A stretch of DNA of 64,000 nucleotides. Origin: Dimorphilus gyrociliatus (lineage: Eukaryota; Animalia; Annelida). Location: positions 868,001 to 932,000 of the forward strand of contig CAJFCJ010000011.1 of the NCBI GenBank assembly GCA_904063045.1. The letters run 5' to 3'. The notes below the pieces were generated by a model that had not been told where the DNA came from, did no database searches, and worked only from the letters and a program-made list of their open reading frames with translations. The position numbers and the translations under genes are program-made. The stretch's first letter is position 1, and the number at the start of each line of letters is the position of its first letter. This document shows, piece by piece, positions 1 through 64,000 of this stretch.

Positions 1-1759
1 CTTTTAACAGTGAGAAGTAAATATATAGATCGAAAGACTGGAATCTTCCACGTTGCACAGTGACTAACAGAAAATCCCACTACCAACCTTAAATTTCGCA
101 ATAGGCCTAAAGTATTACAAAATACATCATATTGATTTTCTTTGGACATATTTTTCTTATCGATTTGCTACTTTTAGGCTAGAAACACTACACATATACA
201 TATATATTCTAAAATACTAAAGTATATATGTAAAACTAACTAGCTTTCACCCAGTTAGAAACTCTTTATTATCTAAAAGAGGTGTATAGAACATATAGGC
301 TCACAACGTGACAGCTTTCAAGTTTTGGCACTACTGCCGACTGGCTCTATACCGAAAGTTGTCAACAGCTCAAATAAAATAGCGAAAGTACTAATTACGC
401 AATAGGCTTACGCATCTCAATTCTTAAAAGAACAGAAAATAAACAAAAAATTGAAACTCGTTAGAAGTAATATTATAGTCGCTAACATAATACATTTTTA
501 GTTATTTAGGCCTGAATTATTCATATAGAAAACAAAAAATCTAGCATTCGATAATAATTCAAAACTAATTAGAAAATTTTTTAGAAAATACCTAATAACA
601 AGAACCCAGTGCTAAAAAGGCAGCAAAAATTTCGCTGGAAGCGCACTTAAATACTAGTTTCTTAGGTGCAGACCTATTTATTACAAACCAAAATCGGGTA
701 TTTTAAATTAATAAATTTTCCCTTCCCCCGTTGAAGACTCCAAAAACACAAGAAATAGATGGCCGCTTTATGCTTCACCAGCTCGTGTTGAACGACTAAC
801 CTCGTAGTCCTAGCATCGTGTGACATTTTGTATCTATATTGGCCATTACACAATACTACCTACACGCTATTTCATTGAAGTTTAAAAAAGATCGATGAAA
901 GACTGCGAAACAGAACCCAGAACATCTTGCTGGTATTTGTTGTTACTCTGTACTCAGTAATAGCTTCTCTTAATAGACAACTGATTAGGTGGTTTGAAAT
1001 ATGTACATTTTCTCTCATCCCAAAACTAATACTATTTCGGCAGTTTCTTATGTAGTTTACAACTTATTTCGATAGACAGTCGCAATCTATTAGTAGGGCA
1101 AAATGATATGTGGATGAGTTCCGTTCTGGATGAATTTTCCTTGTCTAAACAGATTTAGGCTATCTTCAACGTGAAAATAGGTTGATCCATATATAGATAA
1201 TCCAACGAACGGCATGATCTTTTCAGTTTACTATTTATTTGAAATTAAGTTACCATTACCTCTTTTTAAGTTGAATTTCTTCTAATAATCAGGTTATATA
1301 GATGAGAAATGAGTTTTTGCAATTGACCTATAGAGTATCCAGCAGAAGATTGTATATCCAAATCATCAGTCTCAGTGACCCAGTTCGAAATTTACCTAGA
1401 AACCCCAGTGGACGTACAGAACCCGCTATTACTAGACCTATGCGAGAAACTAGGTCAATCGATAAAATCGAAGATTCTTGTCTGTCTTCCACTATACATA
1501 TAATCGTACACCAATTCTTAGCACAACTTCCCATACATTAAATAAATGCATGGAATGCATTTCATTTTACAATACTACTACGCGCTCTTTGTTACGAGAA
1601 AAAAAAAGCGCGCCATATAAACCGCGCCAGCTGCCTACATATTTTAGCGCGCTAAATTTCTCAGACAAAAAATTTTTGCGCACCTCATTAACTGATAATC
1701 CGCTTTAATCCGTTCTGTAATAATCTTGCAAAATTCTTGCAAATGGAAAGAAACGTTTA

Positions 1760-1912
1760 AAAATGGCGGCGTTCTATTTTCCGGAGAACGAAATGTATTT
1801 TACGCGCGCTGTACACCGGCGTTCGTTTTGGTATGCGAGAGAAGAGTAGAAGGCCAGCCTCGTTTTCGATTGCCGTAAACACCCACATTTAATACTGCCT
1901 GCCGCCATTTTG
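1760..1912. promoter_or_regulatory. Pair of opposed YY1-like motifs in a GC-richer, promoter-like island
   Basis: AAAATGGCGGC at 1760-1770 (+) and GCCGCCATTTTG at 1901-1912 (same motif on -). Flanked by GCGCG-rich motifs, e.g. palindrome TTTAGCGCGCTAAA near 1644-1657. Confidence 0.45.
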
Positions 1913-4900
1913 TTTTTTACTTCGGCTTTTATGAGTCATCGCCGCATGACATGACCGGTAACACTCGTATTTTTGTGCGCATAATCAATCCTGCCGCTTT
2001 TTTTTTCAGGTGCGCAGTTTTCTGTAGAAATTAATCGGAAAAAGTAGCTTTTTTCGGCCTAGTTTTGTATTAATGAAAAGCTGAAAACAATCTATTTTAG
2101 GATTATTCGATTTGACTAGGCCTCGTGCATTTAAATGCTTAAATTGACATTTTTGAAAAATGTTTATGAGCACCTGTTCAGAGTTTTGGCGTTATATCAG
2201 CCTATCAAAATCTAAGTACTGAGGTCGATGATAAGCCTACAGCAATTTCTCTGACTTGTACGAGGTTAGAATTGTGCTTATCCGATTAAAGTAACCTCGA
2301 AAAAGAAGTCTTGCATACATTTGTGTAGAAATATTTTATATTGCAAATATGACACTATACTCTAATCAGATAGAGTCCGATTTTAAAAAGTACCCCTACT
2401 TGAAACAAGTGACTACACAAAAGTTACCTGTAGAGAAGAGTTCAGCTTATTGATTTAAATGTATAACGTTTTTACCTGCCGACAATAATGCATTTAAGGT
2501 TGCTTGACATGTTCAGGAAAAGTCTAATAAATATTTAAAACAAATAGGTACTTTGAGTTATATGTAAGATATTCTTTTTGTATCGTAATCAGCGCTGGTA
2601 GACGGAGCCGACTAATTATTGATTTAGTTTACAACTTTGAGAAATATGGAATTTTCTAAAAAATGTTGTAAATAATTGGAGTAAATTGAAAAGATTAGAA
2701 AAAATAGTAATAAAGGGTCCTTGAATCTGTTTTTAACTGCCTTAACCTACTTTAGGTCTGACATCGTTACTTAATTACTTTCATTCTATTCTAATTTGAA
2801 ACATCTTTTTAATTACATTACAACTTTTCTTTTTTCCACAATAAGCCATGCATAATTTAGAATGTCCATGTATACAACCGCTTATAAGAGACGCACCTGT
2901 CTTGCCCATTAGCGTGAAAGGGAAAATACTTCTAAATTTAGACGTCAGTAGCCAATCAATGGTATCTCGCTATAGATATTAATTTGTCGATCTAGGCTAA
3001 CTCGGATCATTTGTTGTATTCAGTAATCTTCGATTTCCTCTTATTTCTTTAATTGCTTTAAATAATTTACATAATGAAAGATTGTGAGTTCCTATAGGCG
3101 GTAGTAAACAGCAGTATACTCAGTGTCTAGGCCTATAATTTTAGTGAATGCGTATCCGGCGTATTAATATGATTTGTAAACTATATAAATATACTCTAAA
3201 TAATAATACTAGATTAATTAAGTGGTGCATTTAAAGGTGAACTAGAATTTTTGCTGATTAAAAGGTGTGCTTCACGATGCAATCTTTCGTGTTGTATTTA
3301 CTTATTATCTTATTTATGTTATAATTTATAATATATAACCTGTTGGAAATTTCAACAAATAAAATAATTCGTATTAGAAGATTAACTATGGCTTATATAT
3401 ATGTATGTATATATAAATGCTTAGTTTACTGTCGATTGCTGAAGCAAACGGCAAGTACACGCTTATTCAGGCTATGCAAAAAATATACAGTATATACGTA
3501 TATCTGTATGGTTCGGTAAATACAGTAAACATATATACATATATAAATTTATATATATACAGCGTGGCTATTGCTCATAAATATCCAGTCATGTGACATT
3601 GTCTGTATCTTAAAGAACAAAAAATATATTTCCTATTGTTACGATAATATTATCCGCATTGGCGTTACTGAAGAGCTTTATCTATAAAAGCATTTAATCA
3701 CTATTATTATTAGAGTGAAACTGATAGAGACAGGGAAGAATTTGTCATGCTAAATCTGAAAAGCGTGATTATTACTGGTAAAGTCATGAATCCTAGTACA
3801 CCTCAAAAATGACAAGATAGATTTTGTATTCTTATTACAAAATAAGATATAAAATGCGTTTATAACCCAAATAGGCAGTTTATGTTTTCTTTCTTTTCTA
3901 AATTTAAAAAAATCAATGAAATTCTTTTAAATAGAAATAGCTACAGTTTTTTTATATCATTATTAATTTCCATATTTTACATCTAAAACCTTTGTTCAAT
4001 GCCTATAAAATATCTTTATTCTTTCTTTATTTAAAGTTATAATTCACGATTTTGTTATCATATCAATGCGATTCTATCATAATTATCAGAGATAGAGAAC
4101 GCCCTAAAATGATGAATATTTCATTTTATGTAAAAAACTAAAAATAGGCTTTTGTGATATGCCCTATAATCCAATAATAGATTTCAGATTCGCTTTGCTA
4201 TAGGCCTTATCGAAGTAGGATTGGTTTTCGTCAAGATTTTTCACAATCTAACCATGAATGAAATAGCCTAGAACTTATCGATATCCGGTTAAACAAAGTG
4301 AAAAAAAACCAGGTATGATAAAGAAAAATAGGTCAAATAAATCTTACCTTTTAATTTTATAAAATAAAAAAAATAATAGATAAGAATAAATTAATCATAA
4401 AATGAACTTACTTAAAAGCACATAAGTTATTCCGCTTCCGTTTAAAACCAAGCCAAAAGGCAGATAAGATAAACAGATATGAAAATCGACTGCCTTTGTT
4501 ATTGATAAGTAAATTGCGCGATTTTCTTAAACACAATTTTAAATGAAGTTTGAAAAAAACGTTTCGACAAAAAATTCCAAATATATAGTTTTTCGATATT
4601 GTTATTTCTTATACAATTAAATATATTTGATAGAGAATTTTTTTTTCATGTTTTAACATATTTTAAAGCGATAAGGTCAGACATACGTAACGGTTTTTTT
4701 TCATTAGCCTATATATTTGTGCATAGGTTAGATTGTATTTTAATCGCTGTTTAATAATTGAATTGTGTATTTCAAACATTTTTATTTTTATTATGTTTAC
4801 GATACATAATATAGGTTTAAAACTGATGAAAAAGAGGTCACTTGGCTTATGAAATTGGCCAATTTTACAGATTGAAGTAAAAAACTGTCTTTACTTGTTT

Positions 4901-5479
4901 ACTGATGTATACTGCTTATTTTTATGTTGTAAATCAATTGTATTTTCATAGGTATTTGGTCAAAGTCTCTATTTTTGAGGCCACGCGTCAATCAGATGGT
5001 TTGACATGAAAGTAAATGAAAAACATCAATATGTTTTATCGAAGATAATTAAAATATTTTATTATTTTAGATACGTTTGACCCATTTTTGGACTTTTGCT
5101 CTTTGTGTAATATCTTTCTTCGTCTGCCTCGATAGCACAGAACGGAAAACGACTGGTTTTTTTTCTTTTAACTATTTACCAATTGTCGTACATGGATAGC
5201 CAGTCTTCGAACGAGATAAATACTAGTCTTTGTTATAACTGTTCCATAAGAATCTTGGAAGTTCCTATGAGAATGAAAAGAGCTTATAAATCAATAAAAG
5301 ATCGATAGTGTACGGCAGGTTAATTGAGAATTATCAAAGAATTTTGTTCTAATTTTCGGCTTTGTTTATAACTATATGAATTCGATTACACAAATATTTC
5401 TCTTAAGAGCGCAAAGAGATAGAATTGTACCATTTAATAACACGATGTAATATCAACAATGTAATTTAAATAAAATTAG

Positions 5480-5494
5480 TGCTGCCATCTATCG
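5480..5494 (-). promoter_or_regulatory. CTCF-like motif
   Basis: TGCTGCCATCTATCG; reverse complement CGATAGATGGCAGCA resembles the CTCF core CCACYAGRKGGCRSY. Confidence 0.35.
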
Positions 5495-5841
5495 AAAAAA
5501 ACATGACACGGTATATTCGATAAAATTATCGAAGAAAGGGAAGGAAGTTTATTCGATTTTTAGGGTTATTTTTATATTACGTCTCAAGTCAGACTTGTTT
5601 AACAACGATAGGGTTTATTTTAAGGCTTTAGGAGAAATCTAAAAGAACACGCTAATATAGACGATTGATCTGCTAGTGCCTAGACAAAGGAGCTAGTATA
5701 TTATTAGCATTGTTATTTCTCTCAGAAAGCACGTGAAAATTAATATGTGTTAGAATGAGCTTTTTCACTTTTCTACATTTCATAAATATATGGTGTACAC
5801 CAACTAAGAGAGGTATATTTTGAAAAGTTAATGATTAATTT

Positions 5842-5853
5842 TGCGCATGCGCA
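5842..5853. promoter_or_regulatory. NRF1-type palindromic site
   Basis: Perfect TGCGCATGCGCA inside the 18-bp palindrome TTTTGCGCATGCGCAAAA (5839-5856). Confidence 0.55.
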
Positions 5854-7120
5854 AAACGATGCAAGTACTCATTTTAATAAATAATATATTATATGTCATT
5901 CTATTTATGTTCCCAATTAGATATCTACTGTATATCTTAAGATATGATTTCTTACCTGATAATTTGTAGGTATTAATTTGTTGGTCTGAGGCTAGGTTTT
6001 TTTCAATAAAGAGAGAATTATAAAAATTTCAATTACGTATCTACATATAAACGAGCCCTTGAAAATGGACTTTAAGGAAGTAGGCTTGATTTCTTTAGAG
6101 GAAGGAGAATTTTAATTAAATTTATCATTATTTAACCGGAACTGTTGCCTTCACTAGCGAAACAATATTAAGTTCAAATACAGAAAGGCTAAACATGTAA
6201 GAATAAAAAATGATAAATAATAACAAAGATTCCTTATTCTTTATTTAAAGCTATCGATTTTCTTAATGAATACTGTTTAGAATACATTATTCTTTACATG
6301 ATGTTTGTTTAAATGTAAAATACATTGCAAACTAATTACATATAATTCTGGACAGAATGTAGAGCTAGGCTGAATATTGCATTCTTGTTAGAAGGAAGAT
6401 AATAATGTTAAATTAGTTTGCTATTTACGTTACTTCATAATTTAATTCATAACAGCAAATAGTAAAACGCAGTGTCTACTCTCCATCGCGTATAATAGAT
6501 TAGCACGAAAAGCATGGACTATTTTGAAAATTAATGATTAATGTGCCAAATTATTGTAGCTATTCGGTTTTAGAAATCAGGATTCCCTTCTATACTGATT
6601 AATCTCACAAGGGAATCAATTGACTAAAGTTTTTTTTTTCGAAATTAAAGGATTGCGCTGTTTCTACAAGAGTTATAGAATTACAATGGAAGAATTTGAT
6701 TTGGGAGTGTAGTATTTCATAAGCTATGACATAATAATATACTAATATATAAGATAATGATTGTTTAAAAATAGTTGGAGAAAAATTAAATCATTTTCTA
6801 ATAAGATTAACAAATACGAGATGAAATGTATACGATAGTCATGATTTATTTGCTATCATATTTACAAGTTTTCTCGTTTAAACATTAAAAAGAGAATCTA
6901 TTTTAGCTCTATTGACTACTTCTCTTTGAAAGGTAATTCATTAAATTGTTCCCTATTTTTTGTATGTATTTCTTTCATTCACAAATAGATATTTTTGTAA
7001 ATAATTCTTTAAAAATATTATTTTATCAGGGGAATTTCCATTAAAAACGGCCAACGCAATTCTTAGATAAGTGCAAGTAGAGAAGAGGAGGCAAGATTTT
7101 CTCGTAGTTCCATATTAAAT

Positions 7121-7135
7121 CCAATAGAGGGCGCA
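7121..7135 (+). promoter_or_regulatory. CTCF-like motif
   Basis: CCAATAGAGGGCGCA in otherwise AT-rich non-coding DNA. Confidence 0.4.
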
Positions 7136-8388
7136 TTAAGAAATTTGATAGAAATTGAACTAGTAAATAGACAATCAGTTGATAAGGAACTCTTAACATA
7201 ATTAATCAGCTTCCCTGTGTTTCGTGAAAGTAACAAAACACTTTACTAATCTAACATTAAGGAACCGCCGTTAAAATAGACAAGCAATTGGTACAGCAGC
7301 ATTGTTAAGAGCATGTAGTATAAACCTTTCAAATAATATTAGATTCCTATTTAACATTGCTGCCTTTAAATCTCGATATCGAATACTTTTTATTCTTTTA
7401 ACTAATAATACACAATTAATTTTTAAGAGTCTTAAACGGACTGAATCTGAAATTAATTATAAACACTGATGTTAAATTTACATTGTGGCTTAAGTCACAG
7501 TTATTTTCTCATTCAAGTTATAATATTCTTAAGTACACATAGGAGAATGGTTTAAAGGTATTTTGAAGCGTGAATATTTAATACAACTCAATCTAGACCG
7601 TTGTGAATTATGATTTTATAAGACAGTTGAGTAAACAAATGATGAACAAATATAAAATTATAGTACTGCTTGTGAAGACTGAAGAGAAAAAAAAACGCTG
7701 CTTATTTTCAGTACCTACGCAGAAAATCAATTTTTGCAAAAGATATTATAAGTTTCTTTCTATTCTGCAATTGCATGAGAAAATATTCAAGAGCTTTAAG
7801 TATTCCAACCTAAAAGATTAATATTTAATTCTTAAAGGAAGCTTTATTCGAATATTATAATAATCAACATCTAGTATTTTATCACCTGCACTTTTTATAA
7901 ACAAATGTCTATATATATACTTAAGAAAAAATATCGATTGCGAAACGAGGAATGGGATTGAAGGGATATCTTGATAACGTGCGTAATTAAATATATCAAA
8001 TACAGATTGCTGGCTTTAAGTGTAATGAATCGTGTTATTTGCGAATTATGAATTAATAAATAGAGTTGAGTTTAGCTTGTAAATAGGGTGTGGAAAGATA
8101 TGGATTTTCATTAATAATGCTTATCCATTACTCCCTTCGATTTGTGAAATTTCTAAAAATTATAGCAGGACAATTATTGAAAAACATGCATAATTATATT
8201 AATTAGCAGATATTTTTTTAGTGCTTTAAACAAAACGAAAAAAAGATAAATGCACTGTTTTATTATAAATATCGCATATGTAATTCTAAAAGAATAAATG
8301 ATTTTTTAGAGAGGATGAGTCATCTATGATATATTTAAAAATAATAACAAATACTGAGAGCAGACGTCTTAGAAAAAAGTAAATATTG

Positions 8389-11300
8389 CTAAAAATCTTC
8401 AAAAAGGTTTTGCTCTTCTTCAGTAGCCGGGGGAGTGTTTTGCCAATCCTCCTCCTCATAACGATCAAAATTTGAATTGTCTCCTTCCTTTTCGAATTTA
8501 GGAACGATTGGAGGCTGTTAAGTTCGATAAAAGAATATTAGAAACCAAGACAGCCTGTTTATGCTATTTTTATAAAGTGGTTGTTTTTTTTTTGTCTGTG
8601 ATAGGTGAAACATATCAATTAGTAGAGAGTAATAATGATCTGTTAAATAGAATGATTGAAATCTTGTTCGTAAGAATGGATTTTTATGTTAAACTTGCTA
8701 ATTATACTTTTCAAATTCAATCATTCAAGTTGTTTTTATTTAACGTAAAATTCGTGCTAAATTAATATTATTTTATTTCTCTTTTATTTGGATTTGTAGT
8801 ACAGTATATAGTTTTAGTTATGTGATTAAGTAATATGGTTTTTTTAATAATATTCAATAATATAGATACAACATTTTTAAATAGTGCCTGTTTACACTCT
8901 TTAGTATTTTTATGTTAAAAATAATGGTTAGTTGTTAGTAACTGTCAAATGTTCCTCAGTAATCGTCATAAATATCTATGGCATAGATATATCTATTTTC
9001 ATCTCAAGAGAGATTCTTTCCTTACAAAGGTGGTTTAATAGTTTTATACGATTAATTCTTATAATATTCTTTATGTAATAGCTATAAAATTAACATGCAA
9101 TTCGGTAGGTTGCCACTCAACATGCGTCACAAACCGACGCTGGGCGCCATCTACTGCCATCCTTATACATAATATACATAGCTGGATCGCCTTCGCCTAC
9201 TAATTCCACTTTTAATGGCGGCTGTTTTGTTTAACTAAGTAGAGAAAAACAAGACGAAAATAACCTGAAATCAATTGCCTCACCTTTAATTTCAAATCGA
9301 TTACATCTTGCCAATCGATACCCCTAAAAAATCTATGCCGCTTTACGTCAGCCGTTCCGTCTTTCATATTCCCTAAGCGTTTAGTTCTATCAGGAGTCAG
9401 CAGCTTCTTTACCAAGTCTCTGTTTAAAAAAAAAACAAAAGCTCTTTAGCTTTTTACCGTCGTTATATATTATTGATAGTAAATAAAAGTGAGAACTTTT
9501 TGAGATGATGGTGTTTAACAGTTTAGTATTTTGTCAACTATTAACTATTAAAGGTTGACGAACTTTTAGTTTAAGCATTTCAATCTTCTCCACTCGTGTG
9601 GAAAAAATAAAAGACTACCAGGCCTATGGCCAGTTGAATATATCATAATCTCTCAAAAAGTCATAATAAAATACTAATTCTATAATCCTCTTTAACTAAG
9701 AATGTAAATTAAGCAACTTACTTTGTAACTAAATCAACATGCTTTGGCCAATCAATTTTTCCATTGAGAATCTTCTCATATATTTTCAGAGGCTGTTCAT
9801 CGTAAAACGGCGGCCAGCCGCAATACATTTCATAAACAAGAATACCTAATGCCCACCAATCGACAGCTTTATTGTGGCCTTTGCTGTTTATCACTTCTGG
9901 TGCTAGATACTCAGGAGTTCCACATAAGGTCCAAGTCCTATCAGGAACCTTTTTGGCAAACCCGAAGTCCGTTAATTTTAAATGACCCTCACGACTAAGA
10001 AGTAAATTTTCTGGTTTTAAGTCCCTATAAACGATATTTCTTTGATGGAGGTATTCGAGGGCAGTAACTATTTCGGCTGAGTAAAATCTAACTGTGTTAT
10101 GGGGAAATCGACCTTCATTCCTCAAATAAGTAAATAGTTCGCCACCCTCAACAAATTCAAGCAGCATTAATAAGTGAGAGGCATTTTTTGTTGACCAGTG
10201 CCTGTCAAAGAAAGTAAGAGTGAAAAAAATCATTTCAAGAGCTCTCTAAAGATATTTTTCTTTGCCTTTTAGCAGTTTTTTTTGAATGGTGACTATTAAT
10301 TAATACATTATAGTAGTTCAAGTAGTATTTATATAATATTAGTTTACTATAATGGAAGCCCTTTCTAAGTTCTTTAGAATTTAACAAAATATTCTTCGAA
10401 ATTCGTATTTAGCGAACACAATAATTAGATGCTAATTAATCTTTCGGTAAAGCGACTTGGGCCTGTTCAGTCAATAGGGATTACTAATGTAAATGGTGAT
10501 AAATATTGACGCAACTGTAAGAAAGTTATATTCTTTCTTTTCGGTACAGAAAAGGAAGAAAGGGGTTTCCAAGAGTGTCTCTCAATTTCGAAGAAGCTTT
10601 AGAATCCCGTTGCAAGGCGTTAGCAACAGAGAGAAAAGGACGATTCTACAATGGTGTTGCATTCGAGAATGAAGCGTTTTGTTGAAATTTCTTTTACATC
10701 CAGTTAGATACTTTTACAAAGAACTTTTTGTGCGTCTAGTTATATTTTTAGTTGAATATAAAATATTATATATGAACTATAATTACTCTCTATATATTAC
10801 GCTTACATCATTGTTATGTTTGTGTGTCGGCGCCATTTTTAAGCCAACACTTTTATCCTTTCTTCGGCTAACAATGAAAAAATTTTTGAAAGCAGAACCT
10901 AACAAATCCACAATAAATCTCGCTTTATTTTTTCAACTATATATCGAACACAAATAGCCTTTGACTCAAAATAATTCAGTTTTACATTGTATGCTAATTT
11001 ATTCTAGATTATACCATTTATTTAAATGTCCTTGTCTTAATAATAAATTCATGAACGAAGTCTTTAATCTTTAAAGTTAATATTGAAAATTTGTGAACTT
11101 TCTTTTAACACGTAACCTCTTTTAAATTTCCACCTTATTTATTTATTATTACTTTTTATTGAGGAAAATAGCTGTCATTTGTTGGTCCATTAGCCAATGT
11201 CAGAAGACTTAATTAAAAATTCTTTTGATGCGTCTAATACATTTTGACGTTCCCATAAATCAAATACAATATCTTTGAATGAAGTACTTTGAAAACGCAA

Positions 11301-11947
11301 CGGAAGTCTTTTAATAAATAGATTTATAAAATACAACTGTCCTATTTGTCAACTTGGATTAATTTGTTAATGAAAATTCAATGACCTAGAGCCGTTTTCT
11401 TATCTTTTTAGTATATTTCTCCGAATTATATTTAGTACTTACAAATGCACTAAAAAGGGATGTGATACGTCCTCCAGTATGGATTTCTCGTTCTTGACAT
11501 GTTCAACTTGTTTTAATTTAATAACTTGTTTCATCGTCATTATTTTCAAAGCATAATGCTTTTTTGTTTTTGGATGAAAGACCAGTACAACACGACCGAA
11601 GGTTCCCGTCCCTAGATCATAAAAATATAGTATAGACTCGAGGGAAAAATGCAAGGAAAATTTTATCCGACATGATCTCCTAGATTCTTAGGCATTGTAT
11701 ATTGAGAAAACTCTCTCTGCAGTAATGATATTGTTACTTTTACCTATAGACTACCAAAGAGATTTTAATAGTTTTTTATGCACTTGACAGTACAGCGAAA
11801 TCGCCAATATATAAAAAATGATAAGCGGATTAAATATTTTCATGATAAATAAAGATTAAACTTACCTAGAGTGACCTTCGATTCAAAATCTTCCATACGG
11901 AAGTCGGAATCGTTTGATTCCTTGCAAGTAGCACCATTCGTTGTCAT
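8389..11947 (-). CDS. PRKX: cAMP-dependent protein kinase catalytic subunit, PRKX/Pka-C3 type (5 coding exons)
   Basis: Exons 11947-11866, 11611-11443, 10201-9722, 9419-9284 and 8514-8389 join in frame at GT-AG sites. Motifs [53 protein letters not shown] and C-terminal [21 protein letters not shown] and RLGNMK favour PRKX over PRKACA. Confidence 0.93.
9142..9158 (-). promoter_or_regulatory. CTCF-like motif in the last PRKX intron
   Basis: GGGCGCCATCTACTGCC (reverse complement GGCAGTAGATGGCGCCC); a YY1-like TAATGGCGGC lies at 9213-9222. Confidence 0.5.
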
Positions 11948-12924
11948 TATGAGATTCAAGTTGATTTCTTATGACGCTTCGAACTGTAAGAAATAACTTT
12001 ATTTTGCAATATGAGTCGTAGTCTTAATTTTCGTCATATTAACAGCAAGAACCAACCAAAAATGCTTTCGTATAATATTTAATAGAAGAATTTCCAAAAG
12101 GATAGGATAAATATTTCTACTTACCTAAACACTCAACATTCTCTAGAGGCTGAATCACAGAAGAGATATGTGCACAACTGCAAAACGAACAATTCCAAGC
12201 TCTCTTATTGAACGTTGTGAATTAAATAGAGAATTGAATAGTTCCTCTACCGGCCAGGCAGATAGATCAATACAGCATTAATAGTCTCAACATGTTCACC
12301 TATACTTAATTAGGTTATGAATAATATATTGATCATATTTACACCCTATAATATTTGATAATCTACCCGATTGCTGATCTTCTTACCTCATACTCCCTTG
12401 GTTCTGAATTAAACTTTAACGGATTTTCATCTGAATATCGAGTTGATATTGTGGTGAGATATTCAGAAGAGCGAGATTGATGCATAGAGCGTTTCTCTTA
12501 TTTCCATGACCTACATACGCTACTGCATATTTCTGCTGCAGCGCTCCTGCAATTCTTCTTTATAGGCCTATCAGTGAAGAATTTAGAGCTGTATGTTTTA
12601 TTGAGAACGCTTTTGTATTTATTATCGTTTGATATGTATTCTTTTTTAATTGACCTATAAAGTTAAGAGACATTTCTATCAACTTTGCTTTAATAACCAT
12701 TTCAATGCAAACTAAATTGAGATGTTTGTATAATTTAAGTAGTGTTCGTTTATTTCCAAATTCAATTTTTATACATGTTGCAGGGTATGAGAAACAACCT
12801 AGGCAGAGATTAATTTAAATCTTGGTAAAAAAAACAATACATTATTAGTTACTGTACAATTTCTTCATAAGCATTCTTATTTTATTAGATACAAAGTGTT
12901 TCCTTAGTTGTTAAAAACATGCTT

Positions 12925-15900
12925 CTAAGCGCCTTTTTCTCTCATTCTACAAATGGTACTCCATATCCGACACATAATTCCTCCTCTATTGAAAAACAAC
13001 TAATTTTATGTTTGATTTTAGCAAAATTAATTCTTACTTTATATTTAAGCGACTTAAGTCATCTCTGGTCATAAGTTTGAGCACATCCGTGTAAGTGTAT
13101 TGCTCTTCAATGAACTAAAAACAAATGTTCTACAATATACCAGTTTTATGAAGAATACAAGATACTCACTATATCGATAGTAGCTTGATCTGCTTGTAAT
13201 TCTTTTAACCAATTGACTAATTGCATATCAAGGCAATTTGCGGGAGTTGCTATGAATGAAAAAAAAAGAGTAAAATTTAATGAATAACTCAAAACTGAAA
13301 AGAAAGCCATGCATATTAATATAAGTTGGTGTTTGTCGAAAAAATTATTATGATTAATTGTTTTAGTAGCTATATGTCACGTTTTCCCTGCTGAATGCCT
13401 AGTGCCATCTGCTAGTAATATTATATAAAGTTTTTTTTATCAGGTTACACTTACTGGGTGCTGTTGAACTTGTTGTTATTAAACTGTTTCGACTGGAATT
13501 TATCGACCTGAGATGATTAATAAGAGAGTTTCGACTGTCCAAGCTATTTTTAAGTAGGGTATTAACTTCTTTCTCTGAGGATATTAAAGATTGCCAAAGT
13601 CTGAAACAGTATATGAATAGAAGATTGGAAGGTGTCAAATTTTATCTAACCTTTGATTTTGCTCTTGCAATTCTTTCAATTCAACCAATAAATGAGATGT
13701 ATCTGTTTTAAGATTATCTGATATTTCCTTTTGACAGTGATTAGTAAATGATACATGACTCTCATCCATTCTGGCTCTCTCATCTGCAGGCTGAAAAACG
13801 TATTGCAATGTTAAGAGTGCGCTCTGATAAGCTTCATTCATGATCGCTTGATAACCAAAAACCCAATGAGGCTCAATCTGATGGTGTTTTTTGATGATGC
13901 TTAAAACTGCATTAGGAAACATTGCCAAAATATTAGCTAATTCGTGAAATAAGTCAACATCAAATGTTTCTTGATTGAAAACCGTCGGCTCAGGAAAAAA
14001 CTTTTGTTTTCCTTCTTCCACGTCTGCAGAATTTGAAAATAAGTTACTAAATATTCTCTTCCAAACGGCTTCTCTCTTCTCAGGTATGTTTTCATCAATA
14101 TAGCTAATAACTCCATCATAAATTTTTCCATAGTATTCACTACATTTCGTTGAGCCTTTTATATCCTTAACATATGATCTCCATTCCGCAATAATCAATT
14201 TCTATGGATTAATGCTTAATGTTAGATGCCAACGTTTACTTTTGCTATGCAAATTCAATTAAAGATCGTATTTACCCTTTGCTCTTCATCTTTCATTATA
14301 TTCTTGAATGTTTGCCTTCTTTCAGTTTCTCTTTGGTGAAATTGTACAAAATCAGCTCCCTGCATTGTGTCGGCTTGTTCAATTTCCGGTGTTGCTGAGG
14401 GTGATACAATATCACTTGGTTGAGAATCCATACTGATTTGAAAAAGAGAAACATGTAAGAGCATTCAATTAAGTTTAAAAAATTTTAGGGATTGATTGTT
14501 TAAAGCTGATTCCTTGCAATCGCTAGCGCAATCTATTTTTGTGTTATTAGATAGTTTAAATAGAATATTTGTAGGAAAAAAGTCGAAAGCCTGTTTTGTT
14601 AGAGAGCCAGATTTAAATGATAGCATGCCGTATTTCCATGTAGTTGCCTTTTCCTCTTTTTCCCTTAGTTATGTGAAAGTTTTTTATATCAGAGGAGTCA
14701 GATCGAATATTTGTCAAAATCAAATCAGTTTTAAAATCATTCATATTCAAATCTCAAGAAAGTTAATGGTGTAGAGTTTTTGCTTCTAAAAAAAGTGATA
14801 GCTTCTTTGGAGAAAATATTGAATGATACACAGCAAAAAAAATTGCTGTTTCTTGATCACACATTGATGAAATTATTTAAAAATAGATTAAAACAAAATT
14901 CGATCTGCTTTAGTGGAAAATTTTTGCTTTTAAATCGTCTCTTATCAATATTAGTCTATCATAAAGAGCTCTTTTTTATATATTTGACTAATATTGCAAA
15001 TCTCTGGTATTTAATATCCATCTGCAGGAAAACTTTAAAAATTTTACTAAGTGTATAGCTTATTGGCGTAAAACAAAAAACTTAATTTAGAAAAATAGTC
15101 GAAATAATTAAAATTCTATTCCAAAAATGAGATTCACCCTTAACAATGTTTTTAAAGCACTTTAAATGAAATTTATGTCCACTAGGAAACAGAGATTTTG
15201 AAGAAAAATTCCCACAAGCAACTACACCGGTCTAAAATCATTGAATATTTGCTAAATTTAACTTATCCAAGTATATGATATTTAACACTATTTTCTCATC
15301 TTCTACCTGAAAGACCTAGATCTTTGACCATCCCAGTTGACCGTCAAATATTGTCCATCATTATTTCTGCTGTACATAGAAAAAGCACACAAATACAGGT
15401 TTGTCTATTTCTAAAAATAAATCTAATAATCTAGAAAATGTAAGGATAATAAAGTTTTCACACAGGATAAGAGCGTCTACAATAAAACAGCCACTCACTT
15501 CGGTATTTCCTCTTCTATCGTTCCGCTCGAGCGCCTGCGTTATTAAATCAACGTAGCTAACAAGATTATTTGGATTACATAGGGTATTCTAATGTTTACG
15601 ACAATGTTAAAATCTTTAAAATTTTGAGTTTTAGGACTCAAATTAAACAGGGAGTCAGAAAAGCAAATCTTTGTTAGTAAGAGTGACAGTAATATTGCAA
15701 TATTGCACTGCAATAGGAATATAACTATTAGGAAATAGAAGAAGAAATATTGCTTAATTTTTTTTCTAATATTTTCCCTGTTAGACATTCAAACATAATT
15801 TAGATTCAATTAAGCAGAAGTGAACTTTTGACTGTAAAAATAGAATAGGAATAGCAATGAACATATGAGAAGAGTAAATATGTTCTTTTGATAGTTTAAA

Positions 15901-18900
15901 ATCGAATTTTGGTTTATTACCATTATGATATAAATTATTTAATAAATAATAATTCTCTTTCATAAAAACTACTTGAATGATTTAGAAACACAAAAAGAGA
16001 TTAAAACATGTTTAATTGCGCATGCGTTTGTAAATGTAGGTTGGTTGGATTAATTCTGGTGAATCTTTAAGCGAAATGAAAAGTAAAAAAAATACCGGTC
16101 TGGATTTAAAGTTATCCTCAGATTTGGAGATTTCATACGACCTATGTGAGATGATGGTAGTTCACCAGTTTGACTTGAAAATCTATGCAAGGAATTAGGA
16201 GACTCCGTTCGATGATGTTGAATTCCAGGCACTAGCATAAAGAGATATTAATTAATTGATTATTTACATCAAAGTCAATAACAAGTAGAAAAAAAATGAA
16301 ATCATGAGATAAAATATATAGTTAGCGCACATTTTGCTAGGTAATTAATTATATATGCATCTAAAGCTTAGTAGTTTAATTAAATCATTTAAGGTCTTCA
16401 AAAGTTAAGACTTACTTGAAACGCTTCGAGCAAATTTATCAGCACTAGACGGCGCCACTTTCCGCCGCTTACTCGGGTTACTTTTACTGTTAGGAAACAT
16501 TTGAGTGATAGAATTAAAAAATTTTTAAAAATTGTTTAGTTCTGTCAATTTTAGGTGTTTTAGATGGAAAAAGCTACTTACTCAGAAAGGAAAGGATGCT
16601 CAAGCAGTTGTGCGGCTGTAGGTCGTTTGGTTGGATCTTTTTCAAAGCACCTGAATAAATGATTGTGATAATATATTCACCTAGGTCTTATCTTCGATGC
16701 CTATTTGCATTAATCGGAAATCTAAATCTTTATGCGGTCCAAATACCAGAGCGAATTATAAATATTATTTTAAAGTATTGGTCAATATTTTGTTCGCTAC
16801 GAAAAAATTCAATGAAATGTACGATACTCACTTTGATAAAAAGTCTTGAGCATATTCTGATAACTGATCTGGTACCTCTGGGTGCATCTTAAATTTTCCA
16901 ACCTGGAAAAGGACATGAGATTGAGGTCCTAATTCCATAAAAGGAGGTTTTCCAGTTGCCATCTCAATAACTGTACACCCTAAACTCCAAATATCAGCTG
17001 CAGGCCCATAACCCTGAGGGCCTATAGCAATAACCTCAGGTGCCATGTACTGAACTGTACCGGCAAATGTTTCCGCTAGAGGGTTTATGCCATTCAGTCT
17101 TTTTGATGTTCCAAAATCAGATATTTTAACCGTGCCCGAGTATGTATTAACAAGTACATTACCACCTTTAATATCCCGATGAACAATTTTCATATCATGC
17201 TGAAATACATTGAAATATAACAGATGTAAATGTAAAACTACAATTTAAGAATCGAACCAAGTATTTCAATCCTTTTAAAATTTGTTTCGTATAGTATACA
17301 ATTGTACCTTCCCTATCAATTAACTTTCCCCAAACAGAACTTAACAATCTAGATAAAGTGCCTCCTGGCACTCTTTCCATAAATATTTTAAAAAAACCTG
17401 TAAAATTGAAACGAAGGGTTATACTGTAATCAAGAGAATAAAAGTTAACTCTTTTATTACCTCCTTCACTAACAGATCCTAAATATTTTACAATATTTTT
17501 ATGAGATAATTTTGATTGCAAGACAATTTCTTCGTGCAATGTTTGTACTTCACTGAGAAGAAGTTATTCTATATATATATTATTATCTAACTGTTATTTA
17601 GTAAGAAACCTACTCATTATGCACTTCAGGTATTTCTTTAACAGCTATGCTTACTTGAGTATTTACATCTCTTGCTGCATAAACTGTTCCGTAAGTTCCT
17701 TTTCCCAACATAATTCTATCTCCCTTTTGATCAAGTTCATATTCGTACTGTTTTGAATCATAATTGGAAAAATAGTTATAAAACTAATAATAAAATATAC
17801 GTTTATGCTGGGGCCTTCCATTTTTGTTTCCATTTCAGTCAAATTTAGACAACTTTCTAAACCATCCAAAGTATCTCGAACTAGTGCGTAAAATCTTTTA
17901 CTATGCAAATCCGATGGAAAGTATAATTTGAAAGTATCCGCATAATCATGGACATGTAAAACAGCAGCACGATTGTCTATTTTTAGCAAACTAACAAATC
18001 GTATAGAAGTTGGAGAAAATTTCCAACTCTGTTCTGAAAGACCTTCAGCATTTTCGGCAACATATTCGATTGTTATTAAAGTTTGATCATCATCATATTG
18101 ATCAGAGACATTGATTTGAGTGTTACAAGGGATTAAATTTTTGTTTGTGACGCCGTCCTCGGCCAAGAGAACCTTTAAAAAAGTTAATATTATCGGATTA
18201 ACTTAACTTTTAATGATATTTGATTAAACTAACTGGCCAAGTTGTAGAACTCTCATCGCTTGCACCTTCACTGAAGAAATAAAACCAAAATTCGAATAAT
18301 TTTTCGTCCTCATCCTTGTCAAAAAAATCGAAATCAACGCTTTCACCTTTCTTTTTCTTTAATTCTCTTCTATAATTAGTAATAAGTTTTATATTACCCA
18401 TCGTTGATTTTAAATACCATATAGGAGGTTCCAACTTGAACATAACTTCAGCAGCTTGGCTAGCTTTTGCATAATCTTCCGCAAGGACAGATATCTCAAA
18501 AAAAGTTGCTACGTCCCAATAATCGGTTAGATCTTGCAAGGTGCCTTTCTTTCCAATTAAATTATTCAGGTGGAGAAATATATCCCTTAACATGGCTGAT
18601 TCTGAAAGACAATCGCCAGATATAACCATAAGAGTAGCTAAGTTAATGCCAGCATATTCATTAGGTTGTCTAACATAACCTCTTCTATACCTTTTAACAA
18701 GAGATAATATATTTATTAACTTATATGAAACACTTTTTAAAAATATATATCAACCATTCAACAGCATTCTTCAAAGCGTCTGTATCTGCACAATTGGATT
18801 CAACAAACTTGTCTTTGTAAATCCTACCACAAAGGCATGTAATGTCGGGTGGTACTTCTTCATCTTTTTTATTTTTCACTGCCTGTGAATATGAACAATT

Positions 18901-21679
18901 GTATTATTTTGTAAATAAGAGAATTAAGCTTGATTACAAACTTCTTGTATAACTGTTAGTGCCTTATCCCTATCGCCAGTTTTATTTCTTCGATTTAAAG
19001 CAAAAGCATACATATTTTGTATATGTAACTCTTCAGCGATTTTTGTATCAGGAATTCGTTTGACGTCTTCAACTAGAGAAACCATTTCGTCATAGTCTTG
19101 AACTTCTCTATACGAGAGTAGCATATTTAAGATGACTTCTGGAGTAAGATTATTTAAATCCATCAATCTGTTTCTAAAAGCTTTAAGCCTCTAAAAAAGT
19201 TTGAAATTATAGGAATTAAAGGAATTATAGTATCAGAACAAATATTTAGCACTTTCGTACCTTGCTTAATTCCTCCATATCGTTGGCATGCTTTTGTCTG
19301 GCTTTACGAATATCAGCAATAAATTTTTCGGTCGATCTCGTACTGTTAATACATTTAAATAAAGAAAAAATTGGCAATGATGAGAGATCCTACAGACAAC
19401 ATAATATTTAAAACCTAATGATTCAATTTTGAGTAAAAAAAAGAGATTCACTCAGATAAAATATTAGATTTAATATAATAATTCTTTTCCCCATTCGCTT
19501 GTGAAATATATTATTTCTAAACTTATAATTTAAAATAAAATAATAGTTTCATTAAAGTTTACGTTTAAATTTTAAGAAAAGCATAAGCTAGATGTAGACT
19601 TTTAAAAATCGTAAAATCTTATGTCAATATTTTTTAGTTTCTAATTTACACATTATTTGAAAAACGTAGTTTTTATTTGCTATTAGCTTTTAGCTGCTTG
19701 AGCGAATATCTCGTAGGATTTCATTTTCTTGTGAGGGAAAAAGAACTTAACTTAACTAAACTAACCTGATTTTAATGTTTTAGAAGTGACAAAGGAATCT
19801 CGATAAAACATTTTAAAAGTTGTATTTTTCTTTATGGCTGTTTATGGTACTTTTATCAGTTTTTGTTAGTAAAAAAGAAATTTCTTTATTTTAAATCTAT
19901 AATCAATTTTTTAATCGCAATATTCTCTTTCTTTAAAGATATTTTCTATTTATAATTAATAATTAATTGACGATCATGATTGAAATTTACGTGTCATTGT
20001 TACTAAATCTTTCTCTTCATATTGCTGAAATCGTAATAAAAGTTTACATGGGGATTTCAAAGCTAGTGAAAAAATTAACTTTTGGGTAAATTATTATTAT
20101 TCTATGAAGAAATACAAGCAATAACGCATTCATATTCATATAGTTAGTTTTTATAGTATTATTCTAAATTATTAAGGGCTAGTCTAAGTTTGATAAGATA
20201 ATGTAGCTTATTTGGTGGGAGCTTTTATTATGATTTAGTTGAGTGTGCAAGGGGTGCATATATAACAACATATTATGCAAATATACCAACTAGGTTTTTT
20301 GTTGAACTTTCTTTAGTATATGTCTAAATTTCGCTTGCAAAGAATAAGGTTGGTCCGGTCGTAATTGGCAAGCAGACATGCTTTGGCTTAAATCCAGTTT
20401 TCCAAATAGTTCCATTACAATGCAACAATTAATGTCGTCTTTAAAAGTATATGGAATAAATTCTGTGGAAAACATGAAAATTTTTTAAAATTTATTAGAT
20501 GACACAGATTGTATGTAAACTGGTTAAGAAATTTACTGCTGACTCTGTATTGTGTAATAATTGCGTATCGTATGATTCATTTCATTTTGATTAGGTTTGC
20601 AAAATAATTTTCAGTCTTTCTACGTTGTGCTTAGAGAAGGCTAGACTACTAAAAAAACCTAATATAGTTTGATATAAACCGCCTTGAGTCGACAACCCAA
20701 GTAATCGGCCCAATCATGGATACACTTAGTGCAGTTACCTAAAATCGCAAGATATTTGCTGAAAATTTAAAGGAGTATTTCTCTGAGAAGCAAAATTTTG
20801 CTCATAGGTAAGAATTTATATAAAAAAAACCTAAAGAACATATTCATTTTGTAGGCCTATTCAATTGTTTAACACCTGAACAAATTGAGTTATAAATAGA
20901 GAATAATTCTGGAGTAAAAGAATGCAAGAAATTTCCAACTGCTATTTCTATTTTTTAACCACTTGAACTTTCGTACGAGTCATTTATATCGATTTAGATT
21001 ATGTACAATGTAGATTACTTTTAAAGATATATAACTTAGAACTAGCAAGTAGTTGTCATCTCTACCTATTTTAAGTTGGTAACATTCATGCTGAAATGTT
21101 CCATCTGTTGTTCGTACAAACTAAAATACAACATATCTTATTGTTTATTTATATTCTACATCAGTTCGGCTTCTTAGAAGTAAAATTTAGGCTGATTTTT
21201 TTAGTTAATAAAAAGATGAGTCTTATATAAATCATTGTGAACTAGGGTATGAACGAAAAATGCAAACCTGCATTACTACAACTATTCTTAACTGAACTAG
21301 CTGCTTGAAATTTCGGCTGATGCATAATCAAAATAGATTCTGACATTCCAGAACTTTCCCTAACTCCAACATGATACATCAGTGCACTTTGCTGTGTGTC
21401 AATGGACGTGTCTACGACAGCCACATCAGCGTTGTAAAATGTATCTAATGTTGCTCCTTCCCCAAAATCTAACTTTTCGAAAGGTATATGAATCAGTTCA
21501 AGTTTCAATTCATTGCATATCTTTTGCAAATCCTCAAAAGCCGACTTTCGAGCAGACACAGCATTAGCGACGTTATATTCCAATTTTCCTCCAGCCACAC
21601 TCGTAAGCGTAATTACACAAGCTACAGAAAGTTTTGCTGTAGAAGGTGGGTCGTTTTTAGGACTTTTCGTTGTTGCCAT
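12925..21679 (-). CDS. MAP3K15: ASK-family MAP kinase kinase kinase (MAP3K5/6/15 co-orthologue), multi-exon
   Basis: N-terminal [32 protein letters not shown]; TPR-like region [27 protein letters not shown]; PH-like region; kinase [44 protein letters not shown]; HQIEPHWVF; C-terminal SAM ([28 protein letters not shown]), TAG at 12925-12927. Some small exons at 15200-15540 are uncertain. Confidence 0.92.
16442..16456 (+). promoter_or_regulatory. CTCF-like motif in a MAP3K intron
   Basis: GCACTAGACGGCGCC, close to CCACTAGATGGCGCY. Confidence 0.45.
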
Positions 21680-22989
21680 AACTACGGTTGAAACTAAGGA
21701 AATAAAAATATTAATTTATGAATGAAAATAATATTTTGAGTATTGTTTACCGATCACTAGGAGATAGAATTATCTTCGACTTAACTTTTCAAGGATTTAT
21801 CCTATAAAACCATCTCAAAGTCAAAATATCTGATGGAGAAATAAAAATTGTTACTGATAATACTTTTAAAACGCTGCTTCAACAAAAGACGAATTAATAT
21901 TTTTTTTGGCGCTTCTTTCATAAAAGCTTTATGATTAAACAAAAGGTATAATAAAAATCAGGTAATTAATATATAGAGACATACTTAATCTATATTTCAT
22001 TATCATGTGTGGTGCGTTTGCGATAGATAGCATGTGATCACAAAAAGTTTTTAAATCAAATAATTTAGTCATTCATCATGTTCTAAGTACATAAAATAAT
22101 TTTACTCGATGTAGAGAGTTCATAGTATGTAATTATGTTTGGCTATTAAAAGACGATTGCTAAGAAAATAAAAAGTTAGTGAACCCTGTGAGCTCACTTT
22201 GTAATTTAAAAAAAAGATCGTTTAAGTTATCTTAACAGAATTTGAGATTAAAATATATATATATAATCTTGGTCATAGTTCAGTAGGTTAAATGTCAACA
22301 ATTAAGTTGGGAGTTGAAAGATATGATTGGCGACAAAGAGTCTTCGACCCCTGGATTAACTATTATATAACATTTAATAAGAAAAGTACTAGATTGTCCA
22401 AACATGTACATATAAAATTAGCGCCTAAATATCAAAATAAGTTTTCTATTTATCTTTAAAAGCGAAACAATGCATTCGTCCACGAATAATATTAAATTCC
22501 TCACCTCTACCTAAAAATCAACAATCACTATTAGTCTGGTTCGATCGACTCAACCACCGGAGACAGAACCAAGCTAAAAGCAAAATATTGAAAACAAAGT
22601 TAATGCGTTTCCGTTGCTCCACTCCTTGCTCTTTATATTCGTAAAAGATGTTTTAAAAAATTAGTTAAAATAATGCAGTTTCCAACTGTTGAAATTTAAT
22701 ATAGCATGCAATTTCTGTTCACAGTACGAGCGAAAAACTACCAGAGGAAGCTCGATTTAACTGAAATATTTCCTGCTCCAATCGAACAACAGTTTAAAAA
22801 AGTAATCGCAGTCTGCAGTAGGGTTTAATAGCCAATACTTTATATCTCTGACCACAAATTTTCGTTAAAAATGAGAATTAAAAAATAGAAAATAATAAAA
22901 ACGTCAAAGTAAATAGGTGGAGTGGAGGTGAAATACTAAAAGTGCGAAATTTATTCGAACTTTCACATAAAACACAGTGTCCTTTATTG

Positions 22990-23001
22990 TGCGCATGCGC
23001 A
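22990..23001. promoter_or_regulatory. NRF1-type site in the divergent MAP3K / orphan-gene promoter region
   Basis: Perfect TGCGCATGCGCA about 110 bp upstream of the putative orphan-gene ATG. Confidence 0.6.
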
Positions 23002-23109
23002 GATTGTCTCAACTGGAAATTCAAACATCTTGAGTGTCCGAAACACTGATCTAATTCAGATTTTAAATGAACAGTTCATCACACCTATATTTAAACATCG
23101 TCAGGAAAT

Positions 23110-24003
23110 ATGAATGGTTATAAATCTTTCTGAATTAGTTTTAAATGTTATACTAATTAGTTTCTTTCGACAGATTTTCACGATAAAAAAGCCATACTTT
23201 GTATGTTTACGGAAATGTGCATTTTTCTAAATAAAGGGGAATGTTTAAAAATTTTGATTAATTATCAGAATGCAGAATTATGTGATACATGTTTATTATC
23301 AGCATCTATTAGACGCCTACAAAATTCGATTAATCGTGAGAAATGGCTGGATTTATTTAACTTGGTTTTGGAGTTTAACTGGACGCAAATACTGGAACTA
23401 GATGGCAGCCTCTCGAAGAGTGATATCTGTCAAATTTTTCTCACCACATCTAAGTTAGCCTGCTGCTTTTCATTAAGGTAATTGCGAAATCTTCTGACGT
23501 AACAATGAGTACCATTATGTCAAGAATAAACAGACCTGTTGAATGGGACAGCTATTTCAAAATTTTTTTTTTTTAGGGAAGCTGAAGATATAAATGAAGA
23601 CTTTTTAAAAGACATTTTAGGAAAGTTCATATACAAAGGGTGTGAAGTGCTAATGGAAGCTAATTTGGAAGGGCTGGAAGTGGCAAACCTTGGTGAAGAA
23701 GCAAAAAAATTTATCAGAAAATTGAAAAGCATTGTGAAAAATGAAAATAGGAACTATTTATTATATAGAATGCTCTTAGCAACTAAATTGGAACTTCCTG
23801 ACAAATTTAATCCTTTAATATCAGTTTTATGTAAAAGTAGACCTACACCAGTATTATTCAATGATGACAGTTCCTCTACGTACGCTGCTCTAAAAGGTAA
23901 ATATGGGAAAGACGTTGACTACGTTCTCGAAGAGATTTGTATTAATCGTGAAATTCCTGAGGATTCTAAACTATTAAAAGCTGTAGAAACTTTATGTAAT
24001 TGA
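23110..24003 (+). CDS. Uncharacterised ~250-aa, probably helical, protein (no family recognised)
   Basis: ORFs 23203-23481 and 23539-24003 join in frame (TTAAG|GTAATT ... TTTTTAG|GGAA, giving CCFSLR-EAEDINEDFLK). The start at 23110 uses a weak GTTATA donor and is tentative. Confidence 0.6.
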
Positions 24004-24102
24004 ACAAGACTTTTAATTTGTTATTTTATTAAATTTTCATTTGTGGAAAAGTACAATGCAATATAATTATAAAAATTAATCGATACCAAACAAAGAAATC
24101 TA

Positions 24103-27100
24103 CTATTGATTCGGTTTAGTTCGTTTAAAATTAACAAGTTCCTGACCCCTTTTAGCCAAAAGTTCAGCCTCTTCTTTTTTAGAAATTATAGTTTCTCTGT
24201 CCCTTGCAATCTCCGAAAAAATCTACATCAAAAAAATAAAAAATTGAAATACTTAAACGATATTTTAAATAAAAGCAAACCATTTCAATTTCCTTGGAAA
24301 TTTCTGTAGAAAGATTATCATTATCGCTCCCTTTGAGGTCCATTAATTGTTTTAGAATATCTTCATTTTTTGCAACTTTCTGTTTCAGTTGTTTATAATT
24401 TCGTAGGAAACTCTTAATCTTGAACATTTCTTCTTCTAAGGAAAGCGAGTTTCTTTCTTCTTTGTTTTCGCTCATGAAAGCTGTTGGTGGAAGTAAACTA
24501 ATCTTCTTGGGCTTAGGGTCTTTTTCCTCCGAAAATTCCCTAGGGGATTGCAATTTTACCTTTTCAAATGATTTGAGAGAGGGCTTATTAGTTTCTTTGG
24601 GAGAAGAAGTTACTTCATTAACGTGTCTTTTAAATTCTTGATCATCAGGTTTTTCCCCAGAAATGCTGGTAATGAGCCCGTCGCTATTTAAAGAATCAAC
24701 AAGGAAATCAGGTTTTCTTGGTTTTTCCCTTGCTTTGACAATAGGTAAGCTATCACTACTTATAGGATCAGCGAACTGAACTTTTAGCTTGACTTTTGGC
24801 TGAGATTTTTCCACCGAAGACGATAATTGACATGAAGGTTTTTCTGATCTGCTCAAAGACTTTTTGGACGCCCAAAATTTCCAATGAGAAATAACCTTAA
24901 GGGCTAGAGAAAACTCTCTTTGTGATTCGGTCTCATTCCTTGATAAAGCCATCTTTCTTTTTAAATTCTGAAGTTGATCTGCTGTTTTTATCCAATCTGA
25001 TACAGCCGATTTTAGTAGTCTGTTTCTATATTCATCGAGTGCAAGCTTGTACATTTCTTTCTTATATTTCCTTTTCTCAATGTACCTTTTCCAAATTTCC
25101 ATACTCTTCCATTGTAGTTTCATACTCCAATGCCAGAGCGCAATTGCTGTTTGAGAATTTTGCTTTTCTTTGGCAATAAGGGAATTTTGCCAAGTTAGCC
25201 AAGAAGTCTTTTTTAGTTTTTGAGAATAATAGTTTTGAGCTTGCTGCTTCATTATGGACGTTTTTTGGTTGTTTTTTATATAGGCAACCCAGGATCTGAA
25301 AACTTTAACTTTTATAGAATATGCAAATCTTAAAGAAGCTCGTTCATTGTCAAGCCTATTCATCAAAACGATATCTCTCTTGCTTTTCCAAAGAGTGAAA
25401 TAATACTGTAAACAAGAAGACCGCAATCTTTCTCGACAGTCATTTATAATGTCTGATTGATCCCTGGTCTTTTCTATTCTACGAACAGTATAGCTTCTCC
25501 ACTCTTTGATAACATTTCCTGCCAATTTAGCATTAAAATAAATTTCAGCTATTTGCATATAATTTTTTTCTGATTTCCAAATTGTCACCATTTCCCTCCA
25601 TGTAGTAAATGACGAACAAAGAAGCTTTGTTGAATATCGCTTAGAAAATTTTTCAGCTTTTTCATTAAATATCGAGCTGTTATGCACATTTATTTTCAAG
25701 CAGTGAAATACTTGCTTGAACAATTTTGTATGGAAAAACTTATCGGCTCTCTCAATCTTTGCTTTCTTTTGTTTTTGATAGTTTTTGTACGATCTTAAAG
25801 TATTGAAACTAATTTTTAACAGTTTTATGCAATAGAAATTTTGAGAAAAAATTTCCTTGATTCGTTTGTCATTTTTAGCATTGGTGTACATCATCCAGTA
25901 GCTTAAATATTTTTTCATTATGTTATGAAAATAATGCTCATCAGCGATCTCCTAAAACATTTATTTTATTTAAAATTAGTTATTGAAAAAAATAATTAAC
26001 TGGACATTTACCATTTGCGTTTGTACCATTAAAGCTCTTTCAGCTTTCATTCTCCATAATTCAAACGTCTGTTTCAAAATTAACTTTTCTCTGTGTAGTA
26101 GAGCAATTCGTGTGTTCAATCGATGCTCTCTGTTTCTTTCCAACCGGTCTTTCCAATGATAGAAAACCATAGAATATAAGCTCTCTGTTCTAAATTGCAG
26201 CGAATCTTCTAATAATTCTCTTTTATATCTTCTAAACTCTGTATAAGTCTTGAGGTTATTGAACATTTTAGGTAAAATTTTTGAAGAAAATTGTAAATCA
26301 GCAGTAGCATTCAAACTCCTTTTATGTCTCCTGTGGTTAACATAGTTTACAAGTTTTAGTAAAGATTTTTTTAGCAATTGTTTTGAATAATGAGTTTGCG
26401 CTGTTTTTATTTGATTATATTGAATTATTTCATCTCTTTGATCGCATCTCTTTAACCACATTTGCCAAGCAAATTTTAGTAAAGATTTTTTTCTTAAGTT
26501 CTGAGATAATTCATTACGATATTCTTGATTTTTCTTGATTTTCATAAACAATTTCCAAGCACATAAGTAGGTTCTCTAAAATTAAAATTGTCCTATATTA
26601 TTTAGTATATTAAGAAACCCTTTACATTACTTTCGTCTTCAGTTCATGATATTCACTAGCCTTCTTTTGCAAGTCTTTTTTCTTCTGACGTAAAACGATA
26701 ACTGTAATATGTTAAGAAAAATATCTTCTATTTGATAAAAAAAAAATATGAAAGATTCGTGTCAAGAAAAAGGATACGAAATTTCCATTTTTCGAGAACA
26801 AGTCGCAGTTGAAATTTTCGTCCGAGCTCGTTTATACGGTGTTCATGTTCCCTTTGACAATAAATAATGTTACACTTTACCTTCCATATATTGAAGCATT
26901 TTGATACTAAGGAATTGTTGCTCAAATCCGAAATTTTGTCTGTCAAGAAATATTATATTTATATAATTATAAAGAATTGGAAACTTAGATAAATAATTCC
27001 CAAAATAACCCTACTATTAAAGTTTTTTCGAAGTCGTCGATGGTATGTATATGTTATCCAAGCCTTCCAAGTTTTTGAAAGCAAGCAACATTTGCTGTGG

Positions 27101-28344
27101 TTAACGGCTACATTTTCAGCATATTCTAATTTTTTCTTGCTGGTTAAGGTAGTTATCCATTGAGACCAGCATTTTTCAATTATCGAAAAATTATATAAGT
27201 CAGTCACTGTTTTTTCAACCTTTTTTTGGGTTTTTGAAAATTTTGCTTTTCGCTCCCATTCTTTGAAAAAGCGTCTACAAATAATAAAATTATATTTTGC
27301 CTTGTCTGTGGTATCACTTTGTTAAATTACTTTAAATATAACGCATTGTATAACGGTCTACACTTTTCTTTTTCAATATTTCGAAGTCTCCTTTTACCAA
27401 TGTACTTAACCCAAATTTGTATCGCCTTCTTTTTCAAGACAAAGTTTCCTAATAGTTTAAATTTATTACTAAAAGAATTCACAGTGTAACTTTCTGTACT
27501 AACGATAATTATCAGCAATAAGATTCTTTTCATTTTCAACAGACTGAATTTTCATGAAAGTAGTCCAGCTCTTCCACGCAATATTGTAAAGTCTGTACCT
27601 ATTAAGTAAGATAACTTTTATAATGTTACCTCCGTTCATGATAATAACTCACTTATTATGTAGGTCTGCTCGAAGATTTAAACGATATTCTTTTCGATTA
27701 TGCCACCAGATATTTTTTATCTGGTTCATGCATTTCTTTTTAATCTTTTCTTCAAAGTGTAATCTACAAATATTTACATTTTGGTTACAAATGTTTTTTT
27801 TTTAGGTAAACTTTACAACCTTGCTTTGGATATTTTTATCGAACCAAAAGTTCCAATAAGCCACAAATGCAAATATTTCCTGGCTAGATACCTATTGAAT
27901 CATCATTACTAATACAGTAACAATAAAGATATTTGCAATTTACCTTAGCCTCAGTTCTTTTATTCTTCCGCCCTTATTCCAAGTGTATGATGGATCAAAG
28001 ACTTTAAATTTCTTTTTCGCTTTTCTTGTAACTTTAGGAATCTTGGACGGAGTGCTATGTTTTACCGGTCGGAAACTTTCTGATAGCTCAGAACTAAGTT
28101 TATTAAAAAAAAATAGTATATATAAACCTTTAAAAAGTGTAGAATACCTTTTTGCAATTTCATTCTCTCCATCTAGCTGAACTTTATCTAATAGCTTCAT
28201 TTTCTCTGCTTTAACATGAAGCGAAGAGCTACCTTGGTTGAAAGCGTCTTGTCCAGACAGAGCTTTATTTTCATTTCTGCCTTTTTCTGCTAAAATTTTA
28301 GTTTTCTTTTCAGAATTGATTAGATGTGTAGCATTCTTAGACAT
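24103..28344 (-). CDS. SFI1: SFI1 centrin-binding centriolar protein
   Basis: Many Trp-ending Sfi1-like repeats (KKAIQIWVK, LLKFAWQMWLKR, LKQTFELWRMK, SSFTTWRE, VFRSWVAY), then KPRKPDFL and a coiled-coil tail. The last exon ends ...RTKPNQ* at 24103. Confidence 0.85.
26702..26777 (-). other. U12-type (minor spliceosome) GT-AG intron in SFI1
   Basis: Donor GTATCCTTTT; branch TTTCTTAAC lies just upstream of the acceptor (TTTCTTAACATATTACAG); flanking exons join in frame (KWKF-LIVLRQKKK). Confidence 0.75.
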
Positions 28345-28465
28345 GCCTTCAGTTAATTAAGTATTTAAATTATTCTAAGGAAGTTATCAGCTGTATCATC
28401 AAATTTGGGCGATAAATCGAATAAATATTGATGCACAAAATATAAAGCTGTGTTTACCGGTTTTT

Positions 28466-28475
28466 GCGCGGGAAA
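28466..28475 (-). promoter_or_regulatory. E2F consensus site upstream of SFI1
   Basis: GCGCGGGAAA (= TTTCCCGCGC on -), about 120 bp upstream of the SFI1 ATG. Confidence 0.4.
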
Positions 28476-28912
28476 TCTGTTTTATATTTGTCACGAAACT
28501 GTTATATAATTGAGTATGTTCGAAAAAAACAGTCATTTCGATAACTTTACTGTGAAGTTGAGTCGAGATTGCAATATAAGTCGAGATCAATGGGAGGGAG
28601 GTAGAGTCAGAGAATAATTTAGTGAGAAATTATCAAACGAAGGACAATTTTAAAAAATTATTGACACAACCAAGAGAAAGTTTTAACGAGTTATCAGCCA
28701 GATGCTACAGATGTAAACACTCATACCAAAAAAACCTCGCCCACACCCTGCATACATCTGTAGGAGTGTTTGCCCTATCAGATTACTGCATACAGTGTGG
28801 TTCGTGTTCTAGCGATAAACATTCAACCTGGACAAACCATCCTAGACACTGGCGAATCCTATGCCAGTCTGATTTGCAGCCAAAACTGAACCATCTCTTA
28901 TCGACTGAGACC

Positions 28913-30322
28913 ATGACTTTTAAGCTGGTCTTTCTGCTCCTTTTATTCAAGTTTGCTTTTTCAGAGAGGACCTCTTGTCGGCCCTGCTCTGAGGTGGAAT
29001 GCCAGAAATTACCCAGAACTTGTTTGGCAGGTTTGTGTAGATTGTACGTTATGAAAACTGTAATAAAGAAGCGTCTTGAACTAAGTACAGTAAATCTAAG
29101 GTATTAAAGAGTTGTAAATTCCGGGACTGAATTATTTAGTCATGGTTAAAAAGTTTATTTACTAAAGTTAAATTTCTTGAAGTCTTGAGGTTTGAGGTCT
29201 TTGAGCCGCATTTTATATTTAGAGACGACAAAAAGTATAGGATAAAAATATTCTTCATTGAAGCAATATGCTTACTACTTTAAAATTTGACGAAGTTTTT
29301 TTTATTCTTATCGCCATCTGGTTGCGGGCGAGAGTTTATTGTTGGTTCGCCATTAATTCTATTGCTCAGCATCCAATATTCTCTTAGCTTTATAGATTAA
29401 TAAGTTATTTAAATTTATTTATCATTGTAGGTCTAGTAAAAGATAAATGCGGATGCTGTGACGTTTGCGGTCAATTGGAATTTGAACCATGTTACCATCC
29501 TGAAGTGGATAAAGAGCACGACATTTGGAAAGGACGGTGTGGAAAAGGGCTGACTTGTCGAATCAGAAAAGATTTGCCTGAGGAAGATCCCTCAATAGCT
29601 GTATGCCGATGTGACATGGAAGAAGATTACTGCGGTGATGACGGTATCAGTTACACAAGTATTTGCAGTCTGCTGGAGAAAGGAAAGAGAACCAATAAAA
29701 CTATCACCATAGCTAGGACTGGCCCATGTGATTCCGGTTAGCACTAATTAATATGCTTTTTTAATGTACTTTCGTCCTCTAAATTTTAGGCCTTTATAAC
29801 GAGTATCGAATAAGTTGATTTCTATTAGAAAATGCTAGATATTACTTCTCGTTTCATTCGATAACAATATTGTCCCACAGATCCCAAGATAACTTTCAAG
29901 CCGGCGAGTAAAACTGGTAAAATTAATGACGATATCAATTTTTCTTGTGAATCTACCGGATACCCTTTGCCAAGTATCAAATGGATCTATAGAAGAGTAG
30001 ATGGAGTAGAAACAGAATTACCTAGTTTGTAAATTATAATTAAAGCATATGGAGATTTAAGTTTGCGTAATGCATGACTTACATATTTGATAAAGTTTCT
30101 GCAATAGTAGTTTCAAGATAATTAGAGGTTGTGATAATTTCAGATGACGATCCCAAATTATCCGTTAACACAAGGGGAGGACCCGAAAAATGGCAAAAAA
30201 CCGGATGGGTTCAAATCCAAAGGATTGAAGAAAAACATGAGGGAGATTATATTTGTATCGCAATTAACAACAAAGGAAAGATGACAAAGGCTGAAGCTCG
30301 CCTGAATGTAGCAATCAATTAA
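28913..30322 (+). CDS. IGFBP7: IGFBP-related protein (IB-Kazal-Ig; IGFBP7/KAZALD1/IGFBPL1 family), secreted, 4 exons
   Basis: Signal peptide MTFKLVFLLLLFKFAFS; IB domain CRPC..KCGCCDVC..GRCGKGLTC; Kazal YCGDDGISYTSIC..GPC; Ig domain FSCESTGYPLPSIKW..TRGGPEK..TGWVQI..EGDYIC. Confidence 0.88.
29310..29324 (-). promoter_or_regulatory. CTCF-like motif in intron 1 of the IGFBP-related gene
   Basis: ATCGCCATCTGGTTG (reverse complement CAACCAGATGGCGAT). Confidence 0.4.
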
Positions 30323-30802
30323 AATAGTATTCTCTTTATATTTAAATTACGCACTTAGACTTAGGATGTTTGTCTGGTTAGTATAAAGTTATGTAAAGTA
30401 TAGGTTGCTCTATTTTAGTAGAAATTGTCTTTATATGTCTTATACATTTATATATTATTTTTACAAAACGTTTTTCTTATCTACACTTAAAGATTTTTTA
30501 TTTTTACTTTTATACCATTGATATAACAATCACAATCATTGATTGCATATTTTATATCTTTGGATTCTCTTTAAAAAACCTGCAATTCATGTCTAGTATT
30601 CCTTGTAATGCAGACATAAAGGCGATGATTGGTGCTAATCGTGTACAGGAGTAGTTAGCATATTAGGTAGGAGCTTTTGTTCAGTCTTACATATGTTTTA
30701 TGAAATAAATGAGTTAATTGATTACAAACGTTTAGGAATTTTTATTGAAAAACTTAAATAAGTGAATTTTTTCATATTTGAAGTATTACTCTATTATTCC
30801 TA

Positions 30803-33800
30803 CTACATTTCAACAAACTTGAGAGCTTGTTTCTTAACACTTTGAACAGTTTTCTCACTTCCATGCTTTTCTTCGAATTCAATATACTTTTTGAATAAGA
30901 ATTTCATTTTTTTCGGTTGAAATTTCAGAGTTGTAGCGGATTGAAATTTTTTCCTGTTTTTGTTGCATAACGTAGATAAAAATAAAGATGCTATCAAAAG
31001 TAACCTACCTGGCTTCTTCAAGCAGTCCTGCCTTAATTAACAAGTCCAGGAATACAGACCAAATATCAGTGCGCTTTGGATAAGTATTAAGCAAATTTTC
31101 AAAAAGGATTTTTCCCCTCTCTTCATTTCCAGAGTGAAATTCCATTTGAGCGAATTTCATTATCAATTCTAAATCTGTTTAAAAATAAATTAAACATCAA
31201 TGACAAGAGGATATTTAGACTAACGTTTTGCATCAGGTAAACTCATTAATGCTCTTTGCATTAATTTCCTTCCGTCATCGAATTTTTTATTTGTATAATA
31301 AAATTGACCAAAATCAATCCACACATCAAGCTTATCACTCCCAAATTTCTTGACAATAATTTTTCTAGTTTCTTCTTCTAATTTTTCCTTGTTTGCACTT
31401 TTGTAGATATTAGCCAAGTGCTTATATGTTATAAAAGCATCGTTAAATTGTATGGCTTTCTACAAGTAAACAAAAATTAAAAAATGGACCTAAAAATTTG
31501 TTTACAGACTTTAAATAGCTCTTGAAACTTATCTTGATTTCCATATTCATATTCCAAATTTAAGTAGGAAGCCCATAAATTAAATCGTTCATCTTCTTCT
31601 CGATATCCAATAGATTTGACTCCTCTTTCTGCTATTTCCCTTGCTTTATCAATATCATTTTTCTTAACATAATAAGCTACATATTTCATCCAAGCTACAG
31701 CTTTATTTGGATTACTTAGAACGTCTCTTTCTAATTTAAGCATTTCATTGGGAAGATTCATATTATCTGTTTTTTGATTAATTTTATCCTCTTCCGATTC
31801 ATCATCATCATCATCATCTTCGTTTTCTGCTTTGGTTTTAATTTCTTTCGCCGATTCGTCATCCCAAGCGAACGGTTTACCAATGGACAAACATGACTGC
31901 AAAGATAATAAATTTTATTATGATAATTTACAATTTTCTTAAAAAATTGTACTTTGTCGTCGTAACCCATATCCATCCCGTTATTGTTCAGTCCAGTTGC
32001 TTTCAGTCTTTTGGGCATAACCTCAACATCATCTTCATCTGAGCTGTCTATCCTCTTTCTCTTTTTGTCTTCTTTCGCTTCTTGGAAACATGTTTCCGGC
32101 AAATTCACTGCTTTACCTGTGTGCTCTTCGAGCATAGATAGCTCAAATCGACTATGCTGACGATCAGCTCTAAGAAAAAGTGATATAATGAAATATGTTT
32201 ACAAAAACAAATTTATATTTACTTTATCACTTTTACATAAACAAGTTTTCCAACTGGAAATGCTATGTCTAAGCGATTTATTGGTTTTGTGTAGGCGTAT
32301 TTTTTTGGAACTTTTCCAATAATATTGTGAGCCAAACTGCAAATGTTTAAGATATAGGTATTGGGATAAAATTTAAACTTAAAAGAAATGAACCGTATAA
32401 AAATTCCTATGTTACTGGCGCTTTTTACAAATCCTCTATGAACTGAATTTCTCATTATGTCTTTAGTTTCTAGTTCAGGATCTTTTACATCAGTAGCATT
32501 TGACAAGCGAGATGGTCTTGAGGAGAGTGTACACTGATGAGGTTTAGTCTCATCAATTTTTAGTATAAAGCATTCAATAGCTTGTCCTGGCTTAAAATTT
32601 TTTAAGTCTTTTATGTGATCATAGTTGTCCACCAAATCTGTCATGTTAATTCGACCCCTGCAAAAAAATTTCTGATTATTCCTTGAAAGTATAGAACTTC
32701 ACTTACCTATATCCGTTGGGAAGATTGACAACAATTTCTTTAGATTTTATAACTTTGTGAATTAATCCTCTAACCTTATTACCTTCTACCAATTTTACAT
32801 CATCTATAAACAGTTTAAAAGAGTAAATGATAATGGTATAATAGAATATAGCAGTAGCTTTACCACAAAAAGTGACTTCTAAGAGGTCTTCTGACACTGT
32901 TTTTATAACCTTAGCTTTATAACCACAATTTGGTCGGAAATGGTCCAATGGTTTTTGCAAAACCTGTATTACAATTGATTGTTAAGTCTAATTAGCTAGT
33001 GTTTATTCTCTAAATACTTACATCAGCATTTTTCGACAGACAGAGAAGATGAGACCTCGCTTTCAATATTGGATTAATTTCAAACCATAAAGTTTTTTGG
33101 TTTTCATCATACTAAAGAAGGATCTTATTAGAGATTTAGGAAATATTAAAATAATATAATTACACTTTGTACGTAGCAAATAACATCGTCATTTTCTTTG
33201 TACGTTGTTTGGGGTTGAATAGATTCAGTTATTTCTGTATGATCGGTTAACAGAGAGCATTCAGGCATAGTGTTTCTAACTTCCATCTTTCTTCCAGGCT
33301 TTAAGGTCCTATTTGTGGAGGTTAAGGATTAATAAAATGTTATCTGAGTATTAGAAGCTTACTTTAATGATTTTGTGCATCTATATCCAATAATGGAAAC
33401 GGTTACCGGATCATTTATACTATATTTTTCAAACAAATTAACGCCTTCTTTAAATTTGTCCGAAACGTTACTGATATGAATTCTGCCAGGTACTTTCCCA
33501 ATTTTAATATATAAGCTACAGTGGCTTATTCCAACAATTCTATCAAGATGTTAAGTTTTACTTCATATGGTAAACAAATGAGTCGATACTTACGTGGCAT
33601 CTTCCTTCACTAAGCCTAATGAAAGATTGTGTCCTTTGACCATACTGTCAAGATTTTCCTTTTTCGCTTTTATTTCCGGATAAACAATTATCAAATCATT
33701 AACTGTGTTCTCAATTTCAATTTTCATTTGCTGACCAACAGCATAATTTTTACTCGATAAAATATCGTTAAAATTTCTTTTTGTGGGCATAATTGCCATT

Positions 33801-36800
33801 TTCCCAGCAAGAAAATCTTTAAGCATAACAACAGCAACATCATCTCTAACTAAAAGAATTTCAGCCAAAACTGATGTACCTTTTTTCGCCTAATAAATAT
33901 TTAAAATGATCACTTGTTCACAAAATAATTGTTGTACCTTTGTGTACTTGGTATCCAAAACCTTCTTTTTCCTATGCTGAACGAGTTTGTCTTTTGCGCA
34001 TAATTCTAAACAGTACGAATTTAAATCCACAAACAGAACTATTGCTTCAATAATGTCCTTGGTTTTTACAGGTTTCTCTAATGGAAAAAATGCAGGCTTG
34101 CGATTAAAATATCTAGTTTTTACTAATTAAATAATACCTGGTATAAAATCACCAACGACGACGCAATTAGTACCACCTTCAACTGTTTTACACAAAAATC
34201 CATCATCTGTTATCTTTTCAACTTCAACTTTGATGATATCTCCCAAATTAAAGTTCCCTATTGCTTTTAATTTAGGATCATTTGATTTTTTAGTTTTTTC
34301 TAAAGACATTTGATAGTCGCTTATCCAATCTTTCACTAATTCTGGATCTCGAGGAATTGTTTTTCCGAATGTTAAAGAGGGTGCAGTAGCAAGAATACAT
34401 CTCGTTTTTTCTAAATCTACTTCCATTACTTTAGCTGTCAGGGTTTGGCCCAAAGTAAGGAAATTTTTTGGATTTTCAATTTTTCGATCAAAGAGGAGCT
34501 GTTAAATAAGTCGTTAATTTAAAATATAACATTTTTCAATAACTTACTCTATTTGGTACTAATCCAACAAGTCTATTGGGCATTTCCACAAAAATTCCAT
34601 AATCCATGAATTTTAAAATAACTCCGGTGACAAGATTTTCTTGCTGTAAATTATTAATTTAAATATTCATAAAAAAGTTATTTGCAATATTATACCTTAA
34701 CATCATCCCATGTAAGTACAAGTGTACCATTTTCTTTTGCCCTCAAAAAACTCTTCTTTCTTGTAACAATCTGTGAAGGCGGAGATATTGGTATTAATAT
34801 GTAATACTTGATAATAAGAAACTAACAATAGCTGAAGCTTTTTGGAAAACCATAACTTCCAGTTCATCTTCAATCTCAAAACTCGAATGAATTTGAGCAG
34901 CATTCTGAATAGAATCAGATAGATGGCGTGTTGGTAAAAATGCTTTAACGTTTTCAGATGTCAAAACCACGTCCAAACCATCTTCATTTTTGGCAAGAAT
35001 TTTGGATTTATAAATCTATCAATAGTAAATAAATGTAGGAAAGTTGCTTGATAAATTTAAGCACTAACCTTTCCAACTTCAATTTTTTCAATATCCGGAG
35101 AACTTTTTGAACCAAATGCAGGTTTATTTTCAAGCCTGAAGCTTAATAATAACTTTCCTTTATCAGATTTGACTGATAGGACTCGACATTTGACAATTTG
35201 ACCCAAAAAGAAAACTTTGCTAGGATATTCAATGCGTTCAGAACTAAGTTCTCTTTTGGTTACAAATCCCTAAAAAATATAGTTTAGAGTATAGTTTAAA
35301 TAAATAAATAATACACATTTATGGTATGATGGCATATTCAATGCTTATACAAACCTTTATATCATTAAGGAAAGCTACCAAAACACCTTTATCAGTTATT
35401 TGAACAATATAGCCACTTACAGTCTCTCCAACTTCACATTCATTAAGAGAGCTTATCATTTTACCTTTAAGGCCAAGAATGGAATTTCTGCAGCTCATTT
35501 TAATTTTTTTCTCGCTTGCGTTAACAGCAATAATCTAAAATATTGTTAAATATTACTAGGAAATATGTAATGTATCTTAATTTCTTGAGTCTTACTCTGC
35601 ATTTAACTTTCGAGCCTTTTGCAGGAGTTTTTTCCAGTTTTTTAGAAGTAACATCTGATAAATGAAACTTTGGAATAAATCCATTAATTTTGTCCGATAT
35701 AGCTGCTATAATTCCTGTCGTCCTAACATTTAAAACGGTAGCTTTAACAATTGATCCAACTTCCACATCATGATGAGATAGGTATTTCTGATTTAGAATA
35801 TCTCTGAAAATAAACAAATTAAGGCTTGAATTAGAACACAAATCATGAGCAATATATATATATATATATAAAGTATAACGTTTTACTTTTTCAGAGTAAC
35901 GAGAAGTTGATTATCGACATAGTCAATATCCAAAATGCGACACCTGAAATTTATACTCTCTTTTAAAAAATAATGAGAAAATGCTTAAAAAAGTTACAGT
36001 TGTTTATTTTCCAAGGAATCGATATTGCTCAAATGATCCTTATCCATTTGACTTTTCTGAAAAAGAATTGACCTTTATAACAGCATATATTACATTTGAA
36101 TATATACAAACTGGAGCAAAGCATTTAATTTTTTCTTTTCCAACGACACCAAATATACCTCTTTGGTTAACAAATTTTGCTTTTCTCATCTCTGTAATTT
36201 CTCCTTTAACAAATGAACCAAACGGATTCTTTGTGCTCAAATGAGGATGAACAATATGAGCCAAATCGGACAGAGTGATAATCTTCATAATAGGATTAAC
36301 AGTTAGGATCGAACAATTAAATACGTCTTCCTTGGTTACATCAGCCAGATTTTTAGACATATGAGAAGAATGTAAAGTTCCTTTTAGCTTTCCAAATTTG
36401 ACGGCAACGCCTTCTTTATCAATCTGAATAGAGAAAAAGTTGTTTTTGTAACAATTGTAAAGATTTCAAAGACATATTTACTTTAAAAACTTTGCACGAG
36501 AATTTCATTCCAGGAACGAGACATTTAAATGGCACAGGTACACTCTCATCAATCTAAATTATGCGAAAAAATTAAAAGGTAAAATAAACTTCTCAAAAAC
36601 AAACCAAAGTTTCGTAGACGGAGTCAGGTTCTGCTGTTATTTTAATTGATCTTGACTCTTCTGTTCCCTCACTGTCATTTTCCACAGTAATTAAAAACTG
36701 AATAACCTGTCCCTTATGTATCGGTTGGCCGTTGAATTCTTGAAATTTTTGACAATCTGAATTTTTCAGAAATCCTATAACACCTTTAATGCCAAAATCT

Positions 36801-37714
36801 ACGACGAATCCATACTCCTCTTCCGATTTAATACTTCCAGGTAAAATCTTAAAAAAATAAAAAATACTTTTTGACTTATATTGTATTTTCTAATACTGAC
36901 CATTCCAGTTTTCAGGTCTTTTCTCGTGATATTATAGTTTACAAGTTTTGGATTTATAGTTAGTTCAATCTGTAACGAAAAGTTTTAGATAAAAAACAAA
37001 ATTTATCAATTCTTCATTACTAACTTTTATCAATTTTTGCTCTGCTTTCGATTGAACAACTTTGCAAATAACAGGTTGATTTATACGGAAAAACTCTTGC
37101 AGGGATCCACAAACATTCAGCTTTAAATAAAAAAATGGTGTTGAAATTATAAAGCACATTACAAAACTTTAAAACCTTCGGATTTTTCTGATGTTCTTTT
37201 AAAAGGAGAGTGTAATGTTCAGAAATACTAGTTATGGGAATGTATCCAGTTAAACCATTTGGTAAACACACAACTAATTTTAAATCTTGAATTTCTTTAA
37301 CGACTCCGTATATAAGAGTTTCAGATTGAATCGCCTTAATAAAAAAAAATTTACATCCAATATCCTTCAATACTATGCACTTTTCAATTGCAAAATATAA
37401 ACCTGAGGGCGAAGAAGTGTAGGTTTAAAAGTGTCAGCTGCTAAAATTGGACCGGTCACAATGTCTGATGAATTTTCATTTCTTTGGGAAGCATCTTTCA
37501 ACTTTCCTTTCTTCAGCTTCTTCTTTTTGGCCTTAATTGTAGCGGTTGATTAAATTGAAACAGCAAATAAATCAAGACTTACCTCCGAGTGAACTTTCAA
37601 AGGATCTTCATCGTCAATCGACGTTTCTCGATTTCTTTTTTTTGAGTAACCTCCTCTTGGGAAGTCTTCCTCCGCTTTTTGCTTACTCAAAATTTTCTTT
37701 CGGTTTAGGAGCAT
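30803..37714 (-). CDS. PDCD11: RRP5 rRNA biogenesis protein (S1 repeats plus C-terminal HAT/TPR), many exons
   Basis: N-terminal EEDFPRGG; repeated S1 motifs (VVCLPNGLTGYIPITSIS, GFIPKFHLSD, AFLPTRHLSD, HRGFVKSASNIGIFI); HAT region WMKYVAY..REEDERFNLWASYLNLEYEYG; C-terminal KKMKFLFKKYIEFEEKHG. The exact start is tentative. Confidence 0.93.
35852..35870. repeat. (AT)9 microsatellite in an RRP5 intron
   Basis: ATATATATATATATATATA. Confidence 0.8.
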
Positions 37715-38031
37715 GCTGAAAATTAGTTTTATTCACTTTCATGAAAAAAGCACATGGTCTATCTAAAGAACACTTTAGAAAGTAACTTATCTTGTAATAT
37801 CAAAATGGCGATTTAAAATGGCTAGAACAGGGGCCATTTTGAATTATTCACTTGCTACATGTAATCGCTCTCATCAGTGAAAATGTAAACTGGTGGTATT
37901 TTGCTTACGTCCTTGACCTAGCGACCTATTATCGGCGACACTTGATGAATATTTGCTTTAAGAATTTCCTCTCTGTGGCGGATTTTGAATGAGACGAGAG
38001 CTTAAATCTCTAAAACAACAAAATCTTGATC
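37715..38031. promoter_or_regulatory. Short bidirectional promoter region between RRP5 and GLE1
   Basis: About 317 bp between the divergent ATGs; YY1-like CAAAATGGCG (37801-37810), AAAATGGC (37815-37822) and GCCATTTTG (37833-37841). Confidence 0.6.
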
Positions 38032-40424
38032 ATGCAAGAATATGATAGTTTTTATGAGACTTTATCAAGGAGCAAATTTTCCAAACTAGAATACAATTTT
38101 AAATCATTCGTAAGAAGTTTATTTTTCTCTTGAAAGTTTTGTTTATTCACTGTTTCAAACAGCAATTTGAAGATCTATTTTCAAAGGACAAAAGATCTCT
38201 TCCTGATTTAGCGTGCTCAGCTGAAAAGATCAAAAACGAAACTGATAATATTAAACATGGATATAAACAGTAAGTTATACCAGACATCTTGCTTAAATTT
38301 AGCTTCCACGATTCTGCCGATTTTTATAGAATTAAAATAACTATTATTTAAAACAAATGTTTAGGAATAAACTGGATAAATCCGAAGAAGAATATAACCC
38401 GGCTCTTTGTAAACGACAGCCAATTCTCGAAACTCCCTCGTTTGTTCAATCTTTAAACCCAAAACCAACTGACGGAGATGTTGTAATTATACCGTATTTA
38501 AACTTGTCGGGAAATAGTCAGAGGTATTTATAAATAAAATTCGAATTAAATATGAGTTTTTCTTTAGTCATTAGTTTTTTGTTTTAGATTATCTTCGCCA
38601 GAAACAAAAACCACAGCAATATGTGTTAGTACTATCTGTATTACTTTTTGACACAAATTAATAGATTTCGATACAGAAATTAATTGAAAGCTTTAATGAT
38701 ATTGTGAACGCATATGAAGATGAAAAAAAGCTTGTTTTAGAAGAAGAAGCTAGGCAACAAAAGTTGGCTGATGATCGAAAGAGACAAGAAGAGGAGCAAT
38801 TGAGATTAAAAGCCCAAAAAGAAGAAGCTATCAAGAGGAAGCAAGAAGAAGAGTTGCTTAGGCGAAGAAATGAAGAATTGACTGCAAAAAAGAAGGAAGA
38901 AGAACGATTAAATAATCAAAACAAAATTGAAAATACCACAACAGCGAATATAGCCACAATGACTGGTCAGTTCACTATTCTTTTTATGTTTTGTGAGACA
39001 ATGATTTTTTTCAGCTGGACGAGCAGATGTTTATAAAAAATACATGGATATGCTGGAGAAGATAAGAAATGAACTCCAGGATTTCATGAAAGAAGAACAT
39101 GTATGTTTTTTCCCAATATTGTGTGCACCTGAATAAATAGACTCACGTACACTTGTATATGTATTTAACATGCAGATTGAATCCATGTATTTATTACAGA
39201 AAATGCTACGTACAAATGTTAGAAAAATCGCCAGATTGTCAATCAATACAATACCTAAAGATGACCTTCATAAATCAAGAGATACTCTCCTCAAGTTGGA
39301 TTCTCTTTTCTCTGGCAAAGATACAACTGTAGGTGACATACCAATAACAAATACCAGCAGACATCCAAAGGGAAGATTGTATGCATATTTTGAGACTGCA
39401 AAAGCATTTATTGAGCAGGGTGGATCACAGATATCAAGTACTCCAAGTTACGGATTTATTATGGCTGCCATTGCAATTGGTATTTGTAGCCAACATCCAG
39501 ACTTCAAAGAAATACTTTTGGGCATGATTTATCAAGCTTGTCCTTTTTTGTTACCATTTTGCCCAAGTCCAAGCTCTGCCAGGGACGAAACGGATTATCT
39601 AAAGTAAGTATTAATCTGATATCTTTTTTGAAATCACGAAATGTTTTGAATATTTTGAATTAGATCTCTCGGTTATAAAGTCACTGATGGAAAAGTTGAG
39701 GATCAAAAATACTATTTGAAAAGAATAACAGGCATCATCAGATTTTATGCTTGTTTAGCTGTATCACCTGTACCAAATCCCAGCCTCAATCATCCTTTCT
39801 CATTAGAAGTAAGCTTTAAGTTTAATTCACGCTTGGTGTAAATTAAACATTTTTCAGAATTTATGGATTCTATTGGCAACAATGTCTATGATGTCTCCTA
39901 TTCGTGATATTTCCGCTGGCATCGTTCATGAAGTCTTAGTGGTATGTTAGTTTGTAAACATACATAGGTTTAAAAAAGGGGCGTTATACTAGTGTTGAAA
40001 AGATAGCATTATTTTTAAGAGAACAAAAACCAGAGCAGTCTATATTTGACTTCTAATGCTCTATTTAGAAGCTGATAAGTGTTTGAGAGGGCCTCTTCGA
40101 AAATAATACATAACATACTTGAACTTTTATTATTTTTTATTTTTTGCTGTATTATAATTTCAGGTTAGCGGCAAACGACTTGTTTTGTCTTATGGATCTC
40201 AATTCATAAAGCTACTAGAGTTTATAAAAAAATTCTATCTACCAAAAATTCAAAAGGCAAGTCGACCTAGCAAATTTTATTCTGAGAAATTACTAATCTT
40301 GTTTACGTTTTAGGATATTGGAGAAGAAGGTGCGTCATTCACAAGATTAAAGGTCTTTTTAGAGATTGCTTTGACCAAAATGGAATTCAATGACCCTGTT
40401 GGCATTTTATCTAGCTGGAACTGA
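38032..40424 (+). CDS. GLE1: mRNA export factor GLE1
   Basis: Charged coiled coil (EEEARQQKLADDRKRQEEEQ) followed by the GLE1 domain: FIEQGGSQISS..GICSQHPDFKEILL..ACPFLLPFCP, SLGYKVTDGKVEDQKYYLKRITGIIRFYA, and C-terminal SFTRLKVFLE..PVGILSSWN*. Confidence 0.88.
40257..40313 (+). other. GC-AG intron (last intron of GLE1)
   Basis: CAAAAG|GCAAGT ... GTTTTAG|GATATT. Of the two donors considered, only the GC donor keeps the frame of the conserved C-terminus. Confidence 0.7.
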
Positions 40425-41022
40425 CTTATGTTTTTTAGTTTAAATTGTTACTTTTTAAATATGAAAAACGATTATGTAATTATTAAACTTCTTGTTATAG
40501 ATTGAATTAAATTTTAAATATAGAACAGATATTTTCCGTATACATGTTCCATATAAGGAAATTTAAAAATAATTACATAAACAGATGTGAAATTTGAAAC
40601 CATCAAAACAACCGTTCTGATCAAATCTATTTTTAAACTTTGGCGCGGAAATTAAAATTTGATTCTGTGTGTTTTGCATATACAAATCCTTGACCTTCAA
40701 AATTCAATCACAACGGCATTTCAAAGATTATACCGATAGAGTCATCTAGATTTCTTGTTGTCCTTGTTCACATTCTTTACTGACCTCGTGACGCGAACAT
40801 ATGTAAGTAAATTAATTAATTATTAGAGTGGATGAATAATCAGCGCGCCACATATTCAACCAATCAATATCGACTTGTCGACGCGTCAGTTTTTGGCTCC
40901 AAAGGTTTCGTAATGCATTTCAGTAGTATACGGAAAATTTAAAGAGAGTTATTCATTCACTCTTCTAAATAAAGTATATTTGTTCTGATCAGAATATACT
41001 AATTTTGATTAAAATCAGCAAA

Positions 41023-44000
41023 ATGGAGACTGTTGAACAACATACTGGTAACGGTACAATTGAGTAAGTACCATTAACTTTTAAGTCTAGCTGATTAAAT
41101 TTTATGAAATTTTTGTTTAAAAATCTAATAATTCCGTGAGATATATAAGATAAAGATTTTTTTTTGTATTCAGTACATAAGTACACTTGTCCTAAAAGTA
41201 TGACGCGTTCTTTTAAAAAAAACAGATCCATTGAAAATCACCAAAACGCTTCTGTGATAGAGAAAGAAGAAATTATTCAAGCCCTAAATGGTCAGTATTG
41301 AAATTTTTCGAAAAGGATTCTTTATGTAGATTGATAGGGCTAAACATTGATATGAAACATGCCTTATATAGAGGAGAGAATTCTATTTATTGAATTATCG
41401 ATCTCCTGTTGTTACCATGTGCTAGGATAAATTTCTTTCATTAGATATAAAGAAATTTCATATTTATGACTTCTAAGATAGAATTTCTTGAATATATATT
41501 ATTTTCTAGTTTAAGTTGTTAAAATTACAACCAGCGGAGTTCGGTCTATTTCACAGGTGTAATAATAGTATAGTATATGAGATAAAAGATTGTAGACATG
41601 ATACATTTGTAGGAAACATCTGTTCATTCTTCTATTATTGACACAAAAATAATTTATAAGGAAATAGGAAGACTTAGCTTACGATACTACTATCGAATAT
41701 TGAGTAAATGGTTCTTTTTATTGAGGGTAATACAAATATATCAGGACTTACTGAACCTCGACCCCAGTAAATTTTTATCTAAATAGTTTCTAGGACTAAA
41801 ATAAGTCTAGTTAACAATTAAAAATTCGGTCAAATGACACCTCTATTCTGTAATTTGCATATCTAGTATATTTGTTACGACAACACTAATTTGTTAATTA
41901 TATGATTAACACGAGAAAACACGATAAGTTTTTAAAGATCATTTTTTCGGTATTAGCTAATTTTAGCATTTATTTTTAGGTCCGGATCAAATTTTAGCGG
42001 CTGACAAGACAGTTTCGGTTAAACGAGATGGGGCTGTTAAATTACGAATATCAGATAATGGCCCATCATCAAGGAAGCCTTATTCTCTCGTCACGTTGCT
42101 CAATTCAGCCGTTCAAAGAATGCCTAATCACAATGCTCTTGCTTATAAGCAAGATCAAAAATGGAATTATATTACTTATCGTCAATATTTGGACGAAGTG
42201 CGAACAGTTGCAAAAGCATTTATTAAACTTGGATTAGAGGAATTTAACGGTGTTGGAATTATAGGATTTAATAGTCCAGAGTGGTTTATTTCGGATTTAG
42301 CTGCAATATATGCAGGAGGCTTAGCAGTAGGAGTTTATACAACCAACTCTCCTGAAGCTTGCCAATACGTTTGCCATCATGCTCAATGTAATATTATAGT
42401 TGTTGAAAATGATCAACAGCTTCAGAAAATTCTGAAGGTCAGAAACGAGTTACCTTATTTGAAAGCCATTATTCAATACAGAGGTAAACCTACAGCTAGC
42501 GACGTCTACAGTGTAAGTGTTCGCGAAAGTTACATAACCTCTATTTGAGTGTCCAATTTTTTGCAGTGGGACCAATTGAAAGAAATTGGAAGAGTTGAAG
42601 ATGAATTAGAGTTAAACGAACGTATAAAACGCATTGCTGTTAATCGTTGTTCAACACTGATATATACTTCAGGAACAACTGGTTCACCCAAAGGAGTTAT
42701 GTTGAGCCATGACAATGTAAGTCCTACATTCTTTTATAGTACAGGTTAGACAGAAGTAAACTAAACAGACAAAGTCATCACTTTCTGTTTGAAATATTAC
42801 TGATATAATGATAAAATTTTAACAAAAAAGATAAAGGAATACTATCAAAGATATATAACATAAGATAAAATTATTAAGAAGTCTAAAGTGTTAGCTTTTA
42901 TCGATAAAGGTAAAATAATGGATGTAGATGGGGTTTTTATAATTTGAGGAGGATCATTAAATTAATTAATATTTATCTTTCTTAAAGTGTACATGGACAG
43001 CCGAAATGTTGAAAATGGAATCGCGACTATCATGCGGAACTGAACATTTGATTAGCTATTTACCCTTAAGTCACATCGCTGCTCAGGTGGTTGATATTTA
43101 TATGCCTTTGATATTGAACGCAACTGTCTACTTTGCTCAACCAGATGCTCTAAAGGTTGGAAATTTATTTTGCAAAAAATATTTAATATTTAATAGATGT
43201 AATTTTGTTCAATTAGGGCTCTTTGGTCGTGACTCTAAGAGAAGTCAGGCCTACCGCATTTTTAGGAGTTCCTAGGGTTTGGGAAAAAATTCAAGAAAAA
43301 ATGATTGAAGTTGGCAAAGGCATAACAGGACTAAAAAGAAAATTAGCTGACTGGGCAAAGGACGTTGGATATCGCGGAAGCATAGCGAAAATGAATGGGT
43401 AATAGTATTAAAAGCTTATAGTAATTTCTTCCGGCTTCTTTAATTATTTATCTCGTTCAGCGCCATTAAACCTGGCTCTAAAATGAAACGGTAGGTTTGC
43501 ACTTAGAGACCGTTGTTACAAGTTTCTTTCTTTAGAGAATTAATTAAATAGTCTTAGTCTGGAAATGAAGAGAGCATGCATTTAGTTTTCTTAGTTTTTT
43601 TTTAAATAGAGCTCCCTTCATGTAAGTAGCAAGATATCAGAACCTTTTGAAGTTCGAATTACTCATGCGATGGCTCCAGCATGTCTTTTTCTTATCCTCC
43701 CGATTGTATTGAAATAATGTGTCTAATTTATTCGAAAATAACATTTTAAAATAGAGAAAGAGCTTAATAGGAAACTTTAGGGTTTAACTAAATTAGTTAG
43801 ACAATATTGTCAGTTTTTACTCTTTATTTATGAATAAACGTTAATGTCATAAATAGTCAAGCAATGGCGTAGAGGTAAGTAGGCACTTTTCTGCCTTATG
43901 GAAAAATGTATTTGAAATTAGCGATTGTTTTTTTGTCTTTGTTCTATTATTTCCGTCGCTTAGTAGTAGGTTTATGTATTAAAATTGAAGATCCTGTAGA

Positions 44001-45511
44001 TTAAGTTGCGCATACCGCAAGAAATGTGAAACATCTTTGAATAGGCATGAAAATGTATCCAGCCAACGGAAGTAGATTGTAATTCTTTTAAAATAGAATC
44101 TTTTACATTTTTCCTCTATTTAAAAAATTGATTCAAAGAAATCGATTAATTTTGCGAGGCTATTGTTTATTTCAATTTCCGGTAATTGATGTGTAGATAT
44201 CAGCTGGTTATTGGTTATAATGCTCCTAAATAGAATCAGATAAAGATTTAAACTTGATTTGTGTCCAGAAAATTGAATTTCAATACTACTCTTATCAATT
44301 TTATTCCCTTTCTTATTTCTTATATTATTTTAAACAATTACGTTTGCATGAACAAGCGAAGGCAATGTTTAGTTCAGAAGCTTGAAATTTTGTTTTTATT
44401 ATTTTAATTTATGATTATGAAACAAAATTTTTGCAATTAATATTGATAGCGAGTTAAAAATTTTAAATTAAACAGATCTTCTTATCCGTATGGTTGGAGT
44501 ATTGCTAACTTTCTCGTCTTCAAAAACATTAAAAAGAATCTTGGCTTAGATCGTTGCCAGTTTTGCTTAACAGCTGCTGCTCCTATCACTATGGATACTC
44601 TTGATTTTTTCTATAAACTGGATCTTCCAATCTTTGAAGTTTATGGTATGAGTGAATGTACAGGACCTCATACAGTTTCAATGCCATGGCGGTTTAAAAA
44701 AGGTAGTGTAGGCTCTAACTTAGTTGGAGTGGATACGAATATTGAAAAGACTGAAGGAGGTCCTGATAGTGAATCAGGAGAGATCTGTATGAAAGGAAGA
44801 CATGTTATGATGGGCTATCTTAACGCAGAAGAAAAAACTTCTGAAGCAATTGATAGTAACGATTGGTTGCATACTGGTAGGTTTTTTTCAAGTACAAATA
44901 TTCTCATTAATGTTTGAAAATTTGTCATTAAATAGGTGATATTGGTAGATTCGACAAGAACAATTTTCTCTATATTACCGGTCGATCGAAGGAACTAATT
45001 ATTACTGCTGGAGGAGAAAATGTTGCTCCTGTTCCAATCGAAGATTCCGTTAAGGAAGTGTTACCCGTCGTCTCAAATTGTATGTTAATTGGTGACAAGA
45101 GAAAATTTTTGTCCATGTTGATCACTTTAAAAACTGACGTTGATTCGGAGGGTACTCCTCAAGAAACTTTGTCATCTCCCAGTTTGGACTGGTGTAAATC
45201 AGTTGGATCAAGTGCAAAGACAGTGAGGGATGTAACTCAAAATCAGGACGAGCATGTTCTTAAGGGAATACAAATTGGAATTGACAAAGTAAATGCCAAA
45301 AGCGTATCAAGAGCCCAGAAGATTCAAAAATGGACAGTTTTGCCAAGGGACTTTTCAGTTCCCGGCGGAGAGCTTGGTTTGTATATTGTAACATAAATTA
45401 AAAATTAATCTCATATAAAACTTTCTTTTAATAGGACCAACACTAAAGCTAAGACGTCCTATTGTAAATAAAATGTATGCTAAAACCATTGATACATTTT
45501 ATCAAGATTAA
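41023..45511 (+). CDS. ACSBG2: Long-chain fatty acyl-CoA synthetase, bubblegum family
   Basis: DGAVKLRI; GFNSPEWFISDLAAIYAGG; AMP-binding IYTSGTTGSPKGVMLSHDN; SYLPLSHIAAQ; YGMSECTGPH; WLHTGD; RSKELIITAGGENVAP; C-terminal GELGPTLKLRRP..FYQD*. The two short 5' exons are tentative. Confidence 0.92.
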
Positions 45512-46287
45512 TATTACATTGTCTACTAATTGAGATAAGGCACAAGGTTCTGTGATTCTCAACTCTACCGCCTTATTGAACACCCCTTATGTTAAATTGT
45601 TATGAATAAGTTTCTCTCCAACTAAAATCTCTCAGTAAAATAAAGCTAGTTATTGAGCACATCCTATCTGTTCTGTTCCTTTTGAATGTCAGAAATACAG
45701 TTTTATTGAAACTTAGCCATATTTTGAGTAAATAAAATTATATTCTCTTTTAATTGTTATTTGTAAAGAAATTGAACTGGTTACAATTTTGCCTTGTGAT
45801 ATATAAATGGTAAAATTACGTGGAGCTCGTAGCCACCACAAAAATATAGTATTCGATTTAATAATTTCTAACCCATTATAGGAATAGCTTTTCCAATTAC
45901 GCCTTTTAAATTTATGAATTATTTCATTTTATTCTTTAATCTATGGCTAAAGATACTTGTAAAATTTAATCTAAAAAGGAATACAAATTTTAGATTAAGA
46001 AATAAATATTGCAAAGTATTTCAGCAAACTTTAAAAATAAATTCAAAATGTTTCCTCTAAACTTCACTAAAGAATACAGCGAATATTTTTTAAAACTGTC
46101 TCTGATAAAAAATTTATTTTTAACTTATCCTTAATCAGTAACGATTATCTAGAGAGAAAAATTACAGTTTACACGCAGACTGTGTGCAAAATGACGAATC
46201 GATTAATAGTGTTCAATGCAAAAAGCAATTGTCCAAATCATGTGATTGCAAGTAATCAATTAAATAACAACGAGAATCTGTGACAAA

Positions 46288-48086
46288 ATGAGCGAAAGCT
46301 TCGAAGGGGTTCATCGAACTGTCTGCAATATAATATCATATGGCGTGGGTCATGTTCTTAATGATTTATGTGCTTCCATGTGGTTCACATACTTGCTGGC
46401 GTACTTACAAGGGGTTGTTGAATTTGATTCGTACTTAGCAGGATGTCTGCTACTCTTTGGTCAAATAGTTGACGCAATTTCAACACCTTTCGTTGGTATA
46501 GAAAGCGATGCCACCAGTGGATTTTTTAACTATGGGAAGAGAAAAAGCTGGCACTTACTTGGTAAAGTTTTTTTGGCTGTTTTATACAATGGCATACATA
46601 AATGCTATGAAGCTTTGGTGATTTAATCCAATATAATATTGTTTTTTAGGTTGCATTTGCGTTGCCCTGTCATATCCATTTATATTTTGTAACGTCTTCC
46701 AGTCTTACAACCCATCATCAACTGCAAAATTTATATTTTATGCACCTCTGGTGGCTATATTTCAATTTGGCTGGGCCAGTTGTCAAATTTCTCATCTTTC
46801 TATGATTCCACTTTTGACAAATAAGGATTCATTCAGAGATGAATTAAATGCTTGCAGATATATATTTACAGTATTATCTAATATAACTGTATATTGTCTT
46901 ATTTGGATCCTGTTGGGTAATGATAAAGAATCTGCTTTAACACCATCGGATCAAAAAGTTTTCACAGTAAGCTTAAAGAATCTATGAAAATTTTTCTCAG
47001 GCTCTTTTATTTTTTCAGTACTTGGTGCTGATAATAGTAGGTATAGGTATCTGTTGTGTTATATTCTATCATGTTGGTTGTAAAGAGCCGTCTGTCAACC
47101 GACGTATGAGTAAATTAGTCTCAGAAAGTCAGATTCAAACCTCAACAGATGTGAAAAACCTTAAAGTCACCCCTTTGATGTGGCTGAAGCAAAGAAAATT
47201 TTATCAGATTTCAGTTATTTATATGTGTACAAGATTGATTATTAATATATCTCAAACATATTTAACCATGTATTTACCGAATTCAGTTGATTTACAAAAA
47301 GTAAGCCATAAAATAACTATGTAGAAATGTACTTTAATTGAATATTTTACTTTCAGAAATATATTGCCATAATTCCTCTCGTAGTTTTTGTCTCGAGTTT
47401 GGTAAATTCGTTTCTTGTCAAATACATAGATAAAGCTATAGGAAGGAAGCTCACTTTTCTTACTGGCTTACTTTTAATTGCTGGTTCCAGCACATGGTTC
47501 ATGTTTATCTGCAAAGAGATTGGCTGTAATAAGCAGGTTTTCGGAGCAGCAGTTTTACTTGGTGCCGGTGGTTCAACTCTTTTAATAGAATCATTGTCAC
47601 TTACTGCAGATCTAATAGGGTGCCATACCGTACGTATTATAGACATTGAAAAGAGTTCTTTTAAATTATCTGCATACTTTTGATTAGGAGAGTGGGGCGT
47701 TTGTTTATGGATCCATGAGTTTTACAGACAAATTGTCAAATGGTGTGGCCGTTATGATTATCCAGCTATACAATCCCTGCGGGTAATTGATGAAATGTTG
47801 TAGAGAAATATACTTAAAACTTTATTTACTTTTTCCAGTAAATTGCATAAATGTGATGCTGGAGCAGCTTACTTTAGAGACATTATGGTTTTTGTGCCGG
47901 CTGGTTCGGCAGCACTTGCTCTATTATTTCTATTGTCTTTGTGCGGAGATGACGTTGGAAATTTGACTGTAAAGAAAAGGAAAAAAGCAACTGAAGAAGG
48001 TGAGTATCTATTACAAGTATCTATGAATTATTCAACTTGACTTAAAAATTACAGATGCTTTACTTGGAAATGAAACAATTAGCTGA
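46288..48086 (+). CDS. MFSD12: Major facilitator superfamily transporter MFSD12
   Basis: [82 protein letters not shown]. Confidence 0.92.
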
Positions 48087-49778
48087 ACAATTCATTTTAT
48101 AAGAAATATTTATAAAAATGCTTCAGGTGCACAATTTTGATATACTTTTTCTAAGTCAATTACTTTATCTAATTTGTTAGATAAATATATTGAAATATAA
48201 TTATCTAATCACTGTCGCGTGTGCAAATTTTTGTTTGAACAAGCTAAGGTTCATACTTAATTTTTAAAGCATAATTTTACAATTATCATATGTCTGTAAT
48301 CCATTGTATGTATCAGTTGAACCACTTGAGCTACTTACAATTACTATTCCTCCAGTCTGATTGTATTCAAATAAACTGTGATTTAATTTCTGATTAGAAA
48401 AAATAACTTACATTAAGTTATTTGAGACTGTCTTTTGTATATACTAAAAGATAGCAATCTTATTTTTAAAAATAATTAGTTCATATTGTCAACTCAAGAA
48501 TTGACTGAGCAAATTGTCTTAGATTATGTTTATCAAGATTAACAGAAGTGAAGATCTCTGTGTTCAAAATCTAATTTTTTTTGCAATAAATAAAAGACGT
48601 TCCACCAAGCGATATTCAATCTCTCAATAAAAAAATTGTTAAGCTTCTTTAGAAAAACTACTTGAAAATTTTTTGGTATGATTTTGTGCTTATAGCTGTT
48701 ATTTATTACCTTCAAGTGTGTATCTGTTTAAGCGGAGTATCAGGGTTGAAACTTGATCATTTATTTAAAGTAATTTTCCCTTTTGCTTCGTCAAAAGTAG
48801 ATAATGTGAATAGCGAATAATACTGCTTGAAACATGAGATAACTTATCTGAATTTCACTTTTGTTCTTTTCTATGGCAGTTCTGAGATAAAAAGTGATAC
48901 ACTTTGCTTTCTAAACGCAAAAAAGTTGATACAGTATACTTTTTTCATAAAGTAAAGGCTGTTTTGAATAGGATATCGAAAAATTAGCATTGACATTTTG
49001 GATAGATCTGGATAGGCCTAAGCGAAAAATGAATTATTGGATTACAAAACATGAATAATAATCCGATTAGGAGCCTTGAAGTAGTCGATTCTTTTGAGTA
49101 GTTGTAAATTCATTAGAGTTTTTTTTTATTTTTCATTTAGCATATTTTGTAAGAGCAACATAAAAGAGGAAAGTTTAAAAAATTGAACTCGCTAGTTTTA
49201 GATCATATCCTTTTTATTTAATAAAATCATAAGACTAATTTACAATGAACGATTTTAAATATGTATATAAATAATATTAACTTTATTTGCTTAGCAATAA
49301 AATTTCCTTACCAAATAAATATCTTCCAAGACTTCACCAATATTCGATTATAGCATTTTTTTTTATTGTAAATCAATTAGAGAAATGTAAAATCATTATG
49401 AAGATAGAAATATCTATTGATTGTAGATTATAGTTGACTTACTTTCCGCAAAGAACCTTCACAATCGTGAGTATCGATAAACATGCAAGACTTGTACTTC
49501 TTTTTCTTTAGAATGGATTTCTAGTAAAGTAAATTTTTCAGCTATATCAGAAATCTATGAAAGACTTTTTTGGAAATAGTTTATCTTATCGTATCTCTTC
49601 AACTTAAGGAAGGAGTACTATAAAACATATTTGAAGTTTTCAAGTAGGCAATCAATAAAAGTCTTCAAACTAGATTGTAGCATTCACGTTTGGATTTTGG
49701 AATTTTTATTAAATAAAAGTATTGGCCATGGTTTCCTTATTCATAATTATTATGTAAATAGATATACTGCTTTTTTTC

Positions 49779-52700
49779 TTATCTTGTTTTTATGTTTTCA
49801 TTGTCATCCTCACTATCTGATGGTTCTTGTACTTCAGAGTTTCCTTCATCATCCTCTCCGTTTTCCATTAACTTCTGCATGAGCATTTCTTCGACTGTGA
49901 TGACGAAATAAATGTCTATGCAAAGAGTATTTCAATTTTTGGTATAACTACAAACCTAAATTTCTCTCTTTCGGCTGAACAATGTATTGAGTAAGAATAT
50001 GAGCTTTACAAGCATCACATTGCTTAGTAGATAAGTCTTGAAGTTCTTTAGGATTACTCCATTCACCAAGGAACGAGAGCTTATGGCACTTTGGACATTC
50101 TGTATACCTCTCGTATCGACATCCTGTAAGAATTTTAATATAATTCTATGAAAAACTTTCAATCATGCATTAATTGTTTATGCCTATGTTAGGCTTAAAT
50201 GAGATTGTAATTACCAGCTAAGATACAAAAGACACTATATTTTTGAGTATAGAATATACCTTTATAGTTGGATAGCGCTCCCTCTGCATCGTATAATATA
50301 GGTAGAAGAACATTCCAAATATCCTCTGTTGTCTCGTCCAACTCCGAATTTATATCATGAACGACTTCAAAGCGCATACAGCTGCTTCCATCTTCGTGTT
50401 TCATATTCTTCATGTACAGTTTTACTGGTTTTTCTAAACTCTTACAATATAAACCTCCTCGCCATATATGAATTGGAACCAAGCTATGTTTTGTATCATT
50501 CGCGCTCACGACAAAGTTTTCGAAAATACCAGGTGGCGTATAGTTTGAAAAGCGGAATACTATAGCAACAGAAGGATTTCCTTTAGTGGATTCGTAATCC
50601 TTCTTAAATTCGGGTGGTGTTTGACTTTCTTCTATTAGCCAAGGTATACAAAATCTTGTTATTTTATGGAGGGTGTCAATTTTCTCCCAGTCATCTCCTT
50701 CGCCAATAGTTCTTTGAGATCTGGTTGATTTGGAAGAGGTTGCCGAAGTTGGACGTTGCCGCTTTGAAGCCGAACTTCGACCAGTTTTACCCCCTTCTGA
50801 CGATTCTGTTTCTTTCTTCGTAGCTGAAAGAAGCTCTTGTCGATCTGTCGGCTTTTGAACCGGGAAACCAATATGAAAATACTCGAGGAGTATAAATAAT
50901 ACTCGAAACATTGGCCTATTTATTTCTGTAGGAACAGAATTTGCCCATAGGGCTCTCAGTAGGTCTCTTGTTATTGTCCCTTTTCTTAATCTGTCTTGCT
51001 TTATTTTTAAGAATCTTGTTTCGGCAATTCCCACCTAAAAATTTCAGTATACAGTATTAAAGAAAGACGAAGTTTTTGTTCAAAAATTTTCCCAACCTGT
51101 TTGAAAACTTCATCAGAATGAAAGTCAACCTTTTCAAAGTCATGTTTAAATAAGGCATTCAAGACTTCACATAACCAAGATGGTCTTAATATTATCCACT
51201 TACTAAGAAAAGGGTGCTCCGAGTACCAAATTACTTTTCCTATGTCGTGTAGATATCGAGTAATGTCAATAATTAAGTGTTGCATACCAAACTTGTTTAT
51301 AATCTCTGCTTTATAATCATCGAATCTTACTAGAGGAAGTTGCATGTCATCGCCTTTTTCCTCAATATAATATTCGACGTCGACCCATAAAGTAGGTATT
51401 GTTTTTGTAACTAAAGGGTAACATTCTTTATTTGATGCTTTCTTAATTATTGCTCTTTGTAAGTCTTCCATTCCAAACAAATTTGCTGAACTGAAGGCTA
51501 CAGCAGTATCGGTGGAATAAGGAAATTCTAACAGTTCAATGTATTTTTGTAGCTGGGCTCGAAGAGCTTGGGGAATATACCTTCTATCTTCTATTCTTCT
51601 AACGTCTCTCTCTATGCTCACTAAGTGATCCATTGCATATTTTCTAAGTCTTTCGCTTACTTTTTGACAAATTTCTTTTGATCTAGATCTGTCTATCTGA
51701 TCACAATGAGTTCCAACCGCCAAAATATGGAGTTTATTTATGCGGCATATTACCCAATCCAGCCATGGAGTCATCTCTTTTTGGAAGTATTCTTCATTAT
51801 ACTTTTTTATATTGAACGTTAACATAATTAGGGAAGGTTCATGCAGGAAGTAATTGTGAGTATAAAGATAATGCGTATTTCCTGAAAAATCCCATAACGC
51901 AACCGGTAAGCATTTTGCCATTGGATCGGTATCTTTCGGATCATGAGGAATAGAGAAATTATGAGTTGTCACACCTACAGTGCTCTCTCCTTTTTCTGTT
52001 AGTCGTGATGTTTGATCGATCATAGATTGAATAAGACTAGTTTTTCCACTATTTTTGGGTCCAATAAGGAGAATTTTTAAACCTCGAAAGACTGTCATTT
52101 CACTCCGTCGCTCAGTAAAGAATTGAACTAAACCCTATAATTTAAATGTTCGTTAAACTTAAGGAAAATAAAGTTAGTTTGTACAAACTTTGACGCCATC
52201 GTCTGCAATTTCGGGAGGGGGATTTGACATAGGATTATTTTTGATATTTAATTGTTGTCCCGACTGCAAATCAAGTCTCTTTAAAGCTGTTTGAGGAACA
52301 ACTCTAATTTGATTTGCACTTAGATCTATCACTCTAACAATCTGCAGTAAAAATTCGGGAAATTGTTTTAGCTCATTTGCTGATAAATCGACGTTTTCAA
52401 TCAATCTTTTCGGCTTTCCTCTGACAGTTAACTGTGGCATTTTGGATATTTTATTGTGACTTAAATTGAGCAACTCCAGTTGCGGAAGAAGAAATAATTC
52501 AGAAGGAATATGCGCTAATTTATTATTAGATATATCAATAATCTTGGTATGTTTTAAATTTTTTACATCAGAGTCAATATTCCTGATACTATTCGTTGCC
52601 AAATGCAAATATTCTAGTCTTTTTAGACCGTAAATGTCTTTTGGAATACTATCAATCTTATTGAATATACAAAAGTGAACATAATTCATTAATTTATAAA

Positions 52701-53297
52701 TAATAAATTTTTGTGACTTACTTGATTATGCTCTAATACTAATTGGACAAGTCTTCTAAGTTTCTCTATACCGTTAATAGTTTTTAATTGATTGTGGCCT
52801 ACTTTCAATCTCGAAATCTTTTTCAATTTTAATAGCACCTTTGGCAGTTGGGTTAAACGATTATGGCTGACATCAAAATCTATAAGATCATCTAGCTCCC
52901 TTAATTTTTCAGGTATTCCTTCATCTTCCAAGAGATTATAGCTCATATCAAGTCTTTCCAAATAGTAGAGAGTACTTATCATCTCGTCAGGCACACTTCT
53001 TAATGCTAAACAACTTATATCCAATTTCCTTAGCGTAGATGACATGTTTCGGACTCCTGACACAGTCGACCGATTCAAATCAATCAACCTAGCTGTTGTG
53101 GGACGCTCTAAACGAATAGGAAATCGCTGAGGAACGAGATGCCGACAATTTTCGTATCCAATTTGAGCGATGGGAATGATATGTTCTGAAGTTGATTTAC
53201 CATACCTTGAAAAACCTCTGGGTGTCCTTTTACGCCTAATTGTAGGTGGAGTTCCCGAGCTAGTTCCAGCCAGCTTCGGTGACGCCGTTCTGGACAT
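49779..53297 (-). CDS. Roco protein (LRR-ROC-COR, no kinase), MFHAS1/MASL1-like, with C-terminal CxxC...CxxC and acidic tail
   Basis: LRRs (LERLDMSYNLL, LELLNLSHNKI, NNPMSNPPPEI); ROC GPKNSGKT, STVGV, WDFSG, GTHCD; COR IPTLW..YLHDIGKVIWY..RPSWL; CPKCHK..CDACK. The 5' end and last exon are tentative. Confidence 0.85.
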
Positions 53298-55308
53298 TAT
53301 TTCGGCTTTTGACGGTTGTGAAGCTGATTTTGTATTCCTAATAACAAATATCGAGAGATCACTAGGCGAATCGATTCTTTTCAATAATCTATTGATTGGT
53401 ATATTATCTACTATTCATGTTTTTCTCATGAGTTTACGCGACACAATGAACTCCTGGCGTTATTGTTTATACAAATACTCCTAACATAAAGAGAGAGCGT
53501 AATTAAAAATTTCATAATTTAGATGATAGCAGGAGTGAAATTATTGCAAATATAAGAACGCTATATGAATGAATAGTACAAGTAGCAATCTACTTATAAA
53601 ACAGCTTACACAAATAAAATTTATTATACATATAGATATTTTATATATCCCACTTCTCGAATATTGGAATCTATGCGATTAGTGTTAGTTTACTCGAAAT
53701 CTACTTGAATAGATTTGAACGTGTTAAAAAACAAGTACCCTGACTGAAAATTTGCTTAAATTATATACAAATACAAGGCAATTAAAAAATATATGTTGAG
53801 GGGACGGATCGTAATATAAGTAATAGTCTGGTGAGATTTTTCATAGTAACTTTCAGAGATCCGATTAAGATTTCTGCCTAATTAAAACCCTATTTATTAA
53901 AATTCTTAAAAGCGAAAAAACTAACTCTAATGGACCGTTTTTCCTTTTTTACGCCCCTTTTGACTGGACTTTATTGAATATAGCACGTTTTGTGTAATGA
54001 GGAGTTATTGGTTTTTCCTTGAAAAGCAATTTTTATTGATGTATCGAAAGAGAAAGAATACTTATTTAGTTTTCCAAAACTTGAAGCACATTTTAAGCTA
54101 TTAGTTTTGGCTTTAAACTGGGTCGAACGTGAGTTTTACAGTGTACTTTTCTCACCTTGTAGATATCTATTCCCTAAGCATCAAACAAATATTTTTTTTT
54201 AATAAATAGGCTCAATTAGCCTTATCAAAAATCTTTTATCAAATAGCAAAGAGAAGTAATTAAAAAAGTGGTTAACAGTCTTTAATGGTATTTTTAATTA
54301 CAGTAGCAGTATTCCTTGAATGACAGTTTGTCATTTTTCGATAGATTTATTATTTATTAACATAGTCTTTTCTCTAATTAAGTTACATTTTATAGCTTTT
54401 TATTCCCTTCTAATTGAATGTAATTAATATACTTTATGTTAGAGATTAAAGTTTCACTTCCATTGTATTTTCCTTTCAATCTGTTTTTATGTTTATTTTC
54501 TTATTTACTACATATTTACAATTATATAAATTATTATATATTGATCTATTTGTATGACTGTCAAATTATCAAGATTTCAAAAGAAAGGAATAAGAAAACA
54601 ATTTCATATATATTACTAAGAAAAGTCCAAGTTTACTGAGAAAGGCTGTATTTTTGATAGTCTTTCATTTGTCTTATATAATATCAATGATAAAAATAAT
54701 ACTAACATATTAGATATCCTTCAAACTTATCAGCAAAAGAATATAAGAATAAAATCGCTATACTTCTTCTCTCTATGTTATCTTGCTTTTTTTTAGGAAA
54801 GAAAAAGTAGAATCGAATCCATTAATCCCTTGGAGAAGAATTTTTAGATCGATTTTAGTTTAAATTGCTTTCGAAGGTATTCAATTTCTTACCTGAAGAT
54901 CCAGTAATAAAGTTTGAACAAATAGCAGTCTGTAGATTTGTCTGTCGACTTATGGATATTTTCGGTAATAGGCCTGTTATCACTTAAACCTTCCTTTTAT
55001 TGACTTATACGTAACGTCTATCGATCAATTCTTTTGTATTTGTTGATAATCGCAAAGTTGTTAAAAAGAAGTAATTATACGGAGAGAGCTGTGCTAAGTG
55101 TTTAACGAGAAAGTTTGTTGGCAAAAATCGAAAGAAATTCTACTTTAGTATAAAAATATAATAGAAACGCGACCGATTATGGTCTCGGTTTACGTCTCTT
55201 TTTTCACTTAATCGATATAACATCGATAAAAAATCTGTTCTGGGCTCTTTTTAAATGTGATCGATTTTATTAGCTTTCTGATTAAAGTTAGGCCTTATAA
55301 AATCTTAG

Positions 55309-55323
55309 TGTCGCCATCTAGAG
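55309..55323 (-). promoter_or_regulatory. CTCF-like motif between the Roco and lectin genes
   Basis: TGTCGCCATCTAGAG (reverse complement CTCTAGATGGCGACA). Confidence 0.45.
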
Positions 55324-55665
55324 TTTCTGATCAACATTCATTTGCAGATTATGTATTCAATATTGATAACGAATATTACGTAATGTGATAAAACAAACAA
55401 TTAGAACAATGCAAACTATCTTTATTATAGGTTTCCTTGTACATTTGACAAGAGCCATCGTAGTTAAACATAAAAGCGATGCATTGTTGAAAAGATATAC
55501 AGTAGCTTGCACAGTGTAATTTTGAAATGACTGCAAATTCCCTTAACAAAAATCCCCCTATTTGTTCACGACTTCTAATTGTCAGCTTGTACCTTTGATT
55601 GGAGGCTATAAGATAAAATATTTAATGAATGGTTTTACTTTTAATTCAGATACTTTATTATAAAA

Positions 55666-56359
55666 CTAACCAACGGGTTTCGCTCTACTTAGGCCTTTAG
55701 AAACCTTCTTAAAATGTATTCATAAATATCAGTTGAAGTTATCTAGCTATTTAAATTAAATAATTTACCTTTTGGCACACTACTGGAAATGGAGTTTCAC
55801 AGCTTGGTACAGTTATCCATTTACCATATGAGGAATCAGGCTTCATCGACAAACCGACGCAACTAGGTGTATATAATAGATTAGATATTGCAAAGTTAAG
55901 GAACCCTGTCTCAATTTCATCATCATCGTTAGTTAATAAAAGAGCTGTTTTTAAAGGAGGTTTGGTTTACTGCATACTTAATTAATTTTAGTTCATTCTT
56001 ACGGTTTTTCTGTTTTAATCCAATCCACACAACTGAAATGTTAATATTCTGTTGTTTCATACGAGAGAGAATTAATGTAACTTCTTCATTTTGTATGGTA
56101 GATGTTAATCGTAACATTGTACCATCTATAGATTCACAATAGTGTCTGCAAAATAAGGATAGTTTTAAAATCGAATCTGTGATGTTTATTTTGTAATGAA
56201 AGGATACTTAGTGTCATCAAAAGTTTTCATAAATTTAATTTTGTTAGTATAATAGTATGTATCAGTAAATGTTCCTTTTATCCATTCTTGTCCAATGTCA
56301 CAATTATAGAAAGCGAGATTGAACATAAAACTTAACTTGAGACTAATTATTATTTTCAT
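55666..56359 (-). CDS. Secreted single C-type lectin-like domain protein (paralog B), 4 exons
   Basis: MKIIISLKLSFMFNLAFYNCDIGQEW..DDTK|HYCESIDGTMLRL..VWIGLKQ..SCVGL..GKWITVPSCETPFPVVCQK; the exons join in frame. No EPN/QPD/WND motifs. Confidence 0.7.
56146..56207 (-). other. U12-like intron in lectin paralog B
   Basis: Donor GTATCCTTT and CTATCCTTATTTTGCAG at the 3' end (imperfect branch); in-frame junction ACTAA|ACAC. Confidence 0.5.
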
Positions 56360-56888
56360 TTTCCAACTATGTTACACGTTTCGTCAAACCATATACTAAT
56401 TTAAAATGACTCTTTAGTTTATGTACTCTTACATATATAGAAAAAGAATGGGGTTAAATGTGTTTATAATTTCTTGAAGATATGTGTTTGTTTACTATAA
56501 ACTTAAATCTCTGTCCACTGCTCTCAGATAAATGTAGGAAAATATTGAACTGTAAAACCTTTTTCTAAGGGTGTTTTGTGCACTCGTATAACGTACTTCC
56601 GATACCCAAAGTAAAAGTAAAATTAGAATGCATAACAGCTTTAACAGCTTTTCTTCAATGGATTCTTTCTAGCTGTCATTTATTTTTTTTCCAATATCAA
56701 TCAATGAATTGATTCTCAGAATTCACTAAGCCTTTAAGACAACATAACAGATTGCTTGCTGTTACGGTTGGTTGTTAAAGTAGCCTTTGCAACAAAGGCA
56801 ATGCAAAGCTTATAGGGAAAAGTGGAATTTTACTAGTAATTGTCACCGGTATTTACTTCAAGGCGTAATATTCGTGTTGATTGTAATT

Positions 56889-58424
56889 TTAGATTGCAAT
56901 TGTCTTTGTTTCTACTTTTCTTAATTCTATAAACGCATATAAAAAATAACTTTTTATAGCGAAAGTTGAAATGAGTTGAAAGACGAGAGATTGGTAAATA
57001 GGAAAATTTTTTAAGAATCTACTTGTGATTGCTGTTGTTGCTGCAGATGTAAAATCAGGTGTTGTAATTTCAGTTGCTAATGAAAAGAAAATAGATATTG
57101 TTATTATTTTCATTTGCTTTATTGTAAAAGAATATTGGAAAAAAGGTATTTACTAACTCTCTTGTACTTTTGTGCTAGTAGCAGTCGTCATTTCAGTAGC
57201 TATTTGATCAAAGGAATAATGGATTATTGTAACAAGCATTTTATCAATGCGCCTATTTAGTTACTTGATTTGGTCGTTGTAGGTTCAGGAGAGGTTATTT
57301 CAGCAGTTGTAGCTATTTGTGAGAGAAATCATAAGATAGGTATACTTTATCTTAGTAATACAAAGTATCATAAGGCGCCTATATCTATGACCTCAGTCAT
57401 AATGATTAATTGTTGCCTATTGTTGTTAAACAAAAACCCTTCTTTCTATTTATAAAACTAATCAACTTTTTATGGTATTGATATATTTTCAATAGCTAAC
57501 TTTCAGTAGACTATATATAACTGAACTTGACCTACAAATTGCTCTTTTACGTCACCCCGATCGTTCAGATGTTGTATAAAATCCTCATTGGAAATTTGCT
57601 TTCAGTTCTAACGATTTTCATTCATAGACAATGTAAAACATTGCATATATACATCTTATATAGGAGACCGCTAAACGTTATCGATATTATTTCTTGTATA
57701 TACAATATAAAGGTTACTTCCAACAGAATTCAAGAACATTTTTAAGAAAATGATGATTCTGTTTACCTATATTTAGCTGCATATTACCACAATTAAAATT
57801 CTTCGCCTTATTGTCGTCCATTAAATTCTGGGCTTGTTGACATACAACTCCATTTGATTCGTAACAGTCTGTTCTTTTGGACCACTTTGCATCTGAAGGA
57901 CTGATCGAAGCACAATTATCGACATTTGGTATCCCATTTTTATAATTTTGAAACGTTAACATTGTTCTATCAAAGTAGCGATTCCTCAAGTAGGGCACGT
58001 CATTGGGTTCATCACCTGTTAATGTTAAAAGGCAGGTGAAAGCTGTCAAGCATCAAGAAAGTAAAGAAACTTACTAAACCATTTAATTCCTAACCAGAAA
58101 CCAGAAACAAAATTGGAATCAGGAAGTTTTTCAATAACATCTCCTACAAACTTGTTCATGTCATCTTGCTCTACTTTTACCATTATAGCTCCAGCACCCT
58201 CACAGCAAGCTCTGATTTGAAAAAGTATGAAACTGAGTTTTACAGAATTATGCACCATCTTACTTTGCTTCAACCCAACTGAAACCATTAGTTGAAGAAT
58301 CAGCTCCAATGCAATAAGCTTTATTATTTATTTCGTATAGCTCCCAACCATCAGGACATTGGCAGAATATCTTACAGACTAAAACATAAAATATGTAAAT
58401 AAAAAAGTTATTTATTCTTCCCAT
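56889..58424 (-). CDS. Secreted C-type lectin-like domain protein with Thr-rich mucin tail (paralog A)
   Basis: MGRINNFFIYIFYVLVCKIFCQCPDGW..FSWVEAK|ACCEGAGAIMVKV..FWLGIK..DNCASI..KWSKRTDCYESNGVVCQ, then Thr-rich micro-exons. Internal exons at 57330-57760 and the 3' end are uncertain. Confidence 0.7.
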
Positions 58425-59150
58425 GTTACTTGCTAGTAGCCACCTGAAAGAAATATGACGTATGCTTTATTCAACCTCCATTATAAGGCGTTAGAATAAC
58501 AATATCGTCTTTGATTATTGAAAATCATTGCAAATATTGTTTATTTTTAATTGATCTTGGGTAAATCTTTCAAAGATTTAGAACAGTAACAATCTTATTG
58601 TTAAATGAAAAATATTCTGGTGATTTATTACGGAAAGTCGGCCATTCATAGAATAATAAATAAATAGAAAAATGCTGAATTTCTATTCATAATGTTTATA
58701 AGATGCTTTTTGGTTTAATTTCTATATTTATTACATTTTTCATTTCTTAAATGATCAAAGCATCCGTATGAATGAAATATTAAGCTTTTACAATAAGTAA
58801 CTCACTAACTCTTTAAATACTAATATACGGTATATACAGTATATATGTATTTTAATTATCGATAATAATTCATAAAAGCATTTGGAAAAGAAATTTGTAT
58901 TTAGAGTATGCTATTAAATATGGAGAAAATAAAAACAATAAATTTAGAATGTGTCTGATTTAGCATTCACGTTAACATAAATCATTTATGTCTTTCTATA
59001 GTTAATTTTGAAAAAGACCTTTATGTTAACACAATGCCATAATATATCGTAAAAGGTTTCAAATAATAATAATGAATAAATGAAAGTATTCATTAAAGAC
59101 TTGTACATTTAGGACGGTCATTTCACTCTATTGGTTTGAAGATTCGAAAT

Positions 59151-61102
59151 ATGTATTATTTCTTTCGTGAAATATTCGTTATAGCAGGAATTTTTATTTT
59201 AACAACTATATCTGCTCAACCCAATGGCATGTCTCCACCTGATGAAAAAGGTCCTCCTCAACCTCCTAAAAATCGAGACAAAGGGATAAACTCAACAGAA
59301 GATGAATCAGAATCTTTCCCTGATCCTTATAACCGTCATTACAGTAAGAGTTTTTTAAATAACAAGCTTCAATTGAAGGATAAATTAAAATACATAATAT
59401 GCCCTAATGAACAGGTATTGAAGAGTATGAAGCAGCTCAAGCTTGCTCTGATCAAACATATTTGACAGCTGGTTGGTATCAATCACAACCATTTATTTAT
59501 TTGGATGAATGGAATAATGTAACAGGTCTTTGTGCTTAGATATATTTATATAGAGTTTTTAAGATGTTTTACTATTAGGACCATATGTTTCTATGCTACA
59601 AAATGTTGTAAAAATATGCTGTGGCAAGTATGGAATAGTTGAATTTAAAGAGAGATATTTACATCAGCCAAATATGGAAAGTTTTTATGAAAATGAAACA
59701 TTCTTAGTACCAGTGGCGTATACTACACTATCAATGGTAACTGAACCAAACTTAGAAGATTCAAAATATATGCCAGTGGTTGAATCACCAGGTTTGAAAT
59801 CACTGAACATAGCTAATGAAATTGAGAATATTCATTTTTCTTTTCGTAGGGGCGATAATAATTAGAAATAAGAAAAAATTTCAGGTAACGCCTGGATTAG
59901 ACATAATTATTGCTGGTTGGCCTCTCCTCGTTCTTATTATTATATCGGCTCTTTACGCAGGCTTACTTATGTGGGTTTTGGTAAGTTACTTAACTCGTTC
60001 GTCTTTGAAATAACAATAATATAATAATTTCTGACAAGGATTGCCGATGTAATCCGGAGCAATTTCCCAGAGAATTTCATAGTGGGATGTGGGAAGGATT
60101 TTGGTGGGCCTTTGTAACTATGACCACTGTTGGATACGGAGATAAGGCTCCCATGTCAGTTTCTGCAAGAATTTTGGGAATAATCTGGATTCTTGTTGGT
60201 CTGGTTATTTTATCAATTTTTACAGCCGCAATGACATCTTCTCTAACTGATGCTGGAAAAGATGACAAAAATTTAAAAGATGTTGACGTAGCTGTTGTCA
60301 ATGGATCTCATCAATACCAGTTGGCAATAGCTCATGGAGGTAATCCGAAAAGTATGTAGTTTGAATACGATTCAAAAGAATAAAAACATTTAACAATCCT
60401 TACTTCCACTAAAAGTTTACGAAAACATAGAAGATATTATTTATGACGTGACAGATGGATACATAAACTATGCTTTGATTGAACATTATTCAGCAATGTA
60501 TTCTTTAAACACTCATATGAAAACGAATGGTAAAGTTAAAGATTCGATTGAGATAGTTGGAGAAATACAAGATCCTTCTAGTTATGGAATACGATTACTG
60601 AGAAATAAGAGAAAAAGTTGTTTCTTTGAAACCATAATGCGAGTTCGTCATAAAATTAGTGCACTGATAATGACAAATGCGACTGCATTAAGAGTGAAAT
60701 TATAAAATTCAGTATAAACTTAATAGGATTATCATTTCAATTTATTTCAGGCTATTACTTCAAAAGGACTCTCATCATCTGAAGCAAAAGCAGTTTTTCA
60801 GAATATTGACTGGATAGCTTTACTAGTGATGGGTGGAATCTGGCTTCTCCTTTGCTTCATATTGTTAATATGGCAATTTGGTATTAGAAATCGGTTAAAA
60901 GTAACCGACGTGTTTTATAAACGAAATGAATCAAGTTTGTATTCAAAGAAATAGAATTTAACTTTTTGTTTGAAAAATATATTACCTCTTAGGAAAACCT
61001 CCTATACGCTCTATATCACAGCAACATGTTTTATCATCCCCTGGCTTTCCAAAGAAACGAACGTTAAGCGATAATCAAACAAATATTACAGAAGTTGATT
61101 GA
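59151..61102 (+). CDS. GluR0/AvGluR1-like channel: periplasmic-binding-protein-type S1/S2 domain fused to a K+-selective pore (TVGYGD), about 510 aa, 8 exons
   Basis: Exons 59151-59343, 59415-59525, 59579-59791, 59850-59980, 60039-60351, 60416-60693, 60751-60934 and 60993-61102 sum to 1533 nt in frame. Signal peptide; M1 WPLLVLIIISALYAGLLMWVLD; pore FWWAFVTMTTVGYGDK; M3 LVILSIFTAAMTSSLT; S2 start LKDVDVAVVNGS; third TM WIALLVMGGIWLLLCFILLIW. Confidence 0.85.
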
Positions 61103-63177
61103 CATCGTATAAAGAATATAATGAAATTATATCACACACATCATCTAGTTTTAGGACATTTATAAATAATCAAATGGTTGTATTTCCTTAGGTTGATGTT
61201 TTATCTTTTGTCATATTACAAATCTAAAATACCTTTTAAATTGGAGTTTAAATAGTAAAGTGCCTGTTTTGGATATTTATGCCTGATTATTGTCCATAAA
61301 AAAAATAATTGCATATATTTTATTCTTGTGAAATAATTATATTTATATGAATCGATTAAAAATGAAGCTAAACAATAAATATGTTTTTGTCATAACGTTG
61401 CTAGATTTCCTATGGTAAACATGCTGTATTATAATATTATGTTAATGTAACATTTTAAAAATTTGTTGGATAATTTCAACCTTTCATAATTAGCAATACT
61501 TTAGAAAAAGTAATTGAGAAAATGTCTGTTTCTTCAACTATTTCAACTGTTTTTACTATATTAAATAAACTTTTATTGAATTACTCATAAATACTCCTGA
61601 GCTGAATATGAGACTCATGTAGCTCCCTCTGCTGTACTTTTCGTCTGGAAAAAGTCGATGAAAAGTGCGCAATAGTTTCATACAGTTAAAGTATTAGTCT
61701 TTATCAATTAATTAATATGAAGTAAACGTTTGGTAAAGATGTGTATCTAAGCGCGTGTTTTTTCCCACTTGAACACAAAACGTAGAGTTACAAATAATAT
61801 TGAATATAGACTTGTTTAATTTGCTAAATTTGAATAAAATGGCAACTAATAGATTACTGAAGTGCAATTTTATGATAAAGTAAACTATTTTCTATTGAAA
61901 ATGCCATTAGCATACTTTTTTTCAAGGTTATAAAGCATGCTAGTTCTCCTGTAAGCTGTATAACAAGAAAAATCCTTTTCTTTTATTTGTTAGAGTTAAC
62001 ACGCTGTCCAACAGACTGCACTTTATAATCGTATTGATCGGCAAATAGAAACAATATTTGTCCTTCATTCTTACATTAAAGATGTCTCGAAAACTGTATT
62101 TCTTGGAATAATTCTGTAAGTTAGCGTACAGTTAACTATTCAAATATATTAGAAACACAATTTAGCATACCTTATAATATGTTTTAAGAATACAATAAAT
62201 TCAACGGCAAACTCGAAAAATATCATTGGAAGATATAATTTTCCATCTAACTTGTCTAAGACCTCAAGGTATATAATAAATTGATACAAAAATAAAGTTA
62301 ATTAAGGTGCAATTAAAAAAGCGATTCGTGTTCTCTTTCGTTCCTGGTGTCAATGATATGTCGATAGAATTCATGATATTGATTGCATTACTTTAAAGAC
62401 TTATTTATTGTATCCATTTTGATCCAGAGGGATTGATTTAGAGAATTTTAATATTACTAATAAATTTTTGCCTAATTTGTATAGATTCTATTTTATTTCA
62501 GTTTTTATTGAATTAAACGAAAACACATAAATATTTGCAAGTAACCACCGTGAAAATTAAACCATGATTAATTTGAGCTTCCTTTGTTCAATGCTTTTCA
62601 AATATAGTTTTTACTTTATTCAAAAGAGCTTGATATCATATTTAGTTTATATTTATTGATAACTAAACGCAAAATATTCCAGTTTCTTTGACAGAATCAA
62701 TAAAGAATTTATTTCTTCAAGATCTTCTAGCTTTGGTACTAATTATCAAGAGAAAATATTTACCAAGAGACGCCCACAGTAATATCGAATTTCTGAAAGT
62801 TATAATGTTCAATTCTTATTTTAATATGCAATAATTTAAGCCTACTTGCAATAGTAAAATACTTCGTGGATCAGGAATATTATTGTCCTAATGGATAAAC
62901 TAAAAGAATATAGATGATTTATAGATAATGATTGAATTTATTACTAACTAAAAAAATAACTAAATAATTTAAGCATTCCACGTTCAAAGGTAACTTTTAT
63001 GAGGATCTATATTCTTCTAGACAGCAGATCAAAACAGTTAAAAATATTTTAGACAGGTAGCCAGTCCAGCCAGTGAACGTCAACTTTTGGTTTCCAATGG
63101 TGTCACGGAAAACATGCGATCAATATAGTAGTTTAGAATTCAAATCAGACTAGGACGGCTGAGCTTAACACTTGAAT

Positions 63178-64000
63178 ATGCCTGAAGACTCGTAAGTTTT
63201 TTTCTCGCTCAAATATTAAATTTATACACAATCCAGAATAAAATATATAGATTTTTAAAATCTATTTATTTATCAAATATGAGTATATTCCCTAAGCTAA
63301 TAATTATTCTATGTTTTAAAAAAGTGTCAAAGTAGCCGTCCGGGTGCGGCCGTTCAATCAAAGGGAGAAGGATAGAAAAGCTGTCTTAATTATTCAAATG
63401 AACGGCCAACAGACAACGATAAAAAATCCTGATACTCCTAGTAAGCTTATATTTTTTTAAATCATATTTTACATCTTACGCCTTTGAATCCAAGAAAAGT
63501 TGATTTATTATTATTATTAATTTGTTAAAAAAGCCTACTATAAAATAATAATAGCATTTAATTTTTTCCCTTGCAGAAGATGAACCTAAGAAGGTAAATA
63601 TAATTAAACATATTGTATAATTATTGTTCAATTCATATCTTTTTCATTCAATTTTCAAACGCTAAATAGTTTGCCTTCGACTATTCTTATTGGTAAGCTT
63701 GCTGTAGTATAATAAAGATATCAAGAAATAACTTTTCTTTTCTACTTTTTCTAAGGTCACATGACGGTTTTTCAGAAGATGCTAATGGTATTCTGCAAGA
63801 AACCAATTCTAAATACTCTAGCCAACGTAAAGTATTTAACGATCTTGGACAAGGTGTATTAGATAATGCCTTTCAAGGTATGAAAAAACATTATATAACT
63901 CCTCAATTTAATATTTAAATTAAAAGAGAGAATTTTACGAAGTTACAAAGAATAAATTATCGACTTAGCTGTATTGAACATACCATTGTTTTTCAGGTTA
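63178..64000 (+). CDS. KIF28P: Kinesin-3 motor, KIF28-like (5' part; runs off the window)
   Basis: Exons 63178-63191, 63325-63440, 63577-63593, 63670-63692, 63756-63877 and 63997- give [73 protein letters not shown] and [10 protein letters not shown] match the KIF28/KLP-6 subfamily. It is absent from the ORF track because the exons are short. Confidence 0.85.

What the first reader, a model, noticed from the sequence alone, without database searches (positions are those of the whole stretch)
59151..61102. Animal gene for a glutamate-receptor-shaped, K+-selective channel (GluR0/AvGluR1-like)
Seen in sequence: signal peptide, a ~150-aa extracellular segment, M1, a pore helix with an intact K+ filter TTVGYGD (60123-60143), a second TM, a second extracellular segment, a third TM and a tail. 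The second TM, SIFTAAMTSSLT, aligns with the iGluR gate SSYTANLAAFLT. The next segment, LKDVDVAVVNGS..EDIIYDVTDGYINYALIE, resembles the S2 lobe of GluR0 and bacterial amino-acid-binding proteins. Established: this split S1/S2 clamshell around an inverted K+ pore defines cyanobacterial GluR0, and the rotifer AvGluR1 has a K+-channel-like filter plus the M4 helix, whereas canonical animal iGluRs lack GYG. Inference: a compact (no ATD), intron-bearing, ligand-gated K+ (hyperpolarising) receptor from a poorly characterised invertebrate family, possibly a new inhibitory transmitter or chemosensory system.
Basis: partly seen in the sequence, partly recalled or inferred. Interest (0 to 1): 0.9.

Follow-up and report, generated by a model that had tools for sequence, protein, structure and literature searches.

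The report
Animal GluR0-like potassium-filter receptor channel
This is a real, expressed gene of the small annelid Dimorphilus gyrociliatus, and it encodes a glutamate-receptor-shaped channel with a potassium-channel pore; it belongs to a large, unstudied animal family that may be directly ligand-gated inhibitory receptors.

Summary
Window 59151-61102 (+) is an 8-exon, 510-aa gene, identical to DgyrCDS8531 of Dimorphilus gyrociliatus. A public transcript contig skips all seven predicted introns.

The protein runs: signal peptide, S1, M1, pore helix with TTVGYGD, M2, S2, a third TM helix (iGluR M4) and a basic tail. There is no amino-terminal domain.

An AlphaFold2 model (core pLDDT >90) matches only iGluR LBD-TMD structures across its length. 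Its best domain match is the GluR0 ligand-binding core (1II5, Z 20.8). A family profile aligns with bacterial GluR0-like channels from S1 to S2 (hhalign E 2e-42).

About 500 homologues were found (519 at E≤1e-5): many in cnidarians, a few in hemichordates, annelids, a brachiopod and a flatworm. All carry automatic names only. TVGYGD is invariant in 48/48 aligned members. Shared intron positions with Nematostella indicate an old, vertically inherited gene.

The S1 arginine that binds the ligand's α-carboxylate is absent and often replaced by Asp/Glu, so the ligand is probably not an α-amino acid.

K+ selectivity and ligand gating are inferred, not shown. AvGluR1 has the same motif yet passes Na+.

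I found no paper describing the family, and the scan had not noted it on other DNA.

The parts
58938..61264 (+). Transcribed region (5'UTR, 8 exons, 3'UTR) as covered by a public transcript contig
   Evidence: one 1908-nt contig, 0 mismatches, with 7 GT..AG joints.
59151..59343 (+). Exon 1: start codon, signal peptide (aa 1-22, 59151-59216) and a disordered Pro/Asp/Glu-rich linker
   Evidence: (pLDDT <50 for aa 23-65).
59415..59525 (+). Exon 2: start of S1 (first beta strand and the P-F/Y motif)
59579..59791 (+). Exon 3: main part of S1, with the conserved CC pair and the segment where bacterial relatives carry the ligand-binding Arg (here Glu157/Pro158)
59850..59980 (+). Exon 4: end of S1, pre-M1 and M1
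60039..60351 (+). Exon 5: NPEQFP pre-pore motif, pore helix, K+ filter, M2 with the FTAAMTSSLT gate region, and the start of S2 (NGS motif)
   Evidence: Ion_trans_2 57.9 bits, Lig_chan 42.9 bits.
60123..60143 (+). Selectivity-filter signature TTVGYGD (aa 245-251)
   Evidence: TVGYGD is invariant in 48/48 family members.
60416..60693 (+). Exon 6: rest of S2, with Glu343 at the conserved Asp position, the YG motif and conserved Cys389
60751..60934 (+). Exon 7: S2-M4 linker and the third TM helix (iGluR M4, aa 434-474, 60811-60933), followed by basic residues
60993..61102 (+). Exon 8: cytoplasmic tail and the stop codon

Best explanation
The gene encodes one subunit of a tetrameric receptor channel of the iGluR/GluR0 superfamily. 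After signal-peptide cleavage, a two-lobed S1/S2 clamshell sits outside the cell. M1, a re-entrant pore loop entering from the cytoplasmic side, and M2 form an inverted K+-channel pore. A third helix (M4) and a basic tail complete the subunit, and there is no amino-terminal domain. I propose that a small extracellular ligand closes the clamshell, which pulls on the M2-S2 linkers and opens the helix-bundle gate. K+ would then leave through a canonical TVGYG filter, hyperpolarising or shunting the cell. The ligand is probably not an alpha-amino acid: the S1 arginine that holds the alpha-carboxylate is absent, while the S2 acidic residue and the Gly-Ser/Thr turn are kept. Shown here: the gene model, its expression and splicing, the domain order, the folds, homology to GluR0 along S1-pore-S2, filter conservation, and old vertical descent in animals. 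Inferred: tetramer formation, ligand gating, K+ selectivity and an inhibitory role.
For: Gene and transcript.
Pore: Ion_trans_2 at E 1e-15 and Lig_chan above its gathering score. The stretch FWWAFVTMTTVGYGD closely resembles Kv pores. TVGYGD, both pore-helix Trp residues and the M2 Gly270 are invariant in 48 members.
Fold: AF2 mean pLDDT is 79, with the core above 90. All 50 listed Foldseek PDB hits are iGluR LBD-TMD chains of 426-499 columns. All Swiss-Prot hits are iGluRs or plant GLRs, and the alignments reach M4. VIA-align's best hit is the GluR0 ligand-binding core 1II5: Z 20.8, rmsd 2.7 A, 212/221 residues. Atlas bacterial GluR0-like models give TM 0.72-0.74 by hit over aa 75-411.
Sequence homology beyond the pore: hhalign of the family against bacterial GluR0-like proteins gives probability 100%, E 2e-42, 297 columns, aa 78-393. 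An S2-only profile hits the GluR0 LBDs 2PYY (2.6e-7) and 1IIT (3e-4) and amino-acid-binding proteins.
Pocket: S2 Asp is kept in 43/48 members (Glu in this protein) and Ser/Thr in 44/48. There is no Arg at the column where bacteria have an invariant Arg; the family has Asp/Glu there in 19/48.
M4 is present in all animal members and absent from the bacterial 350-aa relatives.
Age: bilaterian members form one clade. Three intron positions and phases are shared with Nematostella, a hemichordate and Owenia.
Precedent: GluR0 is a glutamate-gated K+ channel with inverted topology (PMC12332018, PMC13099474).
Against: There are no functional data for any family member. AvGluR1 carries TXVGYG yet is permeable to Na+ (PMC3483616, citing Janovjak 2011), so the motif alone does not prove K+ selectivity. 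Loss of the ligand-binding arginine, and an S1 lobe too diverged for Pfam or PDB sequence searches to recognise, leave open that the clamshell binds nothing small. The model is a monomer, so the tetramer and filter geometry were not tested. Homomeric function is not assured, because Dimorphilus has at least three paralogues.
Confidence: 0.55

Rival explanations
1. It is a ligand-gated channel of the same architecture, but a poorly selective cation channel (Na+ and K+) despite the GYG signature. It would then be excitatory or mixed rather than inhibitory.
For: AvGluR1 has the TXVGYG motif yet passes Na+ (PMC3483616). The filter here works in the inverted iGluR context with an added M4 helix.
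Against: The whole pore helix, filter and following Asp (FWWAxVTMTTVGYGD) are Kv-like and invariant across about 50 divergent members. That pattern is what selection for a true K+ filter would produce. Bacterial GluR0, with a similar pore, is K+-selective (PMC12332018).
Confidence: 0.2
2. It is a K+ channel whose clamshell is no longer a small-molecule sensor. It could be a leak or background channel, be gated by ions, pH or a protein partner, or be an obligate or modulatory subunit of a heteromer.
For: The canonical Arg is absent, and S1 is not recognised by Pfam or by a PDB profile search. Residues at the aligned ligand-contact positions vary widely between members. Cnidarian members add CUB, Ig, FN3 or EGF ectodomains typical of protein-protein contacts. 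Dimorphilus has several paralogues.
Against: The S2 Asp/Glu (46/48) and the Gly-Ser/Thr turn that contact the ligand in relatives are retained. The clamshell is modelled with high confidence and superposes on glutamate-bound GluR0. Insect IRs likewise lack these residues yet bind odorants (my own knowledge, not tested here).
Confidence: 0.2
3. It is an artefact: a bacterial contaminant, a recent horizontal transfer or a decaying pseudogene.
For: The pore region is about as similar to bacterial GluR0-like proteins as to distant animal members.
Against: The gene has seven spliceosomal introns removed in a transcript and an intact ORF. It lies on a 1.3-Mb animal contig. Intron positions are shared with cnidarian, hemichordate and annelid orthologues. 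The tree is broadly congruent with the species tree.
Confidence: 0.01

Closest known systems
GluR0 (Synechocystis Slr1257) and bacterial 'Group 1' K+-filter glutamate receptors
   Same: The order S1, M1, P-loop (TxVGYG), M2, S2 is the same. The LBD superposes on 1II5 at Z 20.8. Profile-profile alignment gives E 2e-42 over S1 to S2. The NPxxFP pre-pore motif and the FTAxxTSSLT inner-helix motif are shared.
   Different: This is an animal gene with introns. It has an extra C-terminal TM helix (M4) and a cytoplasmic tail. The Arg that binds the alpha-carboxylate is absent, conserved extracellular cysteines are present, and S1 is strongly diverged.
AvGluR1 of the rotifer Adineta vaga
   Same: It is an animal iGluR-superfamily subunit that keeps the K+-channel signature and has M4.
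   Different: AvGluR1 is reported to have the standard eukaryotic iGluR architecture and to be gated by glutamate and hydrophobic amino acids (PMC12332018, PMC12226733). This protein has no ATD and lacks the Arg. No rotifer protein appeared among the homologues listed (best 120-150 per search), and the S2 profile did not reach any eukaryotic iGluR LBD in the PDB.
Classical metazoan iGluRs (AKDF, NMDA, Epsilon, Lambda clades)
   Same: The LBD-TMD fold including M4 matches (Foldseek probability 1.0, 426-499 columns). Pfam Lig_chan matches above its gathering score.
   Different: The pore is a K+ filter rather than a Q/R/N pore loop. SIFTAAMTSSLT stands in place of SYTANLAAF. There is no ATD. The family is not among the four clades listed in recent surveys (PMC13648236, PMC6307864).
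Insect/protostome ionotropic receptors (IRs)
   Same: They are ATD-less iGluR relatives whose binding pockets have lost canonical amino-acid-binding residues and have diversified (from my own knowledge).
   Different: IRs derive from AKDF-type iGluRs and have non-selective cation pores. No specific relationship was seen here (one search lists them only as distant look-alikes).
Voltage-gated K+ channel pore (Kv1/Shaker)
   Same: The best PDB sequence hits are Kv1.3 and Shaker pores, with a near-identical pore helix and filter.
   Different: There is no voltage sensor, the membrane orientation is inverted, and an extracellular clamshell is inserted around the pore.

Membership tests
GluR0-type K+-filter glutamate receptor (bacterial Group 1) | The two halves of a periplasmic-binding-protein clamshell (S1, S2) flank the pore module | tested here: met
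   hhalign E 2e-42 over aa 78-393; 1II5 at Z 20.8; S2 profile hits GluR0 LBDs.
GluR0-type K+-filter glutamate receptor (bacterial Group 1) | K+-channel signature TxVGYG in the pore loop | tested here: met
   TTVGYGD at 60123-60143; Ion_trans_2 at E 1e-15; invariant in 48/48 members.
GluR0-type K+-filter glutamate receptor (bacterial Group 1) | Only two TM helices, with the protein ending after S2 | tested here: not met
   A third TM helix (aa 434-474) and a tail are present in this protein and in all animal members. They are absent in the bacterial 350-aa relatives.
GluR0-type K+-filter glutamate receptor (bacterial Group 1) | Alpha-amino-acid binding triad (S1 Arg, S2 Ser/Thr turn, S2 Asp) | tested here: not met
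   The Arg column holds Glu in this protein and no Arg in 48 members. Ser/Thr is kept in 44/48 and Asp/Glu in 46/48.
GluR0-type K+-filter glutamate receptor (bacterial Group 1) | Glutamate-gated, K+-selective current | not testable with these tools
   This needs electrophysiology.
Eukaryotic ionotropic glutamate receptor (Pfam Lig_chan; AKDF/NMDA/Epsilon/Lambda) | Lig_chan profile match above the gathering score | tested here: met
   42.9 bits against a cut-off of 30.8 on exon 5. Ion_trans_2 scores higher, and several relatives fall just below the cut-off.
Eukaryotic ionotropic glutamate receptor (Pfam Lig_chan; AKDF/NMDA/Epsilon/Lambda) | LBD-TMD fold with an M4 helix after S2 | tested here: met
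   Foldseek alignments to GluA, GluN and GluD chains and to Swiss-Prot iGluRs cover about aa 76-510.
Eukaryotic ionotropic glutamate receptor (Pfam Lig_chan; AKDF/NMDA/Epsilon/Lambda) | Amino-terminal domain (ANF_receptor / LIVBP-like) | tested here: not met
   Only 53 disordered residues lie between the signal peptide and S1. No ANF_receptor hit occurs in this protein or in 20 relatives.
Eukaryotic ionotropic glutamate receptor (Pfam Lig_chan; AKDF/NMDA/Epsilon/Lambda) | SYTANLAAF gate motif and a Q/R/N-type non-selective pore loop | tested here: not met
   The gate region reads SIFTAAMTSSLT and the pore loop is a K+ filter.
AvGluR1-like receptors | K+ signature combined with the full eukaryotic architecture (ATD + LBD + M1-M4) | tested here: not met
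   The K+ signature and M4 are present but there is no ATD. The architecture of AvGluR1 is taken from PMC12332018.
AvGluR1-like receptors | Closest sequence relationship to AvGluR1 | tested here: inconclusive
   The AvGluR1 sequence could not be obtained. No rotifer hit was listed, and no eukaryotic iGluR LBD was reached by the S2 profile at E<=10.
K+ channel pore superfamily (Pfam Ion_trans_2) | Profile match above the gathering score, with pore helix, filter and inner helix | tested here: met
   57.9 bits against a cut-off of 22.5; Kv1.3 and Shaker are the top PDB sequence hits.

The most novel reading that the evidence does not exclude
Cnidarians and several bilaterian phyla (hemichordates, annelids, brachiopods, flatworms) keep a fifth iGluR-superfamily clade that current classifications do not list. 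Its members would be GluR0-derived, ATD-less subunits with M4 that form directly ligand-gated, K+-selective channels. They would give fast inhibitory or chemosensory responses to a ligand that is not an alpha-amino acid, possibly a cationic amine, given that acidic residues occupy both charge positions of the pocket.
Probability: 0.35. Interest if true: 0.85.

Novelty: new variant of a known kind. Interest (0 to 1): 0.72.

Why it matters
Animal iGluRs are treated as non-selective, excitatory cation channels. Fast inhibition is assigned to Cl- channels, and K+-mediated inhibition to G-protein pathways. In 2010 the combination of a glutamate-receptor binding domain with a K+ filter was thought to be confined to bacteria (PMC2950845), and AvGluR1 has since been treated as a lone oddity. 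This work shows that a whole, conserved and expressed animal family has that combination. It has about 500 database members, at least six old subfamilies in cnidarians, and survivors in five phyla. The family makes two questions directly testable. Do animals have ionotropic K+ receptors? How did the iGluR pore lose K+ selectivity while gaining M4 and the ATD? It could also supply compact ligand-gated K+ channels as silencing tools.

Tried and rejected
- Pfam on the S1 and S2 exons separately found nothing, and Pfam on ten full-length relatives found only the pore. Sequence profiles alone do not show the clamshell; it needed hhalign, an S2-only PDB profile search and structure comparison.
- The S1-only profile had no hit against the PDB.
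- A full-length profile against the PDB was swamped by K+ channel pores.
- There is no second copy in the window (tblastn).
- The scan's own notes had nothing by words or by sequence.
- The Janovjak 2011 and Lomash 2013 papers are not held. Details on AvGluR1 therefore come second-hand from PMC12332018, PMC12226733 and PMC3483616.
- I could not bring AvGluR1 or classical iGluR sequences into the session, so the tree contains only family members and bacterial relatives. It cannot place the family relative to the eukaryotic iGluR crown.
- Contamination, recent transfer and pseudogene readings were considered and rejected.

Full report
**Observation**

Reading 58600-61700 and splicing by eye gave eight exons on the + strand: 59151-59343, 59415-59525, 59579-59791, 59850-59980, 60039-60351, 60416-60693, 60751-60934 and 60993-61102. 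All have GT..AG borders, the introns are 53-71 nt, and the ORF is 510 codons. The translation is identical to a database protein, DgyrCDS8531 of Dimorphilus gyrociliatus. The window therefore comes from this small annelid with a compact genome. A 1908-nt contig from a public sequencing run lies on 58938-61264 without a mismatch and skips exactly the seven predicted introns. The gene is thus transcribed and spliced as modelled.

**Anatomy**

Hydropathy and an AlphaFold2 model (built on a 48-sequence family alignment; mean pLDDT 79; 242 residues at 90 or above) give the following layout:

| Residues | Element |
|---|---|
| 1-22 | signal peptide |
| 23-75 | disordered acidic/proline-rich linker |
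| 76-186 | S1 |
| 187-217 | pre-M1 and M1 |
| 229-245 | pore helix |
| 245-251 | filter |
| 257-293 | long inner helix M2 |
| 294-412 | S2 |
| 413-433 | poorly modelled linker |
| 434-474 | third TM helix |
| 475-510 | basic tail |

Five N-x-S/T sequons and the family's conserved cysteines (a CC pair in S1, and Cys389 in S2) lie in the segments predicted to be extracellular. A cleavable signal peptide, S1 and S2 outside, and a basic stretch after the last helix give the inverted pore orientation of iGluRs and GluR0. That orientation was recently confirmed experimentally for GluR0 itself (PMC13099474).

**Pore**

Exon 5 alone matches Pfam Ion_trans_2 (57.9 bits) and Lig_chan (42.9 bits against a gathering score of 30.8). 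The best PDB sequence matches are Kv1.3 and Shaker pores, which share FWWAxVTMTTVGYGD. In the family alignment TVGYGD, both pore-helix tryptophans and the inner-helix Gly270 are invariant in 48/48 members. The M1 to M2 stretch is almost as similar to bacterial GluR0-like proteins as to distant animal members. The shared elements include an NPxxFP motif before the pore helix and FTAxxTSSLT in the position of the iGluR SYTANLAAF gate.

**Binding domain**

Pfam does not recognise S1 or S2, either in this protein or in ten relatives. Three independent tests nevertheless show the clamshell.

1. Profile-profile comparison of the animal family with 38 bacterial 350-aa proteins that do carry SBP_bac_3 + Lig_chan-Glu_bd + Ion_trans_2 gives probability 100%, E 2e-42 and 297 aligned columns, from residue 78 to 393.
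2. A profile of S2 alone, without any pore residues, finds an ancestral Gln/Arg-binding protein (2.5e-8), the Nostoc GluR0 LBD 2PYY (2.6e-7), Synechocystis GluR0 1IIT/1II5 (3e-4) and LAO-, ArtJ- and GlnP-type binding proteins. It finds no eukaryotic iGluR LBD.
3. The structural evidence agrees:
   - All 50 listed Foldseek PDB hits are AMPA, NMDA or GluD LBD-TMD chains over 426-499 columns.
   - All Swiss-Prot AFDB hits are iGluRs or plant GLRs, with alignments reaching the last helix.
   - VIA-align ranks the glutamate-bound GluR0 ligand-binding core 1II5 first: Z 20.8, rmsd 2.7 A, 212 of 221 residues, model range 76-410.
   - ESM-Atlas models of cyanobacterial and proteobacterial GluR0-like channels give TM 0.72-0.74 by hit.

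**Ligand pocket**

In the bacterial relatives the Arg that holds the ligand's alpha-carboxylate is invariant. At the aligned column this protein has Glu157. None of the 48 family members has Arg there; they have Asp in 14, Glu in 5, and otherwise Thr, Ser or Val. The exact register is uncertain by one or two residues, but only 9 of 48 members have any Arg within four columns. This agrees with an earlier first-stage note on the same window (s1-084138). By contrast, the S2 Gly-Ser/Thr turn (Ser/Thr in 44/48; NGS here) and the S2 acidic residue (Asp in 43/48; Glu343 here) are kept. The pocket is therefore non-canonical. An alpha-amino acid is unlikely as ligand, and two acidic positions hint at a cationic ligand, which is speculation.

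**Family and history**

- **Size and annotation.** An exhaustive HMMER search with exon 5 returned many 440-600-aa proteins with the pore at the same relative position. These align with the whole protein at E down to about 1e-69 in a local search. Word-indexed searches give 486-519 relatives at E≤1e-5. All carry only automatic names such as 'uncharacterized', 'potassium channel domain-containing', or mistaken 'Kv' and 'Cubilin' labels.
- **Named sources.** These are many cnidarians (Nematostella, Acropora, Hydra, Clytia, Rhopilema and others), three hemichordates, the annelids Owenia and Dimorphilus, the brachiopod Lingula and the flatworm Macrostomum. Dimorphilus has at least three paralogues.
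- **N-terminal domains.** No member has an ANF_receptor ATD. Many cnidarian members carry CUB+Ig, FN3 or EGF modules instead.
- **M4.** The third helix, ending in a conserved W-E motif, is present in all animal members and absent from the bacterial relatives.
- **Tree.** In an ML tree rooted on the bacterial sequences, all nine bilaterian members plus one Nematostella paralogue form one clade (SH-aLRT 95). Hemichordates group together, as do Dimorphilus, Owenia and Lingula. Cnidarians hold at least six older subfamilies.
- **Introns.** Three of this gene's intron positions, with their phases, coincide with introns of Nematostella and Glandiceps orthologues. Two of them coincide exactly in Owenia, whose third lies two alignment columns away in the same phase. 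Two further introns shared by those three species are missing in Dimorphilus, as expected for its compacted genome. The gene is therefore an old eumetazoan gene inherited vertically. It is not a contaminant or a recent transfer.

**Mechanism and its limits**

The most economical reading is a tetrameric, extracellular-ligand-gated channel built like GluR0 plus M4, conducting K+. GluR0 is the functional precedent (PMC12332018, PMC13099474). The main caveat is AvGluR1, which has TXVGYG yet passes Na+ (PMC3483616). Selectivity therefore has to be measured. The missing Arg and the diverged S1 leave room for a channel whose clamshell no longer senses a small molecule. I put the ligand-gated K+ reading at about 0.55, each of those two rivals at about 0.2, and artefact readings at about 0.01.

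**Comparison with what is known**

The protein works like GluR0 and is homologous to it along S1-pore-S2. It fails the membership tests for 'two TM only', 'amino-acid triad' and 'prokaryotic'. It shares the LBD-TMD-M4 fold and a Lig_chan match with eukaryotic iGluRs. It fails the tests for the ATD, the SYTANLAAF motif and the Q/R/N pore. It is also not among the Lambda, NMDA, Epsilon and AKDF clades recognised in surveys up to 2026 (PMC6307864, PMC12226733, PMC13648236). It differs from AvGluR1 in lacking the ATD.

**Literature**

Full-text searches for AvGluR1, GluR0 (all 31 papers since 2012), GluR0 with Nematostella, 'GluR0-like', TXVGYG/iGluR/metazoan combinations and 'ligand-gated/glutamate-gated K+ channel' found no description of this animal family. 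Ger et al. 2010 wrote that the combination of a K+ filter with a glutamate-binding domain was then known only in bacteria. Subscription-only papers could not be searched, so prior mention cannot be excluded.

**Verdict**

Function remains inferred. I class it as a new variant of a known kind: a GluR0-derived, M4-bearing, ATD-less metazoan clade. Interest is high because one oocyte experiment would settle whether animals have ionotropic K+ receptors.

Noticed in passing
window 51007-53384 (- strand): Three adjacent ORFs carry LRR_8, LRR_8 and Roc + COR-A domains. Together they look like a ROCO-type (LRR-Roc-COR) GTPase gene.
   Followed up: partly
window 57714-58424 (- strand): Cysteine-rich ORFs directly upstream of the channel gene look C-type-lectin-like by eye. 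Pfam found nothing on the separate pieces.
   Followed up: partly
P0017, P0166, P0055, P0097 (CUB+Ig); P0112, P0213 (FN3); P0007, P0265 (EGF): Many cnidarian members of the channel family carry adhesion-type ectodomains N-terminal to S1, where classical iGluRs have the ATD. This suggests protein partners or anchoring.
   Followed up: partly
L004:1001-3031 (DgyrCDS12770, P0160) and AFDB A0A7I8VUK0 (DgyrCDS8581): These are two further Dimorphilus paralogues. CDS12770 has only three introns, one of them shared with the window gene. CDS8581 is 669 aa with an N-terminal extension of about 335 aa of unknown nature.
   Followed up: partly
window 60039-60351 compared with L001, L002, L003: The pore exon of Dimorphilus is a fusion of three ancestral exons. 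Introns at alignment columns 311 (phase 2) and 365 (phase 0) are present in Nematostella, Owenia and Glandiceps but lost here, consistent with genome compaction.
   Followed up: yes
P0088, P0118 (Macrostomum lignano): The flatworm members are predicted as fusions with an SGF29 tudor domain. These are probably merged gene models rather than real architectures.
   Followed up: no
window 60039-60050 (aa 217-220, DCRC): At the cytoplasmic end of M1 this protein has Cys218 and Cys220, where the family consensus is D-R-x-x-N-P. The pair is unique to this protein among the 48 aligned members. Its significance is unknown.
   Followed up: no
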